Assembly (NCBI GenBank): GCA_003978865.1
Contig: QNXS01000078.1
Coordinates: 1-36,897 of the forward strand
DNA length: 36,897 nucleotides
Source: Archaeoglobus sp.
GTDB lineage: Archaea; Halobacteriota; Archaeoglobi; Archaeoglobales; Archaeoglobaceae
Direction of reading: 5' to 3'
Shown: piece by piece, positions 1 through 36,897 of the stretch
Numbering within the stretch: position 1 is the stretch's first letter
Layout: each line of letters begins with the position of its first letter
Program-made: the position numbers and the translations under genes
The notes under the pieces: model-generated
Seen by the model: the letters and a program-made list of their open reading frames with translations, nothing else
Databases searched by the model: none
What the model was told of the DNA's origin: nothing

Positions 1-752
1 CCAATCCTTAGCGTGAAGTTCGTATCTGGACGGATTTTGGCCGGGATCGTTGTAAACTCCGAGATAGCCAATTTGGGTTTGCCGATAACCGATACGCTCA
101 GCGGAAGTTCAAAACTGTAGATGTTTCCAAATTCGTCCTTGCACTCTATATCGAGCTTCGCCTCGTGTTCTCCAACCTCCAAGCTTTTATTGGCGTATAT
201 TACGAATTTGAGGGACTTTACTTCGTTACTCCTCCAGCTCTTAAAGAATCTGTCCGTATCTTTGGCTAAAAATCCGCTAAAGCTCAGTCTAACATCTTTG
301 GTGTTTCCACCTCTGTTTACGACTTTAATCGTAACGTTTCCGGTCTCTCCCGGTTTAACGCTTCCTTCAATGCTTAAAATCTCAAACTGCGGTTTGTCAA
401 CGACTACTATGGCATACGTTCCCCTTACGTATCCGTTTCTTGGAGTATCGTTTACGAACTCCACGTAGCTAAGTCTAACCTCAAGCTCGTAAATTCCGGG
501 TTTGTCTGCGTATGCTTCAAATTCAACTGATGTTTTGCCGGTAAAATCACCCAAACTTACGCTTTTGCTCAGAAATCCCGAAATTATCAGGTTTGCGTTG
601 TGTATAGGGGTTTGGGTGCTTACCTCAACATCAACTACGAATTTGCCGATGGTAGGCTTTTCCGGAATCGTTTTAACCGACAGCTCAACGGCATTAGCTG
701 TTTGAACTATCAAGAGTAGGAGTAAAATACCCAATATAGCTTTAAATCTCAT
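1..752 (-). CDS. secreted S-layer/CARDB-like surface protein, N-terminal part (gene runs off the window start)
   Basis: Absent from the ORF track because it is open at the window edge. My translation from ATG (752-750) gives MRFKAILGILLLLLIVQTANA/VELSVKTIPEKP..., a signal peptide followed by beta-rich repeats (KPGETGNVTIKVVNRGG). GGAGGT lies 6 nt upstream. Track ORFs 121-468 and 502-705 (+) are its antisense shadows. Confidence 0.6.
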   Translation of the reverse strand, partial: MRFKAILGILLLLLIVQTANAVELSVKTIPEKPTIGKFVVDVEVSTQTPIHNANLIISGFLSKSVSLGDFTGKTSVEFEAYADKPGIYELEVRLSYVEFVNDTPRNGYVRGTYAIVVVDKPQFEILSIEGSVKPGETGNVTIKVVNRGGNTKDVRLSFSGFLAKDTDRFFKSWRSNEVKSLKFVIYANKSLEVGEHEAKLDIECKDEFGNIYSFELPLSVSVIGKPKLAISEFTTIPAKIRPDTNFTLRI

Positions 753-1270
753 TTTTTAACCTCCTAAATGCCTTCAAAATAAAATCATACTTAGGGGAAT
801 CCACATCCATACAGACTGAATACATAGCCAGACAATCCAGAAATGCGAGTACTTTGAACGGTTTTCGTTCTTGAAATAGTAGAAAGTGTATTTTTCGAAA
901 CTTCAGTTTCTGCAACTTCTTGAGCAGTATCATTTAGATTTCTCAAATAAAATTTCAAAGCTGCTTCAAGATCTTTTTTCATTATGGACTTGTAGATTGA
1001 TCAAATTATTAACATTTTTGGTTGATTCAAAAGAATTCACATAATCGAAAAGTGGTAATGGTATTCAGTTATCCAATGTTATAAGGACAAAGTAAATTGT
1101 GTTTATGGTAAATTATGTTTATGTAGTGGATGCTAAAACGATTCACAACTTCGATTGCCAAACTTTTGTTCATGAACAAAACAAAATAGCAAAAATCGTA
1201 ACAAAACTCGCTAAGGAAAAACAAAAAATAAAGGATGGCTCGAAAAGTTGGTAGATCAGGTGATGGTAGC

Positions 1271-1735
1271 ATGGAATGCGAAATATGTGGCAGGGAAATT
1301 AAAGGTAGAAGTTACAGGATTCTGGTAGAAGGCAGTGAAATGACCGTCTGTGCTAAGTGCAAGGATTTTGGAGCTGAGAAACCATTTGTCGAAATAAAAA
1401 AACTAACCCTCAAAAAGAAATCAAAACCAAAAGTAGAACCCATAGAATTTGTGGAGGAACTTGTTGAAAACTTCAACGAGATAGTAAGAAGAGAAAGAGA
1501 GAAAAGAGGTTGGAGCCAGTCAGAACTCGCATTGAAAATACAGGAAAAGGAATCTCTTATAAGAAAGATTGAAAACTGTGAAATAACTCCCGAACCTGAG
1601 GTTGTAAAAAAGTTGGAGAAACTCTTCGGTGTAAAACTTATGGAAAAAGTTCCGGAAATAAAAGTGGACATGAAAAAATCGAACATAACTCCAACGCTTG
1701 GAGATGTGGTAGTAATAAAGAAAAAGAAAAAGTAA
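1271..1735 (+). CDS. mbf1: archaeal multiprotein bridging factor 1 (Zn-ribbon + Cro/C1-type HTH)
   Basis: N-terminal CxxC...CxxC (MECEICG...CAKC) and a C-terminal HTH (REREKRGWSQSELALKIQEKESLIRKIE). GGTGATGG precedes ATG 1271. The track start at 1235 is an alternative. Confidence 0.85.
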   Translation: MECEICGREIKGRSYRILVEGSEMTVCAKCKDFGAEKPFVEIKKLTLKKKSKPKVEPIEFVEELVENFNEIVRREREKRGWSQSELALKIQEKESLIRKIENCEITPEPEVVKKLEKLFGVKLMEKVPEIKVDMKKSNITPTLGDVVVIKKKKK

Positions 1736-1771
1736 GAAAAATGTAATTTATTTTTTAAATGAAAAAAGAAA

Positions 1772-3019
1772 ATGAAGGAAATTAATATCCGGAGAAAGGA
1801 TTTCGAAACGGTTGATGGAGCCGTTAAAGAAGCTGTAAATCTTGTAAAAAGAGGATATCAGGAGAAACAGGTAGTTGCAAGGATTAGCAGAACTCTAAAA
1901 AACATAAAAATACCTTTTTCCGCCAAGGACGTATACACAGCAGCCAAACTAAGAATAAAAGCTAAGGAAAAATTTGGCAATCTATCTCAAAAGTTATTCT
2001 TTGATGAGAGCGGATACCGCTATTCAACTCCCGCATTAGTTGCGGAATACAGGGCTAAGAGGCTTAAAAATTACTCGATTGCAGACGTTAGCTGTGGAAG
2101 TGGTTTGCAACTTGCATTTTTCGGTTTTTTCACTGATGCTACGGGTGTTGAGTTGAATAAAAAAAGGGCATACATTGCTAAAATGAATATAACTGCCCTA
2201 AATTCAAGTGCTGAAGTTTACTTTGGGGATGCATTTGAATATAGAGCAAACGAGGAGGTTATATTCTCCGATCCAGCAAGACCTGAAAGTGAGGAGATAA
2301 GAACTCTAAGGGGTCTCCAACCAAATCCTATAAAACTTGCAGAAAAGTTTTCAGATAAATTGCTTGCATTTGAACTTCCGCCACAAATGCCTCCGGAAAG
2401 GGTTGACAGATCATTCTCAGTTCTTGGAGGAAAAATTAAAGGTGAGAAGGAATACACGTCTATAAGATTTAGGCTCAATAGACTTGCCTTCTATTCGGGA
2501 GAGCTTGCTACATGCAAAGTTTCAGCATTGTCACTTCCTTCCGGAGAGAGAGTAACATCAGATGACAGTAAAGCAGAACTAAAAAATGGAAAAATTGGAG
2601 AAATTTTGGCTGAAGTTGATAGGACAGTTGTTCATGCTGGGCTTCTTGAGAATCTGGTAGGAAAACTTGATATAGATGCCTGCATAGCTTTTAGAGATTT
2701 AAGGAGAACTGTCTTGAGCGTTAGTGAGGTTACGAATTCTGCATTTTTGAGACACTATGAAGTTGTATGTAAGGCAAAAAGTCTTTCTGAATGTAGAGAA
2801 AAACTTGAACAAATCGGGGCGAGAAAAGTAACTCTGAGATTCAGCATTGATCCGGAGAAGTACTGGGATATAAGAAAAAAACTTGAATCTGGACTTAAAG
2901 GAGATAAACACATTTATTTGTTCAGATTTGACAAGTTTATAATGTGTACGTCGCTAACCGAACGGGAATGGGAAACAAAAAATAAATCGGGTTTGAACAA
3001 TCATCATGCACAAATCTGA
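1772..3019 (+). CDS. class I SAM-dependent methyltransferase (probable RNA methyltransferase)
   Basis: SAM-binding motif I (IADVSCGSGLQLAFFG) and a post-motif FSDPARP. A C-terminal extension follows. It overlaps the purP start by 14 nt. Confidence 0.6.
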   Translation: MKEINIRRKDFETVDGAVKEAVNLVKRGYQEKQVVARISRTLKNIKIPFSAKDVYTAAKLRIKAKEKFGNLSQKLFFDESGYRYSTPALVAEYRAKRLKNYSIADVSCGSGLQLAFFGFFTDATGVELNKKRAYIAKMNITALNSSAEVYFGDAFEYRANEEVIFSDPARPESEEIRTLRGLQPNPIKLAEKFSDKLLAFELPPQMPPERVDRSFSVLGGKIKGEKEYTSIRFRLNRLAFYSGELATCKVSALSLPSGERVTSDDSKAELKNGKIGEILAEVDRTVVHAGLLENLVGKLDIDACIAFRDLRRTVLSVSEVTNSAFLRHYEVVCKAKSLSECREKLEQIGARKVTLRFSIDPEKYWDIRKKLESGLKGDKHIYLFRFDKFIMCTSLTEREWETKNKSGLNNHHAQI

Positions 3020-4094
3020 AATAGACAGAGAAAAACCACTTGAGATACTAAAAGAATATGACAGGGATAACATAACCATAGCGACACTTGGTAGTCATTC
3101 TGCTCTGAACATTCTTAGAGGAGCAAGAGATGAAGGATTTAGGGCTGTTTGTATTTGTAGAAGGCGAGAAAGGATAATTTATGAATCCTTTGAAATTGCC
3201 GATGAACTGATCGAGATAAAAGACTACAGCGATCTGCTAAAAAAAAGCCTACAGGATGAACTTGTTGAAGTAAATACAATACTAATTCCACACGGAACGT
3301 TTAATGCATACATTGGAAATCTAAACGATCTCTACGTTCCCGTTTTTGGAAACAGAGAACTTATGCTCTGGGAGACTGTAAGAGAGAAGCAGATGAGATG
3401 GCTGCTTGAAGCTGGGTTGAACTTACCTAAGGCGTATTCAAGTCCTGAAGAAATAGACAGGCTTGTTATAGTGAAGTATCCCGGGGCAAGAGGAGGCGCT
3501 GGTTACTTTCTTGCAACTTCTCCGGAGGACTTCTACGAAAAATCAGAAAAAATGATTGAAAAGGGAATTATAGACAGAGACGATCTGAAAAAAGTATACA
3601 TACAAGAGTACATAACTGGAGCAAATGTTTACTTTACTTTTTTCTACTCACCTGTTTTCGAAAGAGTTGAACTAATTGCTGCCGACAGAAGGTATGAATC
3701 GAGTATAGACGGTATGGGAAGAATACCTGCTGATATTCAGCTGAAATCCGGAATATCTCCTACATACACGGTTGTTGGAAACTTCCCGGTAGTTTTGAGA
3801 GAGAGTTTGCTGTCAAAAGTGCTTAGAGCTGCTAAAGGTGTTGTTGAAGTCTCCAAGAAGATAGCATATCCGGGAATGGTGGGACCCTTCTGTCTTGAAA
3901 CGGTTTTTGATGAGAACGCAGAGATGTACGTTTTTGAAATTTCTGCGAGGATCGTTGCAGGCAGTAACGTTGGAATACCTTACTCTCCCTACTCCTATAT
4001 ACTTTTTGGGGAACCGATGTATGCAGGTAGACGAATTGCGAGAGAAGTAAAGCTTGCAGCTAAAAGAGATATGCTTGAAGAACTCGTTTACTAA
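3006..4094 (+). CDS. purP: 5-formaminoimidazole-4-carboxamide ribonucleotide (FAICAR) synthetase, ATP-grasp
   Basis: The N-terminal ITIATLGSHSALNILRGARDEGF and the ATP-grasp body (VKYPGARGGAGYF, IQEYITGANVYFTFFYSP) are typical of archaeal PurP. Confidence 0.85.
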   Translation: MHKSEIDREKPLEILKEYDRDNITIATLGSHSALNILRGARDEGFRAVCICRRRERIIYESFEIADELIEIKDYSDLLKKSLQDELVEVNTILIPHGTFNAYIGNLNDLYVPVFGNRELMLWETVREKQMRWLLEAGLNLPKAYSSPEEIDRLVIVKYPGARGGAGYFLATSPEDFYEKSEKMIEKGIIDRDDLKKVYIQEYITGANVYFTFFYSPVFERVELIAADRRYESSIDGMGRIPADIQLKSGISPTYTVVGNFPVVLRESLLSKVLRAAKGVVEVSKKIAYPGMVGPFCLETVFDENAEMYVFEISARIVAGSNVGIPYSPYSYILFGEPMYAGRRIAREVKLAAKRDMLEELVY

Positions 4095-4160
4095 ACTTTA
4101 AATTTTTTAATTAAATTTTTAAGCTTTTAACAATTAAAAAACTAAAAATTGTTTGAAGCT

Positions 4161-4967
4161 TCATCTGAAATATCCCAAGTCTTCATCACCTTTCCACTGC
4201 ATTGCGCTTTCCTGCATCTCCTTTATTTGGGCTATTAGTTTTTCCATTTCCTTAGCTCTTTCATCAAGAGCTTCAACACTGACGTCAAGTTTTAGAATCT
4301 TCATCAGCACTTCCAGAACAGCCTTAGCGCTTTTTGGATCAACCATGTACCCAGAAGTTGAACCCATCAGACATGCTGCTTCAATTCCCTCGAGCATTGC
4401 CACCCCGAGCAAAAGCCCTGAAGCTCCTATTATGCCTCCTCCCGGTTCTCCATCCTCAAATCTCACGCCGTATTGCTTTAGCTCCTCTACCATCTTTTTA
4501 GAGTTTGCAGCTCCAAGTACGTATGGTTCTTCCACCAGCCGACCGATCCCGTATCCACCGAGTGTATATATTCTCTTAGCTTTAAACTTCTTTGCCACAT
4601 CTATATATGCATTTACAAGCTCAAAATGCCCCTCATTGCTTATACTCTGAAAATCTCCTACAAGTATCAGCAAATCAGGACATTTGCATTCTGATTTGTA
4701 AACGTATATTTCATTTTTTGGAATTGCTATGGTTCCATCGTTCTTTGTCATCACTTGCGGTGGAAAGTGGTGGGAGTATATCTCCACAGCTTTTTCAGCT
4801 TTTAACTCTTTGACAAGGTGGTCTGCAACAAGCTTTCCAACATGTCCTATTCCCGGCAAACCTTCTATGAACACAGGATTTTTTAGCTTGACATCCTCCG
4901 GATTCAAAATAAACCTGACATCAACTCTCTTAAGCATGCTTTCACCTCTTGAGTAAAGTTTACGCAA
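4161..4967 (-). CDS. PAC2-family proteasome assembly chaperone (COG1938)
   Basis: The FIEGLPGIGHVGKLVADHL motif, and its position downstream of aIF2-alpha/nop10 as in many archaea. An alternative start (MLKRVDV) lies at 4937. Confidence 0.8.
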   Translation of the reverse strand: MRKLYSRGESMLKRVDVRFILNPEDVKLKNPVFIEGLPGIGHVGKLVADHLVKELKAEKAVEIYSHHFPPQVMTKNDGTIAIPKNEIYVYKSECKCPDLLILVGDFQSISNEGHFELVNAYIDVAKKFKAKRIYTLGGYGIGRLVEEPYVLGAANSKKMVEELKQYGVRFEDGEPGGGIIGASGLLLGVAMLEGIEAACLMGSTSGYMVDPKSAKAVLEVLMKILKLDVSVEALDERAKEMEKLIAQIKEMQESAMQWKGDEDLGYFR

Positions 4968-5046
4968 CTTTTTATGAGTTTCGGTATTTCAGAGATTCCT
5001 TTTAGAATCAAACAACACAAGTAACCAGTAATGCCAATAATAAATT

Positions 5047-5220
5047 TTACCTGTAAAAAAAGCCAAGCTCCTTTCTTAGTCTTCTGCGGTACTTGCCATA
5101 CGGGTCTTCCAAAGAAAACTTTGGAGGAATTGGCATTATCGTTTTTTCCCCGCACTCAGGGCATACATCTCTTAGAGTATACCTGCCACATTTCTTACAC
5201 TTTTTTATTCTGACTTTCAT
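5047..5220 (-). CDS. nop10: H/ACA RNP protein Nop10 (57 aa; below the ORF-track size cut-off)
   Basis: My translation: MKVRIKKCKKCGRYTLRDVCPECGEKTIMPIPPKFSLEDPYGKYRRRLRKELGFFYR*. It has a CxxC...CxxC zinc ribbon and the PPKFS..D.YG.YRR tail. The ATG lies 3 nt after the aIF2-alpha stop. Confidence 0.85.
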   Translation of the reverse strand: MKVRIKKCKKCGRYTLRDVCPECGEKTIMPIPPKFSLEDPYGKYRRRLRKELGFFYR

Positions 5221-5222
5221 GG

Positions 5223-6059
5223 TTAAATTGCCTCTCTCACAAAGTTACCAGTTCCTCCAAGTTTCTTTATCGTTTTTAACACAGCACCAGTAACTTTTTT
5301 TAGTACTTTTTCTGCAGTTTTGTAATCCTCAGCCTCAATTATTATTCTGTACTTTGGTGCTCCGACGTATTCAAGCTTCATTTCGACATTCTTAGCTTGT
5401 TTATATGCTTCCATGAGTGCTTGTTTTATCCTCTCCACACCGTTAGGTGCATTACTTCTCAACTCAAAGTATCCCCTGACCTTGACTTTTGGTGGTTTTA
5501 TATTCTCCTGAGCTATTTCAGCTATTGCCCTTGCGAGCTTCTCTCCCGCTATTGGTACGAGAACTTCGTAACCTTCGTAAGTTACTTCTTCAAAAGCTCC
5601 ATAAACGGTATCGTACTTTTCCATCAATTTTTTACCCACCTTCAACAGCTCATCTCTTCCTGTTTCTACTTTTTCACCTGCGATTTCGAGCCATTTAAAA
5701 GCCTTCATTTCATTTTTCCATTGCTGAATTTTTTCTTTTCTCTGTCTGTCGTTAACGTCCTTTATTGAGAGGTCTATATGCCCCCTTTTTGGATTTACAT
5801 CAAGAACTTTACAGACAACTTTTTGACCCTTTTTAACATAATCCCTGATATCCTTGATCCACCCCGGAGCAACTTCACTTATGTGTACAAGTCCTTCCTT
5901 ACCTTCATATTCATCGAGTGAGACAAAAGCTCCAAAGTCAAGGACTCTTGTTACAGTACCAATTACTATTTCTCCCTTGGATGGATAACCACTTCTTTTT
6001 ATTACCAGTCTTTCTGATTTTTTATCTGATTTATCAGATGTTTTGTTTTTTTCACCCAT
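5223..6059 (-). CDS. eif2a: translation initiation factor aIF2 alpha subunit
   Basis: S1 domain (GEIVIGTVTRVLDFGAFVSLDEYEGKEGLVHISEVAPGWIKDIRDYVKKGQKVVCKVLDV) followed by helical and alpha-beta domains. Confidence 0.9.
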   Translation of the reverse strand: MGEKNKTSDKSDKKSERLVIKRSGYPSKGEIVIGTVTRVLDFGAFVSLDEYEGKEGLVHISEVAPGWIKDIRDYVKKGQKVVCKVLDVNPKRGHIDLSIKDVNDRQRKEKIQQWKNEMKAFKWLEIAGEKVETGRDELLKVGKKLMEKYDTVYGAFEEVTYEGYEVLVPIAGEKLARAIAEIAQENIKPPKVKVRGYFELRSNAPNGVERIKQALMEAYKQAKNVEMKLEYVGAPKYRIIIEAEDYKTAEKVLKKVTGAVLKTIKKLGGTGNFVREAI

Positions 6060-6117
6060 TGATACATCCCTCAGGGAGAGTAATTTAAATGTTTTTGAGA
6101 TACAAAATTCGAATGCA

Positions 6118-6188
6118 AAATAAGTGTAGCCCGCCGTGTGGTTTCCCCATCACAGTAGGTTCAGGGGACGCATGGCTGGCGGGCAGTA
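6118..6188 (-). ncRNA. candidate single-hairpin box H/ACA pseudouridylation guide sRNA
   Basis: Minus-strand read: GCCCGCC-AGCCAUGCG-UCCCC[UGA-ACCUACUGU-GAU]GGGGA-AACCACAC-GGCGGGC-U-ACA-C-UUAUUUU. This gives a 7-bp lower stem, a 9/8-nt pocket, a 5-bp upper stem capped by a K-loop (CUGA...GUGAUG), an ACA box 1 nt after the stem, and a U-run. AT-rich TATA-like AGTTATTT lies about 29 nt upstream. Confidence 0.55.
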
Positions 6189-6269
6189 GACTTTTAAGCA
6201 TTGTTGTTGAAATAACTTACTATGGTTACCTCGTTTTAATCTTTATTACATATAAGCTTTTAAGCTTTA

Positions 6270-6683
6270 TTAAAGATAACCAAACAGTGTCAGGTAGTAT
6301 TCAATATTTGAAAGAAAATCTCTCAATGCTCTCATAGGAACGATCAAACATCCGCCACATGAAACAATCCCATCGTCAATTAATGGGACTAAAATCGGGA
6401 TGACTTCTCTACCGCTTAACTTTGAATATCTCCTACATCTTTCCGCATGTTTTTTTGCTTCTCTCTTGACCGCTGAAAGTCTGTACCAGCCACCTGTGTA
6501 TCTTTTTGCATCGATTGCTAATACAAGTTTACCCTTGCAGGCTAAAACATCTATTTCACTTTTACCCATATCATCCCTAAAAACAACTCTGAACTGCGTT
6601 TCAAACTCATAACTCTCAAAAACATCCCTAACAAACTCCTCAAACTTCTGCCAACTATCAAACTCCCAAGTTTTCATCCTCAA
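6270..6683 (-). CDS. Mrr_cat-type restriction endonuclease-fold (PD-(D/E)xK) protein
   Basis: FEEFVRDVFESYEF...SEIDVLA...LAIDAKRY fits the D...(D/E)xK pattern of the Mrr catalytic domain. Confidence 0.5.
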   Translation of the reverse strand: MRMKTWEFDSWQKFEEFVRDVFESYEFETQFRVVFRDDMGKSEIDVLACKGKLVLAIDAKRYTGGWYRLSAVKREAKKHAERCRRYSKLSGREVIPILVPLIDDGIVSCGGCLIVPMRALRDFLSNIEYYLTLFGYL

Positions 6684-6709
6684 AATCCCTTCTTTGATTT
6701 ACTATTGTC

Positions 6710-6913
6710 TTAACCAAGAGATTTGAAATCTGTATTTTTGTAGCTCTGCATGAACCTCACAACCTCTCCAGCAGTTCTTTCATCTTCAACCTTTTTAATT
6801 GTGATAACTCTTCGCAGATAATTCCTGTAACCGCAGGTGCATGTTTTAGTTTTGCTTCCAGCTTTTGCGTAAAGGTATCTGCCACACTTCCTGCATCTGA
6901 AAATGATATACAT
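6710..6913 (-). CDS. small zinc-ribbon protein, DUF1922-like
   Basis: MYIIFRCRKCGRYLYAKAGSKTKTCTCG carries a four-Cys ribbon and a short helical tail, as in the archaeal DUF1922 family. Confidence 0.55.
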   Translation of the reverse strand: MYIIFRCRKCGRYLYAKAGSKTKTCTCGYRNYLRRVITIKKVEDERTAGEVVRFMQSYKNTDFKSLG

Positions 6914-6916
6914 AAT

Positions 6917-8173
6917 TTAAAATCCAAAGTCCTTCTTTATTACTTCTGCTACTTCCATACCAGCTTTAACACTGCCGTTCATACTTCTCTCCGGGTAGTT
7001 TGGTTTTGATGTTATTCCTGCTACATAAAATCCCTTAATTTTGGTTCTGTACGGCGTTATTTTGTTGAGGTATCCCGATTCATAAACCGGTCCACTATAC
7101 TTTGCTCTGAAAAGTTTTGCCCACCTAACCTCTTTCTCTTCCATACCAAACTTGCGGAGATCTCTCAGGTACATCTTTATAACATCTTTCTCGCAGCACT
7201 TCATAAGCTTACTTTCTGGATGCGTGTATCCTGCAAGATAAATTAAGTTCTCTCCGTAATCTTCAAACGGCATAAAGTGTGTGTGTTCGACCACAGCACC
7301 AAAAGTGCAGTTTACGTTGCTCCAGTAAATATCTTCCGTGACAGTTTCATCGCTCGAAAGCAGAACGCACACAGAACTTTGATACTTTACGTCCTTTATT
7401 CCCGATTTACTCTTTAATTCTCTGTTGATGTCACTCAATAAAGGTACTGGAGCTGTCCACAAAACAGCATCAAATTCTTCTCCGTTGACTTTCCACTTTC
7501 CACAATTCTCTACTTTATATACTCCCTGCTTTACTATTTCTACATTCCCGGTTTCAACTTTTGCAACCAGCCTGTCAAATAACTGCTGAAATCCATGCCT
7601 CAGATACCCCAGTTCTTCTCCATTTCTTTTTCTGTTACTCCGTATTGCTACTCTCGCTAAGAGCCAAGAATAACTAACCTCGCCATATTGATTACCAAAC
7701 TTTGACCTGAGAAGGGGCAGAAAGAATGAGTTCAGCAAATCTTCTCCAAGATCTTCCTTTATACCATCTAAAACACTCACTTCATCGTACTTTTTAAAAT
7801 CGCTGTATTTCATCTTTCTGCACTTCAGTGTAAAAAATGCAAGTTTTATCTTATCAAGAAGCTTCATTCCCGGATATCTAATAATCTCATACAGCGTATT
7901 CATCGGGTAAATTTTACCTTCAAATTCCTGACCGATCCTTACTACTCTCCAAACTAACTTGTTTCCTAATCCAAGTCGTTTTATCAGGTTCAAAAGCTCT
8001 TCATCTCTTCTGAAGCAGTGATGATAGAACTTTTCTATGCAGTAAGACGGGCAGTAACTTGAAGCAAGACCTCCGATGTTATCCTTCTCAAAAATTTTTA
8101 AATTGAAATATTCACTAAGTTCGTAAGCAGCTGATAATCCTGTCAATCCCGCACCAACTATTGCCAGCTTCAT
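6917..8173 (-). CDS. NAD(P)/FAD-dependent oxidoreductase (amine oxidase / protoporphyrinogen oxidase-like)
   Basis: N-terminal dinucleotide-binding motif MKLAIVGAGLTGLSAAYEL...FEKDNIGG and the C-terminal FYVAG motif. Confidence 0.7.
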   Translation of the reverse strand: MKLAIVGAGLTGLSAAYELSEYFNLKIFEKDNIGGLASSYCPSYCIEKFYHHCFRRDEELLNLIKRLGLGNKLVWRVVRIGQEFEGKIYPMNTLYEIIRYPGMKLLDKIKLAFFTLKCRKMKYSDFKKYDEVSVLDGIKEDLGEDLLNSFFLPLLRSKFGNQYGEVSYSWLLARVAIRSNRKRNGEELGYLRHGFQQLFDRLVAKVETGNVEIVKQGVYKVENCGKWKVNGEEFDAVLWTAPVPLLSDINRELKSKSGIKDVKYQSSVCVLLSSDETVTEDIYWSNVNCTFGAVVEHTHFMPFEDYGENLIYLAGYTHPESKLMKCCEKDVIKMYLRDLRKFGMEEKEVRWAKLFRAKYSGPVYESGYLNKITPYRTKIKGFYVAGITSKPNYPERSMNGSVKAGMEVAEVIKKDFGF

Positions 8174-8225
8174 GCTCTCTTAATTGTGGTGGGCTATTTA
8201 AATGTAAAAGATGAAATTTTAATGA

Positions 8226-9335
8226 CTACATGAGGTCTTCGCTTGCCATTTCTATAGCCTTGTCTATTTCCCTCTTTAAGAACTCTGGCAATCCTTTAAT
8301 TTCAACATCAAGAAATCCCCTTATTATTGCCGATGTAGCTTCATCTCTTGTTAGACCCCTTGCCATAAGATAGAATATTTCTTCTTCAGCTATCCTGCCA
8401 ACAGCAGCCTCGTGACTTAGATCAACTTCTGGATTCATAGCCTCCAACTCAGGAACTGCGAGTATAGAACCCTTCTCCGAGAGCATGAGTCCCCTGCACT
8501 CAAGATGACCCTTACATCCTCTGCCTTCGCCCCTTATGTATCCCTTAGAGACAACTCTTCCTCCCTTACATATAGCTCTTGAAATTATATCCGCACTGCT
8601 TTTTTCACCCAAGATAGCTTTGTTTCCAAGTTCTATTACAGAATTATCGTGGGCAATTACAAGGCTTGTAAATACCGCCTTTGCATTCTTTCTCAAGTAA
8701 GCTACTGGATAACTTTCAATGTACTTAACAGGGCTAAGTAGCACGTAGTTACTGACCAGTATTCCGTCCTCCTCTACAACAGCCCCGCTCCTCGGTCTAA
8801 CTTCAATGTCCGGCTGCCAGTTATGTATCATTGTGAAAGTTAGCTTTGCACCTTTCTTTACAAAAAATTCTGACACTCCAATATGCATTCCAACTGAGCT
8901 TGGATGAGAAGTACAACCCGAGATAATGTTCAACTCGGAGCCTTCCTCCGCAACAACAAGATTGTATACTTTCTGTGCTTTAACTCTTTTGAGATATAAA
9001 CATGCTTCAACAGGTATGTCTATTTTGCAGTCAGGTAAAGCTCGAATGAAGTAACCATTAAAATCTTCGGCAGCTATTTTTGTGTACTCATCTTTGTCTC
9101 TGCTAACGATTTTCCACATGTAGTCTTTGACCCAGTCATACTTTTCAATTGCTTCCTTTATACTCATAACCTCAATTCCCTCAAGCCATCTGTAAGCTCT
9201 TGCTTCCTGATCAACTTGCAAAAAACTTGCTGACCTCTTGCTCGAGTCAAATTCAACTCCAACGCTTCTCGCTCTCTCAGCAACATTCAAAATTTCTGAA
9301 TCTGATTCAAACTGAGATTTTTTTGGATCTTCCAT
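8226..9335 (-). CDS. sufB: Fe-S cluster assembly scaffold, SufB/SufD family
   Basis: Beta-helix SufBD core (GAKLTFTMIHNW..., GHLECRGLMLS, VPELEA...DLSHEAAVGRI.EEEIFYLMARGL). It sits directly downstream of sufC. I cannot separate SufB from SufD by eye. Confidence 0.8.
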   Translation of the reverse strand: MEDPKKSQFESDSEILNVAERARSVGVEFDSSKRSASFLQVDQEARAYRWLEGIEVMSIKEAIEKYDWVKDYMWKIVSRDKDEYTKIAAEDFNGYFIRALPDCKIDIPVEACLYLKRVKAQKVYNLVVAEEGSELNIISGCTSHPSSVGMHIGVSEFFVKKGAKLTFTMIHNWQPDIEVRPRSGAVVEEDGILVSNYVLLSPVKYIESYPVAYLRKNAKAVFTSLVIAHDNSVIELGNKAILGEKSSADIISRAICKGGRVVSKGYIRGEGRGCKGHLECRGLMLSEKGSILAVPELEAMNPEVDLSHEAAVGRIAEEEIFYLMARGLTRDEATSAIIRGFLDVEIKGLPEFLKREIDKAIEMASEDLM

Positions 9336-9344
9336 TTTAACACC

Positions 9345-10112
9345 TCATCGCCTCTCCTCAACACACTTTCTTATACAAGCCTCGTAACCGTACTTGGTTA
9401 TGTGCTCAAGTATTTTGTATGGATCACCTATACATGATATTCTGCCGTTGAACAGAACCACACCATAATCGGCATCCACGTAATCCAGTATATGGCCAGT
9501 GTGTGTTATCACGAGACCGGATTTCCGTCTGTCTTCCTCCTTCTTATCCCTCTCAAGCAACTTTTTTATTGCCCTTCCAACAATTGCTATGTTCTCCAGA
9601 TCCACCCCGCTATCAGGTTCGTCGAGCATAACAAATTCAGGATCTAACACCATTAGCTGAAGAAGTTCTGACTTTTTAATTTCACCTCCGCTAAAACCAT
9701 CATTTACAGCCCTGTCGAGCATGTCTTCCATTCCAACAAACTTTGCACAGCTATCTATCCTTTTTTCAGCTTCCTCTTCACTAAGACCTGCTACATTTGC
9801 GCATTTCCTTAGCAGGTCTATCAACTTAACTCCACTAACTTTTGGAGGGTTCTGGAAGGCAATTCCTATACCTCTCCTTACTCTCTCATCTGTGCTGAGA
9901 TTTGTTATGTCTTCACCTCTTAGAGTTATTCTACCTTGAACAACTCTGTAATTTGGATGACCAACAATTGCTGAGAGTAGAGAGGATTTCCCACTGCCAT
10001 TGGGTCCAAACAGAACGAAAGTCTGACCTTCTTTGATATACAAATTTACATTTTCAAGAATCCTTCTACCTCCAGCTTCAACGCCAAGATTAATTACCCT
10101 CAAAGACTCCAT
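9345..10112 (-). CDS. sufC: Fe-S cluster assembly ATPase SufC (ABC type)
   Basis: Walker A GPNGSGKSSL, signature FSGGEIKKSELLQ, Walker B VMLDEPDSGVD, H-loop ITHTG. Confidence 0.9.
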   Translation of the reverse strand: MESLRVINLGVEAGGRRILENVNLYIKEGQTFVLFGPNGSGKSSLLSAIVGHPNYRVVQGRITLRGEDITNLSTDERVRRGIGIAFQNPPKVSGVKLIDLLRKCANVAGLSEEEAEKRIDSCAKFVGMEDMLDRAVNDGFSGGEIKKSELLQLMVLDPEFVMLDEPDSGVDLENIAIVGRAIKKLLERDKKEEDRRKSGLVITHTGHILDYVDADYGVVLFNGRISCIGDPYKILEHITKYGYEACIRKCVEERR

Positions 10113-10216
10113 ACCAAAATCACTAAAACTGCGAAATTAAAACCTTTGGATGATAACTGATGGTCTACGATCTGGGAATTCAAAAAATTATTAACGTATA
10201 ATGCGTAATAAAAATT

Positions 10217-11359
10217 ATGATAACTGTTGGATTCATAACACGTTATCCGCCAACTCACTGTGGTATAGCAGAATATTCAAAGTTTCTGATTTCTGCACTT
10301 CGCTCTCTAAACCCAAAAATGGAAGTCAAAGTATTCACAACAAGAGAATCGAGAATTGACAGGTACTTTGATGAGATAGGAGTGAAAGTTATACCGTGCT
10401 TTTCCAGATTTGAGAAAGATTACTCCGAGCTTGTGGATGCGGTAAATGAAGAGAAAGTCGACATACTTCATGTTCAGCATGAGTATGGAATTTTTGGGTA
10501 CGGTAGTGAAATAATCGATGCCCTGACGGAGATGAAGGAGGAGAGAATTGCAGAAGTTTGTGTTCTGACAACACATACAGTAGATCATCCTTACACGACC
10601 AGACCGGAGGTGTTTGAATTTCAGAATTCACTCAACCAGCTCGATGCCGTGGTTGTTCACAGCGATCTTCAGGAGTTTGAGTTGATAACACAGGGTGTAG
10701 ATGCAACAAAGATATGCCAGATACCCCACGGCACCCTTATAAATCCATACCTTGGATACACTAAACATTTTCTTGCCAAGAGTCTTGGGCTGGATGAAGA
10801 GTTTTGCGGGATTACTCTGGCAGTCCCCGGATTTATGAGGAGGGATAAAGGTGTTGACATCCTACTGGAAGCGCTTAACCATCTGAAAGAACTGAAGTTT
10901 ACGGTAATGCTTGCTGGGGAACCTCAAGATGAGGTTGTTAGGGAGCTTGTTGAAAACTTTGAATCAAAAACTGTACTGCTTGAAAGGTACCTTTCAAGTG
11001 ATGAAATACTAAGAGTTGTGGCTCTTGCAGATGCAATAGTTCTACCATACAAGGATAGAAAAGGCGCTTATGCTGTCAGCGGTATACTACATCTGTCAAT
11101 GGGAGGGCTGAAGCCGATATTGGGTAGCAGAACTCCAAGACTTGTCGAACTGTGTCAGCATGCTCCGTGGATGACGCTACCACCAAACAATGCACTTGAG
11201 CTTGCACGTAAGATTGAATGGCTCGTTAACAACTACGAGTTTACAGTATCGTATATGAGCGAACTTTACGCTTATGCAGCAAGAACGCAGTGGATAAGTG
11301 TGGCTCATGAACTCTACGAACTGTACAAGAAGCTTATGAGGAAAAAAATAGTATTATAA
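10217..11359 (+). CDS. GT-B fold glycosyltransferase (family 4-like)
   Basis: N-terminal RYPPTHCGIAEYSKFL, HVQHEYGIFG, and a C-terminal GT1-type domain (GFMRRDKGVD...LPYKD). Confidence 0.75.
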   Translation: MITVGFITRYPPTHCGIAEYSKFLISALRSLNPKMEVKVFTTRESRIDRYFDEIGVKVIPCFSRFEKDYSELVDAVNEEKVDILHVQHEYGIFGYGSEIIDALTEMKEERIAEVCVLTTHTVDHPYTTRPEVFEFQNSLNQLDAVVVHSDLQEFELITQGVDATKICQIPHGTLINPYLGYTKHFLAKSLGLDEEFCGITLAVPGFMRRDKGVDILLEALNHLKELKFTVMLAGEPQDEVVRELVENFESKTVLLERYLSSDEILRVVALADAIVLPYKDRKGAYAVSGILHLSMGGLKPILGSRTPRLVELCQHAPWMTLPPNNALELARKIEWLVNNYEFTVSYMSELYAYAARTQWISVAHELYELYKKLMRKKIVL

Positions 11360-11377
11360 TATTATAGTATTTAAAAA

Positions 11378-11728
11378 CTAACCAAGATTTACAGCAAATT
11401 CTTTCTTTTTTATTTTGTTTATGAATATACTTATTATATATTTTCCTTTTAATTTATTTAAATTTATACATTTATTATAAATTATTATTTTTGAATTATT
11501 TAATTTATGGCAACTAAAGTATATATTAATATTTTTTTTATTTATTTTTATATCATCGTATTTTACTAAACAATTTGATTTTATTACAATATTTATATTC
11601 CAGTTAGATTTGTTATTGAAGAGAGTGACACTTAAGTTAAACTGATTTATGTTCCTATTTACCGGTTTTGCACACATGCATACTAAGGCTGCAACTACAA
11701 CCAACACCAGTGGCCTACGCATTATCAT
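11378..11728 (-). CDS. hypothetical secreted/lipoprotein-like protein, N/K/I-rich
   Basis: Signal-like MIMRRPLVLVVVAALVCMCAK. Its start overlaps the MFS stop (ATGA). The body is encoded by an extremely AT-rich stretch, so coding status is uncertain. Confidence 0.4.
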   Translation of the reverse strand: MIMRRPLVLVVVAALVCMCAKPVNRNINQFNLSVTLFNNKSNWNINIVIKSNCLVKYDDIKINKKNINIYFSCHKLNNSKIIIYNKCINLNKLKGKYIISIFINKIKKKEFAVNLG

Positions 11729-12906
11729 AGCTTGGATGAGGTGATGTTAAAGCCTTTCTCTTTTAACACATGCAAAAAAGACACCGCAAGTGTGAGCAAA
11801 ATTCCGGATATATAAACACCATCAAGAGTAAAAAGACCAAAGAACAACGGTCCAACGGTCTGGCCAAGCTTTGAAACAGAGCCATATGTTGACATAATCG
11901 TTGCTCTTCCCTCCTCTTTGGTAAAGGAAACTATTAAATTCTGAAGAGTTGGGAGTACAGTTCCCTGAGCGTAACCAAAAATTATTGAGGGTATAAAAAA
12001 GCTCAATTCGTATCCTGAAAAGTAGGAAGCCAGAATTCCAGAAAGAGCGAGCGCGTATGCAAGAAAGCCAGCGGGAAGTATTTTGTTTCCAAGTTTCTTA
12101 CTTATTTTTGTTAGTTTTGCAGCAAAAATTGCTGTGGAAAGAGACATAGTCGCTTGGACCGCTCCGACAACAATGCTGTTTCCCCCAGTTTTGTAAATTA
12201 CGAAGGGCAGGTACGTTAAAAAAGTCCCGTAAAGTACAGCATAAGCTACCATGCCCGTTGCAAACAACCAGAGAATTTTTCTGCTGAAGAATTTCGAAAC
12301 TCTCGAAGCATACTCTGAAAAATTATCTTCGCACCTAATATCGGGTATTGGGGATACCATTACAAAAATGCTCGTTGGAACTGCAAGAAGGAACATGTAG
12401 AAAGGATACTTCCAGTTAAGGTGGGCAAGATAACCTCCGGTTAACTGGTAAAATGCAATGCCTGTTGTAAGAACGCTGGCGTTGTAGCCAATTATCTTCT
12501 CCCTGTCTATTCCTGTATAGCTGTCTCCAATTATGGTTGTTGAGAGGGCGACTAAGGCTGATGCTGATGAACCTTGAATAAGTCTGAAAATAACCATTGT
12601 TCTGAAGTTAACAAAAGTGCACAGAAAGCCAAAAATACCAAAAATGAGTATTGCTGTAGATGTAACAATTTTTCTACCAAATCTGTCAGCCATTACTCCG
12701 GTTACAGGCGAAAAAATAGTTCCGGGGAGTGTAAATGCCATTACAAGAATTCCCGCCTGAATTTTTGTCAGACCAAAAGCCTTAGCTATTACTGGCAGTG
12801 CGGGAGCTATAGCAGAAACACCCATAACTCCCATTAAAGTTATGGCATAGGCTGTATATTCTGGTTTCAAGCTTCCAAGCAACTTCAGCGAGCTCAAGTT
12901 AAACAC
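11725..12906 (-). CDS. MFS transporter
   Basis: About 12 predicted TM helices and the MFS loop motif GVMADRFGRK between TM2 and TM3. Confidence 0.8.
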   Translation of the reverse strand: MFNLSSLKLLGSLKPEYTAYAITLMGVMGVSAIAPALPVIAKAFGLTKIQAGILVMAFTLPGTIFSPVTGVMADRFGRKIVTSTAILIFGIFGFLCTFVNFRTMVIFRLIQGSSASALVALSTTIIGDSYTGIDREKIIGYNASVLTTGIAFYQLTGGYLAHLNWKYPFYMFLLAVPTSIFVMVSPIPDIRCEDNFSEYASRVSKFFSRKILWLFATGMVAYAVLYGTFLTYLPFVIYKTGGNSIVVGAVQATMSLSTAIFAAKLTKISKKLGNKILPAGFLAYALALSGILASYFSGYELSFFIPSIIFGYAQGTVLPTLQNLIVSFTKEEGRATIMSTYGSVSKLGQTVGPLFFGLFTLDGVYISGILLTLAVSFLHVLKEKGFNITSSKL

Positions 12907-12907
12907 C

Positions 12908-13852
12908 TCAGTGAAGTAGGAAAGCCAAGACCAAAGCTGTGTATACTATGTTCAACAGGGAGCTAATTATAGCTATTTTAAATCCCAACTTAACTCCAAA
13001 GTATGCTATTCTTCCCGGCAGGGAGTGCCTTACAAATATAACGGACATGGAAACTATACTTGTTAGCAGAAGAGCTGAAACCGCCTGAACTGGGGTAATA
13101 ACATTGCTCGAAAGTAAAGATCCAGCTGCAGCAAAGCCGGCAGTGGTATCGGCAACTCCAGCTGCAACTATTGCTGACGCCTGACTCGGAAGATTTAAAA
13201 TCCTGAAATTTTCAAAAGGTTTGAATGCTCTGTATTCAATCAAAATTGATGTAATTGTGTATACCAATATCAATCTTGGTAAGATTTTTTTCAATACATT
13301 AATTGATTTTTTAATTCCGGTTCTTACCATCTCTTTTTTGTTTATATTATTCTTTACATTTTCTATTTTTTCTCTATTTTTTATTTTTTTATTAAATTTA
13401 TTCTTAAGTAAAAAATGCCCTGATACAATCGCTGTTAGCGTAACACATGCACTTATAACCATTCTTGCAGATATGTACAGAATTCCGGCTTTAAGACCGA
13501 GCAAGGGAATCACTACAGGAATGAAGTAAACTAAAACATGGTTCAAAAAACTGAAAAAGCTACCCACAAAGGATGCAACTATGGTTTCCCTTTCGCTTAT
13601 GGTTTTCTGCTCATAAAAACTGGCAAGCATGGCACTCGCAGCATTTCCACTTGCCACGTACGTTATCACTGCAAGTCCGGATTCGGGAGATAGGTTTGCA
13701 AGCTTTATAATGGGTTTTATAATCCAAGATATTTTGTTTATTATACCAAACTCGTTTAAAATGTTTGCAAGTGTTATTGCAGCAACAAGAACGGGTATAA
13801 CATGAACAAAAAGGTAGTAGAGTTTTGAAATAATCAAAAAGTTTGATAACAT
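12908..13852 (-). CDS. membrane protein with nucleoside-recognition (Gate) domains
   Basis: Polytopic protein with two hydrophobic halves joined by a K/N-rich loop. The N-terminal half resembles the FeoB-type Gate domain (ANLSPESGLAVITYVASGNAASAML). Confidence 0.55.
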   Translation of the reverse strand: MLSNFLIISKLYYLFVHVIPVLVAAITLANILNEFGIINKISWIIKPIIKLANLSPESGLAVITYVASGNAASAMLASFYEQKTISERETIVASFVGSFFSFLNHVLVYFIPVVIPLLGLKAGILYISARMVISACVTLTAIVSGHFLLKNKFNKKIKNREKIENVKNNINKKEMVRTGIKKSINVLKKILPRLILVYTITSILIEYRAFKPFENFRILNLPSQASAIVAAGVADTTAGFAAAGSLLSSNVITPVQAVSALLLTSIVSMSVIFVRHSLPGRIAYFGVKLGFKIAIISSLLNIVYTALVLAFLLH

Positions 13853-13859
13853 ATTAGAA

Positions 13860-14213
13860 TTATTCTTTATACTTACTTACAATTTCAAGAATCTCATCAA
13901 TCTGCTCTGGTGTAAGTGTTATTTTTTCCTTTGCGTAAATTACTCTAACTTCATCTCTTATTCTCGGCAATATATCAACTATTTTGATGGCTATATCCTC
14001 CCTACCAACCTGAGGTAGCTTCTTAAGTTCAGAAACCAACTCCTTAGCTTTATCCGCAGGAAGCTTGGAAAAAAGTCTAAGATGCTTTAGTGCTCTCCTT
14101 GTTTCAAAAGTTAACTCAGCAGCGGACTTCCTCTCTTCTATAATTTTTTCCATTATTTCTTTTGCCTCTGAAATTGTAATATAACTAAAATCTAAAACCT
14201 CTTTAAACGCCAT
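13860..14213 (-). CDS. rpoF: DNA-directed RNA polymerase subunit F (Rpo4)
   Basis: 117-aa helical protein (SEAKEIMEKI..., ETRRALKHLRLFSKL) directly downstream of rpl21e, the conserved archaeal arrangement. Confidence 0.8.
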   Translation of the reverse strand: MAFKEVLDFSYITISEAKEIMEKIIEERKSAAELTFETRRALKHLRLFSKLPADKAKELVSELKKLPQVGREDIAIKIVDILPRIRDEVRVIYAKEKITLTPEQIDEILEIVSKYKE

Positions 14214-14218
14214 AGAGA

Positions 14219-14518
14219 TCAGCCCAAAACTTTTTGGGGTTTCAGATGTTCTGGTCTGATTATCAGAGTTTTCATCTTTCCACCATCCCTAACCTTCACC
14301 AAGTAAGCTTTACCTCTCTGTCCAACAACAACACCTGTCCTGCCCTGAAATCTCGGGTGAGGCATACCCTTATGAACAGCTGGCTCTATATCTATATGAA
14401 CGTACTGTCCAACTTCAAACGTTTGAAGAACTTTTCTTATTTTAACACCTTTCTCTCTTACGCTTTTTCTCAGCTTTTTACCGGACTTGAACCTAAAACC
14501 GTGTGATTTCCAACCCAT
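14219..14518 (-). CDS. rpl21e: 50S ribosomal protein L21e
   Basis: [18 protein letters not shown]...[25 protein letters not shown] is characteristic of L21e. Confidence 0.9.
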
Positions 14519-14523
14519 ATCTT

Positions 14524-15678
14524 TTAACCTCCATTAACGTTTTCAAAGCAATTTAATCCACCCAACACTCCGAGTACATCAAGCCTGACAACTCTTGATG
14601 GGTTATTTAAAATTTCCGACAGACTTGGCTTTGTTCTACCATTATCTCCGCTTATAAGCTCTTTTATGTAAAGCCCGCTATCAGCTTCCACGGTTATTAC
14701 GGCTTTTTTCTCTCTTAACAGTATTAACTCAAGTTTGTACGTATTTCTTCTTCTAAGTACGTTTGCTCTTCTGTGTTCAACTCTCTTTGGAGTGAACTGA
14801 TTCACCACCGTGTAGCTAAGTTCTTCAAGAGCTTTCTCAAGCTCATCTCTACTTACATTCTTTTCAAATTCCACTATGGCTCTGTACTTTTTTCTGTAGT
14901 TTGCTGTCTTCAACTTTGAAACGTGCTTTGGCTCCGCAAATCCCAGAAACTTCACGGATAGCTTGCCACCAGTACTTCTATTAACGGCATCTTCAAGCTC
15001 TTTCAGATTCACACTCCTAATTTTTGGTTTTCTTATTTCAATAATAAAAGGTCTCCCGTTTCCAAGCATTCTTGCATCAATGTCCTCCCTTCCAGCCCCA
15101 TGAAGAATTGCCTCTTCTCCCTCTGTTAGCTTAAGGCACGGTTCGGATATCATTTCTTCAATTGAGGTTGGATACCTCTTACCAGTAAATCCACAAACTT
15201 GACATCCTCTCCCATTACATGCTGAACACATCCACCTTGTTTGAGGAATGCCTCTAACTCTCTTAATGTATCTGCCATAAATGTAAATAGGTGTTATCCT
15301 GAGTTTGTAGCTCAGATCCTCTGCATCCACATTAACAACAACATCAGCAATCTTTCCGCTTTTTCTGACATCTTCGGCTCCAAGCAACTTACACAGCCTA
15401 TTCGAAAGCTCATAGTTTATTTCATGCTTTATCTTTCCTGCTTCTCCAAAAAAGTAGTTTTCAAATTCCTTCACACTACCTTTTATTAAACATCCAACCT
15501 GAATACTGTTAATTTCATACTTATTTAACTCTTCAGCTATCTTTCCCGCAACATTTGATAGTCTCAAGAATAAACCGCAACAGTAAACACACTCCTCCTC
15601 TTCAACTTCATTAACTTCAGTAATTTCTATGCTTAATCCTTCAATCCTTTTTTTGCATCTTCTGCATAACTCAAGCAT
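14524..15678 (-). CDS. pus10: tRNA pseudouridine(54/55) synthase Pus10
   Basis: N-terminal Zn-ribbon/THUMP part (CRRCKKR..., [16 protein letters not shown]) and catalytic [16 protein letters not shown]. Confidence 0.85.
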
Positions 15679-15800
15679 CGATTACATCTCTCTTTATGAA
15701 CTATTTATGAATTATTAATATTTAGCTAATTTTGGCTATAAACAACTTAGCCAAACAAATTTGGAAAAGTTTATCTTCTTTGTGGTTTACAAAATAAACA

Positions 15801-16367
15801 ATGGATGGGAAAGATAAGGAAATTATTTCAATGCTACAGGAAAACGGGAGGATACCCATCTCAAAAATAGCGGAATCTGTGGGATTTTCTGTTATGGGTG
15901 TAAAAAAAAGAGTTGAAAAGTTAGAAAAAAGTAACTTACTTAAGATAAGATCTCTGTTAAATATAAAAAATCTTGGAGTCAAACTTGCAATAATTGCCAT
16001 TGAAATGAAGAATGCAGAATTTGTAGAAAAAACAATTGATAAGTTTAGAAATTGTCCAAGAGTGCTGAGATTCTTTGTAACGACTGGATCTTTCAATCTG
16101 TTTGCCATAATTGTAGCTGAGGACTACCATACCCTCGAAAGCATCAGTCTTGAAAAATGCTCTCTGAGAAATCAGGAAGGTATAAAGAGATTTGAAATTT
16201 ATCCAGTGCAGGATGTTTACTATACACCATACTTTGATTTAAACGTAATTCCGAAGAAGGAGCTTGATTATGCACCCTGCGGAGTTCATTGTTCGAGCTG
16301 TAGCAGATACAAAGAAGAAAGGTGTGTTGGCTGTCCTGTTACAGTACACTACAGGGGAGTGCTGTAA
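15801..16367 (+). CDS. Lrp/AsnC-family transcriptional regulator with a Cys-rich C-terminal tail
   Basis: HTH_AsnC (DKEIISMLQENGRIPISKIAESVGFSVMGVKKRVEKLEKSNLL), a RAM-like middle region, and the tail CGVHCSSCSRYKEERCVGC. Confidence 0.75.
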   Translation: MDGKDKEIISMLQENGRIPISKIAESVGFSVMGVKKRVEKLEKSNLLKIRSLLNIKNLGVKLAIIAIEMKNAEFVEKTIDKFRNCPRVLRFFVTTGSFNLFAIIVAEDYHTLESISLEKCSLRNQEGIKRFEIYPVQDVYYTPYFDLNVIPKKELDYAPCGVHCSSCSRYKEERCVGCPVTVHYRGVL

Positions 16368-16373
16368 AAAAAA

Positions 16374-17042
16374 TTAAGTAAATTTTTGTAAAATTGCATT
16401 GATATCATTAAATACTTCATCTATGTTCTTTGTTCCATCCACATTGTATAGAATGCCCTTCTTTTCGTAATATTCGACGAGAGGTTCTGTCTGTTCTTTG
16501 TAAACTTTATACCTCTGTCTTACTGTTTCCTCCTTATCGTCGTCTCTTTGGTAGAGTTCTCCTCCACACTTGTCGCACTTGTTGTCCTCTTTTGGTGGAT
16601 TGTATATCAGGTGATAAACAGCTCCACAGTTTCTACAACTTCTTCTGTTGACTATTCTCTTCACGACCTCTTCTTCCGGTACCTGAATATTTATAACTGC
16701 ATCAATATTTTTTCCAAGCTCCTCAAGCATTTTGTCAAGAGCCTCAGCCTGAGGAATCGTCCTTGGAAATCCATCAAGAATAAAACCTTTTTCGCAGTCA
16801 GGTTGCTGGAGCCTCTCTTTTACTATACCTATAACAACCTCATCAGGAACAAGCTGTCCAGCATCCATATACTTTTTAGCCTCTTTTCCAAGTTCAGTTC
16901 CCTGTGCAACTGCATCTCTCAACATATCTCCCGTTGAAATCTGTGGAATCCCATATTTCTCTACTATAAGCTTTGCCTGTGTCCCTTTCCCAGAACCGGG
17001 TGGTCCGAGCAGAATCAGGTTCATGGAACTTTGTGAATTCAA
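16374..17042 (-). CDS. adk: adenylate kinase (long form with zinc-knuckle lid)
   Basis: P-loop [16 protein letters not shown]-binding ISTGDMLR, lid CRNCG...CDKCGG. The likely true start is MNLILLG at 17024. Confidence 0.9.
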
Positions 17043-17076
17043 GAATGTTTAAAACTTTCTATTCTGTTTAACCACA

Positions 17077-18114
17077 TTAGTTTATGCCAAGCCTCCTCTC
17101 AATCACTTTTTTCCACTCATCAGGTAAATAATCAAGAACGCTTCCACTTGCGGAGAATATTCCCATTTTTCTGGCGAACTCCTTTAGCGTTCCATTTTTT
17201 CCTATTGCACATGCAATCATTGCAGCTCCAAGAGCAGAAGCAATTTGATATTTTCCATAAAGCTCAGCATTTAGCCTTCTTTCTCTTAACACGTCAATTA
17301 ACTCAGGAGACTGTCTCCCAGAAAGTACAACCTTCTCAGCTTTATCAATCGATACCTCGATTGCTCTTACACCTTTAACAACGTTTTCAGCAAGTACATC
17401 TACAGCATTTTTTAAAACATCTTTAATACCAATTCTAAGAAACTTTTTTGGAAATTTTCCGATTAGATAGGCTACTTCTGCGTCCATACACCCTGCAGAT
17501 CCGTAAGAAGGTAAAAAGGCAGTACCACCCAATCCATCAACAACTCTCCCATCTTTAACAGCAAGAAATGATGTGTACCCATATCCTGCTTCTACAATAA
17601 TAATCCTGAAATTACAGCATTTGTAATCAAAACAAACAGCAAATGCTGTGCATAATTTATCGTAAGTACCCATGTCAATTTTGAATATTTTTCTATAAGA
17701 TGGCACAGTATTAAGATGAATTATTGCCGGAATTGTATAAAAATTAAGATCGATTCTTGTTATCCTACTTATCAGTTCTCTCAATCCAACAGATTGCTCC
17801 TCTTCAAGTGTAAGGGTCATCAGCTTTAAATCCTTTTCTGTAAGCTCAGAAAAGTGCTTTACTGGCATGCCATATCCCGAAAGCCCTGCATAAACATCGG
17901 CATTGATTTCTTCAAGCAATTCTATTATTATGGCTGGATTTCTTTTTACCTTAGAAGTTGGCACTTCCGTAAATTCGTATTCAAAACCTGCTTGATTTTT
18001 CTGATTGCTTTTATGGTAGTCAAACCAAAGGATTTTATAGGATTTTGTTCCCGCATCAACTCCTGCAAACCTCACAGAACAAACACCACAACCATTAAAT
18101 ATCAAAGTTTTCAA
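17077..18114 (-). CDS. ASKHA (actin/Hsp70/sugar-kinase fold) ATPase-like protein, DUF1464-like
   Basis: Phosphate-1-like FAGVDAGTKSYK and later glycine-rich segments (EAGYGYTS, DGLGGTA). The family call is tentative. Confidence 0.5.
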   Translation of the reverse strand: MKTLIFNGCGVCSVRFAGVDAGTKSYKILWFDYHKSNQKNQAGFEYEFTEVPTSKVKRNPAIIIELLEEINADVYAGLSGYGMPVKHFSELTEKDLKLMTLTLEEEQSVGLRELISRITRIDLNFYTIPAIIHLNTVPSYRKIFKIDMGTYDKLCTAFAVCFDYKCCNFRIIIVEAGYGYTSFLAVKDGRVVDGLGGTAFLPSYGSAGCMDAEVAYLIGKFPKKFLRIGIKDVLKNAVDVLAENVVKGVRAIEVSIDKAEKVVLSGRQSPELIDVLRERRLNAELYGKYQIASALGAAMIACAIGKNGTLKEFARKMGIFSASGSVLDYLPDEWKKVIERRLGIN

Positions 18115-18159
18115 GTTAGCTCAGGTGGATTATTGGGTTAGCTGGTGAATGTATGTTAT

Positions 18160-18230
18160 GCCAGGGTGGCAGAGGGGCTATGCGGCGGACTGCAGATCCG
18201 CTGACCCCGGTTCAAATCCGGGCCCTGGCT
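18160..18230 (+). tRNA. tRNA-Cys (GCA)
   Basis: Manual cloverleaf: acceptor GCCAGGG/CCCTGGC, anticodon arm GCGGA-CUGCAGA-UCCGC, T arm CCCGG-TTCAAAT-CCGGG, discriminator U. An oligo-T run lies at 18244-18249. Confidence 0.9.
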
Positions 18231-18240
18231 GGCCCTGGCT
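18231..18240 (+). repeat. exact tandem copy of the last 10 nt of tRNA-Cys (ggccctggct)
   Basis: 18221-18230 equals 18231-18240, read directly from the sequence. Confidence 0.85.
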
Positions 18241-18423
18241 CTCTTTTTTCGCATTCCGATCCCTGTTATAATGTTTGGTTATTGAAGGGAAAGAAGAAAA
18301 AACGGGACTGATAAGTTTTTAGGATAGATTTTCAGCGTTACGTTTTCCTCAATTTAAGCTACGATTATTGTGGCAATTATCAGGAGCACAGCAAGATTCT
18401 GCTTGTACTTCAAAATGAAAAGA

Positions 18424-18462
18424 ATTGAACAGAAAATTTAAGTATTGCTAAATCAATCAACT
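18424..18462 (+). promoter_or_regulatory. promoter block (TATA-like TTTAAGTATT) of the Csa3-like gene; twin of 26051-26089
   Basis: Ungapped alignment to 26051-26089 gives 33/39 identities. The TATA centre lies about 27 nt before ATG 18468, which implies a leaderless mRNA. Confidence 0.5.
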
Positions 18463-18467
18463 GTTTG

Positions 18468-19208
18468 ATGCCAGCAACGCAGATAGTTTTCGTCGGTCAT
18501 CACAAGGAGAGGCTTGTAGAGTCCATCAGAGCACTGAGAGAGTTACCAGCAACCAAAGTTATTCTTGCTATTGGTGAAGAGGAGCTTCCAGGAGAAAGTA
18601 AAGTTAGAAAGATTGCGGAGGAAATAAGGAAAGAGATTGAAACAGTATGGGATGTCGAAACACGAAAAATCAACAAGAGAAACGTGATAAAAGCGGTATC
18701 ACAGCTCATCGAAATAATAAGGAGCGAAAAACAGCAAGGAAGAGAAGTTGTGATCAACGCCTCCGGATCACTGAGAACTCTTGCAATAGCCGGCTACATC
18801 GCCGCATGCGTAACTTCATCGAGAATTTTTACATCCATTCCAAGATACAACGAGAAGGAGGAGGAAGTGGGTATCGAAGAGATTATTGAAGTTCCAACGC
18901 TGCCCGTAGATTTTCCCGGTGAGGAACAGGTGGAGATAATCTCCTCCATAGGCAATGGCGTTGAATCGCTCGACGAGCTTATACTCAGGCTAAATCCGGG
19001 AATAAGCAAGGGAAGTAGCGAGTTCAGAAGGGAGAGGAGCAGATTGAGCCATCATTTGGCGAAGCTTGAAGATGCTGGTCTGGTTAAAAAGGAGAAGCGT
19101 GGAAGAAATGTGGGGATAGTTCTAACTCCTCTCGGCAGATTTTTGCTGGAAGGTGTTGTTTATGGGAAGGAAGTGGATGAAAAGAAGGCTCTTGAAGAAG
19201 TACATTGA
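18468..19208 (+). CDS. Csa3-like regulator: N-terminal CARF-type Rossmann domain + C-terminal winged HTH
   Basis: IVFVGHHKERL..., VVINASGSLRTLAIAG (compare the Csa3/cas_HTH pattern vNlSGGmR), and wHTH RSRLSHHLAKLEDAGLVKKEKRGRNVGIVLTPLG. Confidence 0.6.
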   Translation: MPATQIVFVGHHKERLVESIRALRELPATKVILAIGEEELPGESKVRKIAEEIRKEIETVWDVETRKINKRNVIKAVSQLIEIIRSEKQQGREVVINASGSLRTLAIAGYIAACVTSSRIFTSIPRYNEKEEEVGIEEIIEVPTLPVDFPGEEQVEIISSIGNGVESLDELILRLNPGISKGSSEFRRERSRLSHHLAKLEDAGLVKKEKRGRNVGIVLTPLGRFLLEGVVYGKEVDEKKALEEVH

Positions 19209-19423
19209 GGATGTGCCGAATGTTCCGGGAGTTTACGAGATTCTGATGCCAAACTCGACTATTTACGCGGGAAAGTCACTGGGAGATGGACTCCTTGATC
19301 ACTTCGGAAAGTTCAGAGGTATTTTAGTGTTCGTACTTTAGAGTTCGATTTATGCCACCCAAAGCGGAGAAGGTTGAAAACAAGATAATAAGGAAGAAAA
19401 CCAACAACGAGAGGATGTGGTGA
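19177..19423 (+). pseudogene. small GIY-YIG-type nuclease domain gene, apparently frameshifted
   Basis: Frame 1 reads VPGVYEILMPNSTIYAGKS...LLDHFGKF and then stops at 19341. A second frame continues SYFRVRFMPPKAEKVENKIIRKKTNNERMW*. Together these resemble GIY...YIG...H...E...N. It overlaps both neighbours. Confidence 0.35.
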
Positions 19424-20955
19424 CTGTGAAAATAACAGTTTACGACGGAGCAACAACCATAGGTGGTAACAAAATCTATGTTGAGGAGAACGGTAAGGGA
19501 GTTTTTCTCGATTTCGGCATGAACTTTGCAAAATACAGCAAGTACTTCACCGAATTTCTGAGCGAAAGGAGTGTAAGGGGGATACACGACCTCATTCACC
19601 TCAATCTCATACCGAAGCTCAATATCTACCGATCAGACTTGATACCCTCAGACCTTGACATGTCTTTCTATCCTAAACTCAACGTGGAGGCTGTTCTGTT
19701 AAGCCATGCGCACGTTGACCACTGCGGGAACATAGCTCTGCTTAATAAAAGCATACCCGTCGTGGTATCTCCAATGAGCATGGCGATTCTTAAAGCTATG
19801 AGGGATGTTTCTGCATCGGGAATGGAGATTGCCTACTTCTCTCCAAGAACTTCTGGAAATGATGAAAGAATACTGATTTCTGAGAGGACGAAGCCGTATA
19901 AGGGTAGGGACTTTATATGTACAAACAAAATATCGGACAAGCTTGCTGAATTCATGTGCTATAAACCGGGGCAGGAGAGTAAGAATGCAAAGAAGCTCGT
20001 TCCCGGAAAGATCTGCCATGTAAGTAATCACAGCCTTTCCTTTGACATCGATGCCTACGAAGTGGATCATTCCATCTACGGTGCTACAGCTTACATCCTG
20101 CGGAATGATTTGGCCATAGCATATACAGGCGATATAAGGATGCATGGAAAGCATGCAGAGAGATCGAAGGGGTTCGTGAAGAAAGCAAAGGATGCGTCTG
20201 TTCTGATTGTAGAGGGGACAAGGACAAGCAGAAAGGAAGATGTTGACGAGTCCGAAGAGATTGCCTTTGAAAACTGCTTGAAGGCTGTTGAAGAATCTAA
20301 GGGGCTTGTTATAGCCGATTTCTCGCCGAGAAACTTTGAAAGGCTTGAGACCTTCATCGAGATTGCGAAGAAGACTTCGAGAGAGCTTGTTGTAACAGCA
20401 AAAGATGCGTACATGCTCCACGCCGTGGAGTGTGTTGATGGGATTTGTAGGATGGAGAACGTGGGAATATATCATGAGCTTAGAGATAAGAGGAACAAGT
20501 GGGAAGAACTTGTTGTCAGGAAGAGGTGGGAAGAGAAATATGTTGACCCTTCTGACATTTCGAGAAATCCCGAGAACTACATACTCTGTTTCTCCTTCTA
20601 CGACATGAAGCATTTGCTGGACATCAAGCCAAATGGTGGGTCCTATATCTATTCATCAAGCGAGGCGTTCAGCGAGGAACAGGAGTTCGATTTTCAAAGA
20701 CTGTACAACTGGCTGCAGGAATTTGGGTTGAGAATTTACGGATTTGAGATGGTGCTGGAGGGAGGAAAGTTTGTTCCGAGTTTCATCAGAGGTTATCATG
20801 CATCAGGACATGCGTCGAAGAGCGATTTGAGGTGGATTATTGAGCAAGTTGATCCCGATGTCATCATTCCGGTGCACACTGAGAATCCGGAGTGGTTTGT
20901 GGAGAACTTTGAGAATGTTGTGGTTTTGGGGGATGGAGAGAATTTGGAGGTTTGA
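19417..20955 (+). CDS. RNase J-like metallo-beta-lactamase / beta-CASP nuclease
   Basis: N-terminal ITVYDGATTIGGNKIYVEENGKGVFLDFGMNF, HxHxDH (SHAHVDHCG), VDHSIYGA, AYTGDIRMHG, and C-terminal GYHASGHASKSDL...IIPVHTE. Confidence 0.75.
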   Translation: MVTVKITVYDGATTIGGNKIYVEENGKGVFLDFGMNFAKYSKYFTEFLSERSVRGIHDLIHLNLIPKLNIYRSDLIPSDLDMSFYPKLNVEAVLLSHAHVDHCGNIALLNKSIPVVVSPMSMAILKAMRDVSASGMEIAYFSPRTSGNDERILISERTKPYKGRDFICTNKISDKLAEFMCYKPGQESKNAKKLVPGKICHVSNHSLSFDIDAYEVDHSIYGATAYILRNDLAIAYTGDIRMHGKHAERSKGFVKKAKDASVLIVEGTRTSRKEDVDESEEIAFENCLKAVEESKGLVIADFSPRNFERLETFIEIAKKTSRELVVTAKDAYMLHAVECVDGICRMENVGIYHELRDKRNKWEELVVRKRWEEKYVDPSDISRNPENYILCFSFYDMKHLLDIKPNGGSYIYSSSEAFSEEQEFDFQRLYNWLQEFGLRIYGFEMVLEGGKFVPSFIRGYHASGHASKSDLRWIIEQVDPDVIIPVHTENPEWFVENFENVVVLGDGENLEV

Positions 20956-20957
20956 CT

Positions 20958-21482
20958 ATGCATTTGTGTGAAGGGAGGTCATTTGTAATAGTGGTATCTA
21001 GGATTTTGAGATATGATGGATGTAAATCTGAAAATAAGGGAGATATTACATTATTCGAAGGGATACTCAACAATTTTAAAAAGAATCACGAACTAAAATT
21101 TGAAGACCGTACTGGAGCACTTTTTGAAGTTCAATATTCTATGGTTAGTTCAGATTCCAAGGGATTTCTTTTAATATGTCTAAACCAATACGGAATTCCA
21201 TTCATTTTTGTTGCTCAGGATCTCATGTATCCCTTTTACAGAGTTGAAATTATAGAGGAAGACGTCAGGAAAACAAAGAACCACGTAATAAAACTATTGA
21301 GGGACTCCATACTAAAAGAATTCAAAGATACATGCGAAATTAACAATCTTCAACCTGAGGTTCTTGGATGCTCCTCTTTCACTGGATTTACTTGGATCAA
21401 TTCCAGAAAGGTAGGTCAAACGAGTATACAAATTCATGTTGCAATACTGTATCGGAAAAGCTTTAAGAACAAAGGTGTTTGA
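20958..21482 (+). CDS. hypothetical protein with no motif I recognise (orphan)
   Basis: GGAGGT lies 7 nt before ATG 20958. The start region abuts the beta-CASP stop (TGA 20953-20955). The mcrB-like gene follows 31 nt downstream. Confidence 0.55.
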   Translation: MHLCEGRSFVIVVSRILRYDGCKSENKGDITLFEGILNNFKKNHELKFEDRTGALFEVQYSMVSSDSKGFLLICLNQYGIPFIFVAQDLMYPFYRVEIIEEDVRKTKNHVIKLLRDSILKEFKDTCEINNLQPEVLGCSSFTGFTWINSRKVGQTSIQIHVAILYRKSFKNKGV

Positions 21483-21513
21483 ACATGGTAAAAATGTTTT
21501 GTGAGGAGTAGGT

Positions 21514-23754
21514 ATGGGTGATTTAAAATTAAGTGATGTTTTTAGGAAATTGAAGGAAAAACACGAGGAAGAATGGAAATCAGTAGAAGAAGAATTCATA
21601 GAAAAAGTTGATGAAATAAGAAACTTCGTAATTGAGAAGGTTAAGAGAGGGGCTTTGTTTACTGAAGAGGATGCGGAAAAAATATTAAATTTGTCCAAGA
21701 ATGTGCCTGAAGGATCTAAGTTTCTTCTTAGGTTCATTGGTAGCGTAGGTGGTGACAAGAAGCAAGTAATCGTGAATCTTCTATCTAATGAGTATTTTTC
21801 AAAACTTATTGAAGCATTAGAAAACGAAAAACATGAGGATATTAAAGCTATGGTAGAAAAAATAATCCAATCGACATATAATGTCAAATATACTACCTTA
21901 ACAACCTGGTTGGCCATCTTTAAACCGGATTTATTTATGCCAGTTTGGGGATTTGAAAAAGAGATGGGAACTCTACCTCAAAGTCTTCTGAAAAGGTTTG
22001 ATGAATTAAATAAGTTCAGAAAATGGTGGGATCTTAGAGTTAACAAATTTTTTGATCTGTTACAGATTTTGAGAACGACAGCAAATAGTGTTGGAGTAGA
22101 GAATATGTTTGAAATGGCATTCTATCTCAACAAGTATCTAGAAGATAAATTAAATGATAGTAACACAACAAAGAGATTCTGGCTAATAGCACCAGGAGTG
22201 GGAGCAGAGTACTGGAATACTTGCGTTAATAGAGGTATAATTTGTGTAGGTTGGAGAAAGGCTGTAGAAAAGCTTGGCAAAGAAATATTTGAGATTGAGG
22301 ACGAGGAGTCATTCAAGAAAAGGGTGAGGAATGAATTTAATTATGGCGACTCTCACGAGCTGTGGAAATTTTTAAAGGAGATATCTGAAGGAGACATTGT
22401 CTTTTCAAAAAGGGGAATGAAAGAAATAATAGGAATTGGTATCGTCGAATCTGAACCATCAATAGACCTTGAAATGAAGTATCCAATTTATAGAAAAGTT
22501 AAGTGGTACAAAATTGATCTTAGCCTAGAATCGCCAAAACAGTTTAGTGGGGCAGTTGCTGAACTCAGGAGAGAAGAGATAGAGGAAAATTCTGAATTAA
22601 AGAAATTAATAGATTCAGTGATTTGTGAAATTCAAAAGGATTTGGAAATAAGTCTGATACTCGAATCCAAAAAGCAAATCATCCTCTACGGTCCTCCTGG
22701 CACAGGAAAAACAAGGTTGGCAAGAAATTATATTGAAATAAGAACTAACCGAAATAGAAAATTTTACGAGTTTGTCACTTTTCATCCATCCTACTCTTAT
22801 GAAGAATTCATCGAAGGACTCAGACCAATTCCAGCTGAGAACGGTGTAAAGTACGTGGTCGAAGATGGGATTTTCAAGAGAATGGCAATAAGAGCGATGT
22901 GTGAAGCTATCAGGTGGCAGAACCTAGATTTGAATCTTGCGAAGTCTGCAGAAAAACTGCTCAAATTGCTTAACGAAATAGAGAGCGGAAAAATTGAAAG
23001 GTACGACGAGTACTACGACAAGTACAACGAAGCGAAAAGAGAGTTGTGGCAGTATCTCGAAATGTGCGACAAAGAGAAAGTTAAAAAATTCTTCAAGAAC
23101 GCTCAACCGTTCTACATCCTGATCGACGAGATAAACAGAGGCGACATCTCAAAAATCTTTGGCGAACTTATAACACTACTTGAAGCAGATAAAAGACTCT
23201 TCGCTGAAAACGAGCTGACGGTGATCCTCCCATATTCAAAAACGAAGTTTGGCATCCCACCCAACCTCTACATAATCGGCACTATGAATACAGCGGACAG
23301 GAGCATAGCATTGATTGACATAGCTTTGAGAAGGAGGTTTGGATTCATCGAACTCATGCCAGACTACGACGTTCTCAGAAGAAAGCTGATTAAAGAAGGA
23401 GATGAAGCAAAAGACATTAAAGAACTTGCAATTAAAGTTCTTCACGCCTTAAACGAGAAGATCAGAAAGCTCTACGACAGAGATCACCAGATCGGGCACA
23501 GCTACTTCATCAAACTGGAGGATTGTAAATCAAAAGATGATGCGATTGAAATGCTAAAGCAGATCTGGTTCTACGAGGTTATTCCTCTACTCCAAGAATA
23601 CTTCTACGACAGCCCGGAAAAGCTCAGCGAAATCCTCAAAGACTTTGTCAGTGTATCTGATGACTCGTACGATTTCAAGAAGATTGATGATTTCACGGAT
23701 GAAGAGTTCGAGGATATATTGAGAAAAATAGCCGGTGAGAGCAGTGGTCAGTAA
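21514..23754 (+). CDS. mcrB: McrB-like AAA+ GTPase with a ~390-aa N-terminal extension
   Basis: Walker A LYGPPGTGKT, McrB signature FHPSYSYEEFIEG, Walker B FYILIDEINRGD, GTMNTADRS, LRRRF. GAGGAG SD upstream. The N-terminus is a helical module followed by an EVE/PUA-like segment (RFWLIAPG...GDIVFS...IIGIGIV). Confidence 0.85.
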   Translation: MGDLKLSDVFRKLKEKHEEEWKSVEEEFIEKVDEIRNFVIEKVKRGALFTEEDAEKILNLSKNVPEGSKFLLRFIGSVGGDKKQVIVNLLSNEYFSKLIEALENEKHEDIKAMVEKIIQSTYNVKYTTLTTWLAIFKPDLFMPVWGFEKEMGTLPQSLLKRFDELNKFRKWWDLRVNKFFDLLQILRTTANSVGVENMFEMAFYLNKYLEDKLNDSNTTKRFWLIAPGVGAEYWNTCVNRGIICVGWRKAVEKLGKEIFEIEDEESFKKRVRNEFNYGDSHELWKFLKEISEGDIVFSKRGMKEIIGIGIVESEPSIDLEMKYPIYRKVKWYKIDLSLESPKQFSGAVAELRREEIEENSELKKLIDSVICEIQKDLEISLILESKKQIILYGPPGTGKTRLARNYIEIRTNRNRKFYEFVTFHPSYSYEEFIEGLRPIPAENGVKYVVEDGIFKRMAIRAMCEAIRWQNLDLNLAKSAEKLLKLLNEIESGKIERYDEYYDKYNEAKRELWQYLEMCDKEKVKKFFKNAQPFYILIDEINRGDISKIFGELITLLEADKRLFAENELTVILPYSKTKFGIPPNLYIIGTMNTADRSIALIDIALRRRFGFIELMPDYDVLRRKLIKEGDEAKDIKELAIKVLHALNEKIRKLYDRDHQIGHSYFIKLEDCKSKDDAIEMLKQIWFYEVIPLLQEYFYDSPEKLSEILKDFVSVSDDSYDFKKIDDFTDEEFEDILRKIAGESSGQ

Positions 23755-25075
23755 TATTGCAACACTTTTCGAATACGAGTCAGTGGATTACGAAATTAGG
23801 GATAAGGATGATGCTATATATGAAGATGGCAAAACAATTCTCTCTCTAACTGAAAAGACGATGGAAGAACTCGAAAAGCTCAACGAAACCAGAAAGTTCA
23901 TCGAAATCACTCGCAGAAAATTAAAACCGCTGAACTACGTTGGAGTTGTCAAGACTGGCGGGATAACACTGGAAATTTTTCCCAAATTCGTAACCGACAG
24001 AAGAGGCAATGCAGATCTGTCAAAAAAGGATATAATAGCCAGAAATCTCCTGAAAATGCTTCAGTACACCCACACGGTAAACATCAGGGAAATCGACTAT
24101 GCCAGTATCTTTAAGGAGAGGCACAGCTTTTTCGAGGTGTTCATCAGCATTTTCGCCAAGAACCTTCTTTCACTCCTGAAGTGCAGGCAGAACAGAGAAT
24201 ACATGAGAAAATACGACGAGCTCAGATTTATAAAAGGCAAAATAGACTTCAGGAGATATACAAATCCGGCGAGACTCCACATAATACCATGCACCTACCA
24301 CGAAAGAGCGGCTGACAACATTATCAACAGAACTTTGAAGTACACAGCTTACCTTATGTCCAGAATTGTAGAAGACAGAGAGAACTACAGAACTCTCCGC
24401 AGAATACTTGATTTACTCGATCCCGTAACTCTTATGCCCGTCACACTTCAGCAGGTTAAATCAATAACCTTCAACAGACTCAATGCCGATTTTAAACCCT
24501 TTATAGACATCTGCAGGATATTTCTCGAAGGTTCAACGCTAACGCTGCAGGCTTCCACCGTTGAAACTTTTTCACTGCTAATTCCGATGGAAAGCTTGTT
24601 TGAACAGTTTGTTGCCGGTGTTATCCAGCGTGAAGAACTGCATAGAAAAGTTTTTGATAGTGGTGCGGAGTTAAAAGTACAGGAATCAATAGGCTACCTC
24701 ATAGAAAAGGATGGGAAAAAATTGGCTGAAATGAGGCCGGATATCATCATCAAGGTTGGTGACGAGAAGGTCATCATCGATACTAAGTACAAGCTTCTGG
24801 ATCCGGAAGACAAGAAGTTCGGCGTTTCACAGCAAGATCTCTATCAGATGTACGCTTATTGTAGAGAAATCAACGCCAGAAAGGCTCTGTTGATATATCC
24901 AGAAGGGCTAAACAAAATTAATGAGATTGGCATAAAAACTCCATTCAAAATGGGTAAGAATAGAGATATAGAACTTTTTGTAAGAACTATTTCCTTGGAG
25001 TACGACTTAACTAACGAGGGCTTTGCAAAATTTGTTAACGGCTTAAGAACAATACTTTATGAGCTGAAGGGTTAG
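23735..25075 (+). CDS. mcrC: McrC-like PD-(D/E)xK nuclease subunit
   Basis: Overlaps the mcrB-like stop by 20 nt. C-terminal MRPDIIIKVGDEKVIIDTKYK (D...D-x-K) and QQDLYQMYAY are typical of McrC. Confidence 0.8.
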   Translation: MRAVVSNIATLFEYESVDYEIRDKDDAIYEDGKTILSLTEKTMEELEKLNETRKFIEITRRKLKPLNYVGVVKTGGITLEIFPKFVTDRRGNADLSKKDIIARNLLKMLQYTHTVNIREIDYASIFKERHSFFEVFISIFAKNLLSLLKCRQNREYMRKYDELRFIKGKIDFRRYTNPARLHIIPCTYHERAADNIINRTLKYTAYLMSRIVEDRENYRTLRRILDLLDPVTLMPVTLQQVKSITFNRLNADFKPFIDICRIFLEGSTLTLQASTVETFSLLIPMESLFEQFVAGVIQREELHRKVFDSGAELKVQESIGYLIEKDGKKLAEMRPDIIIKVGDEKVIIDTKYKLLDPEDKKFGVSQQDLYQMYAYCREINARKALLIYPEGLNKINEIGIKTPFKMGKNRDIELFVRTISLEYDLTNEGFAKFVNGLRTILYELKG

Positions 25076-25161
25076 GTCTCCAGATGCAGGTGAAGCAAGA
25101 TTTATGGAGTCTGGTTAGCATAAGAGCAAATGTATTAACTTCGAGTTCAAACAGTAAATCG

Positions 25162-25420
25162 ATGACTGACGTAACCATCTCAATCCCGCAAGATTTCGCG
25201 AGAGTTCTCGGAGTGAGGGTGAAAGAACTTCCCAGACTCGTCAAACTTTACCTTGCCTGAACTCTACCGGGAGGGGAAGATTAGCATGGGCAAAGCTGCT
25301 GAAATAGCGGAGATCAGTAAATGGGAAATGATGGAAGTTCTGGCATCGAAGGGCATCTCTCTGCAGTACGATGAAGACAATCTGAGAGAGGGTGTTGAAA
25401 CGCTGGAGAAAGTGTTATGA
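25162..25420 (+). pseudogene. UPF0175-family antitoxin, frameshifted
   Basis: MTDVTISIPQDFARVLGVRVKELPRLVKLYLA* runs in one frame. Another frame reads LPELYREGKISMGKAAEIAEISKWEMMEVLASKGISLQYDEDNLREGVETLEKVL*. The junction is near 25250-25260. Confidence 0.6.
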
Positions 25421-25900
25421 TTGTCGCTTCAAACTCAAACCCCTTGATCATACTGGCAAAAATAGGGAAGCTGGACATTATAAGGGAGCTTTTTGGTCAA
25501 ATAATAATTCCAAGGATGTCTGGGTAGAAGTTATTGAAAAAGGTAGGGGAAGCCTGGAGCGGAGGAAGTTGAAAAAGCCAGTTGGATTAAAGTAGATGAT
25601 GTTAAAGACAAACTGAGTGTCGAAATCTTAAAAGGCGAAGTTGAGGTTGGCGAAGCAGAAGCAATTGTTTCTTGCAAGAGAATTAAATGCTGATCTCCTC
25701 ATTATGGATGAAAGAATTCCGAGAATTATAGCCAAATCTCTTGGCCTGAAAGTTGTGGAAGACTGGCGATTCTGAACATTGCAGAGAAGAAAGGGTTGAT
25801 TGAAGAAGAATTCGATGAGCTCGTAAAAGAACTCAGACTGAAGAGCATCAGATTCAGCAATGATATACTTGAGAAACTCAGGCAGATGTATGGTGAGTAG
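25417..25900 (+). pseudogene. DUF3368 (PIN-like) toxin, multiple frameshifts
   Basis: ATGA overlap with the antitoxin. Pieces lie in different frames: MIVASNSNPLIILAKIGKLDIIRELFGQIIIP / KDVWVEVIEKG / WIKVDDV...VGEAEAIV / NADLLIMDERIPRIIAKSLGLKVV / ...LRQMYGE*. Confidence 0.6.
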
Positions 25901-26050
25901 ATACCGGAAATTGTATATTTTTCAATCCTAAGCTCGATTGAATCTCAAAATTAGTGAAGATAAAAATGGATGGATGGACAGGCAGTTCTGGTTTAAGAAA
26001 GCGTATAATAAAAGCCTTCGGAGACTTGAACGTTTGACGCGTTAATAAAA

Positions 26051-26089
26051 ATTGAACAAAAAATTTAAGTATTTATGATCCAATCAACT
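26051..26089 (+). promoter_or_regulatory. promoter block of the CARF gene; twin of 18424-18462
   Basis: ATTGAACAAAAAATTTAAGTATT-N8-AATCAACT. The TATA centre lies about 26 nt before GTG 26093, so the track start ATG 26075 would sit inside the TATA region. Confidence 0.5.
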
Positions 26090-26092
26090 ACA

Positions 26093-26569
26093 GTGAAAGC
26101 ATACATCACAATCCTCGGCCGCTCTGTATGGGCTCTCATCAACGCGTACTATGCAGTTTTAGCTGAGAAAGCGTACTATCCTGACATAGTTTACATCTTT
26201 GCAGAAGACATCTACGCAGACCAGCTTGGCAGAGCAATAAAAGGCATAGAAATCCTATCAGAGGAATTCGGTTTCAAGCCTGAAATCAGGCAGGAAATTG
26301 TCAGAGAAGCTGATTTCGTTGAAGCTGTGTTAAAAATTACATCCTTAATCAAAGACCTCAAGCAAAATTATAAGATAGCTATAGACATAACGCCCGGCAG
26401 AAAAGCACTTGTTGCTGGGGCTCTAATCCCCATCACAAAAATAGGTGTTGACCACGTTTTCTACTTGGCAATCAAAACGCTCAACAACGTATCAAAGCCA
26501 TACAAAATGATTCCACTTTCAATTCAGGAGCTCAGAGACTTCGTTGAGGATGCCAGAGTTATGAGGTGA
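26093..26569 (+). CDS. stand-alone CARF-type sensor domain protein
   Basis: KAYITILGRSVWALINAYYAV (beta1-helix) and DITPGRKALVAG (the CARF D-x-T/S-x-G-x-K/R loop). It has no effector domain. The track start at 26075 is an alternative. Confidence 0.55.
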   Translation: MKAYITILGRSVWALINAYYAVLAEKAYYPDIVYIFAEDIYADQLGRAIKGIEILSEEFGFKPEIRQEIVREADFVEAVLKITSLIKDLKQNYKIAIDITPGRKALVAGALIPITKIGVDHVFYLAIKTLNNVSKPYKMIPLSIQELRDFVEDARVMR

Positions 26570-27579
26570 TGCCAGTGAGTGAAGTAGTCGTTTCAAGAGA
26601 TGAACTGCAAATACTTCTCAACATGGAGAACGAGATCAGCATAATGTATCCATTCTACAAGCACTTCCAGCTGCTGACGGCAAAGCCGGAAGAAGATGGA
26701 TACAGGTTGAAGGTTTTTGTTGGTGAATATGATTTTGACAGAGAGGTGGAGCGATTTGACCACTTTGCTTTAGAGATGCCCGGTTATGCGGACTTCCTTG
26801 AGTGTCTGGTAGCAGGAATTCTGAAGTATAAAAACGAGAAGGACTTCATAGAGAAACTCAAGCACTACAGAAGTATGACAAAGAGGGTCTACTTCTGCCC
26901 CGACACTAACGTAATCTACCATCGATTCATCTCGAACTCTTCCCTTTTTAAGCAGAACGAGGTTTTGCTCGTCGATACTGTTAAGAAGGAGATCGAGGCT
27001 GCCCTTAACTACAAGTACAATCCTCATCAAATCTCCGAGCTCAAGAACCTTGTAAAATATCAGAAGTTTCTGCTCGACGAGTGGGTGAACAAGCGCATGA
27101 AAAAATCGAGAAAAGCAGCGTACATCGCTTTGAGAGAGTACAGAAAGGTGAGAGATCTGGCTGTGGAGATTGAAAGCATAGAGAAATCAACAAGAGACAG
27201 CGAGTATAACGACAGGATAATCATTAAATCCGTCAGAAGGTTCGAAAAAGAAAGAAATGCACTGCCAGTTTTGCTGACTGCAGACGTATCGATGGTAGAC
27301 ATCTGCGAGCTTGAAGGTGTTGAATACTTTCTATTTGAGTATCCCCATGTTATAAGTGCAGATTACTGCAATGCTGAACAGATGCTCGAGCTCGTTTACT
27401 GTCTTGCTGTTGTTTTCGGCGTCATCAGACTCAATTCGACTGTAGTTTTTGGAGAGTTCAGGGGGAAAAGCAGGCACGAGGAGCTGAAGTTGAGATTTCT
27501 TGATGAGAATATGGTTGAGGAGTTTGAAAGGGATCTGAGAACATGCAGGAAACTGATGGCTCTGGGGATAGAAAAGTAG
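26566..27579 (+). CDS. PIN-domain nuclease with a ~105-aa N-terminal domain of unknown type
   Basis: Acidic PIN positions occur in order: YFCPDTNVI, KKEIEAAL, NDRIII, LLTADVSM. GAGGTGA lies in the CARF stop region, and GTG 26575 is the likely start. Confidence 0.6.
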   Translation: MMPVSEVVVSRDELQILLNMENEISIMYPFYKHFQLLTAKPEEDGYRLKVFVGEYDFDREVERFDHFALEMPGYADFLECLVAGILKYKNEKDFIEKLKHYRSMTKRVYFCPDTNVIYHRFISNSSLFKQNEVLLVDTVKKEIEAALNYKYNPHQISELKNLVKYQKFLLDEWVNKRMKKSRKAAYIALREYRKVRDLAVEIESIEKSTRDSEYNDRIIIKSVRRFEKERNALPVLLTADVSMVDICELEGVEYFLFEYPHVISADYCNAEQMLELVYCLAVVFGVIRLNSTVVFGEFRGKSRHEELKLRFLDENMVEEFERDLRTCRKLMALGIEK

Positions 27580-28250
27580 CCAGAAAGATAAAAGCAGTGG
27601 TATTTGACATGGACAACACCCTATTCGACTTTGTCGAGGCGAAGCTGAAAGCATGTAGGGCTGTTGTTGAATACTTGGGAGTTGGAAGCGAGGAAGAGTT
27701 GCTGAAGTATTTCTTGAGAGGAGTATACGGATTTGAGGATTTAGAGAACATTGCAGACTACATGCGTGATAATGGAGTTTATAATCAGGAGAAGTATGAA
27801 GAATGTTGTAGAATATACGAGGAAGTTAAGCTCGAAAGTATTGAGCCTTACCCTCACGTGAAAGAGACCCTCGAGAAGCTAAGAGGTATGGGCTTGAAAC
27901 TCGCAGTCGTTACGGATGCGCTGAATGGACACGCTTTAAGCAGACTGCGCAAAGCTGGTTTACTGTATCTGTTTGATGTTGTGGTTTCAGCAGACATGAC
28001 GGGCAAGAGGAAGCCAGAGCCTGACTCCATAAAACTGGCTTTGCAGAAGCTTGGGGTTGATGCGAAAGAAGCTATCCTCGTTGGGGATAGCGTAAGACGA
28101 GACATAGAAGCAGGGAAGAAGCTTGGAATGCTTACTGTTTATGCTGCTTATGGTGACAGGAACTTCTTCGAGGATAAGAGCGGGGAGGCGGACTTTACTA
28201 TTGAGGGTATTTGGGAACTGGTTGGGTTATCCAATCAGCATTCTAAATAA
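27543..28250 (+). CDS. HAD-superfamily phosphatase (subfamily IA-like)
   Basis: Motif I VVFDMDNTLFDF, motif II LAVVTDA, motif III KRKPEP, motif IV LVGDSVRRDIEAG. It overlaps the PIN gene end by 37 nt. Confidence 0.8.
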   Translation: MQETDGSGDRKVARKIKAVVFDMDNTLFDFVEAKLKACRAVVEYLGVGSEEELLKYFLRGVYGFEDLENIADYMRDNGVYNQEKYEECCRIYEEVKLESIEPYPHVKETLEKLRGMGLKLAVVTDALNGHALSRLRKAGLLYLFDVVVSADMTGKRKPEPDSIKLALQKLGVDAKEAILVGDSVRRDIEAGKKLGMLTVYAAYGDRNFFEDKSGEADFTIEGIWELVGLSNQHSK

Positions 28251-28389
28251 ATTCCATCAGAAAGCTTTCATATCTTGGAAATGCTTTTTCAATTCTGTCG
28301 ATGCTCCTATTGAGTGATTGTAAAACAAACTCTTTATCTGAGTTTAAATATCTATTTTTAATATCCTCAATATGATCATGCGCATTCAT
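28243..28389 (-). pseudogene. 48-codon N-terminal stub, possibly of a GHKL-type ATPase
   Basis: My translation: MNAHDHIEDIKNRYLNSDKEFVLQSLNRSIDRIEKAFPRYESFLMEFI*. After the TAG the frame reads NAD, which recalls the E..(Q)NADDA motif. The start lies 1 nt after the upstream ORF stop, and the 3' end overlaps the HAD stop. Confidence 0.25.
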
Positions 28390-28390
28390 T

Positions 28391-28702
28391 TTAATCACCT
28401 CTTTTTATTTTCCTCTCAATGATGGCAATTAAATCTCTAATAGCTTCATTCCATGATTTCTCACCATTTACCCATTGAATAAAACTATAATAATTATCCC
28501 TAACCGCTTCCATAAATTTTTGCCACGAAAAACTATAAGATTTCAATATATCTCCCCAGCCATATTGACTCCATAAAGGACTAGCAATCCATGTTCCCTG
28601 TTTGATATTAGCCTGCATTAATCTAGATCCTTTTTCTAACTCTTCTTTAAAACGTTTCCTTACCGAAATGGGTTCTGGAGGAATAGGTAAGTTAATTTTC
28701 AT
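28391..28702 (-). CDS. hypothetical protein (103 aa)
   Basis: AGGAGGT SD lies upstream of ATG 28702. It is Trp-rich and helical-looking, with no recognised motif. Confidence 0.45.
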   Translation of the reverse strand: MKINLPIPPEPISVRKRFKEELEKGSRLMQANIKQGTWIASPLWSQYGWGDILKSYSFSWQKFMEAVRDNYYSFIQWVNGEKSWNEAIRDLIAIIERKIKRGD

Positions 28703-28755
28703 CTTTCTTACCTCCTTTCTTCTCTTTTTTCAGGCGAATTGCGCACAACTCGTTC

Positions 28756-28851
28756 ATATACGAAATGCTTCGTATATCATTCCAATTTAACATTATATGC
28801 GAATTTCGTATATACCTCCATTTTGGCAGTGTATCTGAACTTCGTATATAC
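28756..28851. repeat. candidate recombinase-binding sites: perfect 9-bp inverted repeat plus three TTCGTATAT(AC) direct copies at exactly 36-bp spacing
   Basis: Inverted repeat: atatacgaa (28756-28764) / atgc / ttcgtatat (28769-28777). Direct copies start at 28769, 28805 and 28841. The block lies 42 nt from the recombinase stop. Confidence 0.7.
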
Positions 28852-28892
28852 GTCAATCTGGATGAGACTTTCCCCCTCCAGAGCGTCTTTAA

Positions 28893-29938
28893 TCACCTTT
28901 TCAGACCTCCTTCTTCCTTATTTTCAAACAATCTATCTAAGGGACTTTTAGTCCTGAGTATATCCTTGTTACTCACATGAGTATAAATTTCTGTTGTTTT
29001 TGAGCTTTTATGCCCTAACAATTCCTGAATGTATCTCAAGTCCACCCCGCTTTCCAGTAAATGCGTTGCAAAGCTATGTCTTAACGAATGAACACTAGCT
29101 TCTTTCCCTATGTTTGCTTTTTCACAGGCTTGCTCAAAAATTGCCTGAACTGTTCTCGTAGTTATGTGCCTTCCCGGCTTAGCTCCTGTGAACAGCCATT
29201 TTTGTGGCTTAAATTTCTGCATATACTTATTTAACATACCTAAAGCCACTTCTGAAAGCATCGTGTATCTATCTTTCCTTCCCTTTCCACCTCTTATTCT
29301 GATCAGCTTTCTTTCCACATCAATATCCTCAACTCTGAGCCTAACAACCTCCCCAACTCGTAATCCAGCAGAATACATGAGCATTAAGATCAGCCTGTGT
29401 TTGATGTTGGTAATCGATGATAAAATCCTTGAAACTCTTCCTGACTCAAAACGACAGGAAGCTTTTTGTCTTTCTTCGGCCTCTTTATTTCATAAACAAA
29501 TTTCCGCTTTAGCACTTCACCGTAGTAAAACTTTAACGCATTGATTGCTATGTTCAGAGTTGAAGCCGAAGCATTCTTCTTTTCCGCTAAATGATACAGA
29601 TAATCTCTCACATCATCATTTGATATCTGATATGGCGTTTTTCTACTGAATCTCAAAAATTCTTCATTGTAATGCAGGTAAAGCTTTACCGTTCTTCTGC
29701 TGTACTTTCTTGCCATCAGTTCTTTCTCAAGTTTGTAAAGCCAGATGGATGTGTCCACCTCAACCTTTTCTCCATCAAATGCTGACAAAAGATTCTTCAA
29801 TTCTGAGTAAGGAATGCTCCAGTATTTCCTATCAGGATGCCATCTGTAGCCTTTAACAGTTTTAATTTTTGCAATGTAGTCTAGATTGTACGGGAATTTG
29901 ACTATAACGACATCTTTGTCTCCCTCAATTCTTATCAT
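28893..29938 (-). pseudogene. tyrosine recombinase/integrase (XerC/D-like), split by a 1-nt frameshift
   Basis: N-terminal SAM-like domain ORF (29390-29938) and catalytic ORF (28893-29384: AGLRVGE, HSLRHSFATHLL, LLGHKSSKTTEIYTHV). The catalytic frame extends upstream as RILSSITNIKHRLILMLMY, and the frames meet at about 29432-29440. Confidence 0.8.
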
Positions 29939-29947
29939 TTTATCCCT

Positions 29948-30076
29948 TCAGTCGTATTTTCCACCTTCATATCCGCAAACACCCATTCTTGGCAAGTTAA
30001 CAACTGGCAGAAGCATTTGCCCTGCATAGTAGCTCCTCACCATTTGAGAATAAATCTCTGTCGTTTTTACTCCATT
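29948..30076 (-). pseudogene. 3'-terminal stub of a second tyrosine recombinase
   Basis: Minus-strand frame: NGVKTTEIYSQMVRSYYAGQ...*. Its DNA (aaaacgacagagatttattctca) closely matches the KTTEIYTH region of the neighbouring integrase (aaaacaacagaaatttatactca). Confidence 0.4.
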
Positions 30077-30397
30077 TCATTCTCAATCCAGCCCGCTAAA
30101 CTCCAGTGAAGCTTACAAAAAAGCTCGCTGAGGAGTTGTAGGAGAAGAGCAGAAAAAGTAGCATTATCAGTTCTCAAAGGAAACGGAAAGCATCAGACAG
30201 ATGGAATTTCTCCAACGCTTGATAATGTTCATACACTTGTTCATCCACCCTTCCACCCTTCCCACCCATACCCTTCAGATCCAGCACTCAAACTTACTAC
30301 AGTGACAACCTTGAGTATAGTTTCGTGTATGGAGGAGAATTTATCAAGTCAAGCTTTTATATCTATCCGATAAACTCCTGCGAAATAGGTGGTAACA

Positions 30398-31915
30398 ATG
30401 GTTCGAGACAGAACTGTAACAGTTTTCGATACAACATTGAGAGATGGGGAGCAAACACCCGGAGTAGCGTTTACTCTGGATGCCAAGATAAAGATCGCAA
30501 AACAGCTCGATAAACTCGGAGTTGATGTTATAGAAGCGGGCTTTCCTGCAGCGTCGAAAGGTGAATTTGAAGCTGTAAGGAAAATAGCAAATCTTGGTTT
30601 GAACTCCAAAGTTTGTGCACTGGCAAGAATCGTTAAAGAGGACATGAATGCTGCACTGGATAGCAATGCTGATATGGTACACATATTTATTTCTACATCC
30701 AAGATTCAGATAGAGCACACAATCAAGAAGAGCAGGGACGAAATAGTTCAGATGGCTGTAGATGCAGTTGAGTACATTAAAGATCACGGGAGAATTTGTA
30801 TGTTTTCGGCAATGGATGCAACGAGAACTGAGATGGACTACCTTAAAAAAATATACTGTGCCGTTGAAGAAGCAGGGGTGGATATAGTAAACGTTCCAGA
30901 TACTGTTGGAGTAGCAACACCATTCAAATTCTACGATATGATAAATGAACTGAAGTCCTGTTTAAACGTTCCAATAGACGTCCACTGCCACAACGATTTT
31001 GGATTGGCAGTTGCAAACACCTATGCTGCAGTTCTTGCAGGAGCGAGCGAGGTTCAGGTTACAATTAATGGAATAGGTGAAAGGGCGGGAAATGCTGCTC
31101 TTGAGGAAGTAGTCATGATACTGCACAGTATTGAAGGTATAAGAACAAACATAAAAACTGAAGAACTCGTCAATACATCCAGACTCGTCGAGAGACTTTC
31201 CGGAATAAGACTGCCACCAAACAAACCAATTGTTGGAGCAAATGCTTTCAGCCATGAGAGTGGAATTCACGCTCACGGTGTACTGAAAGACGCTAGGACG
31301 TTTGAACCGGGAGTTATAACACCTGAGATGGTCGGTCACAGGAGAAGGATAGTCATAGGCAAGCATGCCGGCAGGCACCAGATAAAGAAGATACTTGAGG
31401 ATGCAGGTTATCATGTTGACGAAGAAAAACTGACTAAGATAATGGACAAGGTAAAGGAGCTTGGAGATAAGGGGAAGAAAGTTACAGATCTTGATCTGTT
31501 CACAATTGCAGAAGTTGTACTTGGCGAGCTAAAGAAGGAGGAAAAGGCAATAATAGTAGATGAAATCACAGTTCTAACAGGCAATAAGATAACACCGACA
31601 GCAGTTATAAATGCAGAGGTTGAAGGGAGGAGAAAAGTCACCTCGGCAATCGGTCTTGGCCCTGTTGATGCAGCTCTCAAAGCTGTTAAGAAGTTAGCTG
31701 GGGAAAGCATAAAAGTTAATCTTACAGAATTTAGAATGGATGCAATAAGTGGTGGAAGTGACGCTTTAGCAGAGGTATACGTTACAGTTGAAGATGATGA
31801 AGGACATTCTTTTACGGCCAAAGCTGCAGGAGAAGATATTGTAATGGCTTCAACTGACGCAATAATCCATGCTGTGAACTATCTGATGCTTATGAGAAAG
31901 AAAGACAAAAGTTAA
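30398..31915 (+). CDS. leuA: 2-isopropylmalate synthase / (R)-citramalate synthase family enzyme
   Basis: [33 protein letters not shown], and a C-terminal LeuA-dimer regulatory domain. AGGTGG precedes ATG 30398. I cannot separate LeuA from CimA by eye. Confidence 0.85.
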
Positions 31916-31983
31916 TTTTTTTGTTATCTCAATACTATTTTTAAAAATTTTAAAAAATTAAAAAATATTAAAAAATAAAATTT

Positions 31984-32676
31984 TTAATGCCTTCTTCTAC
32001 CCCTTACCACTTTTTCCCATCTCTTACCAGTTACCATAGATCCCACAACATCGAAAATTGTTACTGCGTAAGCATGGATCAGCATGGTCATCAGGAACAG
32101 ATACATGAAAAGTCTGTGTACCACTCTGATTAAGTCTATTCCACTGCTCAATCCAAAAGCCGGTGCAATTTGATTTGCCCAGTTTATAATAGGTGCAAAC
32201 TGCTTCTGATAGTAAAGAGTGAAACCAGTTATACCCATTATTGCTGCCATGAGCAGATACATCCAGAGCACTTGAACTTCGGTGGGTATTAATTTTTCAA
32301 CGTACTCTCCCTTTTCAGGATCGTAACCTCTCGGATCTTCTATGTGCGGTCCAAGACCCGTCCAAGCTAATATCTCTTTTATAAAGAATTTAATTGAATA
32401 TGGAAAACGAGTAGGTGAAAACCACTTCCATTCGTATTTGACAACGTAAGCAAACAGAAGTACCCAGAGTGCACCAAAGATAAATCCAAGGTAAACATGA
32501 ATAGTCAAAGCTGTCTGCATGTCCGGCCAAGATATTCCATAGAGATTACCGAGTCTTAAGCCAGTCCATCCGATTATAAGTCCTGTGGAAACAATTCCCC
32601 AATGCATCAGTCTGTACGGTAGATGATGTCTCTCAACAAGAACGGTTTCATACTTCTGATGGCTCATCCAATCCAC
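31984..32676 (-). CDS. membrane di-haem cytochrome b-like subunit (Ni/Fe-hydrogenase/FdnI/PhsC-type)
   Basis: RLMHWGIV..., HVYLGF, VVHRLFMYLF, LIHAYAV: conserved His residues in 4-5 TM helices. It overlaps the multihaem gene by 13 nt. Confidence 0.65.
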   Translation of the reverse strand: MDWMSHQKYETVLVERHHLPYRLMHWGIVSTGLIIGWTGLRLGNLYGISWPDMQTALTIHVYLGFIFGALWVLLFAYVVKYEWKWFSPTRFPYSIKFFIKEILAWTGLGPHIEDPRGYDPEKGEYVEKLIPTEVQVLWMYLLMAAIMGITGFTLYYQKQFAPIINWANQIAPAFGLSSGIDLIRVVHRLFMYLFLMTMLIHAYAVTIFDVVGSMVTGKRWEKVVRGRRRH

Positions 32677-33770
32677 CTCCCGAGAGTTATTCTGCGCTTA
32701 ATCAGATGAATTAATATACCTACAAGCACAGCTGAAATTATTAGGCTTCCAAGCTGGGTTATGTTTATTTTGAGCGGAATTCCAAAGTTATGTAAGTCAA
32801 CTACAAGTGTTGATGGAGGCATAGCAAACTTCTCATCTGGCTTTATCAGCGTGTAATTCTCCGTCAGTTCTGTCAGGTTGAGCGGTGGTGATGCATAAGC
32901 AATGCCCGGTGGTCCAATTAACGAATCTACTTTGGGATGATACACAAAACTTAGGTTGGTGTGGCAGTCTTTACAAGGTCTTCCTTTTGCACTTATTGTG
33001 TGTGGCAGAATCATACCAAGACTTGAGTAAGATCTATTCCCGTAGGAAACAATCATCCTAACAGCCGGATATAGCTTTCCATCAGGCCCAACTATAAGAT
33101 GGAACTCCTTTGTTGTTACACGATCGATTTTTCCTGTATCAAGATGGCAGTTTATGCATGTCTGATACCACACAGCATGGCATGCTACGCAGGAAACCTT
33201 CTTTGCGTGAAGTCTATGTACAAGCAGATTGGGATTGTAGGGTTTTACTTTTATTCCCTTTACTGTCATGTTCGATTTTCCATGACAGTCCAAACACTTT
33301 ACTTTAACAGCGTACCATGTAAACGTATATAAATGCCCATCACCGTGTATCTCAGTGCTGCTGTGGCAGTCTGTACAGTTAAGTCCGTAAACGTAGTGTA
33401 TGTCCGGGCTTGGTCCTTTTCCCATTTTTTCGATCAGATAACCCTCATAGTTGACACCAACGTTGTGTTTATGACATTCTACACAAGTATTCATCTTTGG
33501 TATTTCACCGTGGTACGTGTGGCATTCTGTACAGTTCTCGATGTGACATTTTTGACATGCTTTTGGTAAACCCATCTTAAAGTAATGTCCTGCTCCCTGT
33601 TCCCAAGCTATTTTTATACCAGCAATCGTGTAGTGAAGACTTGTAGAGTAGTTTTCGGTTATATTGCTGTGGCATAAACTGCAAGATTGTTCAAAGGCAG
33701 AGACGGGTGCAATCGTTATTAGGGCTACTACCAGTGCGATAACCAGAGCCACTGGTTTTATTCCCCGCAT
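32664..33770 (-). CDS. nine-haem c-type cytochrome with signal peptide and C-terminal TM anchor
   Basis: Nine CxxCH motifs: CSLCH, CQKCH, CTECH, CVECH, CTDCH, CLDCH, CVACH, CINCH, CKDCH. Signal MRGIKPVALVIALVVALITIAPVSA and C-terminal LGSLIISAVLVGILIHLI. Confidence 0.85.
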   Translation of the reverse strand: MRGIKPVALVIALVVALITIAPVSAFEQSCSLCHSNITENYSTSLHYTIAGIKIAWEQGAGHYFKMGLPKACQKCHIENCTECHTYHGEIPKMNTCVECHKHNVGVNYEGYLIEKMGKGPSPDIHYVYGLNCTDCHSSTEIHGDGHLYTFTWYAVKVKCLDCHGKSNMTVKGIKVKPYNPNLLVHRLHAKKVSCVACHAVWYQTCINCHLDTGKIDRVTTKEFHLIVGPDGKLYPAVRMIVSYGNRSYSSLGMILPHTISAKGRPCKDCHTNLSFVYHPKVDSLIGPPGIAYASPPLNLTELTENYTLIKPDEKFAMPPSTLVVDLHNFGIPLKINITQLGSLIISAVLVGILIHLIKRRITLGRWIG

Positions 33771-33922
33771 ACATTGAGGAAGATAAAGGAATATATCTCA
33801 CTTTCGATTTCGCTTTAGATTTTGCTAAGCTGTTTGCTTAAAATCTCCTTAAAATTCACATCCCGAAACGGGTTGTAAAGGCAAAACGTTTAAAAGTTGA
33901 TAGATGCATAGATACAAATAAA

Positions 33923-34003
33923 GCCGGGGTTGCCGAGTGGTAAGGCGTCGGTCTGCTAAACCGATGGGCTTCGCCCGCGTGGGTTCGAATCCCACCCCCG
34001 GCG
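33923..34003 (+). tRNA. tRNA-Ser (GCU)
   Basis: Acceptor GCCGGGG/CCCCGGC, anticodon arm UCGGU-CUGCUAA-ACCGA, long variable arm UGGGCUUCGCCCGC, T arm GTGGG-TTCGAAT-CCCAC. TTTTT follows directly. Track ORF 33856-34173 (-) is spurious. Confidence 0.9.
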
Positions 34004-34508
34004 TTTTTATTTCTGGTTTTGTGCTCTATTCCAAAAGACTTTGAAGCATTCAAAGCTGGGAAGATAAAAGCTGGGGAGATACTATCAAAATAAACTCCAG
34101 CAGGCTTAAAGGTGTTAGGACGTAAAGGACAAGTTGAAAAGAATGAGAAGAAACTGAAGCTGAAAGTTAACAAAACGATTTACAGTTTTGCATCAGGCTT
34201 CCTTTGGTTTCCAATTCGCTTAACGACTTTCTATATCTCTTTCAGCTTCTCCTTGAATTTCTACTTCTCCACTTTTAGTTTGAAGACTTCTTCGAACTAT
34301 GGATCGATTTCGTCTGGTGTGTCGAGTGTTATGTAGCCTTTCTATGGAAATTCTTCAGCCTTGAAATTTAAATAAGATATCGTAGCGATTCTTTCTCAGC
34401 TCTCATAGACATCTCAACTTTTCTTTCGTTGATTTCAATCTAAGATAAGATAAATAGATTACCGAAAAACCGAAATATTGAAATAAGATTATCTCATTTT
34501 ATCATATA

Positions 34509-35015
34509 ATGAAATATGAAGAATTGAAGGAATTGCTTAAAAGAATTGAATTTAACAAAACAGAACCTGAAACCCTTACAAAACTCATTGAATCCGCCCA
34601 AAAGAAAGGTGAGAGAGCTCAAAGAGAGTTAAGAAATTTAAGGAACTTGACCGGGAAAATTGTTGATGTTTTATGTAGTAAAGACTTCTTCCGCATAAAT
34701 AATAAAATAAATGAAAGTGAAGTAGAGAAATTCGCAGTTGGTATAGACGGAAGCTTTCAGCTTGTTGGTGGAGTTGGTGGTAAATGGTATCTATTTCTGA
34801 GTGTTACTAGAATCCTATTCAAAAATGGACTTGAATCTGAACCAGAAGTCGAGGTTTTCTGGGCAGATATAGATGAAATTGATGAACAAGACAATCCGAG
34901 CATTAGATTGGCTGCTGAAGAAAAAATGTTGACTGTAGAATCAAAAACTATTTTAAATTGGGGTAGTAAAGGCATCAAATCAGTTGTCCTTCAAAATTTC
35001 ATCAACTTTTTTTGA
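34509..35015 (+). pseudogene. NurA-like nuclease, N-terminal half only (3' truncated)
   Basis: FAVGIDGSFQLVGG matches the NurA DGS catalytic motif. The reading frame ends in antisense sequence of the DUF104 gene (from about 34980), where a second DGS-type motif would be expected. Confidence 0.4.
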
Positions 35016-35144
35016 GAGGCTTTCAATGTCGCCCATCACATTTTCTTCTATTATTACCTTCCCTTTAGTCTTTTCGGGTAGCGATATCTTTTTTGCAGGT
35101 TTAAACACACCGTTCTCGTATATAACTTCGATAACCTTTGCCAT
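34980..35144 (-). CDS. DUF104-family putative antitoxin (54 aa; below the ORF-track cut-off)
   Basis: My translation: MAKVIEVIYENGVFKPAKKISLPEKTKGKVIIEENVMGDIESLSKKVDEILKDN*. The IYENGV.KP...LPE motif is typical of DUF104. Confidence 0.7.
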   Translation of the reverse strand: MAKVIEVIYENGVFKPAKKISLPEKTKGKVIIEENVMGDIESLSKKVDEILKDN

Positions 35145-35166
35145 AATCTTAAATAGCCTTAAATCT

Positions 35167-35727
35167 TCAAATACCTTTTGTCTTGAGCATAGCTTTTGCT
35201 ATTTTAAGGGTTATGTTCGCCTCTATCCACGCCGCTATCACGATTAAGATAATAGAGATTAATGCTAAGGTTAGGTATTCTTTGACGTCTTCTTTCGTTA
35301 GTATTTGTTCCTTTTTGCCAGCGAGATATCGGATAATCTCGTATGGTATCTTAAAGCCTGCCGCTCCCGCTATTATTATCGCGGGGATTTCAAAGATGCC
35401 GTGCGGGAGAATTAAGAGGAATACTTTATCTACATTTAAACCAATTTTAATACTAGAAAAAATTTTTAATGATAAATCATTTGCATTAAAGAACAAATTA
35501 ACAAAAGTGGGAAATCCAACTAAGAATCCACCCAATATCAAAGTCAAGGCGGCTATTAAGTTATTTTTAAGGATAAATACTGTGTCGGTAGCACTAAATT
35601 TTATATTATTTTCTGATTTTAATTTTGATAGTATATCATTTTTAAGGTTGTTTCCGCTTATTATAATCGCTCCTATCATAAATCCTCCGACATAGATTAG
35701 TATCGACAATAAAATGTATGGCCTCAT
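35167..35727 (-). CDS. SpoIIM-like (DUF95) membrane protein
   Basis: LILPHGIFEIPAIIIAGAAGFK signature and about 5 TM helices. Confidence 0.65.
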   Translation of the reverse strand: MRPYILLSILIYVGGFMIGAIIISGNNLKNDILSKLKSENNIKFSATDTVFILKNNLIAALTLILGGFLVGFPTFVNLFFNANDLSLKIFSSIKIGLNVDKVFLLILPHGIFEIPAIIIAGAAGFKIPYEIIRYLAGKKEQILTKEDVKEYLTLALISIILIVIAAWIEANITLKIAKAMLKTKGI

Positions 35728-35734
35728 AATTTTC

Positions 35735-36010
35735 TTATGCTCCGGTAAGTATTCCTATTGCAGTTAGTACACCCGTAACGCCTAAAGATAATAGTGTAAT
35801 CAAAAGCATAAAAACCTCTCGTTTTTTATTATTGCATGGCTTACCTTTAAATAACCCAAAAATGGATAGCAAAGTCGCTACCACTATTATTACTACTACT
35901 GGAATACCTTGAAACCTTATAAAGCCTAAAATATCTAGTAACAGACACAAGTTGGTAATCCACACGATTGCCAGCAGAAAAATAAGTATACTGTTTTGTG
36001 TTAGTTTCAT
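35735..36010 (-). CDS. small membrane protein (3 TM)
   Basis: Hydrophobic ORF. AGGTG lies 9 nt before ATG 36010. The track start at 36022 is a GTG alternative. Confidence 0.45.
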   Translation of the reverse strand: MKLTQNSILIFLLAIVWITNLCLLLDILGFIRFQGIPVVVIIVVATLLSIFGLFKGKPCNNKKREVFMLLITLLSLGVTGVLTAIGILTGA

Positions 36011-36033
36011 GGTTTCTAGCACCTTATAATGGT

Positions 36034-36309
36034 TTAGAGGAACACCGCTATTGCTGCAGCTCCTACTGGGCCTGAGGCCACTGTAAGAGCAAATCCTATG
36101 AGTTCAAGGTGCATTCCGATTAACCCTCCAATTGTGCTAACCATGTCCCCATGTGCTGCAGACCAACACGTTAAAAACGCATCCAAGCCATACGCCGCAT
36201 CTCCGACATTCACAGCAGGCATCACTTGCATAGCAACCATCGCCAAGCACATAGCGACAGCCAGCCACTTTATCACGGTATCTTCATCCCACCTCCTTAC
36301 TGCATACAT
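36034..36309 (-). CDS. small membrane protein
   Basis: Hydrophobic, Ala/Gly-rich ORF. A GGGGGAAG SD-like element lies upstream. Confidence 0.45.
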   Translation of the reverse strand: MYAVRRWDEDTVIKWLAVAMCLAMVAMQVMPAVNVGDAAYGLDAFLTCWSAAHGDMVSTIGGLIGMHLELIGFALTVASGPVGAAAIAVFL

Positions 36310-36433
36310 CCTATCTTCCCCCTTAGTCTGATCCTACTTATTTCTTACTATTTATTCCTATTTAAAAATTTTCTCTTCACGTTTTTTTTCTCGATGTGAA
36401 AAGATTTATTAGCGATGATGTAGATTGAGGGGT

Positions 36434-36897
36434 ATGAAGTTAATAACCGATCCGAATGCATTTTTTGAAGGGTTAAAGCAGAAAGATATAAGAATAAGAA
36501 AGCCAATGGTTATAGTATTAGCATTGGCAATTCTGATTTCAGTATACCAATACATTCTCACGACGAAAATATCGCAGGCCTTTCCAGCCGAAATTGCTAA
36601 ATTCTTCCTTGTCGGAGCTTACATCGGAATAATAGGTTCTTTTGGTATTTTTGCAGTCTGGCTGATTTTAGCAGTAATCATGCACGGATTATCTGCTTTC
36701 TTCGACGGGAAAGGTAGCTTTAGGAGAACTTTTGAATTCGTCGGATACGGTTTCCTTCCCTCCCTCGTTGGTTCAGCAATAACAACCATAACAATCCCAC
36801 TATCTTTAAACTACATCCTGAATGCTGAAATCCCTAAAATTAGCTTAGCTCAACTCCAGCAAAATCCAAAAATCGTTAAAACGATTATGCTTTCTCT
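36434..36897 (+). CDS. Yip1-domain membrane protein, N-terminal part (runs off the window end)
   Basis: My translation: MKLITDPNAFFEGLKQKDIRIRKPMVIVLALAIL...GSFRRTFEFVGYGFLPSLVGS. Absent from the track because it is open-ended. Confidence 0.55.
   Translation, partial: MKLITDPNAFFEGLKQKDIRIRKPMVIVLALAILISVYQYILTTKISQAFPAEIAKFFLVGAYIGIIGSFGIFAVWLILAVIMHGLSAFFDGKGSFRRTFEFVGYGFLPSLVGSAITTITIPLSLNYILNAEIPKISLAQLQQNPKIVKTIMLS

What the first reader, a model, noticed from the sequence alone, without database searches (positions are those of the whole stretch)
18424..18470. Near-identical 39-bp promoter block drives both CARF-type genes (18424-18462 and 26051-26089)
Seen in the sequence: an ungapped alignment gives 33/39 identical positions. 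The shared pattern is ATTGAACA[G/A]AAAATTTAAGTATT-N8-AATCAACT, although the downstream coding sequences are not obviously alike. In both cases the TATA-like TTTAAGTATT lies about 26-27 nt before the first plausible start codon (ATG 18468; GTG 26093).
Inference: both mRNAs are leaderless. The ATTGAACA and AATCAACT flanks could be a shared operator, for example for the Csa3-like wHTH protein. That would link the McrBC-type array and the CARF-PIN module into one regulon bracketing the island core.
Basis: partly seen in the sequence, partly recalled or inferred. Interest (0 to 1): 0.65.

Follow-up and report, generated by a model that had tools for sequence, protein, structure and literature searches.

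The report
Shared regulated promoter of Archaeoglobus nuclease island
The two near-identical 40-bp blocks are copies of a promoter-plus-operator cassette that is conserved across Archaeoglobi in front of a Csa3-like sensor-regulator gene and neighbouring nuclease, DNA-repair and defence operons, which gives an uncharacterised regulator family its first candidate binding site and regulon.

Summary
Blocks 18424-18462 and 26051-26089 match at 33/39 positions (36/43 when extended). This is the best same-strand repeat in the window, and shuffles reach at most 29/39. Nothing else in the window resembles it.

The downstream genes are both CARF-type. One is a DUF6293/HFX_2341 Csa3-like CARF-wHTH regulator. 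The other is a stand-alone CARF_m1 followed by PIN and HAD genes.

The block is not a generic promoter. In public genomes and metagenomes I found 67 distinct copies, essentially all on Archaeoglobi-type loci, with 1-3 copies per island. They sit upstream of csa3-like genes, of CARF_m1-PIN-HAD and of GIY-YIG-RmuC-MBL operons. They also precede small PD-(D/E)xK nucleases, an AGOG glycosylase fusion and an exonuclease. In several lineages the csa3-like gene behind the block heads a NurA-HerA-Mre11-Rad50 operon.

Its anatomy is an inverted repeat, A(G/A)TTGA-N28-TCAACT, bracketing an A-rich BRE and the TATA box TTTAAGTAT. It ends 3-5 nt before the start codon, which fits leaderless transcripts.

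Best reading: an autoregulated operator of the Csa3-like factor, most likely a repressor site. Binding, ligand and transcription start sites are untested. I rate it a new variant of a known kind, of moderate to high interest.

The parts
18423..18462 (+). Block 1, a promoter-operator cassette. Left half-site AATTGA at 18423-18428; A-rich BRE-like stretch at about 18431-18436; TATA TTTAAGTAT at 18437-18445; right half-site TCAACT at 18457-18462.
   Evidence: Orthologous blocks lie upstream of csa3-like genes in L001, L002, L005, L084 and L182.
26050..26089 (+). Block 2, same cassette. Left half-site AATTGA at 26050-26055; TATA TTTAAGTAT at 26064-26072; right half-site TCAACT at 26084-26089.
   Evidence: Orthologous blocks lie upstream of CARF_m1 in L005, L061, L076, L094, L103, L131 and L133.
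18468..19208 (+). Csa3-like CARF + winged-helix regulator (DUF6293 / HFX_2341 family, PADLOC CARF3). It is the predicted binder of the blocks and is predicted to be leaderless and autoregulated.
19162..19420 (+). GIY-YIG/DUF7508 small-nuclease gene, frameshifted in this window. It is intact in relatives.
   Evidence: tblastn hits in two frames
19417..20955 (+). Metallo-beta-lactamase / RMMBL nuclease-type gene, the conserved partner of the csa3-like gene.
20952..21482 (+). Unknown 176-aa ORF inside the operon.
   Evidence: no family match
21514..25075 (+). McrB (21514-23754) and McrC (23735-25075). This is variable cargo that lies between the conserved modules in other genomes.
26093..26569 (+). 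Stand-alone CARF protein (CARF_m1). The GTG start is 3 nt after block 2.
26566..27579 (+). PIN-domain protein, the split partner of CARF_m1 (CARF-PIN).
27543..28250 (+). HAD-family hydrolase, always the third gene of the CARF_m1-PIN operon.

Best explanation
Each block is a complete regulated archaeal promoter. It has an A-rich BRE and the TATA box TTTAAGTAT, bracketed by the inverted repeat A(G/A)TTGA ... TCAACT. The half-site centres are 34 bp apart, at roughly -45 and -9 relative to the predicted transcription start.

Transcription is predicted to start at or within 2 nt of the start codon. This would make the csa3-like and CARF_m1 mRNAs leaderless.

The cassette is specific to Archaeoglobi. 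It marks a local regulon on one genomic island, made up of these members:
- the csa3-like regulator gene itself, with whatever follows it (GIY-YIG, RmuC, MBL, McrBC, or NurA-HerA-Mre11-Rad50);
- the CARF_m1-PIN-HAD operon;
- small PD-(D/E)xK nucleases and other DNA-processing genes.

The most likely binder is the Csa3-like CARF-wHTH protein encoded behind the first block. I infer that it sits on both half-sites and occludes TBP/TFB/RNA polymerase, acting as a negative autoregulator. It would release, or switch, when its CARF domain binds a nucleotide signal such as a cyclic oligoadenylate. The nuclease operons and the CARF-PIN effector would then be induced together.

Shown here: the repeat, its conservation, its fixed geometry, its restricted gene set, and the fold of the regulator. 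Inferred: who binds, the sign of regulation, the ligand, and the transcription start sites.
For: Observation:
- This is the best repeat in the window and lies beyond all shuffles. No other site in the window resembles it.

Orthology:
- csa3-like homologues fetched through the protein, with no bias toward the motif, carry the block. It is complete in 5 of 6 Archaeoglobi loci (L001, L002, L005, L084, L182). The sixth, L181, keeps the left half and the TATA box.
- The surrounding intergenic DNA is unrelated.
- A. sulfaticallidus has both blocks at the same two genes.

Independent conservation of the flanks:
- A genome scan that specified only AAC-N6-TTTAAGTA-N7-10-AATCAACT gave 15 sites on 14 Archaeoglobi-type loci. 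All 15 have the unspecified TTG before AAC. Only 1 of the 23 other loci does.
- A metagenome scan that specified only the left half plus TATA gave 78 unique hits. Of these, 49 have TCAA at exactly offset 34 and 33 have TCAACT. The two unspecified bases upstream are mostly AG or AA, which makes AGTTGA/TCAACT an inverted repeat.

Restricted gene set among 67 unique blocks:
- 26 csa3-like genes
- 9 or more CARF_m1
- 5-6 GIY-YIG
- 5 small PD-(D/E)xK nucleases
- 2 RmuC
- others: AGOG fusion, RNase_H_2-type exonuclease, LMWPc-like protein, HerA-like protein, NurA.

Other support:
- There are 1-3 blocks per island, and the only DNA-binding protein conserved in the island is the Csa3-like one.
- The start codon is 3-5 nt after the block in 26/26 csa3-like genes. 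Genes with longer leaders carry a GGTGA Shine-Dalgarno sequence.
- The regulator model (pLDDT 88) matches Csa3 2WTE/6WXQ and the CARF-wHTH ring nuclease Sis0811 best.
- The one studied family member, HFX_2341, behaves as a repressor, and its binding site is unknown (PMC11434293).
Against: - There are no binding, transcription-start or expression data for any Archaeoglobus.
- The closest relatives of this window (L101, L116, L129) have no block in front of CARF_m1.
- L181 has lost the right half-site. L002-L004 have a 3-nt shorter spacer.
- A 34-bp centre-to-centre spacing is much wider than the Csa3a palindrome TCCC-N8-GGGA. It implies two dimers or strongly bent DNA.
- DUF6293 homologues outside Archaeoglobi lack the block even though the putative recognition helix is nearly invariant. 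The protein-motif link is therefore by association only.
- In-vitro DNA binding by the related Csa3a was reported as non-specific by one group (PMC8699464).
- I could not scan any whole Archaeoglobus genome with a weight matrix, so distant regulon members or off-island copies may exist.
Confidence: 0.6

Rival explanations
1. The block is simply a strong basal promoter (BRE, TATA, initiation region). It has been copied among island genes by recombination and kept for its strength. No dedicated regulator binds it.
For: The most invariant part is the BRE/TATA core. L181 keeps only the left part and the TATA box. Promoter capture within an island is plausible, because the cargo is shuffled between genomes.
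Against: Basal archaeal promoters do not need sequence outside BRE/TATA. Here two hexamers, at about -45 and -9, are conserved at fixed spacing and are reverse complements of each other. No housekeeping gene in the window or in about 90 fetched loci carries the cassette.
Confidence: 0.15
2. The cassette is a regulated operator, but the binder is another factor encoded elsewhere in the genome. Candidates are a different transcription factor or a dedicated TFB/TBP paralogue. The csa3-like gene would then be only a regulon member.
For: The link between the Csa3-like protein and the motif rests on association alone. Homologues outside Archaeoglobi lack the motif despite a conserved recognition helix. 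In L143 the block drives NurA with the csa3-like gene deleted.
Against: The csa3-like gene is by far the commonest gene behind the block (26 of 67). It is the only DNA-binding protein conserved in the islands. Autoregulation is the usual signature of the cognate factor.
Confidence: 0.2
3. The two copies are direct repeats left by a mobile element, either att-like sites or cassette boundaries flanking the 7.6-kb segment from the csa3-like gene to McrC.
For: The two copies are direct repeats that flank variable defence cargo. A tRNA-Cys gene lies 190 nt upstream, and a split integrase lies at 28893-29938.
Against: In dozens of genomes the block is locked 3-5 nt, or about 12 nt, upstream of a start codon. 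It often occurs singly or three times, and it always contains a TATA box at promoter distance. The integrase lies outside the repeat pair, and I found no duplicated tRNA end. No real copy occurs in viral contigs.
Confidence: 0.03

Closest known systems
Csa3a of Sulfolobales and its CAPPa promoter palindrome (TCCC-N8-GGGA)
   Same: It is a CARF + wHTH factor, and Csa3 is the top structural match of the window protein. A palindromic motif in promoters defines a small regulon. That regulon includes nurA/herA/mre11/rad50-type DNA-repair operons (PMC5587795, PMC7515695, PMC8699464).
   Different: It belongs to a different sequence family: Pfam HFX_2341_N/DUF6293, with no sequence-level PDB hit. The motif sequence is unrelated. 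The half-sites are 34 bp apart and bracket BRE/TATA, whereas CAPPa is a compact palindrome 12 bp upstream of BRE. No cas genes occur in the window. Csa3a is described as an activator.
HFX_2341 ('Crr') of Haloferax mediterranei, the DUF6293 family
   Same: Same Pfam family (PF19810 + PF22665). It is chromosomal and not linked to CRISPR. Genetic evidence indicates it is a repressor.
   Different: The haloarchaeal protein is a global regulator of transport and metabolism genes, and its binding site is not known. Here there is a compact, island-local nuclease/defence regulon with a defined candidate operator.
RtcR-like CARF-HTH regulators heading McrBC/CoCoNuT superoperons in bacteria
   Same: A CARF-containing DNA-binding protein is encoded at the 5' end of a same-strand cluster that contains McrBC-type restriction genes. 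It is proposed to switch the cluster on in response to a nucleotide signal (PMC11090510).
   Different: Those are bacterial sigma54-type CARF-ATPase-HTH activators. Here there is an archaeal CARF3-wHTH factor, a TATA/BRE promoter, and a repeated operator on several operons.
Archaeal repressors that bind over or just downstream of BRE/TATA (e.g. Phr, LrpA, MDR1, TrmB; from general knowledge)
   Same: An operator overlaps the core promoter, between TATA and the start site. Autoregulation is common.
   Different: Those sites are usually single compact palindromes. Here the two half-sites lie on either side of BRE/TATA.

Membership tests
Csa3-type CARF-wHTH transcription factor (gene 18468-19208) | N-terminal CARF (Rossmann-like) domain | tested here: met
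   Pfam HFX_2341_N at 8e-15. PADLOC CARF3 at 2e-110, plus CasR/Csa3 models. The AF2 model matches Csa3 2WTE/6WXQ best.
Csa3-type CARF-wHTH transcription factor (gene 18468-19208) | [quoted passage not shown] | tested here: met
   Pfam DUF6293_C winged helix and HTH_5 match. The model shows three helices plus a beta-wing at residues 152-219.
Csa3-type CARF-wHTH transcription factor (gene 18468-19208) | Binds cyclic tetra-adenylate or another nucleotide ligand | not testable with these tools
   The only evidence is a conserved CARF-like signature (NASGSLR, with S101 and R103 invariant), interpreted from general knowledge.
Csa3-type CARF-wHTH transcription factor (gene 18468-19208) | Encoded next to type I-A / CRISPR-cas genes | tested here: not met
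   There are no cas genes or CRISPR array in the 36.9-kb window, nor in the orthologous loci examined.
HFX_2341 / DUF6293 family | PF19810 and PF22665 both above the Pfam gathering scores | tested here: met
   55.7 bits against a cut-off of 30, and 35.4 bits against a cut-off of 27. A hundred homologues carry the same domains.
Transcription-factor operator (the flanks of the block) | Conserved beyond neutral expectation at orthologous promoters | tested here: met
Transcription-factor operator (the flanks of the block) | Dyad symmetry and fixed spacing | tested here: met
   The repeat is A(G/A)TTGA-N28-TCAACT. TCAA sits at offset 34 in 49/78 hits anchored elsewhere in the block. One lineage has a 3-nt shorter spacer.
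Transcription-factor operator (the flanks of the block) | Specific protein binding | not testable with these tools
   Needs EMSA, footprinting or ChIP.
Leaderless archaeal mRNA | TATA box centred about 26-27 nt upstream of the start codon, with no room for a Shine-Dalgarno sequence | tested here: met
   The TATA centre lies 27.5 nt (block 1) and 25.5 nt (block 2) before the start codon. The start is 3-5 nt after the block in 26/26 csa3-like genes.
Leaderless archaeal mRNA | Mapped 5' end at the start codon | not testable with these tools
   I found no Archaeoglobus transcription-start data.
Csa3a CAPPa motif | TCCC-N8-GGGA palindrome upstream of BRE | tested here: not met
   The block sequence is unrelated, and its half-sites flank BRE/TATA.
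Generic genome-wide promoter consensus | Found upstream of many unrelated or housekeeping genes | tested here: not met
   The next best site in the window scores -8 bits against 58. All real copies in the collections precede island genes. I could not run a whole-genome matrix scan.
Split CARF-PIN effector (26093-27579) | CARF domain plus PIN nuclease domain | tested here: met
   PADLOC CARF_m1--CARF at 2e-63 and CARF_m1--CARF_PIN on both ORFs. Pfam PIN_4 also matches.

The most novel reading that the evidence does not exclude
The DUF6293 Csa3-like protein is the master switch of an inducible, SOS-like regulon for DNA-break processing and defence in Archaeoglobi. A nucleotide second messenger, sensed by its CARF domain, would release it from the AGTTGA-N28-TCAACT operators. 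This would co-induce end-resection and repair machinery (NurA-HerA-Mre11-Rad50, RmuC, GIY-YIG, MBL, Hjc-like nuclease, AGOG), restriction cargo (McrBC) and a CARF-PIN effector. It would parallel what Csa3a does in Sulfolobales, in a different archaeal phylum.
Probability: 0.3. Interest if true: 0.8.

Novelty: new variant of a known kind. Interest (0 to 1): 0.6.

Why it matters
CARF-wHTH regulators are thought to couple nucleotide signalling to gene expression. Sequence-specific targets are established only for Sulfolobus Csa3a/b, and even those are disputed. The DUF6293/HFX_2341 family is widespread in archaea, and the one experimental paper on it states that its binding sites are unknown.

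A sharply defined operator that recurs at 1-3 promoters per island across a whole class gives a directly testable target and regulon. It also suggests that DNA end-resection genes (NurA-HerA-Mre11-Rad50) and defence nucleases are co-controlled in Archaeoglobi. That bears on the open question of how archaea, which lack LexA, regulate responses to DNA damage and infection.

Tried and rejected
- Exact-protein look-ups for the two window proteins found nothing. I used homologues instead.
- The relaxed pattern TTTAAGTATT-N5-8-AATCAACT gave 39 hits in viral contigs. None had the left half-site, so all are chance matches. The left-half pattern gave one viral hit, which lacks the right half. The cassette is therefore not viral.
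I searched the reverse complement instead.
- Sequence search of the PDB with both CARF proteins gave nothing significant. Structure prediction plus Foldseek was needed.
- No Rfam family matches the 5' hairpin behind the LMWPc-type blocks.
- I found no att-like duplicate of the tRNA-Cys end, so I rejected the mobile-element-end reading.
- DUF6293 homologues from Methanocalculus, an unnamed lineage and a Promethearchaeota bin lack the block, so the operator cannot be extended to the whole family.
- The sigma-70 promoter scanner was not used, because the organism is an archaeon.
- Literature searches found no transcription-start maps for Archaeoglobus and no prior description of this motif.

Full report
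**Observation.** The repeat finder extends the pair to 43 nt at 84% identity, 18420-18462 versus 26047-26089. A full self-comparison shows this is the best same-strand 39-nt pair in the 36.9-kb window. Eight dinucleotide-preserving shuffles never exceeded 29/39. The 23-nt core, allowing up to three mismatches, occurs only at these two places, against zero expected. A weight matrix built from homologous blocks scores them at 58 bits, and the next best site in the window scores -8 bits. The repeat is real and far beyond chance.

**The genes.** The window is ordinary Archaeoglobaceae chromosome. It carries aIF2-alpha, L21e, RpoF/Rpb4, Pus10, adenylate kinase, SufBD, LeuA and cytochromes, and homologues are Archaeoglobus, Geoglobus and Ferroglobus. 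The island lies between a tRNA-Cys gene at 18160-18230 and a split integrase at 28893-29938.
- Behind block 1 lies a 246-aa protein. It has Pfam HFX_2341_N and the DUF6293 winged-helix domain, both above their cut-offs, and matches PADLOC CARF3 at 2e-110. Its AlphaFold model (pLDDT 88) matches S. solfataricus Csa3 (2WTE, 6WXQ with cA4) and the CARF-wHTH ring nuclease Sis0811 best.
- The following genes are tightly packed on the same strand: a frameshifted GIY-YIG/DUF7508 gene, a metallo-beta-lactamase/RMMBL gene, an unknown ORF, then McrB and McrC.
- Behind block 2 lies a 158-aa stand-alone CARF (PADLOC CARF_m1, 2e-63), then a PIN protein and a HAD hydrolase with overlapping ends.
- The mechanical ORF start ATG 26075 lies inside the block. 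Homologues start at the position of GTG 26093 or have in-frame stops upstream, so GTG 26093 is the start.

**Conservation at orthologous promoters.** I fetched csa3-like homologues through the protein, which is unbiased with respect to the motif.
- The block is complete in L001 (95% aa identity), L002 (86%, with a 3-nt shorter spacer), L005 (A. sulfaticallidus PM70-1, 69%), L084 (A. fulgidus DSM 8774, 65%) and L182 (56%).
- L181 (64%) keeps the left half and the TATA box but not the right half.
- DNA just outside the block is unalignable between these loci.
- A. sulfaticallidus carries the second block in front of its CARF_m1-PIN-HAD operon too.
- Homologues from Methanocalculus, an unnamed lineage and a Promethearchaeota bin lack the block.

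**Test of the 'generic promoter' refutation.** I ran two collection-wide scans.
- The first scanned one genome for each of 185,579 species with AAC-N6-TTTAAGTA-N7-10-AATCAACT. It returned 37 loci. Fourteen are Archaeoglobi-type and hold 15 sites. All 15 sites have the unspecified TTG in front of AAC. Only 1 of the 23 bacterial or other loci does.
- The second scanned metagenomes with only the left half and TATA (TTGAACRAAANNTTTAAGTAT). It gave 78 unique sequences. Of these, 49 have TCAA at exactly offset 34, with at most 2 at nearly every other offset, and 33 have TCAACT. The two unspecified bases upstream are AG in 28 and AA in 11.

Each flank is therefore conserved when it is not selected for. 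Together the flanks read A(G/A)TTGA-N28-TCAACT, an inverted repeat whose halves lie on either side of the BRE/TATA. The relaxed and left-half patterns found no true copy in 2.9 million viral contigs.

**What the block drives.** I found 67 distinct copies. The downstream genes break down as follows:
- 26 csa3-like genes
- 9 or more CARF_m1, followed by PIN and HAD
- 5-6 GIY-YIG/DUF7508, followed by RmuC and MBL
- 2 RmuC
- 5 small PD-(D/E)xK proteins (Hjc/Mrr-like)
- a DUF7664-AGOG-DUF6884 fusion
- an RNase_H_2/PolB-exo-like exonuclease
- an LMWPc-like protein
- HerA-like ATPases
- NurA, in L143, where the csa3-like gene has been lost.

In A. fulgidus DSM 8774, and in L126, L090, L144 and L146, the csa3-like gene behind the block is the first gene of a NurA-HerA-Mre11-Rad50 operon. 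Islands carry one to three blocks; L164 has three. The conserved order is csa3-like, [GIY-YIG, RmuC], MBL, variable cargo (McrBC, McrB-DUF2357, TPR), CARF_m1, PIN, HAD, [PD-(D/E)xK]. No housekeeping gene carries the block. The only DNA-binding protein conserved in the island is the Csa3-like one.

**Geometry.** The start codon lies 3, 4 or 5 nt after TCAACT in all 26 csa3-like genes, in all the small PD-(D/E)xK genes and in 5 of 9 CARF_m1 genes. The GIY-YIG and RmuC genes start 12-13 nt after it, behind a GGTGA Shine-Dalgarno sequence. The centre of TTTAAGTA is 27.5 nt (block 1) and 25.5 nt (block 2) before the start codon. That is the usual archaeal TATA-to-start distance, by general knowledge. 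Transcripts are therefore predicted to begin at or within 2 nt of the start codon, and both window mRNAs are predicted to be leaderless. I found no transcription-start data for Archaeoglobus. The left half-site then sits at about -45, immediately upstream of the BRE, and the right half-site at about -9.

**Mechanism.** The best-supported reading is that the block is the operator of the Csa3-like factor. That factor would autoregulate and co-regulate the neighbouring nuclease and CARF-PIN operons.
- A site overlapping the region between TATA and the start, paired with one abutting the BRE, would be expected to exclude TBP/TFB or RNA polymerase.
- The only studied family member, HFX_2341 of Haloferax, behaves as a repressor. 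Its binding site is still unknown (PMC11434293).
- I therefore favour ligand-relieved repression, but activation is not excluded.
- The 34-bp spacing is too wide for a compact dimer site such as CAPPa (TCCC-N8-GGGA; PMC8699464). It implies two dimers or bent DNA.
- The ligand is unknown. The CARF signature NASGSLR is conserved.

**Caveats.**
- The closest relatives of the window (L101, L116, L129) lack a block before CARF_m1.
- L181 lacks the right half, and one lineage has a shorter spacer.
- The protein-motif link rests on association only.
- I could not scan any complete genome with a matrix.

**Comparison with known systems.**
- The closest analogue is Sulfolobus Csa3a, a CARF-wHTH factor whose promoter palindrome marks adaptation cas genes, CRISPR leaders and nurA/herA/mre11/rad50 and other repair promoters (PMC5587795, PMC7515695).
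- The present system shares the fold and the repair-gene theme. It differs in sequence family, motif, motif placement, lack of cas linkage and probable sign of regulation.
- Bacterial RtcR-like CARF-HTH proteins at the head of McrBC/CoCoNuT superoperons are a conceptual parallel (PMC11090510).
- I found no description of this motif or regulon.

**Verdict.** The block is a lineage-wide regulated promoter cassette with dyad-symmetric flanks. It defines an island regulon rich in DNA-processing nucleases. I rate it a new variant of a known kind, with interest 0.6.

Noticed in passing
window 18160-18230 and 28893-29938: A tRNA-Cys(GCA) gene lies about 190 nt upstream of block 1. A tyrosine integrase split into two ORFs (catalytic part 28893-29384, SAM-like N-domain 29390-29938, minus strand) lies at the far end of the island. 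I found no duplicated tRNA end. The chromosomal neighbours of the island differ between genomes, so it may be, or have been, mobile.
   Followed up: partly
window 19162-19420: The GIY-YIG/DUF7508 small-nuclease gene, intact in relatives (91 aa in L001), is frameshifted here. Homology continues in a second frame from about 19328.
   Followed up: partly
window 25116-25998: The roughly 1-kb 'intergenic' stretch upstream of block 2 is 86% identical at DNA level to L076/L139. Part of it is 83% identical to the UPF0175 + DUF3368 (PIN-like) pair of A. sulfaticallidus. It is probably a decayed toxin-antitoxin-like pair.
   Followed up: partly
L084 5901-5937 (A. fulgidus DSM 8774); also L154, L176, L150, L109, L138: Block-driven LMWPc-like genes have a conserved hairpin, GCGGGCAGG-N18-CCTGCCCGC, starting right at the predicted transcript 5' end. 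L150 has a compensatory change (GCAGGCAGG / CCTGCCTGT). There is no Rfam match. It may be a regulatory 5' UTR element.
   Followed up: partly
L084 9958-17314; L126, L090, L144, L146; L143: In several Archaeoglobi the csa3-like gene behind the block overlaps the start of a NurA-HerA-Mre11-Rad50 operon. In L143 the regulator gene is gone and the block sits 66 nt before NurA.
   Followed up: yes
window 27543-28250 and all CARF_m1-PIN loci: A HAD-family hydrolase overlaps the 3' end of the PIN gene and is invariably the third gene of the CARF_m1-PIN operon. It may act on a nucleotide signal, but its role is unknown.
   Followed up: no
L183 about 620-675 (Promethearchaeota bin): Upstream of a 49%-identical DUF6293 gene there is AATTGAATAATTGAAAAAAAGTTTTAAGCAT. 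This resembles the left half-site (duplicated) plus the TATA box, with the same TATA-to-ATG distance, but there is no right half-site.
   Followed up: no
L077 / L112 ('Thermoplasmatales archaeon JdFR-43'): This contig carries an Archaeoglobi-type island (MBL, McrB, DUF2357, block, CARF_m1, PIN). That suggests either mis-binning or transfer of the island.
   Followed up: no

What the first reader, a model, noticed from the sequence alone, without database searches (positions are those of the whole stretch)
18468..25075. Co-directional overlapping array joins a CARF-wHTH regulator, two extra nucleases and an orphan protein to a McrBC-type core
Seen in the sequence: gene boundaries overlap or nearly touch along the whole array.
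- The Csa3-like stop at 19208 lies after the next start at 19177.
- The GIY-YIG remnant ends at about 19423, after the beta-CASP start at 19417.
- The beta-CASP stop is at 20953-20955 and the orphan ATG is at 20958, with GGAGGT 7 nt upstream.
- A 31-nt gap separates the orphan from the mcrB-like gene.
- The mcrB-like stop at 23754 lies after the mcrC-like start at 23735.
Established knowledge: canonical McrBC is a two-gene GTP-dependent type IV (modification-dependent) restriction system.
Inference: the tight coupling of an RNase J-like nuclease, a 175-aa protein with no recognisable motif and a ligand-sensing regulator to McrB/McrC suggests an expanded variant that I do not recognise as described. 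One possibility is a second nuclease arm or RNA-targeting arm under CARF-type control.
Basis: partly seen in the sequence, partly recalled or inferred. Interest (0 to 1): 0.8.

Follow-up and report, generated by a model that had tools for sequence, protein, structure and literature searches.

The report
McrBC cassette inside CARF-regulated nuclease operon
The tightly packed gene array is real, but it is an ordinary McrBC restriction cassette that has been slotted into a larger, conserved archaeal operon (sensor-regulator, beta-CASP nuclease, second sensor plus PIN RNase, phosphatase) that carries its own shared promoter box, rather than a new expanded kind of McrBC system.

Summary
The array is not McrBC-centred. 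A survey of 80 genome loci and further contigs shows an Archaeoglobi backbone: CARF3-wHTH (HFX_2341 family), then a beta-CASP nuclease, then CARF_m1, PIN and HAD. The backbone has two variable slots.
- Slot 1 holds NurA-HerA-Mre11-Rad50, or GIY-YIG plus RmuC, or nothing. In the window it holds only a frameshifted GIY-YIG.
- Slot 2 holds McrBC with variable small partners, or a toxin-antitoxin pair, or nothing.

At least three divergent McrBC lineages occupy slot 2 (McrC 30-82% identical, while the beta-CASP stays 64-84%). The beta-CASP family occurs widely without McrBC. The backbone continues to 28250.

A conserved roughly 45-nt BRE/TATA box (TTGAACAAAAAATTTAAGTA...AATCAACTA) sits before both CARF genes in the window (expected by chance 0.05) and has 28 distinct instances across relatives. 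This implies a common regulon with leaderless first genes.

The orphan belongs to a rare roughly 150-aa family with no known fold, and its C-terminus is frameshifted here. The McrB-McrC pair itself is canonical and closest to Thermococcus gammatolerans McrBC. The same architecture exists in cultured Archaeoglobus sulfaticallidus. Co-regulation is plausible; an integrated "expanded McrBC" is not supported.

The parts
18420..18462 (+). Promoter/operator box 1 (core TTGAACAGAAAATTTAAGTA at 18425-18444, then AATCAATCAACT). The start codon lies 21-24 nt after the TATA, so the mRNA is predicted to be leaderless.
   Evidence: 2 matches in the window against 0.05 expected; 28 distinct instances in relatives, nearly always before CARF3-wHTH.
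18465..19208 (+). CARF3-wHTH regulator (HFX_2341/DUF6293 family, Csa3 superfamily). CARF motif INASGSLR.
   Evidence: PF19810 8.4e-15, PF22665 1.5e-8. (PADLOC CARF3 2e-110). (TIGR01884 42.8 bits, below its cut-off of 60.2).
19153..19423 (+). Small GIY-YIG nuclease pseudogene. Frameshift at about 19330, at an imperfect 14-nt tandem duplication; catalytic Arg lost.
   Evidence: 59% identical to the intact L018 copy across two frames; the L018 copy hits PF01541 at 1.1e-7; the window copy itself has no Pfam hit.
19417..20955 (+). MBL/beta-CASP/RMMBL nuclease of an uncharacterised, widely conserved archaeal family. All metal and beta-CASP motifs are invariant.
   Evidence: HxHxDH, H215, D236, E263, H458/H462 and H484 invariant; RNase J model 63.6 bits against a cut-off of 400; best PDB match 2az4, partial.
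20958..21482 (+). Orphan small protein (family length about 150 aa). The C-terminus is frameshifted at about 21340; the ancestral stop is at 21412-21414. SD GGAGGT at 20946-20951.
   Evidence: 17 representatives among 1.84 billion proteins; AF2 pLDDT 85; no fold match.
21514..23754 (+). McrB GTPase. N-terminal about 370 aa is of unknown type (aa 221-333 hit PADLOC PDC-S02). AAA+ domain has GPPGTGKT, DEINRG and MNTADRS. An SD-like GAGGAG precedes the ATG.
   Evidence: (6UT3, 3e-83).
23735..25075 (+). McrC nuclease subunit (PD...D-x-K: RPDIIIK...IIDTKYK).
   Evidence: (PF10117 1.6e-74), (6UT5_G, 1.8e-23).
25162..25900 (+). Decayed toxin-antitoxin pair: UPF0175 antitoxin split over two frames, and a DUF3368/PIN toxin with several frameshifts.
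   Evidence: The same remnants are present in A. sulfaticallidus.
26047..26089 (+). Promoter/operator box 2 (TTGAACAAAAAATTTAAGTA at 26052-26071), 84% identical to box 1.
   Evidence: the same box precedes CARF_m1 in L016, L018 and L101.
26093..26569 (+). Stand-alone CARF_m1 sensor domain (DITPGRK motif). GTG 26093 is the likely true start.
   Evidence: (PDLC01971 3.8e-63).
26566..27579 (+). PIN-domain RNase. Together with the preceding gene it forms a split version of CARF_m1-PIN.
   Evidence: PIN_4 5.4e-6. (CARF_m1--CARF_PIN 1.9e-18, matching the C-terminal half of the fused model).
27543..28250 (+). HAD-family phosphatase or nucleotidase; last conserved gene of the backbone.
   Evidence: TIGR02253 2.5e-38, 132.1 bits, below its 169.75 cut-off; HAD-IA subfamily TIGR01509 54.2 bits, above its 29.4 cut-off. 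(follows PIN in 10 other loci, and follows McrC directly in L001).

Best explanation
The window carries one copy of a modular, CARF-bracketed nuclease array that is typical of Archaeoglobi.

Shown:
- The invariant backbone is a Csa3-superfamily CARF3-wHTH regulator, then a beta-CASP metallo-nuclease, then CARF_m1, a PIN RNase and a HAD phosphatase.
- Two slots vary between genomes. Slot 1 lies between the regulator and the beta-CASP. It holds NurA-HerA-Mre11-Rad50, or GIY-YIG plus RmuC, or nothing.
- Slot 2 lies between the beta-CASP and CARF_m1. It holds a canonical McrB-McrC type IV restriction pair from several lineages, preceded by alternative small genes (this orphan, or a TPR protein with or without a class-II amidotransferase, or a 125-aa protein). 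Often it also holds a UPF0175/PIN toxin-antitoxin pair.
- In the window, slot 1 is reduced to a GIY-YIG pseudogene, and slot 2 holds orphan-McrB-McrC plus a decayed toxin-antitoxin pair.
- One conserved BRE/TATA box with flanking conserved half-sites heads each transcription unit. In the window it sits before CARF3 and again before CARF_m1.

Inferred:
- The CARF3-wHTH protein binds this box, which overlaps the core promoter, and changes its occupancy when its CARF domain binds a nucleotide signal. The signal could be a cyclic oligoadenylate or another nucleotide-derived ligand.
- The whole set would then be switched together.
- McrBC cuts modified invader DNA. The beta-CASP nuclease, and in other genomes Mre11-Rad50/HerA-NurA or RmuC, processes the resulting ends. 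CARF_m1-PIN adds ligand-gated RNA cleavage. The HAD enzyme removes nucleotide products or the ligand.
- McrBC is therefore a captured, exchangeable cargo that benefits from the operon's regulation. It is not the organising core.
For: Gene order:
- Searches give the order in about 25 distinct Archaeoglobi loci.
- These include the cultured A. sulfaticallidus PM70-1 (CP005290, 1207280-1228593). Its order is CARF3-GIY-RmuC-betaCASP-(TPR pseudogene)-McrB-McrC-(toxin-antitoxin remnants)-CARF_m1-PIN-HAD.
- betaCASP-CARF_m1-PIN-HAD is also present in Methanomethylicus (L037) and a Methanobacteriota MAG (L086).
- In L010 and L015, McrC is followed directly by CARF_m1 (overlapping by 4 nt). The cassette therefore sits inside one operon.

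Swappable McrBC:
- McrC identity to the window copy is 82, 76, 46, 45, 32 and 30%. The beta-CASP in the same loci is 64-84% identical.
- McrC proteins from methanogens are equally close, about 50%, and lie in other contexts.

Promoter box:
- The window has 2 matches against 0.05 expected by chance.
- There are 28 distinct instances in relatives. They lie before CARF3, before CARF_m1 when it is separated from the upstream gene, before the NurA operon, before RmuC, and before a few other genes.
- Start codons lie about 22 nt after the TATA. In contrast, mcrB genes are preceded by SD-like motifs and not by boxes.

Precedents:
- Sulfolobus Csa3a binds the promoters of nurA-mre11-rad50-herA (PMC5587795).
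- HFX_2341 is a transcriptional repressor (PMC11434293).

Intact enzymes:
- McrB and McrC catalytic motifs are present.
- The beta-CASP motifs are invariant.
Against: - No transcript, binding or ligand data exist, so the regulator-box link is only an inference from co-occurrence.
- No cyclase or type III CRISPR locus is present in the 36.9-kb window, so the source of any ligand is unknown.
- Several small genes in the window are pseudogenes (GIY-YIG, orphan C-terminus, toxin-antitoxin pair, integrase). Part of the locus is therefore decaying.
- A BRE/TATA-like CTTTAAGAA lies about 50 nt upstream of mcrB. It could be an independent internal promoter.
- In Asgard archaea the beta-CASP has miscellaneous housekeeping neighbours. 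Its role may be general RNA or DNA metabolism rather than defence.
- Only the best 80 of 238 genome loci were examined.
Confidence: 0.6

Rival explanations
1. One reading: this is an expanded McrBC system. The beta-CASP nuclease and the orphan are integral extra subunits or arms of the restriction complex, and the CARF-wHTH protein is its dedicated regulator.
For: - The genes are tightly coupled: a 2-nt gap and a 20-nt overlap.
- beta-CASP, orphan and McrB recur together in L001, L006 and L007.
- McrBC lies downstream of this beta-CASP in about 12 distinct Archaeoglobi loci, and three different McrBC lineages were captured at the same site. That repeated capture hints at a selective advantage for the position.
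Against: - The beta-CASP and CARF3 occur together without McrBC in about half of the Archaeoglobi loci. The beta-CASP occurs alone in Asgard and other archaea.
- The orphan keeps its 2-4-nt junction with the beta-CASP while the McrBC downstream is replaced (L006 McrC is 30% identical, and two other genes intervene).
- Distant orphan relatives sit next to DUF1156-DUF499-helicase systems, a resolvase, or unrelated genes.
- Close McrC relatives function in other contexts.
Confidence: 0.12
2. Pure hitch-hiking. The gap after the beta-CASP gene is just a permissive integration hotspot in a conserved operon or island. McrBC, the orphan, TPR/GATase and the toxin-antitoxin genes land there with no regulatory or functional link to the backbone.
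For: - McrBC phylogeny is discordant with that of the beta-CASP.
- The orphan and the McrB N-terminus have GC3 of 0.31-0.32, against 0.44-0.55 for the backbone.
- Slot contents vary and include toxin-antitoxin pairs and pseudogenes.
- The array lies between tRNA-Cys and an integrase pseudogene.
Against: - Every insert is co-directional.
- Inserts are closely spaced or overlapping with backbone genes (L010 and L015 McrC/CARF_m1 overlap; L001 has a 12-nt gap).
- Inserts are preceded by SD-like motifs rather than promoters.
- When a toxin-antitoxin insert separates CARF_m1 from the upstream genes, a second copy of the same promoter box appears in front of CARF_m1 (WIN, L016, L018, L101). This argues that expression under this promoter is maintained by selection.
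Confidence: 0.2
3. The window copy is a non-functional, decaying relic of the array.
For: Frameshifts occur in the GIY-YIG gene, the orphan C-terminus, UPF0175, the PIN toxin and the integrase.
Against: - All large genes are intact with catalytic motifs: CARF3, beta-CASP (512 aa), McrB (746 aa), McrC (446 aa), CARF_m1, PIN and HAD.
- Disruptions fall only in small accessory genes. The toxin-antitoxin remnants are likewise decayed in the cultured A. sulfaticallidus.
Confidence: 0.08

Closest known systems
Thermococcus gammatolerans McrBC (PDB 6UT3, 6UT5) and canonical E. coli McrBC type IV restriction
   Same: - AAA+ GTPase McrB with Walker A, Walker B and the MNTADRS signature.
- McrC of family PF10117 with a PD-(D/E)xK site.
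- mcrB-mcrC overlap.
- Best PDB matches: E 3e-83 for McrB and 1.8e-23 for McrC.
   Different: - The N-terminal about 370 aa of McrB matches no Pfam family or PDB sequence.
- The pair is embedded inside a longer operon instead of standing alone.
CARF (RtcR-like)-headed superoperons containing CoCoNuT McrBC-like systems (Bell et al., eLife 2024, PMC11090510)
   Same: A CARF-domain transcription factor sits at the 5' end of a long co-directional array. That array includes a McrB/McrC-type module and other nucleases. The published idea is ligand-controlled, echeloned DNA and RNA attack.
   Different: - CoCoNuTs are bacterial and, per the paper, nearly absent in archaea.
- They have the NxD GTPase variant, coiled coils, HEPN domains and the CnuH helicase.
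- Their regulator is RtcR-type, CARF-AAA-HTH.
- Here the McrB has the canonical NTAD motif, there is no HEPN, helicase or coiled-coil protein, and the regulator is Csa3-type.
Sulfolobus islandicus Csa3a regulon (Liu et al., NAR 2017, PMC5587795)
   Same: A Csa3-family CARF-wHTH factor directly controls the promoters of nurA-mre11-rad50-herA. In Archaeoglobi relatives, the CARF3-wHTH gene is the first gene of exactly that gene set and shares a promoter box with it.
   Different: - Csa3a lies next to cas genes and also activates adaptation genes and CRISPR arrays.
- The protein here scores below the Csa3 model cut-off (TIGR01884).
- It is not next to any cas gene in the window.
- The box sequence is unrelated as far as I can tell; I did not compare the two in detail.
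HFX_2341 of Haloferax mediterranei (Turgeman-Grott et al., 2024, PMC11434293)
   Same: Same Pfam family (HFX_2341_N plus the DUF6293 winged helix). HFX_2341 has been shown to be a transcriptional repressor.
   Different: The haloarchaeal protein is a global regulator, including of cas genes. No link to a beta-CASP, McrBC or PIN has been reported for it.
RNase J / aCPSF beta-CASP ribonucleases and eukaryotic SNM1/Artemis
   Same: MBL plus beta-CASP plus RMMBL architecture, with a complete set of catalytic motifs.
   Different: - Scores are far below the RNase J model (63.6 against 400 bits) and the aCPSF1 model (23 against 580 bits).
- The closest solved structure is the uncharacterised EF2904 (2az4).
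- The substrate, RNA or DNA, is unknown.

Membership tests
McrBC type IV restriction system | McrB AAA+ GTPase with Walker A, Walker B and the MNxxDRS signature | tested here: met
   GPPGTGKT, IDEINRGDISKIFGEL and IIGTMNTADRSIAL align to T. gammatolerans McrB. AAA_5 hit at 1e-16. PRK11331 hit at 6.5e-48.
McrBC type IV restriction system | McrC partner with the PF10117 domain and a PD-(D/E)xK nuclease site, encoded immediately downstream | tested here: met
   PF10117 at 1.6e-74. RPDIIIK...IIDTKYK aligns to PDYVV...LDAKYR of 6UT5_G. 20-nt overlap with mcrB.
McrBC type IV restriction system | N-terminal modified-base or DNA reader domain in McrB | tested here: inconclusive
   No Pfam or PDB sequence match for aa 1-379. 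The only hit is PADLOC candidate PDC-S02 over aa 221-333. Relatives carry DUF8426 and/or EVE.
McrBC type IV restriction system | GTP-dependent cleavage of modified DNA | not testable with these tools
   Needs biochemistry.
CoCoNuT (coiled-coil nuclease tandem) McrBC subclass | NxD variant of the GTPase signature, coiled-coil segments, tandem HEPN or other nucleases, CnuH helicase | tested here: not met
   The signature is the canonical NTAD. No HEPN, helicase or coiled-coil gene lies in the array. The family definition is taken from PMC11090510.
Csa3 / CARF3 CARF-wHTH regulators | N-terminal CARF Rossmann domain plus C-terminal winged helix | tested here: met
   PF19810 (55.7 bits against cut-off 30) and PF22665 (35.4 against 27). 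PADLOC CARF3 full-length match at 2e-110.
Csa3 / CARF3 CARF-wHTH regulators | Membership of Csa3 in the strict sense (TIGR01884) and adjacency to cas genes | tested here: not met
   TIGR01884 scores 42.8 bits against a cut-off of 60.2. No CRISPR array was detected in the window, and no cas-family hit appeared among the ORFs scanned.
Csa3 / CARF3 CARF-wHTH regulators | Binding of a cyclic oligoadenylate and of a promoter operator | not testable with these tools
   The only evidence is a conserved box upstream of the gene.
RNase J / aCPSF1 beta-CASP ribonucleases | Score above the family model threshold | tested here: not met
   TIGR00649 scores 63.6 against 400. NF047419 scores 44.7 against 820. 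TIGR03675 scores 23.2 against 580.
beta-CASP metallo-nuclease superfamily | MBL motifs 1-4 plus beta-CASP motifs A-C | tested here: met
   HAHVDH, DHS, TGD, EGTR, GYHASGHAS and PVHT are invariant in 20 diverse homologues. Lactamase_B_2 and RMMBL hits.
GIY-YIG nuclease | Intact GIY-YIG domain | tested here: not met
   The window copy is frameshifted, lacks the Arg and has no Pfam hit. Its intact homologue in L018 hits PF01541 at 1.1e-7.
CARF_m1-PIN effector (CARF classification as carried in PADLOC) | CARF_m1 domain followed by a PIN nuclease | tested here: met
   Present as two overlapping genes. PDLC01971 at 3.8e-63 for the CARF. PDLC01973 (the fused CARF_PIN model) matches the CARF gene on model positions 2-147 and the PIN gene on 212-445.

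The most novel reading that the evidence does not exclude
Archaeoglobi, and in part Methanomethylicus and other archaea, have an undescribed CARF-gated nucleic-acid-degradation regulon.
- A Csa3-family sensor-repressor and a CARF_m1-PIN effector bracket a conserved beta-CASP nuclease.
- All units share one promoter/operator box.
- The regulon recruits interchangeable modules that make or process DNA ends: Mre11-Rad50-HerA-NurA, RmuC/GIY-YIG, or McrBC.
- This would couple nucleotide second-messenger signalling to double-strand-break processing and type IV restriction. It could also feed CRISPR adaptation.
- In this reading, the small orphan or TPR partners act as adaptors of the beta-CASP.
Probability: 0.3. 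Interest if true: 0.75.

Novelty: new variant of a known kind. Interest (0 to 1): 0.55.

Why it matters
If the shared box is the operator of the CARF3-wHTH protein, this locus would be a natural case of one nucleotide-sensing regulator coordinating three things: a restriction enzyme, DNA-end-processing nucleases and a ligand-gated RNase.

It would extend two known ideas to archaeal canonical McrBC. One is the Csa3a link between CRISPR and DNA repair in Sulfolobus. The other is the bacterial RtcR-CoCoNuT superoperon.

It also points to three targets that can be tested directly:
- an uncharacterised, very widespread archaeal beta-CASP nuclease, 50-60% identical between Archaeoglobi and Asgard archaea, whose substrate is unknown;
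- a conserved four-gene module, betaCASP-CARF_m1-PIN-HAD;
- a rare small protein family with no known fold that sits at the entry of defence cassettes.

A cultured organism with a complete genome, A. sulfaticallidus PM70-1, carries the same array, so experiments are feasible.

For annotation, the finding is a caution: tight operonic packing around McrBC does not by itself define a new McrBC subtype.

Tried and rejected
- AF2 on the 4-sequence orphan alignment gave pLDDT 49.5 and was unusable. A 12-sequence alignment gave pLDDT 85. Foldseek against PDB and BFVD then found nothing below E 1e-3 and no TM-score above 0.42. The only hits were weak AdoMetDC-like or YwmB resemblances, which I do not trust.
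- The metagenome scan for orphan relatives failed with the wide alignment. With the narrow alignment it returned only the L001 contig again.
- The McrB N-terminal region, the repaired window GIY-YIG sequence and the orphan all gave no Pfam hit, even at E up to 5.
- CARF3, CARF_m1, PIN and McrB aa 1-379 have no PDB sequence relatives.
- I tested whether the beta-CASPs split into a Rad50-linked clade and a RmuC-linked clade. A neighbour-joining tree shows the contexts interleaved, so I dropped the idea.
- I looked for a tRNA-derived att repeat bounding an island. No repeat of the tRNA-Cys 3' end lies near the integrase. There is only a local 10-bp tandem duplication. tRNA adjacency is not conserved in relatives.
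- I looked for a conserved promoter upstream of mcrB across loci and found none, only SD-like motifs.
- I did not use the bacterial sigma-70/terminator scanner, because the organism is an archaeon.
- The 2020 CARF classification paper (PMC7498327) is not held. I therefore could not check whether it already describes the CARF3 or CARF_m1 neighbourhoods. The 2014 CARF paper does not.


Full report
**1. Observation**

- A 247-aa ORF runs from 18465 (ATG at 18468) to 19208.
- A short ORF begins inside it, with in-frame starts at 19153, 19162 and 19177.
- After a frameshift, that short ORF's reading continues to TGA 19421-19423. This overlaps the GTG start of a 512-aa ORF at 19417 (alternative starts at 19420 and 19426).
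- The 512-aa ORF ends at TGA 20953-20955.
- GGAGGT lies at 20946-20951 and the orphan ATG at 20958.
- The orphan ORF ends at 21482, 31 nt before the mcrB ATG at 21514.
- mcrC starts at GTG 23735, 20 nt before the mcrB stop at 23754.

**2. Gene identities**

*CARF regulator.* It hits Pfam HFX_2341_N and the DUF6293 winged helix, both above threshold. It matches a PADLOC CARF3 model end to end at 2e-110. It scores below the strict Csa3 model TIGR01884.

*GIY-YIG remnant.* Across its two frames it is 59% identical (E 1e-28) to an intact 100-aa gene in locus L018. That gene hits the GIY-YIG domain. The window copy is frameshifted at an imperfect 14-nt duplication. It has lost the catalytic Arg and gives no Pfam hit itself.

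*beta-CASP.* The 512-aa protein has the MBL, beta-CASP and RMMBL motifs, all invariant in 20 diverse homologues. It scores far below the RNase J and aCPSF1 family thresholds. Its best solved relative is the uncharacterised EF2904.

*McrB.* It aligns to Thermococcus gammatolerans McrB at 3e-83 and carries GPPGTGKT, DEINRG and the canonical MNTADRS signature. Its first 370 residues or so match nothing in Pfam or PDB. The only hit is a PADLOC candidate model over aa 221-333.

*McrC.* It hits PF10117 at 1.6e-74 and has an intact PD...D-x-K site.

*Orphan.* It has no family hit.
- Only 17 representative relatives exist among 1.84 billion proteins.
- All relatives are about 150 aa. The window copy has a 1-nt frameshift near 21340. 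The ancestral C-terminus lies in the +1 frame and ends at 21412-21414.
- An AlphaFold model from 12 sequences is confident (pLDDT 85). It matches no solved or viral structure.

**3. Surroundings**

- After mcrC comes a UPF0175 antitoxin split over two frames, then a multiply frameshifted DUF3368/PIN toxin.
- Then comes a stand-alone CARF_m1 domain gene (PADLOC 3.8e-63).
- It overlaps a PIN-domain gene that matches the C-terminal half of the fused CARF_m1-PIN model.
- A HAD phosphatase follows.
- tRNA-Cys lies 235 nt upstream of the CARF3 gene.
- A tyrosine-recombinase pseudogene lies about 650 nt beyond HAD.
- The left flank is housekeeping: PurP, aIF2-alpha, SufBC, Pus10, Adk.
- GC3 of the backbone genes is 0.44-0.55. 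Flanking housekeeping genes are at 0.27-0.36, the orphan at 0.31 and the McrB N-terminus at 0.32. The whole array therefore looks compositionally foreign, and the orphan and the McrB specificity region look foreign to the array in turn.

**4. Comparative evidence**

*Close orphan homologues.* Those at 74%, 55% and 44% identity all lie directly after a beta-CASP gene (2-4-nt junction) and upstream of McrB. The surrounding genes differ.
- L001 reads CARF3-NurA-HerA-Mre11-Rad50-(159 aa)-betaCASP-orphan-McrB-McrC-HAD.
- L007 reads ...GIY-YIG-RmuC-betaCASP-orphan-McrB.
- In L006, two other genes separate the orphan from a McrBC whose McrC is only 30% identical to the window's.

*The beta-CASP family.* It is very large: more than 4,400 hits, 50-84% identical across Archaeoglobi, Asgard archaea, Hadarchaeota, Methanomethylicus and others.

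*Survey.* I fetched 80 genome loci around its relatives and annotated them with profiles of the window and L001 proteins.
- In Archaeoglobi the recurrent order is CARF3-wHTH, slot 1, beta-CASP, slot 2, CARF_m1, PIN, HAD.
- Slot 1 is NurA-HerA-Mre11-Rad50, or (GIY-YIG)-RmuC, or empty.
- Slot 2 takes many forms: McrB-McrC directly (L010, L087); after this orphan (WIN, L001, L006, L007); after a TPR protein with or without a class-II amidotransferase and a 125-aa protein (L009, L015, L018, L039); a toxin-antitoxin pair only (L016); TPR only (L026); or empty (L023, L027).
- betaCASP-CARF_m1-PIN-HAD also occurs in Methanomethylicus (L037) and a Methanobacteriota MAG (L086).
- A few Promethearchaeota/Hodarchaeota loci (L030-L033) place the beta-CASP next to HerA and Rad50 (plus Mre11 in L032). 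Otherwise its neighbours in Asgard and the other non-Archaeoglobi loci are unrelated housekeeping genes or a second, divergent beta-CASP.
- One MAG can hold two arrays. L013 and L018 come from the same assembly, as do L019 and L025.

*Cultured genome.* Archaeoglobus sulfaticallidus PM70-1 has the full arrangement: CARF3-GIY-RmuC-betaCASP-(TPR pseudogene)-McrB-McrC-(UPF0175/DUF3368 remnants)-CARF_m1-PIN-HAD.

**5. Is McrBC core or cargo?**

- McrC identity to the window copy is 82% (L001), 76% (L010), 46% (L015), 45% (L018), 32% (L087) and 30% (L006). The adjacent beta-CASP stays at 64-84%.
- McrC proteins of Methanosarcina, Methanoculleus and others are about as close, 45-52%.
- The Methanosarcina mazei gene sits with a UvrD/PD-(D/E)xK helicase in a BREX island with no beta-CASP.
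- On a neighbour-joining tree of the beta-CASPs, slot-1 content and McrBC presence are interleaved.
- McrBC has therefore been gained or replaced several times in the same slot. It is a cassette, not the core. The repeated capture of the same kind of system at the same position is nevertheless notable.

**6. A shared promoter/operator box**

- The repeat search found a 43-nt direct repeat (84% identical) immediately upstream of both CARF genes in the window.
- Its core, TTGAACAAAAAATTTAAGTA, occurs twice in the window at up to 3 mismatches, against 0.05 expected by chance.
- Across the fetched loci there are 28 distinct instances. The consensus is A.TTGAACaAAAAaTTTAAGTATtat.aAa.caATcAActAtt, followed by the start codon.
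- The box lies before almost every Archaeoglobi CARF3-wHTH gene. It lies before CARF_m1 only when that gene is separated from the upstream genes (WIN, L016, L018, L101).
- It also lies before the divergently oriented NurA operon (L012), before RmuC or GIY-YIG-RmuC (L011, L007), and before a few other genes (L010, L016, L022, L101).
- The A-rich run plus TTTAAGTA reads as an archaeal BRE/TATA. The start codon about 22 nt downstream implies leaderless transcripts. This is an inference from established archaeal promoter geometry.
- The extra conservation of TTGAAC upstream, and of ATCAAC between the TATA and the start, suggests a regulator site overlapping the core promoter.
- In contrast, mcrB genes in all loci are preceded by SD-like motifs and not by boxes, as expected for operon-internal genes.
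- In L010 and L015 the McrC stop overlaps the CARF_m1 start.
- This pattern supports co-transcription of the cassette with the backbone. It also shows that the promoter was maintained when an insert split the operon.

**7. Mechanism**

*Shown:* the gene identities, intact catalytic motifs, conserved order, modular slots and the shared box.

*Inferred:*
- The CARF3-wHTH protein binds the box and responds to a nucleotide ligand. There are two precedents for this. Sulfolobus Csa3a binds the nurA-mre11-rad50-herA promoters (PMC5587795). HFX_2341, the founding member of this Pfam family, is a repressor (PMC11434293).
- The regulon would then deliver four activities: McrBC for modified DNA; the beta-CASP (with Mre11-Rad50/HerA-NurA or RmuC in other genomes) for end processing; CARF_m1-PIN for ligand-gated RNA cleavage; and HAD for nucleotide turnover.

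*Unknown:*
- The source of any ligand. No cyclase or CRISPR locus lies in the window.
- The substrate of the beta-CASP.
- The role of the orphan. It keeps its tight junction with the beta-CASP while the McrBC downstream changes. Its distant relatives sit before a DUF1156-DUF499-helicase system next to a Mrr-TPR gene (L097-L099), beside a resolvase (L100), or in unrelated contexts. It is best described as a small protein associated with defence islands, possibly an adaptor.

**8. Comparison with known systems**

- The McrB-McrC pair is a member of canonical McrBC (membership table).
- It is not a CoCoNuT. It has the NTAD and not the NxD signature, and no coiled coil, HEPN or helicase. CoCoNuTs are nearly absent in archaea.
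- Conceptually, the closest described arrangement is the RtcR-headed CoCoNuT superoperon, followed by the Csa3a repair regulon.
- I found no paper describing the CARF3...betaCASP...CARF_m1-PIN-HAD array or its box. I could not read the 2020 CARF classification paper.

**9. Verdict**

Co-regulated nucleases under a CARF regulator are plausible. An 'expanded McrBC core' is not supported.
- I rate it a new variant of a known kind, of moderate interest.

Noticed in passing
window 18420-18462 and 26047-26089; L001, L007, L009-L027, L101: A conserved BRE/TATA-plus-operator-like box (TTGAACAAAAAATTTAAGTA...AATCAACTA, with the start codon about 22 nt later) heads CARF3, CARF_m1, NurA, RmuC and a few other genes. 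There are 28 distinct instances, which suggests a common regulon with leaderless first genes.
   Followed up: yes
window 18221-18240: The 3' end of tRNA-Cys (18160-18230) is followed by a perfect 10-bp tandem copy (GGCCCTGGCT x2). This may be an integration scar. No matching repeat was found near the integrase pseudogene.
   Followed up: partly
window 28893-29938 (-): A tyrosine recombinase is split into an N-terminal SAM-like ORF (29390-29938) and a catalytic ORF (28893-29384), so it is a pseudogene. Together with tRNA-Cys it brackets the array. Array genes have GC3 of 0.44-0.55 against 0.27-0.36 in the flanking housekeeping genes, so the whole array may be on an old genomic island.
   Followed up: partly
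window 25162-25900: The UPF0175 antitoxin and the DUF3368/PIN toxin are both broken by frameshifts. Equivalent remnants (29 aa and 45 aa) lie at the same position in A. sulfaticallidus PM70-1, so the decay is old and shared.
   Followed up: yes
L001 7992-8471; L011 11475-12032; L020; L022: A protein of about 160 aa with weak FtsZ/tubulin-like GGxG motifs (TIGR00065 5.4e-7, far below cut-off) sits next to the beta-CASP in several Archaeoglobi loci. In L022 it has its own copy of the promoter box.
   Followed up: no
L009 4195-5190; L015 8921-10482; L017; L018 6635-8566; L022 11568-; L026 4117-5364: These are alternative partners of the beta-CASP in slot 2: a TPR protein whose start overlaps the beta-CASP stop by 25 nt, a class-II glutamine amidotransferase (GATase_4, 1.6e-38), and a 125-aa protein with no family hit. 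They occur with or without McrBC.
   Followed up: partly
L097 4568-14461 (also L098, L099): A distant orphan homologue (P0129) lies between a Mrr_cat-TPR gene and a DUF1156 methylase-DUF499-SNF2 helicase system. It sits next to an OLD/TOPRIM ATPase, which is another defence-island context for this rare family.
   Followed up: no
L029, L042, L049-L052, L060, L061, L066, L069, L085: In 11 loci (9 Promethearchaeota, 1 Hodarchaeota, and L061, whose record is titled a Patescibacteria-group bacterium) the beta-CASP gene is paired head to head with a second, divergent beta-CASP paralogue.
   Followed up: no
L013 with L018 (assembly CAYSRI01); L019 with L025 (assembly MTMJ01): A single MAG can carry two paralogous arrays. 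One has NurA-HerA-Mre11-Rad50 in slot 1 and the other has RmuC. The window genome may therefore hold a second array elsewhere.
   Followed up: partly
window 21455-21513: A BRE/TATA-like AAAAGCTTTAAGAA lies about 50 nt upstream of the mcrB ATG, followed by the SD-like GAGGAG. It could be an internal promoter. It is not conserved in other loci.
   Followed up: partly

What the first reader, a model, noticed from the sequence alone, without database searches (positions are those of the whole stretch)
26093..28250. Split CARF sensor + PIN nuclease (+ overlapping HAD phosphatase) with no cyclase or cas genes in sight
Seen in the sequence:
- A ~158-aa single-domain protein has CARF hallmarks (KAYITILGRS…, DITPGRKALVAG).
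- Its stop codon overlaps the start region of a 337-aa protein, and GAGGTGA lies within the junction.
- That 337-aa protein has ordered PIN acidic motifs (DTNV, KKEIE, NDRIII, TADVS) behind an unassigned ~105-aa N-terminal domain.
- The HAD phosphatase gene overlaps the PIN gene end by 37 nt.
Established knowledge: CARF domains sense cyclic oligoadenylates from type III CRISPR systems and are usually fused to their effector nuclease.
Inference: here sensor and effector are separate, translationally coupled polypeptides. No Cas10, other cyclase or CRISPR array lies in this 37-kb window. The pair may act in trans with a distant system, respond to another ligand, or behave like a toxin-antitoxin pair. 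A role for the HAD enzyme in signal turnover is pure speculation.
Basis: partly seen in the sequence, partly recalled or inferred. Interest (0 to 1): 0.75.

Follow-up and report, generated by a model that had tools for sequence, protein, structure and literature searches.

The report
Split CARF–PIN RNase operon with phosphatase
This is a typical member of a known but untested archaeal gene family, in which a small nucleotide-sensing CARF protein and a PIN RNase are made as two coupled proteins together with a phosphatase, usually far from any CRISPR locus.

Summary
Three tightly coupled + strand genes encode a stand-alone CARF protein (26075-26569), a 337-aa PIN nuclease (26566-27579) and a HAD-IA phosphatase (27543-28250, 37-nt overlap). 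The window has no cas gene, cyclase or CRISPR array.

The pair is not an oddity. The CARF protein matches the PADLOC profile "CARF_m1--CARF" over its full length (E 4e-63). Both proteins map co-linearly onto the fused "CARF_m1--CARF_PIN" profile. [quoted passage not shown]

- In 80 species-level loci from many archaeal phyla, PIN directly follows CARF in 78 of 79 assessable loci.
- The HAD gene follows PIN in 59 of 69, usually with the same 37-nt overlap.
- Only 5 of the 150 best family representatives are fused.
- AlphaFold models (pLDDT 91 and 93) match cA4-bound CARF structures. Both models also match the CARF-PIN protein SiRe_0806.
- A CARF3-wHTH regulator and a beta-CASP nuclease, both present upstream in this window, recur near the module in other phyla.

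Most likely this is a two-subunit, ligand-gated RNase with an accessory phosphatase. The ligand and its source are unknown. I class it as a new member of a known kind, of moderate interest.

The parts
26075..26569 (+). Stand-alone CARF protein of clade CARF_m1 / Crf6 (164 aa). An alternative start at GTG 26093 gives 158 aa. Predicted ligand sensor, and possibly also a ring nuclease.
   Evidence: PADLOC CARF_m1--CARF, E 3.8e-63, profile positions 2-155 of 156. The AF2 model has pLDDT 90.9 and a Rossmann-like beta-alpha fold. Foldseek matches cOA-bound CARF domains: Cam1, TtCsm6, SiRe_0806 (TM 0.68), Cad1, Csa3, Can2 and Crn1. Motifs TxLGRSxW and DITPGRK are invariant in 40 homologues.
26042..26051 (+). 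AT-rich TATA-like element (TTAATAAAAA), 24-33 nt upstream of ATG 26075. This is a possible archaeal promoter for a leaderless operon transcript. It is inferred only.
   Evidence: Read directly from the sequence. No tool tested archaeal promoters.
26563..26569 (+). SD-like GAGGTGA at the CARF/PIN junction. It contains the CARF stop codon TGA (26567-26569).
   Evidence: Sequence. Candidate PIN starts are GTG 26566, ATG 26569 and GTG 26575. GTG 26575 lies 5 nt after the motif. The junction overlaps by 4 nt in 45 of 80 related loci.
26566..27579 (+). PIN-domain nuclease (337 aa), the predicted effector. It has three regions: an N-terminal alpha/beta adaptor domain (about res 1-105), the PIN core (about res 106-256; D113, E142, D216, D240) and a conserved C-terminal domain (about res 257-337; GEFRGK motif, C327).
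   Evidence: Pfam PIN_4, 27.2 bits against a cut-off of 21.9. PADLOC fused profile CARF_m1--CARF_PIN positions 212-445, E 1.9e-18. All four acidic residues are invariant in 43 homologues. AF2 pLDDT is 92.8. Foldseek top hit is the CARF-PIN protein SiRe_0806 (9jxx/9jxw, E 2e-8), followed by the PIN domains of MJ1533, SMG6 and Rrp44.
27543..27579 (+). 37-nt overlap in which the last 12 PIN codons and the first 12 HAD codons share DNA in different frames. The HAD ATG is formed by the base before the invariant Cys327 codon plus its TG.
   Evidence: Sequence. In most related loci the codon at -37 is ATG and is the only start available before the DxDxT motif. This holds in Archaeoglobi, Methanomicrobiales, Thermoplasmata and Nitrososphaerota.
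27543..28250 (+). HAD-superfamily subfamily IA phosphatase (235 aa), with motif I D22-M-D24-N-T26 and motif IV GDSVRRD. It is a conserved third gene of the operon. Its substrate is unknown.
   Evidence: Pfam HAD_2, E 3.8e-36. All NCBIfam equivalogs score below their cut-offs; the best is TIGR02253, 132 bits against 170. The nearest solved structures are phosphoglycolate-phosphatase-like HADs. It lies directly after PIN in 59 of 69 loci. Pairwise distances co-vary with those of CARF and PIN, r 0.97.
18465..19208 (+). A second CARF protein: a Csa3-like CARF3 clade regulator (CARF-like Rossmann domain plus winged helix). It is a recurrent neighbour of the module and a probable transcriptional regulator.
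   Evidence: PADLOC CARF3--CARF, E 2e-110, full length. Pfam HFX_2341_N plus DUF6293_C. Homologues lie upstream of the CARF_m1 gene in 18 of 81 loci from Archaeoglobi, Methanosuratincola/Thermoproteota, Nitrososphaerota, Methanoregulaceae and Methanomethylovorans.
19417..20955 (+). MBL-fold beta-CASP-type nuclease (512 aa), related to RNase J and aCPSF. In other lineages it sits directly upstream of the CARF gene. Here it is separated from it by an inserted McrBC system.
   Evidence: Pfam Lactamase_B_2, RMMBL and Lactamase_B, all above their cut-offs. NCBIfam RNase J family gives a partial match, E 1e-17. Orthologues abut or overlap the CARF start in 11 of 66 loci and lie within 8 kb in 17 of 66.

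Best explanation
Bases 26075-28250 are one operon. It encodes a two-subunit, ligand-gated ribonuclease of the CARF_m1 / Crf6 family plus an accessory phosphatase.

**Shown**
- Gene 1 is a CARF fold with an intact, invariant ligand-pocket signature.
- Gene 2 is a catalytically intact PIN nuclease with an extra N-terminal and an extra C-terminal domain.
- The two genes are almost always adjacent, in this order, and tightly coupled.
- In a minority of relatives they are fused end to end in the same order.
- Gene 3 is an intact HAD-IA phosphatase, conserved and translationally overlapped with gene 2.

**Inferred**
- A CARF homodimer docks on the N-terminal domain of the PIN protein, giving something like a 2:2 complex that reproduces the fused architecture.
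- The CARF dimer binds a small adenylate-type messenger. The best guess is a cA4-like oligoadenylate.
- Binding switches on the PIN RNase, which then slows growth or clears RNA.
- The conserved Ser17 and Lys110 may let the CARF protein also cleave the messenger, making the response self-limiting. Crf6 is annotated 's,e,r' (sensor, effector, ring nuclease).
- The HAD enzyme dephosphorylates a small phosphorylated nucleotide linked to the signal or to the RNA breakdown products.

**Source of the messenger.** The enzyme that makes the messenger is not encoded here. A type III Cas10 acting in trans is the leading candidate, at roughly 40%. An unknown CRISPR-independent source is nearly as likely, at roughly 35%, and is listed as the first rival.
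For: **CARF identity**
- PADLOC CARF_m1--CARF, E 3.8e-63.
- AF2 pLDDT 90.9.
- Foldseek hits to cA4/cA6-bound CARF domains, including SiRe_0806 at TM 0.68.
- Invariant TxLGRSxW and TPGRK motifs.

**PIN identity and integrity**
- Pfam PIN_4 above its cut-off.
- D113, E142, D216 and D240 are invariant.
- AF2 pLDDT 92.8.
- The top structural hit is the cA4-bound CARF-PIN protein SiRe_0806.

**Evidence that the two proteins interact**
- Both map co-linearly onto the fused PADLOC profile, at positions 2-147 and 212-445.
- Five fused relatives (P0259, P0311, P0316, P0329, P0367) carry the CARF_m1 motifs, followed by the whole PIN protein including its N-terminal domain.
- PIN follows CARF in 78 of 79 loci, mostly with a 4-nt overlap.
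- The pair persists in distant haloarchaeal homologues.

**HAD linkage**
- Adjacent in 59 of 69 loci.
- The ATG at -37 is conserved across phyla.
- Distance matrices of the three proteins correlate at r 0.97.

**Family description**

**Link to cOA**
- Two proteins of the 2014 'archaeal_CARF_PIN' group, PH0177 and a Methanotorris igneus protein, are listed as linked to type III-A. That they belong to CARF_m1 was not tested.
Against: - There is no direct evidence of a complex, of ligand binding or of RNase activity for any family member. No multimer model could be run.
- Another archaeal CARF-PIN protein, ST0035, bound cA4 only weakly, and its RNase was not stimulated (PMC6546367).
- No cas10 or cyclase lies in the window. 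Only one of 91 related loci has a clear CRISPR array within the held flanks of up to 10 kb (L090). One other has a weak 3-copy repeat.
- The module sits in stable, non-defence synteny in Methanoculleus and Thermococcales. It is unusually conserved for a defence gene, at about 50% identity across phyla.
- PIN-like folds can also cut DNA.
- The role of the HAD enzyme is undetermined. It is missing in Thermococci, Helarchaeota and Bathyarchaeota, and it is absent next to the fused forms.
Confidence: 0.55

Rival explanations
1. This is a CRISPR-independent signalling or RNA-surveillance module. The CARF_m1-PIN-HAD triad is the core of a wider conserved archaeal cluster, together with the CARF3-wHTH regulator and the beta-CASP nuclease. 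The cluster senses an endogenous nucleotide or an RNA-end signal, for example RNA fragments or nucleotides ending in a 2',3'-cyclic phosphate, as RtcR's CARF domain does. It then controls RNA turnover. The HAD enzyme, or an ADP-ribosylglycohydrolase in some haloarchaea, makes, removes or processes the signal.
For: - Both CARF clades present here, CARF_m1/Crf6 and CARF3/Crf3, are the ones described as typically not CRISPR-associated.
- Compact five-gene clusters (CARF3-wHTH, beta-CASP, CARF, PIN, HAD) occur in a Nitrososphaerota locus (L031) and, with extra ORFs, in a Thermoproteota locus (L059). The genes also lie near one another in Archaeoglobi and Methanoregulaceae.
- A small-molecule enzyme is a conserved third gene.
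- Synteny is stable in Methanoculleus, and the neighbours in Thermococcales and Methanofollis are housekeeping-like.
- A CRISPR array lies near only one of 91 loci.
Against: - No signal-producing enzyme is identified in the cluster.
- The beta-CASP and CARF3 genes accompany only a minority of loci (17 of 66 and 18 of 81).
- In Archaeoglobi and haloarchaea the module sits in defence islands, next to McrBC, pAgo, type I R-M systems and UvrD/PD-(D/E)xK genes.
- The CARF fold resembles cA4 binders most closely.
Confidence: 0.3
2. This is a toxin-antitoxin-like pair. The small upstream CARF protein constitutively neutralises the PIN toxin. Loss or degradation of the CARF protein, rather than a ligand, frees the nuclease.
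For: - The layout resembles VapBC: a small upstream gene and a downstream PIN gene with a 4-nt overlap.
- In Archaeoglobi the module lies among true TA genes.
Against: - The CARF protein has no DNA-binding antitoxin fold; it is a Rossmann/CARF domain with an invariant ligand pocket.
- The PIN protein is 337 aa with three domains, not a VapC of about 130 aa.
- Fused single-chain relatives exist, which is untypical of TA pairs.
- A third enzyme gene is conserved, the genes are inherited vertically in synteny, and there were no phage hits. Plasmid hits were limited to distant homologues on haloarchaeal megaplasmids.
Confidence: 0.07
3. The CARF protein is only a stand-alone ring nuclease of the Crn1 type that degrades cOA. 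The PIN and HAD genes are independent neighbours with an unrelated RNA or nucleotide housekeeping role.
For: - Its size is close to that of Crn1, and the model matches Sso2081 and Sis0455 structurally.
- A conserved Ser17 in motif I and Lys110 in motif II are present.
- PGAP names the Haloferax alexandrinus homologue 'CRISPR-associated ring nuclease'.
- Crf6 is flagged 'r' (ring nuclease) in the classification.
Against: - Independence is hard to square with adjacency in 78 of 79 loci, with the fused relatives, and with the PIN protein's dedicated N-terminal domain, which is retained in the fusions.
- Ring nuclease activity and sensor function are not exclusive.
Confidence: 0.08

Closest known systems
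Crf6 / CARF_m1 (CARF+PIN) clade of the CARF superfamily (Makarova et al. 2020 census; renamed in the 2025 CRISPR-Cas classification, PMC12669027)
   Same: The CARF protein matches the clade's stand-alone profile over its full length (E 3.8e-63). Both proteins match the clade's fused profile co-linearly. As the clade description predicts, the locus is not CRISPR-associated.
   Different: Nothing essential differs; this is a member. The published one-line description gives 'CARF+PIN'. This analysis adds four points:
- The two-gene form is the rule.
- The PIN protein carries extra N- and C-terminal domains.
- A HAD phosphatase is a conserved, overlapping third gene.
- CARF3-wHTH and beta-CASP genes recur nearby.

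I could not read the 2020 paper, so some of this may already be noted there.
SiRe_0806 of Sulfolobus islandicus (PDB 9jxw apo, 9jxx with cA4), a single-chain CARF-PIN protein
   Same: It is the best structural match for the PIN protein (E 2e-8, 337 aligned columns). It also has the highest TM-score among the CARF matches (TM 0.68, rmsd 3.1 A, 21% identity). It shows that a CARF-PIN architecture binds cA4.
   Different: It is one polypeptide of about 429 aa. Sequence similarity is marginal (profile E 0.08). Its clade was not determined here. No paper on it was found in the library.
Csm6 / Csx1 (CARF-HEPN) and Can1/Can2/Card1 (CARF-PD-(D/E)xK), the type III CRISPR ancillary nucleases
   Same: They share the logic of a dimeric CARF sensor that allosterically switches a non-specific nuclease. 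Their CARF domains are structural matches.
   Different: In those proteins sensor and effector are fused, the effector fold differs (HEPN or PD-(D/E)xK rather than PIN), and the genes usually lie inside type III loci. Here there are two subunits, a PIN effector, no nearby cas genes and a coupled phosphatase.
Crn1 ring nucleases (Sso2081, Sis0455; CARF7)
   Same: They are stand-alone CARF proteins of similar size. The model matches them structurally (E about 1e-4). The motif I Ser and motif II Lys are conserved.
   Different: They belong to a different CARF clade. Crn1 proteins are not obligately paired with a downstream PIN gene. Catalysis was not tested here.
RtcR (CARF-AAA+-HTH), a non-CRISPR CARF regulator of the RNA repair operon
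   Same: It is a precedent for a CARF domain that works outside CRISPR and senses an RNA-derived signal. This statement rests on my own knowledge. It is relevant because this family is also CRISPR-independent and sits next to RNA-type nucleases.
   Different: The architecture and clade are different, and RtcR is bacterial. There is no specific sequence relationship; only a weak PADLOC RtcR hit was seen, on the McrB ATPase.
VapBC type II toxin-antitoxin pairs
   Same: They share the layout of a small upstream gene overlapping a downstream PIN nuclease gene.
   Different: The upstream protein here is a CARF sensor, not a DNA-binding antitoxin. The PIN protein is more than twice the size of VapC. 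Fused forms and a third enzyme gene exist.

Membership tests
CARF superfamily, clade CARF_m1 / Crf6 | Significant full-length match to the clade profile | tested here: met
   PADLOC PDLC01971 CARF_m1--CARF, E 3.8e-63, 210 bits, profile positions 2-155 of 156. Fused profile PDLC01973, E 8.8e-26.
CARF superfamily, clade CARF_m1 / Crf6 | Rossmann-like CARF fold | tested here: met
   AF2 pLDDT 90.9, with alternating beta-alpha units. There are 61 PDB matches at E<=1e-3, and the top 50 listed are all CARF domains: Cam1, Csm6, SiRe_0806, Cad1, Csa3, Can2, Card1 and Crn1.
CARF superfamily, clade CARF_m1 / Crf6 | Motif I (polar residue after beta1) and motif II (D-x-T-x-G-[RK] after beta4) lining the ligand pocket | tested here: met
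   T12-x-L14-G15-R16-S17-x-W19 and D104-I-T106-P-G108-R109-K110. These residues are invariant or at least 90% conserved in 40 homologues.
CARF superfamily, clade CARF_m1 / Crf6 | Curated Pfam or NCBIfam CARF model above threshold | tested here: not met
   Csa3_N scores 21.5 bits against a cut-off of 27. Cas_NE0113 scores 13.2 against 23. TIGR03642 scores 16 against 90. Those libraries appear to lack a model for this clade, so this is a gap in the libraries and not evidence against membership.
CARF superfamily, clade CARF_m1 / Crf6 | Association with a PIN effector, either fused or adjacent | tested here: met
   The PIN gene lies directly downstream in the window and in 78 of 79 species-level loci. 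Co-linear fused relatives exist.
CARF superfamily, clade CARF_m1 / Crf6 | Binding of a cyclic oligoadenylate or other nucleotide ligand; homodimer formation | not testable with these tools
   This needs ITC, DSF or a crystal structure. No multimer prediction was available.
PIN-domain nucleases (Pfam PIN_4) | Profile match above the gathering threshold | tested here: met
   PF13638, 27.2 bits against a cut-off of 21.9, residues 112-252.
PIN-domain nucleases (Pfam PIN_4) | Four conserved acidic metal-binding residues in order | tested here: met
   D113, E142, D216 and D240 are invariant in 43 homologues.
PIN-domain nucleases (Pfam PIN_4) | PIN alpha/beta/alpha fold | tested here: met
   AF2 pLDDT 92.8. 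Foldseek matches the PIN domains of SiRe_0806, MJ1533 (3i8o), SMG6 (2hwx), Rrp44, VapC and FitB.
PIN-domain nucleases (Pfam PIN_4) | Metal-dependent RNase activity | not testable with these tools
   This needs a biochemical assay.
HAD superfamily, subfamily IA phosphatases | Four HAD motifs and a match to the family profile | tested here: met
   HAD_2, E 3.8e-36. Motif I is DMDNT (res 22-26) and motif IV is GDSVRRD.
HAD superfamily, subfamily IA phosphatases | Membership of a substrate-defined equivalog (phosphoglycolate phosphatase, PpaX, nucleotidase or TIGR02253) | tested here: not met
   All NCBIfam hits fall below their curated cut-offs. The best is TIGR02253, 132 bits against 169.75. The substrate is therefore unassigned.
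Type III CRISPR ancillary (cOA) module | Encoded in or next to a cas10-containing locus or a CRISPR array | tested here: not met
   No cas gene or array lies in the 36.9-kb window. An array lies within the held flanks (up to 10 kb) in one of 91 related loci. A Cas6b gene lies 7 kb away in Methanofollis. No cas10 was seen in any neighbourhood annotated with Pfam.
Type III CRISPR ancillary (cOA) module | A cyclase-active Cas10 somewhere in the same genome | not testable with these tools
   Only a 37-kb window and flanks of up to 10 kb are held.
Type II toxin-antitoxin (VapBC-like) | A small antitoxin with a DNA-binding domain plus a single-domain PIN toxin of about 130 aa | tested here: not met
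   The upstream protein is a CARF fold. The PIN protein is 337 aa with three domains.
Crn1-type ring nuclease | A stand-alone CARF protein with a catalytic motif I Ser/Thr and a motif II Lys that cleaves cA4 | tested here: inconclusive
   S17 is invariant and K110 is at least 90% conserved. The model matches Sso2081 structurally. PGAP labels a haloarchaeal homologue a ring nuclease. Cleavage cannot be tested here.

The most novel reading that the evidence does not exclude
The CARF_m1-PIN-HAD operon may be the core of a CRISPR-independent archaeal second-messenger or RNA-surveillance pathway. In many lineages it would work with a CARF3-wHTH regulator and a beta-CASP nuclease. Its ligand would not be Cas10-made cOA. 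The translationally coupled HAD phosphatase, replaced by an ADP-ribosylglycohydrolase in some haloarchaea, would make or destroy the signal. On this reading, CARF signalling has a housekeeping or stress-response life outside antiviral defence.
Probability: 0.3. Interest if true: 0.8.

Novelty: new member of a known kind. Interest (0 to 1): 0.4.

Why it matters
CARF domains are the main receivers of cyclic-oligoadenylate alarm signals in type III CRISPR immunity. Two whole CARF clades, Crf6/CARF_m1 and Crf3/CARF3, are nevertheless described as typically not CRISPR-linked. I found no published experimental characterisation of Crf6 in the library searched. This window carries one protein of each clade.

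The comparison set shows that the Crf6 sensor and its PIN effector are normally separate, co-translated subunits with a dedicated phosphatase. That gives three concrete experimental handles:
- reconstituting the complex,
- screening ligands,
- screening HAD substrates.

These could answer what non-CRISPR CARF domains sense. For annotation, it shows that these 'hypothetical protein' pairs, found in at least 176 archaeal species, can be named. It also shows that Pfam and NCBIfam miss the CARF half.

Tried and rejected
- **Pfam and NCBIfam on the CARF protein.** Only sub-threshold hits appeared. On their own they would have wrongly refuted the CARF call.
- **Sequence searches of the PDB.** Nothing useful came from single sequences. 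The profile search gave spurious TAL-effector repeat hits and only a marginal SiRe_0806 hit.
- **PIN alignment A1 as a locus-search query.** The CARF alignment A2 was used instead.
- **The single 496-aa 'fused' ORF in L047 (Methanosuratincola).** I rejected it as evidence of fusion. It arises from a 1-nt frame change near the end of the CARF gene. Genuine fusions were found later.
- **The suspicion that the -37 HAD start was an ORF-caller artefact** (any A/G/T before the Cys TG). I checked and rejected it. The codon is ATG in nearly all loci that have the -37 start, and it is usually the only start before DxDxT.
- **Integrated-island hypothesis** (tRNA-Cys at 18160-18230, integrase at 28893-29938). 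No att-like direct repeat was found, so this is left open.
- **Literature.**
  - The Makarova 2020 NAR paper is not held.
  - No paper on SiRe_0806 was found.
  - A word search for CARF3/Crf6 returned only unrelated papers.
  - The 2022 CARF/SAVED review does not discuss PIN effectors.
- **Phage collection.** There were no homologues.
- **Genome-wide presence of cas10 or CD-NTase** in the source organism or in the 176 species could not be tested.

Full report
**1. What is in the sequence**

Three + strand ORFs sit back to back.

- **CARF ORF, 26075-26569 (164 aa).**
- **PIN ORF, 26566-27579 (337 aa).**
- **HAD ORF, 27543-28250 (235 aa).**

At the first junction the sequence reads ...ATGAGGTGATGCCAGTGAGT....
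- The CARF stop TGA is at 26567-26569.
- It lies inside GAGGTGA (26563-26569).
- Possible PIN starts are GTG 26566, ATG 26569 and GTG 26575.
- GTG 26575 is 5 nt after the SD-like motif and reproduces the homologue N-terminus MxEVxVxRDELQ.

The HAD ATG lies 37 nt before the PIN stop.

**2. Domain identity**

*Sequence profiles*
- Curated general libraries are weak on the first protein. Csa3_N scores 21.5 bits, below its cut-off of 27, and cas_csx14 gives E 0.011.
- The defence-specific PADLOC library, which carries the Makarova CARF census profiles, is decisive. 'CARF_m1--CARF' matches over its full length at E 3.8e-63.
- The fused profile 'CARF_m1--CARF_PIN' (465 positions) matches protein 1 at positions 2-147 (E 9e-26). 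It matches protein 2, residues 59-305, at positions 212-445 (E 2e-18).
- Protein 2 passes Pfam PIN_4 (27.2 bits against 21.9).
- Protein 3 is a clear HAD-IA hydrolase (HAD_2, E 4e-36), but it reaches no substrate-level NCBIfam cut-off.

*Conserved residues*
- In the 40-sequence CARF alignment, the pocket motifs are invariant: T12, L14, G15, S17, W19, N23 and T106, G108, R109.
- In the 43-sequence PIN alignment, all four PIN acidic residues (D113, E142, D216, D240) are invariant. So are several residues in a C-terminal extension: G285, E297, K301 and C327.

*Structure*
- Both AlphaFold2 models are confident, at pLDDT 92.8 and 90.9.
- The CARF model matches cOA-bound CARF domains: Cam1, TtCsm6, Cad1, Csa3, Can2, Card1 and Crn1. 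The best TM-score (0.68) is to SiRe_0806 of Sulfolobus islandicus.
- The PIN protein's best hit is the same SiRe_0806, a CARF-PIN protein crystallised with cA4 (9jxx, E 2e-8). After it come a PIN-containing archaeal RuvB-like helicase (5f4h, 5yww), then the PIN domains of MJ1533, SMG6 and Rrp44.

The two gene products therefore correspond to the two halves of a solved single-chain protein.

**3. How common is the arrangement?**

Both proteins have many homologues as separate proteins of about 160 aa and about 335 aa. They occur in Archaeoglobi, Thermococci, Methanomicrobiales, MSBL1, Asgard archaea and Methanomethylicia.

A scan of one genome per GTDB species with the CARF alignment found 176 species. 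I analysed 80 of these loci, with up to 10 kb held on each side, using my own ORF calls and HMMs.
- PIN lies directly downstream, on the same strand, in 78 of the 79 loci that have at least 300 bp after the CARF gene.
- The overlap is 4 nt in 45 loci.
- The two loci with a gap of about 650 bp, and one truncated contig, carry a VapBC pair inserted between the two genes.

An exhaustive profile search of 1.84 billion representative proteins found 326 family representatives.
- Only 5 of the best 150 are fused (485-531 aa).
- In those five, the CARF_m1 motifs precede the complete PIN protein, including its N-terminal domain.

The split form is therefore the norm. The fusions are 'Rosetta stone' evidence that the two proteins work as one unit. 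One apparent fusion, in L047, is a 1-nt frameshift and was discounted.

**4. The HAD gene belongs to the operon**

- A dedicated HAD orthologue (313-375 bits on the operon HMM, apart from a divergent Methanospirillum copy at 231 bits, against 43-127 bits for other or fragmentary HAD hits) follows PIN in 59 of the 69 loci with room for it.
- This holds across Archaeoglobi, Methanomicrobiales, Methanosuratincola/Thermoproteota, Thermoplasmata and Nitrososphaerota.
- In most of these loci the start is an ATG exactly 37 nt before the PIN stop, and it is the only start codon ahead of the DxDxT motif.
- That ATG is built from the base preceding the invariant Cys327 codon plus its TG. The PIN C-terminus and the HAD N-terminus (MQ...) are thus co-encoded.
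- Other lineages use overlaps of 4 or 17 nt.
- Pairwise distances of CARF, PIN and HAD across 58 loci correlate at r about 0.97. The three genes travel together, although any vertically inherited genes would also correlate.
- HAD is absent downstream in Thermococci, where DUF2284 sits upstream instead. In Palaeococcus the HAD gene lies two genes further upstream.
- HAD is also absent in a Helarchaeota locus, a Bathyarchaeota locus and a Methanomethylovorans locus, and next to the two fused forms I examined.
- Distant haloarchaeal pairs on megaplasmids lack HAD. An ADP-ribosylglycohydrolase gene lies nearby in 3 of 5.

**5. Wider context**

*In the window*
- The flanks are housekeeping genes: Pus10, adenylate kinase and DUF1464 on one side, and LeuA on the other.
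- An island runs from tRNA-Cys (18160-18230) to a frameshifted integrase (28893-29938, - strand).
- Its first gene (18465-19208) is a full-length CARF3-clade, Csa3-like CARF-wHTH protein (PADLOC E 2e-110; Pfam HFX_2341_N plus DUF6293_C).
- The next gene (19417-20955) is an MBL/beta-CASP nuclease related to RNase J.
- After these come an unknown 176-aa ORF, McrB, McrC and a decayed UPF0175/PIN-like toxin-antitoxin pair. The CARF-PIN-HAD operon follows.

*In other species*
- The beta-CASP gene abuts or overlaps the CARF start in 11 of 66 loci and lies within 8 kb in 17 of 66.
- The CARF3-wHTH gene is present in 18 of 81 loci.
- A compact cluster of CARF3-wHTH, beta-CASP, CARF, PIN and HAD occurs in a Nitrososphaerota locus (L031). 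The same order, with small intervening ORFs, occurs in a Thermoproteota locus (L059).
- The closest relative, L012, has only about 1 kb between the beta-CASP and CARF genes. McrBC therefore looks like an insertion in the window's lineage.
- In Methanoculleus the module sits in stable synteny with non-defence genes.
- In Archaeoglobi it lies among McrBC, pAgo and type I R-M genes.

*CRISPR linkage*
- The window has no CRISPR array.
- Of the 91 related loci, only one has a clear array within the held flanks.
- No cas10 appeared in any Pfam-annotated neighbourhood.

**6. What is already known**

[quoted passage not shown] It excludes Crf3 (CARF3) for the same reason (PMC12669027 supplement).
- The 2014 CARF census already listed Memar_1533 and Metli_1440 as 'only_CARF', with no toxin and no CRISPR link.
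- The same census listed a fused 'archaeal_CARF_PIN' group. This included PH0177 and a Methanotorris igneus protein, both marked as linked to type III-A (PMC4012209 supplement).
- ST0035, another archaeal CARF-PIN protein, bound cA4 weakly without RNase stimulation (PMC6546367).
- I found no experimental paper on this clade. I could not read the 2020 census.

**7. Interpretation**

The best-supported mechanism is a two-subunit, ligand-gated PIN RNase.
- A CARF dimer docks on the PIN protein's N-terminal domain, reproducing the fused architecture.
- It binds an adenylate-type messenger and activates the nuclease.
- It may also cleave the messenger.
- The co-translated HAD-IA enzyme acts on a small phosphorylated nucleotide connected with the signal or with its products.

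The domain identities, the intact catalytic and pocket residues, the gene coupling, the fusions and the conservation are shown. Complex formation, the ligand, activation and the HAD role are inferred.

The origin of the ligand is unresolved. Cas10 acting in trans is plausible for three reasons:
- the fold resembles cA4 binders,
- SiRe_0806 binds cA4,
- two proteins of the 2014 'archaeal_CARF_PIN' group (PH0177 and a Methanotorris protein), whose membership of this clade I did not test, are listed as type III-A-linked.

A CRISPR-independent role is nearly as likely, for four reasons:
- linkage to CRISPR is systematically absent,
- the module co-occurs with the other non-CRISPR CARF clade,
- synteny is stable and sequence conservation is high,
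- a small-molecule enzyme partner is conserved.

The toxin-antitoxin reading and the 'ring nuclease only' reading are weak.

**8. Verdict**

This is a new member of a known kind.

Its value lies in the family-wide picture. The sensor and effector are obligately separate, a phosphatase is conserved and overlapped, and CARF3-wHTH and beta-CASP genes recur as partners. Together these make the open question of what non-CRISPR CARF domains sense experimentally approachable. Interest 0.4.

Noticed in passing
window 18465-19208 (+): A second CARF protein lies in the window. It is a full-length CARF3-clade, Csa3-like CARF plus winged-helix regulator (PADLOC E 2e-110; Pfam HFX_2341_N plus DUF6293_C). 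Homologues recur upstream of the CARF_m1 gene in 18 of 81 loci.
   Followed up: partly
window 19417-20955 (+): A 512-aa MBL/beta-CASP nuclease related to RNase J and aCPSF. In other phyla its orthologue abuts or overlaps the CARF_m1 gene start (11 of 66 loci).
   Followed up: partly
window 20952-25075 (+): An unknown 176-aa ORF (20952-21482), McrB (21514-23754) and McrC (23735-25075) lie between the beta-CASP and CARF genes. The closest relative, L012, has only about 1 kb there. In L001-L004 and L013 the McrC stop overlaps the CARF start. McrBC therefore looks like an insertion into an older cluster.
   Followed up: partly
window 25253-25900 (+): An intact UPF0175 antitoxin ORF (25253-25420) is followed by a PIN-like (DUF3368-type) toxin gene. 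The toxin gene is broken across all three frames by several frameshifts, so this is a decayed toxin-antitoxin pair. The DUF3368 assignment is by eye from the translation, not from a profile search.
   Followed up: partly
window 28893-29938 (-) and 18160-18230 (+): A tyrosine recombinase is split into two out-of-frame ORFs: the SAM-like N-domain (29390-29938) and the catalytic domain (28893-29384). It sits at the right end of the island. tRNA-Cys sits at the left end. No att-like direct repeat was found.
   Followed up: partly
L021 10518-11133; L023 1123-1738; L024 10473-11163: In three Geoglobus/Archaeoglobus genomes, a complete VapBC pair has been inserted between the CARF and PIN genes without disrupting either. 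It consists of an AbrB/MazE-like antitoxin and a VapC of about 138 aa.
   Followed up: yes
L047 1587-3077: An apparent single 496-aa CARF-PIN ORF in a Methanosuratincola MAG results from a 1-nt frame change near the CARF C-terminus. It may be an assembly error or a very recent fusion. It shows how easily the 4-nt-overlap junction fuses.
   Followed up: yes
L095-L099 (haloarchaeal megaplasmids): Distant CARF-PIN pairs lack HAD and sit among defence-like genes (UvrD plus PD-(D/E)xK, methyltransferase plus helicase). An ADP-ribosylglycohydrolase gene lies nearby in 3 of 5, and HEAT-repeat proteins in 2. A giant HEAT-repeat protein also lies upstream of the module in most Methanoculleus loci.
   Followed up: no
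L006, L010, L043, L044, L057 (Thermococcales): DUF2284, a predicted metal-binding protein of about 155 aa, sits directly upstream of the CARF gene wherever HAD is missing downstream. It also occurs a few kb upstream in Methanosuratincola loci and in L059.
   Followed up: no
L061: A contig assigned to a Spirochaetota MAG carries the archaeal beta-CASP, CARF, PIN and HAD cluster. The arrangement and scores are the same as in the Methanoregulaceae locus L045. This is probably a binning contaminant and not a bacterial occurrence.
   Followed up: no
L001-L004 11715-16301: In the closest relatives, the operon is followed by a UvrD/AAA_11-type helicase, a split archaeal Argonaute (PAZ plus Piwi ORFs) and a type I restriction system. 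Upstream lies a Metallophos plus AAA_23 (SbcCD-like) pair, next to the CARF3 and beta-CASP genes.
   Followed up: no
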